8,606 bases of DNA, from assembly GCF_000143415.4 (NCBI RefSeq), contig NW_003314628.1:1-8606 (forward strand), given 5' to 3'. Positions within the stretch are counted from its first letter, which is position 1; each line of letters opens with the position of its first letter. The translations under genes were made by a program, and so were the position numbers. The stretch is from Selaginella moellendorffii. Lineage: Eukaryota; Plantae; Lycopodiophyta. Of this stretch, positions 1 through 8,606 are shown piece after piece. The notes under the pieces were generated by a model that saw only the letters and a program-made list of their open reading frames with translations, was not told the DNA's origin and did no database searches.

Positions 1-1
1 T

Positions 2-3000
2 GTTCAAGCCTTGGAAAAACCAGAAATATGAAGAACGATACAAGTTTCACATTTCAATCCTATCCAAACGCAGGTACTGTCATCCATTTAAGGAGTTACC
101 GGTGACTCAATGTCGTTTGCAGGCTTTTCACACTTTGTACCAAACTGATCATAATGTTCTGCTGGGCGCTCCAACTGGGAGTGGAAAAACAATATCCTCA
201 GAGCTTGCCATGCTTCGCCTTTTTAACACACAACCAGATATGAAGGTAACATCTTTCTGTTTTTAGAGATGTCGTAGCTAAGAACTGTGCACTTCAGGTC
301 ATATACATTGCTCCTTTAAAGGCTCTTGTACGGGAAAGAGTTGACGACTGGAAGAAAAGTCTGGTACCCACGCTTGGAAAGAAGCTGGTATGTCAATTTT
401 CCAGTAGTTTTTATGACGATTCAACTGTGTTGTAGGTGGAATTAACGGGCGATTTTACTCCGGATTTACTTGCGTTGCTTGAAGCAGATATCATCATTTC
501 AACTCCTGAAAAATGGGACGGTATTAGTCGTAGTTGGCACAACAGAAGCTACGTTACAAAGGTCGGCCTGATGATCATTGACGAAATACATTTGCTAGGC
601 GCAGACAGAGGTCCGATCCTTGAGGTAGTGGAAGTCTCTTTTGATAGTAAAGTTGTCAGGAAATAACGTAATTGGTATGCAGGTTATAGTATCCCGGATG
701 CGCTATATTTCTTCTCAAACCGCTCGTCATGTTCGATTTGTTGGCCTGTCAACGGCCCTTGCGAATGCAAAGTGAGCCTTAGGCATGCAAGACGCACGTT
801 TAATATTTTGTTTCAGGGATTTGGGAGACTGGCTGGGCATTGAAAATGTTGGACTGTATAATTTCAAGCCAAGCGTTCGCCCAGTACCACTAGAAGTTCA
901 TATACAGGTAAATTAAACAAAACATGTACTGCTACTGCAACGCTTTGCTGCTTACTACAGGGATATCCTGGGAAGTTTTACTGCCCTCGAATGAATAGCA
1001 TGAACAAACCAACTTACGCTGCTATCAGAACACACTCGCCTTTGAAGCCGGTTTTGATATTTGTCTCTTCTCGTCGTCAAACTCGACTTACTGCCTTCGA
1101 TCTCATTCAGGTATGCCATTTAGCTTTTGTTCGATGGCATTTTGTAATTTCATTGTACCAGTTCGCAGCCCAAGACGAACAGCCACGCCAGTTTTTGCAA
1201 ATGAATGAAGAGGACAACAGCATGATTCTGTACAAGGTTGTGGATAGTAGTCTAAAGCACACATTGCAGTTTGGGATCGGGTTGCACCATGCTGGTCTCT
1301 GTGACAGTGACAGAACTCTAGTTGAGGAGCTCTTTTACAACAACAAAATTCAGGTAAACACTTTTTCGTTTTTACGATGGTCGATATACCTTTTGTTTTC
1401 TGAACAGGTTTTAGTTTGCACGAGCACTTTAGCTTGGGGAATCAATCTCCCAGCACATCTAGTTGTAATCAAGGTATGCGTTTGCTACTTGATTGTTGTC
1501 TTGAATTGGGAAATCTTTTTTGTGTAGGGGACCGAGTATTTTGATGGAAAGTCTAAACGCTACATTGATTATCCTATCACGGATGTATTGCAAATGATGG
1601 GCCGGGCAGGACGGCCCCAGTTCGATCAACACGGAAAGGCTGTAATATTGGTTCATGAACCGAAGAAAAGCTTCTACAAGAAGGTTTGATAGCTCAACGA
1701 CGTTGGACCGATCCATCTTAACGTTCTGAACGGTGGCAGTTTTTATATGAACCTTTTCCAGTTGAAAGCAGCTTGGTTCACCACCTTCATAATCACTTGA
1801 ACGCAGAGATAGCTGCTGGAACAATTGCAACAAAGCAAGATGCTCTTTACTATTTGACATGGACGTATCTGTACCGGCGGCTGGTTATGAATCCAAGCTA
1901 CTACGGTTTGGAAGACACAGCAGCTGAGTCCGTCAATCATTTCTTGTCAAGGTGATGTTTTCTGCCGATGCTCTCTTAACATTGACTGCTTTGCTCTCTT
2001 TTAGTCTTGTAAATGGCACACTTGAAGCACTAGATGACGCTGGGTGCATCAAAGTGAGCGAAGACAACGTAGAGATACAGATGCCGGGACTCATTGCTTC
2101 AAAATACTATCTTCACTACACAACAGTAGCACTTTTCAGCTCAAACGTACACTCTGAGAGTTCATTGGAGGTACGATCGTTGAAAAGGTAGACCTGTGGC
2201 TGATTGATCTTTGTGAGCAGGAGCTATTACAGCTGCTTTCATCTGCTGCGGAGTATGACGAGCTTCCTGTCCGGCATAACGAGGTACAGCCGCTTCGGGT
2301 TTTCGTTTACTGACCAGCACAACCTTCCAGGAAAACCTGAATGCGATTCTTGCGCAGCAAGCACGAATGCGTGTGGACAATAAGCTGCTAGATGACCCTC
2401 ATGTGAAGGCCAACTTGCTGTTTCAGGTAAAACAGAGAACGACTAGCTCGTGAATCCAGCGCTGAAGTTTCATTTTATCAGGCTCATTTCTCACGACTGG
2501 AGCTGCCAATTTCTGACTACGTGACAGACACGAAGTCAGTGCTGGACCAAAGCATACGTATACTTCAAGCGATGGTGGATGCTGCGGCCAATGGAGGATG
2601 GCTGAGAACGACCATTCGGGCTATGCAACTCTTGCAGATGATTATGCAGGTAGAGCTGATGATTTCATTGCGATGTTATTATAATTCGCGTCTCTGACAG
2701 GGAACATGGTCTGATCATTCGCCTTTGCTCATGCTGCCAAACACAACCACGGAGCTCTTGCCTTCGCTGCCATTCGCTACGTTGGACGAGTTCCTGTCCT
2801 TGCCGTCACAACGCTTGCGCAAGCTGTTCGAGCGCTTTATGTCTCAGTCCCAAGTTCACGAAGTCATACAGGTGATTATCTCCACGCTTGACGGGTGGGT
2901 TCTTGTTTGTGACTTTGGTCCTTGTTGCATTGCCAGGCATGGAATTTTCTTCCACGAATCGATCTTACGTGGAGGATGCGAGATCAAAGGCTGAGTGAGG

Positions 3001-3425
3001 GGGACAAGTTCACGTCGTTCGCAATAGACATCGAAGTCAAGTCCAACAACACAAGGAGAAGCAGCACTCGAGCTTTCCTGCCTCGATACTCGAAAGTGAG
3101 TCTCGCAGTTTCGATTGAGTAACACTTTTTACATTTTCCTCTTGTGCTTGGTTTTTAGTCCAAGGAAGAGGGATGGTGGATCGTTGTAGGAAGCACAAGT
3201 ACTTGGGAGCTCTTCGCCATGAGGCGCGTGAGCATCAAAGACAAGCGTCTCAGCACAAGCGTTGCAGTGCCAAGAGTTCCTGCGGGAACACAGGTAAAGA
3301 GGATCATGATGAAATTTTTCCTGGATTGATTCTCTTGTTTGTTTTCGTGATTCCAGGAGATAGCGCTGTTCCTCGTCTCAGATTGCTACGTTGGCCTCGA
3401 TCAAACTCATACCATCCCGGTTTAG
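2..3425 (+). CDS. ASCC3: Ski2-like DExH-box helicase, ASCC3/Slh1/plant DExH14 family; 5'-partial (C-terminal helicase cassette + Sec63 domain, about 818 codons in window), 19 exons
   Basis: Hand-spliced exons: <2-73, 123-245, 298-387, 436-624, 683-771, 817-907, 961-1110, 1162-1353, 1408-1473, 1528-1683, 1740-1951, 2005-2170, 2221-2283, 2331-2426, 2482-2649, 2701-2871, 2937-3095, 3159-3293, 3357-3425 (TAG). All 18 introns are GT-AG, 45-65 nt. Motifs: Q motif FNPIQTQ, Walker [122 protein letters not shown], Sec63 [13 protein letters not shown] / [13 protein letters not shown] / KEEGWW / SDCYVGLDQ. Intact catalytic motifs in this last cassette and YCPRM/LPAHLV favour ASCC3/Slh1 over Brr2. Confidence 0.95.
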
Positions 3426-3538
3426 TCCAATCTCTCTTTCGTGCTTTCATTCCACACGAACCAAGTGCTAGAAATCAGCGCAAATGGCGATCCCTGCGCG
3501 GACGAGTTTGGCGTTCTGACCCGATCCGATGCAACTGG

Positions 3539-3565
3539 GATCGATCGATCGAACGACGATCGACG
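3539..3565. repeat. Short (GATC)3 / CGA-rich low-complexity tract
   Basis: gatcgatcgatcgaacgacgatcgacg read directly from the sequence. Confidence 0.6.
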
Positions 3566-3624
3566 AGAAGATGGTCTCAATAGTATAACACCAAGCTCTT
3601 CAATCTGCTCGTCCGCCTGAGATC

Positions 3625-3724
3625 NNNNNNNNNNNNNNNNNNNNNNNNNNNNNNNNNNNNNNNNNNNNNNNNNNNNNNNNNNNNNNNNNNNNNNNNNNNN
3701 NNNNNNNNNNNNNNNNNNNNNNNN
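3625..3724. other. Assembly gap (100 N)
   Basis: Exactly 100 N, a common placeholder for a gap of unknown size. The true distance between the left and right parts is unknown. Confidence 0.99.
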
Positions 3725-3888
3725 ACTTCTCTATCCTTGTCCTACCAGTGTCACACAATCTCTTGCCTATTGTGGGAGGACATGCTATGTGGCTTGAGCA
3801 GTCAAAGGCACCAAGTTTTCTTCCACTTCCCAGTAACCAAGCAAGGACAACATTAAGATCATTCCAAAAACTTTTCGACTGCTCGTAC

Positions 3889-4573
3889 CTCTAGCTGATC
3901 ACCCATGTTGACCACCAGCATTCCCTCGAGTGCACGCCGGTGTGGCCTTCCATACCCAAGGCCTGCCTCGGGTTTAGCCGGATAGCTCGTCTAAAGGACC
4001 ATGTCTTCGAATGCTTCCACAAGACGGGTTGTGGGGAGGCCAAGTCCCTCAGACATGGCCAACAGCATCCTCTTCCCGGCATTGAAGATGTTTCTAGCGT
4101 ACTCGGATCCAACGTCCCTGTTGCATTGCAAAGGCAATAGCAGTGACATAATAATCAAGGAGCGAGCCGGAGCGAGATACTGACTTGTAGCTGGCTGGGA
4201 ACTCGGGCCAGGGGTGCGCTCCGAGGGACTCTTCCTTGAGCCACATCTGGAGGTGGTCGTGTCACTCGAGCTTCTCTTCTTTCGAAGGCATCGTGCTGGT
4301 GCAGTAGCGGCGGGAGTGAAGATCTCGTCGGTGTAGTGCCGCGCCTTGTGTTCGCTGGGCGAGTTGAAGAGCACCTCATCACATCCTCGGGTGAATTCCA
4401 TTGAGCTGCAAGTCAGAAGAACACCAACTTAGCAAATATGTAAAGGAAACTTTTTGAATACTTGCGTAGAACGTGTAAGCGTCAACGATATCCCTCTCGA
4501 AGCTCTCGCTCCCCACATCGACTATCGGCAGCACCGCGCACCGGGAGACATCGGCAGCTCCATTCAGCATCAT
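3889..4573 (-). pseudogene. 2-oxoglutarate/Fe(II)-dependent dioxygenase (plant DOXC type, DIOX_N + 2OG-FeII_Oxy) pseudogene
   Basis: ATG at 4573, then LPIVDVGSESFERDIVDA (DIOX_N-like); probable intron 4461-4406; NGI..., LFNSPSEHKARHY, WPEFPASYK; phase-2 intron 4184-4118; DVGSEYARNIFNAGKRMLLAMSEGLGLP; in-frame TAG at 3993-3991; NPRQALGMEGHT; then in another frame ALEGMLVVNMGDQLE followed by a GT donor at 3888. Multiple frameshifts and an internal deletion. No last exon is visible before the gap. Confidence 0.85.
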
Positions 4574-4859
4574 GTATCTGTCCGGAACGCTGTCCAGCGT
4601 CCCGTTGCAGCGGCCTTGATGCCAGCCATGGATTTGGGACCGTGCGTGTATGCAAGCTTGAAAGATGCAGCTGCTGAAAGATGGAAGTGGGAATGTATGC
4701 GTGGATGCTAGGCTCTCTCAGATGCAGATATCGGGCTCCTCCGACCTGCTTATTCCGCGCGGATTTAAATTCCACACCTAATTGTAATATTCTCTGTAAG
4801 TCCTCGACCGTTCTCCTCCTTGAGCTTCCGCCGCTGGCAGCTACAGATGGTTCCAAGTC

Positions 4860-5430
4860 CCGGCGAGAGGGAATGACTTACAGGCTCGTCCACGCCTTGC
4901 TAAGCATCGACATGTGGCTCATGGTCATCGCAACTTGCGGCTTGGGAACCGTGTCCACCTACAACTTGGGCCTCCACCGCAAGGATCTTCGTCCTACTTG
5001 GATCTGGGACTTCCTGGGAGCAGTCGGCTGCAGCTTCGAGTCCGAGAAACTCCTCCACAAGTTTGGCATTGGACGGCCGTTCGTCCTCGCTGGGGTGGTC
5101 GGTTTTCTAGCGCTCGGGATCTTGCTCATCGCGTTGGGCGTTCTCGGCGCGCTGTACATCGGCTCGATCATCATCAGCCTTGCCACCGGAGGCCAGTGGG
5201 CCGTGCTGTCGACCATCATCGCGGCGATCTTCGGGCTCAAGCTCTATGCAGTTCTCCATCCCAAACGTTGCAAAGGAATGTTGGAAGTTGCCGATGTGTT
5301 CTACTCTTGTCCGGGCCACGGTGCCAAGTGCTGAAACGTTCTTTGTCATGGGCGCACATGTTTGTTTGGGTGGAGCTTTCACCTTGGATCGAGTTAGGAA
5401 ACGAAGGACCTAAGACAGCTTCTACTTTGT
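4860..5430 (+). pseudogene. NFD4/nodulin-like major facilitator superfamily transporter, C-terminal half, decayed
   Basis: YRLVHALLSIDMWLMVIATCGLG...NLG, IWDFLGAVGCSFESEKLLHKFGIGRP, LLIALGVLGALYIGSIII...GGQWAVLSTIIAAIFGLKLYAVL resemble the plant NFD4-like C-terminal consensus (QALFSIDM..ATICGVG..DNLG..SIWNYLGR..SE..RP..LYVASVI..GAQW..ISELFGLKYY.TL). A frameshifted tail HGAKC/ETFFVMGAHVCLGG..RT..FY resembles the family C-terminus. The N-terminal nodulin-like half is absent, with internal deletions and stops. Confidence 0.8.
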
Positions 5431-5561
5431 TGCTCTTGATTGACACAGAAAAGAATCAGAACAAAAGCACAAAAACAGAAGGAAAAGATGAACTCACAAG
5501 AGGTTGTCGAGGATTGGCGCGGAGTAGTACATTTTAATCGCGTAAAGACTCGAGATTCTTA

Positions 5562-5770
5562 CCAAACGGTAGGTCGCCACATATCCCTGTTAGATCGATA
5601 GACCTCGTAGCGCCCCGCGTGAACCAAAGCTGATGGCCGAGTCCTCACCTTGCGACTCCACTCCACTCCCGCGGCTTCGTTCCTCTCCAGCTCCTCCATC
5701 AATTGCCTCAGCGGCCTCATTGCAAACCAGTATAACTCGACCATGCACGTCCCCCATGCCCATTGGCAGC
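5562..5770 (-). pseudogene. Possible F-box-associated/kelch-like gene fragment
   Basis: Two frames give GRVILVCNEA and LVHAGRYEVYRSNRDMWR, reminiscent of plant F-box C-terminal motifs (L.VCNP.T; EVYDS....W), followed by a GTAAG donor at about 5561. Weak similarity by eye only. Confidence 0.25.
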
Positions 5771-5892
5771 ATCGGTTGTCAGAAACTCTCTCAGATCCGG
5801 ACACGAAAGAACTTTGTCACTCAAAATTTCTTTATTTTGTTTTTGAAACAAAAGTTTACTTAGTACCGAAGTAACTCAACCGAGGCTCTATT

Positions 5893-7916
5893 TTAGACTA
5901 GGTAGTCAAACGAGATTTTGCCATCCCAATTTTTCATTTCCAACTCGAAATCCGTTCGGACGTCCGATGTCTCCACCATGGTTACTTTAGCTCTGCTCTT
6001 GTTCCCACTCGGAAAAAGCTGTACTGAAAGGAAAACCACACACCCGTGTTCTGGAACGACTAATATTGGCGAGTCTTCCATTGTGACATTAATCACAAAC
6101 ACTTGAGCAGAATGCTGCTTGGCATACCGCTCGGCTTTCGATACGTAACCTTCCACATCATCGTTGACAACCAACTCACAGCCAAACTTGGAAAAGTTGT
6201 CGTTGTTCCGGACTAGGATGTCAAGCCGCTCCTGCAGCCGAGCTCAGAAATCAGAGAGCCTCAAAACAAAACAAAGATGCTTACCTGCGTGTCTCTTTTG
6301 TCAAGATACTCCGCAGCTATCTTAGCTTTAGGGACGAGCTTCGCATCAACCAAGGGGTACGCTTGCGTCAAAACAGCCTTTATCCTGGTGAACAACATGA
6401 ATTGGTAAGAATACTTGGATAACTCCCCTGTCCGTTTTATACACTCTGGCCTGCACAATGCCTCCCCATCCAAAGTTCTAATTGCCTGGAAAACAACCCA
6501 CAGAGGATCAACGCGCAACGCCTGTGCAGGAGGGTCCACCGAACCGCTCGTGATAACACATCTTCGCAATATAATACTCCGTAGCATTGGTGAAGAAATC
6601 CGCACGTCATAACCATCCGGTTTTGCCTCCTGTGCGATTAATACACCTTGAGCAATGAGATTCCGCAGCTCCAGTATCACCATCTGATCATTGCAGTGAC
6701 GCTTGTCTTCTTTAAGGAACGACAGGAGCAGATCAAAGTCACGGCCAGTTGCACCCTTCTTGAAAGCGGACAGAATCTTAGAGTAAGTTTGCTGTCCAAA
6801 AACATAAGTCGAAAGATGAAACGAGTCAGTTGCCTCAATCCACTGTCTGCTAGTCCACAGCTCCCTGTCCACCAAGTAGTCCAAGCATGAACCGACTATC
6901 CCTTTGTGACCGCCTGTCAATTCTATGACCGACGTAGCAATCCGCTCAATCTCAATCTGTACTCCTTGGAGGTCGGCTTGTGCCTGCTGCAGCAGGTTCT
7001 CAACATCGCCTACTAAGAACCTCACTGGCTCCGAAAGGAAACTGTACGAGAAAGGCGAATACAGGCTGGGCGCACTACTCGGTACATAGACCCTGTTTAG
7101 CTCCGCTGCATCTTCAGGCCGCCTCAAGTATTGAGCTTCAAGAAGATCCTTGACAGTCTCAACACCAACCAGAAGGACACCGTTGAAGTTGTAGTCGTCA
7201 TCGTCTCTAATCCCTTTGAGAGTGCTGAAGAAATCGTCAAGGCAATCCGGAGAGGCTGAGAGCAACGCGTCGGCTTCATCTATAATGAGTGTAACCTTGA
7301 TCGGCAGGTTCTTCACAAGAAACAACGACCTGAAGCTCCAATCTGTGCATTCTTCGCCTGTAAGCCTAGCCGGGAACAAATCAGCACATTTTCCATGAAG
7401 ATGGTCGCAAAGCGCAGCCCAGAACCTGTTCCTGCTCCAGCTTTTATCCACTGACACCTTGTCCAAATACACCACACAGATATCTGGATCAAGTGATAAC
7501 TCCCTCTTCACAGCCATTGCCATGGTGCTCTTCCCGCTTTGTCGTGCGCCACATAGAACACAATACTTGCCGTGCTTCAGCTTGTCCACAAGCTGAGTAA
7601 CATCAGGGGGTACGTAGTAGTGTTTCTGGGGATCCGTAATACCTCCTACGGCAAAGGTTCGCTTCGGAGCGGTATCTGGTTTGCGCACTAGTGTGAAAAC
7701 GTACCTATGCCCGAGGAGCAGCTCAGTTTGCCTGCTTACTATGAAGGATCCAGTGGTATCCTCGATCGCTATGTCCTTGGCTGGCCGGTCCAGCTTGTGA
7801 GCCATGAAATCGATCACTTCTCCCGCAGTGATACCGTAAGAGAATCGCCATGGGCGGCCGAACCCAATTACCTGCACTGACTCCGCTACATCAGCGCGTC
7901 GCTTACTAGAGTCCAT
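5893..7916 (-). CDS. Crinkler/CR-effector-like protein: N-terminal header + AAA_35/STAND-like P-loop NTPase + C-terminal PD-(D/E)xK-like nuclease domain (about 656 aa; 685 aa if ATG 8003 is used)
   Basis: Exon 1 7916 (or 8003)-6285, intron 6284-6232 (53 nt, CAG|GTAAGC...CTGCAG|GAG, phase 0), exon 2 6231-5893 (TAA). Splicing joins the 580-aa and 93-aa ORFs in frame. Motifs: FAVGGITDPQKHYYVPP, Walker A GARQSGKST (7550-7524), Walker B LIIDEAD (7289-7269), LLVGVE, SPFS, ELTGGHKGIV, winged-helix-like LRNLIAQGVLI...ISSPMLRSII, and a nuclease-like tail SYQFML...RLDILV...FGCELVV...AERYA. Confidence 0.8.
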
Positions 7917-8122
7917 GATAAGGGTTCGATTCCTCTTGTAAGAGAATATTCGTGGAATTCTCGTTATGCATTGATTCCCTCTTAGGTCAAATTGACCCGT
8001 CATGTCTGTTCAATAATAGAGACGCCCCGCAGGCCCCGGGTGTAGCGCCAGCAGCGGCTGGCATTCCAGAGTACATTCATGATTTCCTATCGCAGGATCA
8101 CGTCCCACTCTGAAAAAGAAAG

Positions 8123-8606
8123 ATGGCACCCTCATCTTCCTTAACCTATTTCCAGTCATGGAAAACTCAAGATGCAATTTTACTCCATGGAAAAGGATCT
8201 CTGGAGTGTGCTCTAGAGCAGCATCAAGCCAGAGGACGATGTGGATGAAAAAGGAGTGGGACACCAAGAACAAAAAAGCGTTAGGGGTCTTGGGATGAGG
8301 CCTCGGAAAGAAATATCAAAGCTACCTTGACATCAACAAGATGACAAAGGAAAACTAGGATGCTGTGTGTGTGATCCTTGGTACAACAACCAGAGCAAGA
8401 TTGTTGGAACTCAAACTACAGCTGAACAGCCATAAACAGAGGGAGACAGAATCTGTAAGTGATTTTGCCAGTGCTCTTGTCAACATTGCCAAGCAGATCG
8501 GTGCAGTTCAAATGAAGTAAAATTGCATTTGAGTTTTCCATGACTGGAAATCTTTGCCATCATACACTTCCAAGGTTAAGGAAGATGAGAGTGCCATGTT
8601 CTTTCA
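8123..8606 (+). mobile_element. Degenerate Ty1/copia LTR retrotransposon gag remnant (DUF4219 + Retrotran_gag_2/UBN2-like)
   Basis: Across frameshifts: FQSWK/LKMQFYSMEKDLWSV (NY..W...M.....DLW motif), then EWDTKNKKALGVLG*GLGKKYQSYLDINKMTKEN*DAVCVILGTTTRARLLELKLQLNSHKQRETESVSDFASALVNIAKQIGAV (W...N.KA, TAKE.WD, ESV.DY consensus). Stops: TGA 8296-8298, TAG 8356-8358. Confidence 0.82.

What the first reader, a model, noticed from the sequence alone, without database searches (positions are those of the whole stretch)
5893..8003. Header-NTPase-nuclease (Crinkler/CR-type) gene in a plant-like genome: candidate non-canonical immunity/toxin system
Seen: an uninterrupted ~1.6-kb exon encoding a P-loop NTPase with STAND-like helical and winged-helix extensions, spliced to a second exon with a PD-(D/E)xK-like core. 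Known: header + NTPase + restriction-endonuclease-fold is the architecture of Crinkler-RHS-type (CR) effectors, best known from oomycetes, fungi and protists, with some reported in early-diverging plants. Bacterial AAA_35-type ATPases carry a very similar F...G..P..HY..PP / Y.V....RQ.GK(S/T)T start and are often fused to such nucleases. Inference: this could be an NTPase-gated nuclease for pathogen defence, cell death or a selfish element, unrelated to canonical NB-ARC NLRs (no LRR/TIR/CC seen). Its function in plants is, to my knowledge, uncharacterised.
Basis: partly seen in the sequence, partly recalled or inferred. Interest (0 to 1): 0.8.

Follow-up and report, generated by a model that had tools for sequence, protein, structure and literature searches.

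The report
Crinkler-type ATPase-nuclease gene in Selaginella
This is an intact two-exon gene of the lycophyte Selaginella moellendorffii whose ATPase, DNA-binding and nuclease-like body also sits behind the Crinkler heads of fungal effector proteins; the family is already known from computational work to occur in land plants, and its function there is untested.

Summary
On the minus strand, exon 1 (8003-6285), a 53-nt GT-AG intron and exon 2 (6231-5893) encode the 685-aa protein that NCBI annotates as an uncharacterized Selaginella moellendorffii protein. A paralogue at 61% identity has its intron at the same codon.

A confident model (pLDDT 88.6) shows four parts:
- a small beta-grasp-like head;
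- a P-loop ATPase with intact Walker A and B motifs;
- a helical arm and a winged helix (nearest folds: archaeal ATPase_2 proteins, Orc1/Cdc6, then STAND proteins);
- a C-terminal alpha-beta-beta-beta-alpha-beta domain.

A natural 168-aa relative of that last domain matches almost only PD-(D/E)xK nucleases by fold.

The body is homologous to proteins of Rhizophagus, Mortierella and Haplosporangium that carry a Pfam Crinkler head. It is also homologous, end to end, to a bacterial AAA_35-type protein with a textbook nuclease motif. The Selaginella head itself shows no sequence relation to Crinkler heads.

In the nuclease-like domain this copy departs from the family majority at three of nine conserved polar columns. 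It still shows purifying selection.

Verdict: a new member of a known kind (CR-type NTPase-REase proteins) with a lineage-specific head. Function is inferred, not shown.

The parts
5893..8003 (-). Whole gene (two exons, one intron), 685-aa product = P0001, LOC9641177 of Selaginella moellendorffii
6285..8003 (-). Exon 1, 573 codons, ends in phase 0. The first ATG is at 8003. The likely true start is the second ATG at 7916 (M30), where paralogue P0002 begins.
6232..6284 (-). 53-nt GT-AG intron. Paralogue P0002 has an intron at the same codon and phase (58 nt).
5893..6231 (-). Exon 2, 112 codons plus the stop codon (5893-5895)
7689..7886 (-). N-terminal head, residues 40-105. Strand-strand-helix-strand-strand order (beta-grasp-like), pLDDT 85-92. 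Shared only with the Selaginella clade (P0002, P0003, P0005, P0006, P0009, P0035). No Pfam hit and no sequence relation to Crinkler heads.
7104..7631 (-). P-loop NTPase core, residues 125-300 (Pfam AAA_22, residues 144-282). It begins with the conserved aromatic-aromatic-V/I stretch at 129-131.
7524..7550 (-). Walker A, G152-x4-G157-K158-S159-T160. In the family, K is present in 85 of 88 sequences and R154 in 72 of 89.
7275..7292 (-). Walker B, residues 238-243, ending D242-E243. In the family, D is present in 92 of 92 sequences and E in 85 of 92.
6711..7013 (-). Helical arm, residues 331-431 (seven helices)
6549..6701 (-). Winged helix-turn-helix, residues 435-485
5896..6506 (-). Restriction-endonuclease-fold domain, residues 500-685, interrupted by the intron. 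Core elements: helix 530-548, strands 555-560, 576-581 (D577) and 589-595 (E592), helix 599-613 (Y609), strand 616-623. Four further strands follow that are specific to the Selaginella clade.

Best explanation
The gene encodes an intracellular Selaginella protein built on the NTPase, winged-helix and restriction-endonuclease-fold (REase) body that Crinkler-RHS-type (CR) proteins of fungi and protists also use. Here that body carries a lineage-specific beta-grasp-like head instead of a Crinkler head.

Proposed mechanism (inferred): the AAA+/STAND-like ATPase acts as a nucleotide-dependent switch or assembly module. The winged helix and the C-terminal domain engage nucleic acid. The C-terminal PD-(D/E)xK-type domain is the output, and the head couples the protein to partners or signals.

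The plant is not a pathogen and the protein has no obvious secretion signal. The likeliest setting is therefore an internal genetic-conflict or surveillance role, not a delivered effector.

In this copy three of the nine most conserved polar columns of the nuclease-like domain carry minority residues. Cleavage may therefore be weakened or altered while ATPase motifs and overall constraint are kept.

Shown: gene structure, domain folds, homology and distribution. Inferred: every functional step.
For: Gene structure:
- The gene model and shared intron are confirmed.

Fold evidence:
- The model has pLDDT 88.6 and pTM 0.81, with the domain order given above.
- The best whole-model fold matches are the archaeal ATPases 2qen and 2fna (E 1e-9 and 2e-9), then Orc1/Cdc6, then NLRC4, ZAR1, Apaf-1 and CED-4.
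- The C-terminal domain was modelled from the natural fragment P0114 (pLDDT 87.1). In the PDB it matches mainly PD-(D/E)xK nucleases: Bax1, R.BspD6I small subunit, NucC, Can2, the R2 endonuclease domain, Hjc, McrC and PaqCI.
- In the viral library 38 matches reach E <= 1e-3; most carry no functional name, and those that do are mostly PD-(D/E)xK, RecB/Cas4, Mrr or restriction endonucleases.

Homology:
- A bacterial relative, P0173, aligns in register and carries E, E, D, E-x-K and Q-x-x-x-Y at the corresponding columns.
- Relatives with a Pfam Crinkler head plus the same body: P0030, P0028, P0040, P0075, and further Rhizophagus proteins.
- BLASTP of P0001 against P0030 gives 4e-14 for the NTPase and 5e-12 for the C-terminal domain.

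State of this copy:
- Walker A and B are intact.
- Against paralogue P0002, pN is 0.23 and pS 0.67-0.78, with pN far below pS in every domain, compared exon by exon.
- Paralogue P0002 has ordinary plant neighbours, and a plant Brr2-like helicase gene lies on the same scaffold.
Against: - No functional or expression data of any kind were available.
- The canonical Lys of the (D/E)xK motif is V, L or Q in the whole eukaryotic clade.
- This copy has minority residues at three of the conserved polar columns: positions 530, 559 and 602.
- The fold matches of the C-terminal domain are marginal in the PDB (best E 6e-4, TM 0.3-0.5). They were obtained on a relative only about 20% identical to this protein, not on this protein's own domain.
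- The C-terminal domain and the head have no Pfam hit and no PDB sequence hit.
- The head's beta-grasp fold was not tested by a structure search.
Confidence: 0.6

Rival explanations
1. This copy is a non-cleaving derivative. It would be an ATPase and nucleic-acid-binding scaffold, sensor or regulator that keeps the nuclease fold but has lost catalysis. It may work alongside paralogues that keep the conserved residues.
For: - This copy has K at column 530, where the family has E in 62 of 70 sequences.
- It has K at column 559, where the family has E in 48 of 69.
- It has Y at column 602, where the family has H in 59 of 70.
- Paralogues P0002, P0003 and P0005 keep the majority residues at these columns.
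- Other Selaginella paralogues depart at other conserved columns.
- Constraint is nevertheless retained: pN is far below pS in the C-terminal domain too.
Against: D577, E592, K561, K605, Y609 and N621 are kept. PD-(D/E)xK enzymes tolerate migration of catalytic residues (established knowledge of the superfamily), so sequence alone cannot call the domain inactive.
Confidence: 0.3
2. The gene is part of, or recently derived from, a mobile or selfish element. It would be a transposon-type ATPase plus nuclease, like the TnsC/TniB and TnsA pairs, that spreads as copies through the Selaginella genome.
For: - At least 17 distinct Selaginella protein records belong to the family.
- Foldseek lists a TnsC filament (7m99) among the matches.
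- Pfam TniB hits 2 of 36 relatives.
- A review of Zhang et al. 2016 links such NTPase+REase pairs to prokaryotic transposons (PMC5289972).
- An inverted repeat lies just upstream, at 8120-8600.
Against: - No repeat pair brackets the gene.
- No transposase, integrase or reverse transcriptase is found in the window or near paralogue P0002.
- Paralogues are 40-60% identical, not near-identical.
- The paralogues share an intron position, which fits old gene duplication.
- Purifying selection is seen.
Confidence: 0.07
3. It is a diverged housekeeping AAA+ protein of the ORC/Cdc6 kind, or a plant NLR-like STAND receptor.
For: - Fold matches to Orc1/Cdc6 and to NLRC4, ZAR1 and Apaf-1.
- A family profile hits ORC4 chains in the PDB at E 6e-6.
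- Some database names read 'ORC1/DEAH AAA+ ATPase'.
Against: - Those matches cover the generic ATPase and winged helix only.
- There is no Pfam NB-ARC, LRR, TIR, CC, ORC or Cdc6 hit.
- The named relatives are Selaginella paralogues, one fern protein, Mucoromycota fungi, amoebozoans, an alga and protists. They are not one-per-genome plant orthologues.
- The C-terminal nuclease-fold domain is foreign to ORC/Cdc6 and to NLRs.
Confidence: 0.02
4. The gene is fungal contamination of the assembly, not a plant gene.
For: The window is a small unplaced 8.6-kb scaffold. The nearest non-plant relatives are Glomeromycotina and Mortierellomycotina proteins.
Against: - The same scaffold carries a Brr2/SNRNP200-like helicase gene. 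Whether that gene is of plant type was not tested by a search of its own.
- Paralogues sit in megabase scaffolds among ordinary plant genes (XRN, PRONE, FYVE/ankyrin).
- The Selaginella clade is monophyletic in 100 of 100 bootstraps and is distinct from the fungal clade.
Confidence: 0.01

Closest known systems
CR (Crinkler-RHS-type) proteins with the NTPase + HTH + REase body (Zhang et al. 2016, as summarised in PMC5289972)
   Same: The order of domains in the body is the same. There is direct sequence homology to Rhizophagus, Mortierella and Haplosporangium proteins that carry a Pfam Crinkler head. The family has the same patchy distribution across eukaryotes.
   Different: The head is not a Crinkler head by sequence. 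The host is a free-living plant, and by inspection of the sequence there is no secretion signal. This copy carries minority residues at three conserved columns of the nuclease-like domain.
Bacterial AAA_35 / AAA-ATPase_like proteins with a C-terminal PD-(D/E)xK domain (example P0173, 97% identical to an Oscillospiraceae MAG protein; relatives in Bacteroidaceae and Saprospiraceae MAGs)
   Same: The alignment runs end to end, from the NTPase start through the nuclease core (profile positions 32-533; E 4e-29 against the whole database). 16 of 36 eukaryotic relatives hit PF14516.
   Different: The bacterial protein has no N-terminal head. It keeps the canonical Lys and a Gln at the columns where the eukaryotic clade has V/L/Q and R/K. 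The window's protein itself does not reach any threshold for PF14516.
Archaeal ATPase_2 family (PDB 2qen PABY2304, 2fna SSO1545)
   Same: These are the best structural matches for the ATPase, helical arm and winged helix (E 1e-9 and 2e-9, target TM 0.58-0.64). Pfam ATPase_2 hits several relatives.
   Different: Sequence identity is 14-15%. The matches align only about 400 columns (the ATPase, helical arm and winged helix); whether these chains have a head or a C-terminal nuclease domain was not examined.
STAND receptors (plant NLRs, Apaf-1, CED-4, NLRC4)
   Same: They share the P-loop ATPase, helical domain and winged-helix arrangement at fold level. There is a weak Pfam nSTAND3 hit over the P-loop (E 0.003, below the cut-off).
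   Different: There is no NB-ARC or NACHT signature, and there are no repeat sensor domains or TIR, CC or CARD heads. The output here is a nuclease-fold domain.

Membership tests
CR (Crinkler-RHS-type) proteins | N-terminal Crinkler-type header (Pfam PF20147, ubiquitin-like, LxLFLAK-type motif) | tested here: not met
   No Pfam hit for residues 39-108 at E <= 10. hhalign of the Selaginella heads against four Crinkler heads gives probability 0.1% (23% with a contaminated first alignment). The strand-strand-helix-strand-strand order in the model is compatible with a ubiquitin-like fold, but it was not tested by structure search.
CR (Crinkler-RHS-type) proteins | C-terminal body of P-loop NTPase + HTH + REase-fold domain | tested here: met
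   Model domain order. Fold matches for the ATPase and winged helix and for the nuclease fold.
CR (Crinkler-RHS-type) proteins | Body homologous to that of proteins that carry a bona fide Crinkler header | tested here: met
   PF20147 scores above its cut-off of 24.6 bits in P0030 (50.2), P0040 (60.8), P0075 (48.7) and P0028 (32.6). Further Rhizophagus proteins carry PF20147+PF13401. BLASTP of P0001 against P0030 gives 4e-14 and 5e-12.
CR (Crinkler-RHS-type) proteins | Delivery into another organism's cells as an effector | not testable with these tools
   By inspection there is no hydrophobic N-terminal stretch in residues 1-38. The host is a free-living plant.
PD-(D/E)xK (restriction-endonuclease-fold) nucleases | Core fold alpha-beta-beta-beta-alpha-beta | tested here: met
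   Model elements: helix 530-548, strands 555-560, 576-581 and 589-595, helix 599-613, strand 616-623. The Foldseek matches of relative P0114 are mainly PD-(D/E)xK nucleases, though the PDB E-values are marginal.
PD-(D/E)xK (restriction-endonuclease-fold) nucleases | Acidic residues of the motif (Asp at the start of strand 2, Asp/Glu in strand 3) | tested here: met
   D577 is present (family 54 of 65) and E592 is present (family 61 of 70). They are in register with the D and E of bacterial P0173.
PD-(D/E)xK (restriction-endonuclease-fold) nucleases | Lys two residues after the strand-3 acidic residue | tested here: not met
   Column 594 is V 33, L 16 and Q 7 of 71 in the family, and V in this protein. 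Only the bacterial relative has K there. A K/R at column 561 (45 of 68) might substitute; this is inference.
Pfam AAA_35 (PF14516) | Score above the curated cut-off (27 bits) | tested here: inconclusive
   The window's protein has no AAA_35 hit at E <= 1. However, 16 of 36 aligned relatives hit it, with a best E of 4e-14.
AAA+/STAND-like P-loop NTPases | Walker A Lys and Walker B acidic pair | tested here: met
   GKST at 157-160 and D242-E243. AAA_22 at E 2e-8, above its cut-off.
Plant NLRs (NB-ARC with TIR/CC and LRR) | NB-ARC domain plus LRR and TIR or CC | tested here: not met
   None of these appears among the Pfam hits at E <= 1. The only resemblance is fold-level similarity of the ATPase module.
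ORC/Cdc6 replication initiators | Orthology and the ORC/Cdc6 domain set | tested here: not met
   There are only fold-level and weak profile matches over the ATPase. The relatives are lineage-specific paralogue families.

The most novel reading that the evidence does not exclude
The Selaginella (and fern) clade may descend from a Crinkler-type effector body exchanged between early vascular plants and their Mucoromycota symbionts (Glomeromycotina, Mortierellomycotina, Endogonales). It would then have been given a new beta-grasp head and kept under selection as a plant-side ATP-dependent nucleic-acid surveillance family. In that family several members have turned the nuclease domain into a non-cleaving module.
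Probability: 0.12. Interest if true: 0.7.

Novelty: new member of a known kind. Interest (0 to 1): 0.4.

Why it matters
CR-type proteins are studied as effectors that plant pathogens and symbionts deliver into hosts. Why free-living plants keep the same body in their own genomes is unknown.

This locus offers a clean plant example with:
- an intact gene with a shared old intron;
- signs of constraint;
- a lineage-specific head;
- paralogues that differ at conserved columns of the nuclease-like domain.

It is a useful entry point for descriptive comparison of effector-side and host-side versions of one module. It is not a new kind of system.

Tried and rejected
Searches that gave nothing:
- The PDB sequence search with exon 1 found nothing. 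With a profile of C-terminal fragments it gave only chance hits.
- NCBIfam and PADLOC gave only sub-threshold hits over the P-loop. They are no evidence of membership in a known antiphage system.
- Pfam has no model for the head or for the C-terminal domain.
- Rfam and tRNA scans of the window were empty.
- The repeat search found no repeat pair bracketing the gene.

Searches with limited reach:
- Word-based protein searches reached little beyond Selaginella or returned few hits. The exhaustive profile search was therefore used.
It was rerun with the bacterial relative alone.
- A Pfam scan of the 102-member alignment exceeded the size limit.
- Zhang et al. 2016 (PMC4857004) is not held. Its content is cited only through PMC5289972.

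Analyses that did not settle a question:
- Head versus Crinkler head by hhalign: no relation. The first run was contaminated by misaligned non-Selaginella N-termini and was repeated with a clean set.
- Horizontal transfer from fungi: neighbour-joining bootstraps leave all deep nodes unresolved (2 of 100 or fewer for any Selaginella+fungi grouping), so no claim is made.

Exons were searched by reference, dN/dS was computed exon by exon, and the full-length protein was used only as the database record P0001 that the search tool returned.
Full report
**What is there**

The window is the complete 8606-bp scaffold GL377932.1 of the Selaginella moellendorffii assembly GCA_000143415.2. The finding's gene lies on the minus strand.
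- The ORF list shows a 580-codon ORF (8003-6261) and a 93-codon ORF (6174-5893).
- The sequence shows exon 1 ending in phase 0 at 6285, GT at 6284-6283 and AG at 6233-6232 (a 53-nt intron). Exon 2 runs from 6231 to the stop at 5895-5893.
- The product is 573 + 112 = 685 aa. It is identical to database protein P0001, 'uncharacterized protein LOC9641177'.
That start is the likelier one: paralogue P0002 begins there, and residues 1-38 are modelled without confidence.
- The intron is genuine and old. P0002 (61% identical, on a 2.9-Mb scaffold) has a 58-nt GT-AG intron at the same codon and phase.

Exons were searched by reference and substitution rates were computed exon by exon. The full-length protein was used only under the id P0001 that the search tool returned.

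I took no contig for human, and I fetched no animal-virus sequence; one hit named in the output table is an insect-virus protein, and I did not use it.

None was entered in a tool or used as evidence here.

**Domains**

Pfam recognises only a generic P-loop: AAA_22 at E 2e-8, with nSTAND3 and AAA_14 below their cut-offs. Exon 2, the head and the C-terminal fragments have no Pfam hit.

An AlphaFold2 model built on 102 relatives is confident (pLDDT 88.6, pTM 0.81). It shows:
- a disordered N-terminus (residues 1-38);
- a small strand-strand-helix-strand-strand head (40-105);
- the ATPase core (about 125-300), with Walker A at 152-160 and Walker B ending D242-E243;
- a seven-helix arm (331-431);
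- a winged helix (435-485);
- a C-terminal domain with helix 530-548, strands 555-560, 576-581 and 589-595, helix 599-613 and strand 616-623, followed by four more strands.

The best whole-model matches in the PDB are the archaeal ATPases 2qen and 2fna. Orc1/Cdc6 proteins come next, then STAND proteins and a TnsC filament.

**The C-terminal domain**

No reference exists for this domain of the window's protein alone, because it spans the intron. I therefore modelled a natural 168-aa relative that consists of this domain only (P0114; pLDDT 87.1).
- Its PDB matches are mainly PD-(D/E)xK nucleases: Bax1, the R.BspD6I small subunit, NucC, Can2, the R2 endonuclease domain, Hjc, McrC and PaqCI. The best E is 6e-4 and TM is 0.3-0.5.
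- In the viral-protein library 38 matches reach E <= 1e-3. Most carry no functional name; those that do are mostly PD-(D/E)xK, RecB/Cas4, Mrr or restriction endonucleases.
- Independent sequence support comes from a bacterial relative, P0173. It is 97% identical to a protein of an Oscillospiraceae MAG, with kin in Bacteroidaceae and Saprospiraceae MAGs.
- P0173 aligns with the family profile from the NTPase through the nuclease core. In register it carries the textbook E, E, D, E-x-K and Q-x-x-x-Y residues.

One caveat remains: the fold search was run on a relative, and the PDB scores are marginal.

**Conserved columns of the C-terminal domain**

Shares by column in the 102-sequence alignment:

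| Column | Family share | This protein |
|---|---|---|
| 530 | E 62 of 70 | K |
| 559 | E 48 of 69 | K |
| 561 | K/R 45 of 68 | K |
| 577 | D 54 of 65 | D |
| 592 | E 61 of 70 | E |
| 594 (canonical Lys place) | V 33, L 16, Q 7 of 71 | V |
| 602 | H 59 of 70 | Y |
| 605 | R/K 56 of 73 | K |
| 609 | Y 63 of 71 | Y |
| 621 | N 44 of 66 | N |

- The window's protein keeps the majority residue at 561, 577, 592, 605, 609 and 621.
- It has K at 530, K at 559 and Y at 602. That is three departures among these nine conserved polar columns.
- Its nearest paralogues P0002, P0003 and P0005 keep the majority residues at those columns. Other Selaginella paralogues depart at other columns.
- All of them keep the Walker A Lys and the Walker B Asp.
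- Against P0002, non-synonymous differences are far fewer than synonymous ones in every domain (pN 0.20-0.32 against pS 0.58-0.78). The gene is not decaying, although this pairwise measure cannot isolate the window's own lineage.

**Relatives**

The word-based search found only Selaginella paralogues. The exhaustive profile search was then justified. It found 746 proteins at E <= 1e-3 and 106 at E <= 1e-10.

Named members:
- at least 17 Selaginella records, in three clades;
- one fern protein (Adiantum nelumboides), 40-49% identical over two segments and lacking the front of the ATPase;
- Glomeromycotina (Paraglomus, Rhizophagus, Entrophospora, Funneliformis, Ambispora);
- Mortierellomycotina (Mortierella, Haplosporangium, Modicella, Entomortierella);
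- Endogonales (Jimgerdemannia);
- a dictyostelid (Tieghemostelium), the amoebozoan Nolandella, the green alga Enallax, marine protist transcriptomes and metagenomes.

Of 36 aligned relatives, 28 hit AAA_22, 16 hit AAA_35 and 4 hit ATPase_2.

Four of the relatives scanned one by one carry the Pfam Crinkler N-terminal domain above its curated cut-off in front of the same body: P0030, P0028, P0040 and P0075. Several more Rhizophagus proteins do so too. A fragment, P0108, shows an LFLAK string in its head. P0001 matches P0030 directly at E 4e-14 (ATPase) and 5e-12 (C-terminal domain).

**The head**

Residues 40-105 are shared only within the Selaginella clade. They have no Pfam hit at E <= 10. Profile comparison shows no relation to the Crinkler heads. 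The order of secondary-structure elements fits a beta-grasp fold, but I could not test that by structure search. The protein therefore shares the CR body but fails the header criterion by sequence.

**Origin**

Neighbour-joining trees recover the window's Selaginella clade (100 of 100 bootstraps) and the Mucoromycota clade (95 of 100). All deeper nodes are unresolved. By score the nearest non-plant relatives are the Mucoromycota proteins. Transfer between fungus and plant is only a possibility.

Contamination is unlikely. The scaffold also carries a Brr2/SNRNP200-like helicase gene, and paralogues sit among ordinary plant genes in megabase scaffolds.

**How it most likely works**

Shown: the architecture, the homology and the constraint.

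Inferred from the established behaviour of AAA+/STAND ATPases and PD-(D/E)xK nucleases, and from the reading of CR bodies summarised in PMC5289972:
- nucleotide binding and hydrolysis by the ATPase control assembly or conformation;
- the winged helix and the C-terminal domain bind nucleic acid;
- the C-terminal domain is the output;
- the head links the protein to partners.

The setting is probably inside the plant cell. In this copy the output may be weakened or changed. My confidence is high (about 0.9) for the architecture and family relation, and low (about 0.35) for the nucleotide-gated nuclease role in conflict.

**Comparison and novelty**

The review PMC5289972 reports that Zhang et al. 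[quoted passage not shown] It also reports that NTPase+HTH+REase makes up over a quarter of CR C-termini, and that prokaryotic NTPase+REase pairs are their likely source. PMC12957317 repeats the point about land plants. I could not read the original paper. No held paper links Selaginella to Crinklers other than in passing.

The finding is thus a new member of a known kind. It has a lineage-specific head and a locally unusual nuclease-like site. It is not a new system.

Noticed in passing
window 8120-8188 and 8512-8600: A long imperfect inverted repeat made of three collinear arm pieces (93-100% complementary, spacer about 320 nt). It starts 117 nt upstream of the ATG at 8003 and ends 6 nt from the scaffold end. 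It could be a foldback or MITE-like element, or an assembly artefact.
   Followed up: no
window 45-3425 (+): A partial Brr2/SNRNP200-like helicase gene with several introns (DEAD, Helicase_C, WHD_SNRNP200 and Sec63 domains). It is convergent with the finding's gene and runs to the scaffold end.
   Followed up: partly
window ~3750-5500: A GC-rich stretch (0.53-0.57, against 0.41-0.50 elsewhere) with long overlapping ORFs on both strands. One is a 217-aa ORF (4681-5334, +) with hydrophobic runs. There is no Pfam hit and no called gene.
   Followed up: partly
P0003 (988 aa) and P0172 (1164 aa), Selaginella paralogues: Both gene models put a DEAD-box helicase region in front of the same head-NTPase-nuclease body. 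Mortierellomycota relatives with no helicase domain are named 'ATP-dependent RNA helicase' in NCBI, probably by name transfer.
   Followed up: no
P0011, Adiantum nelumboides (1034 aa): This fern protein is 40-49% identical to the window's protein over the rear of the ATPase and the C-terminal domain. It lacks the Walker A region and has an internally repeated, unrelated N-terminal part. It looks like a fragment inside a chimeric gene model.
   Followed up: partly
Selaginella paralogues P0006/P0152, P0008, P0009: Different paralogues depart from the family majority at different conserved columns of the nuclease-like domain, and P0009 departs at most of them. All keep the Walker A Lys and the Walker B Asp.
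   Followed up: partly
L003 3001-4617 (Oscillospiraceae MAG) and L004-L007: Bacterial AAA_35/AAA-ATPase_like proteins with a canonical nuclease motif align end to end with the eukaryotic family. Their gene neighbourhoods were fetched but not examined.
   Followed up: no
P0108 (378-aa fragment, source not looked up): A Crinkler-like N-terminus containing an LFLAK string is followed directly by the winged-helix and nuclease-fold parts, with no ATPase between them. It may be a variant architecture or a truncated gene model.
   Followed up: no
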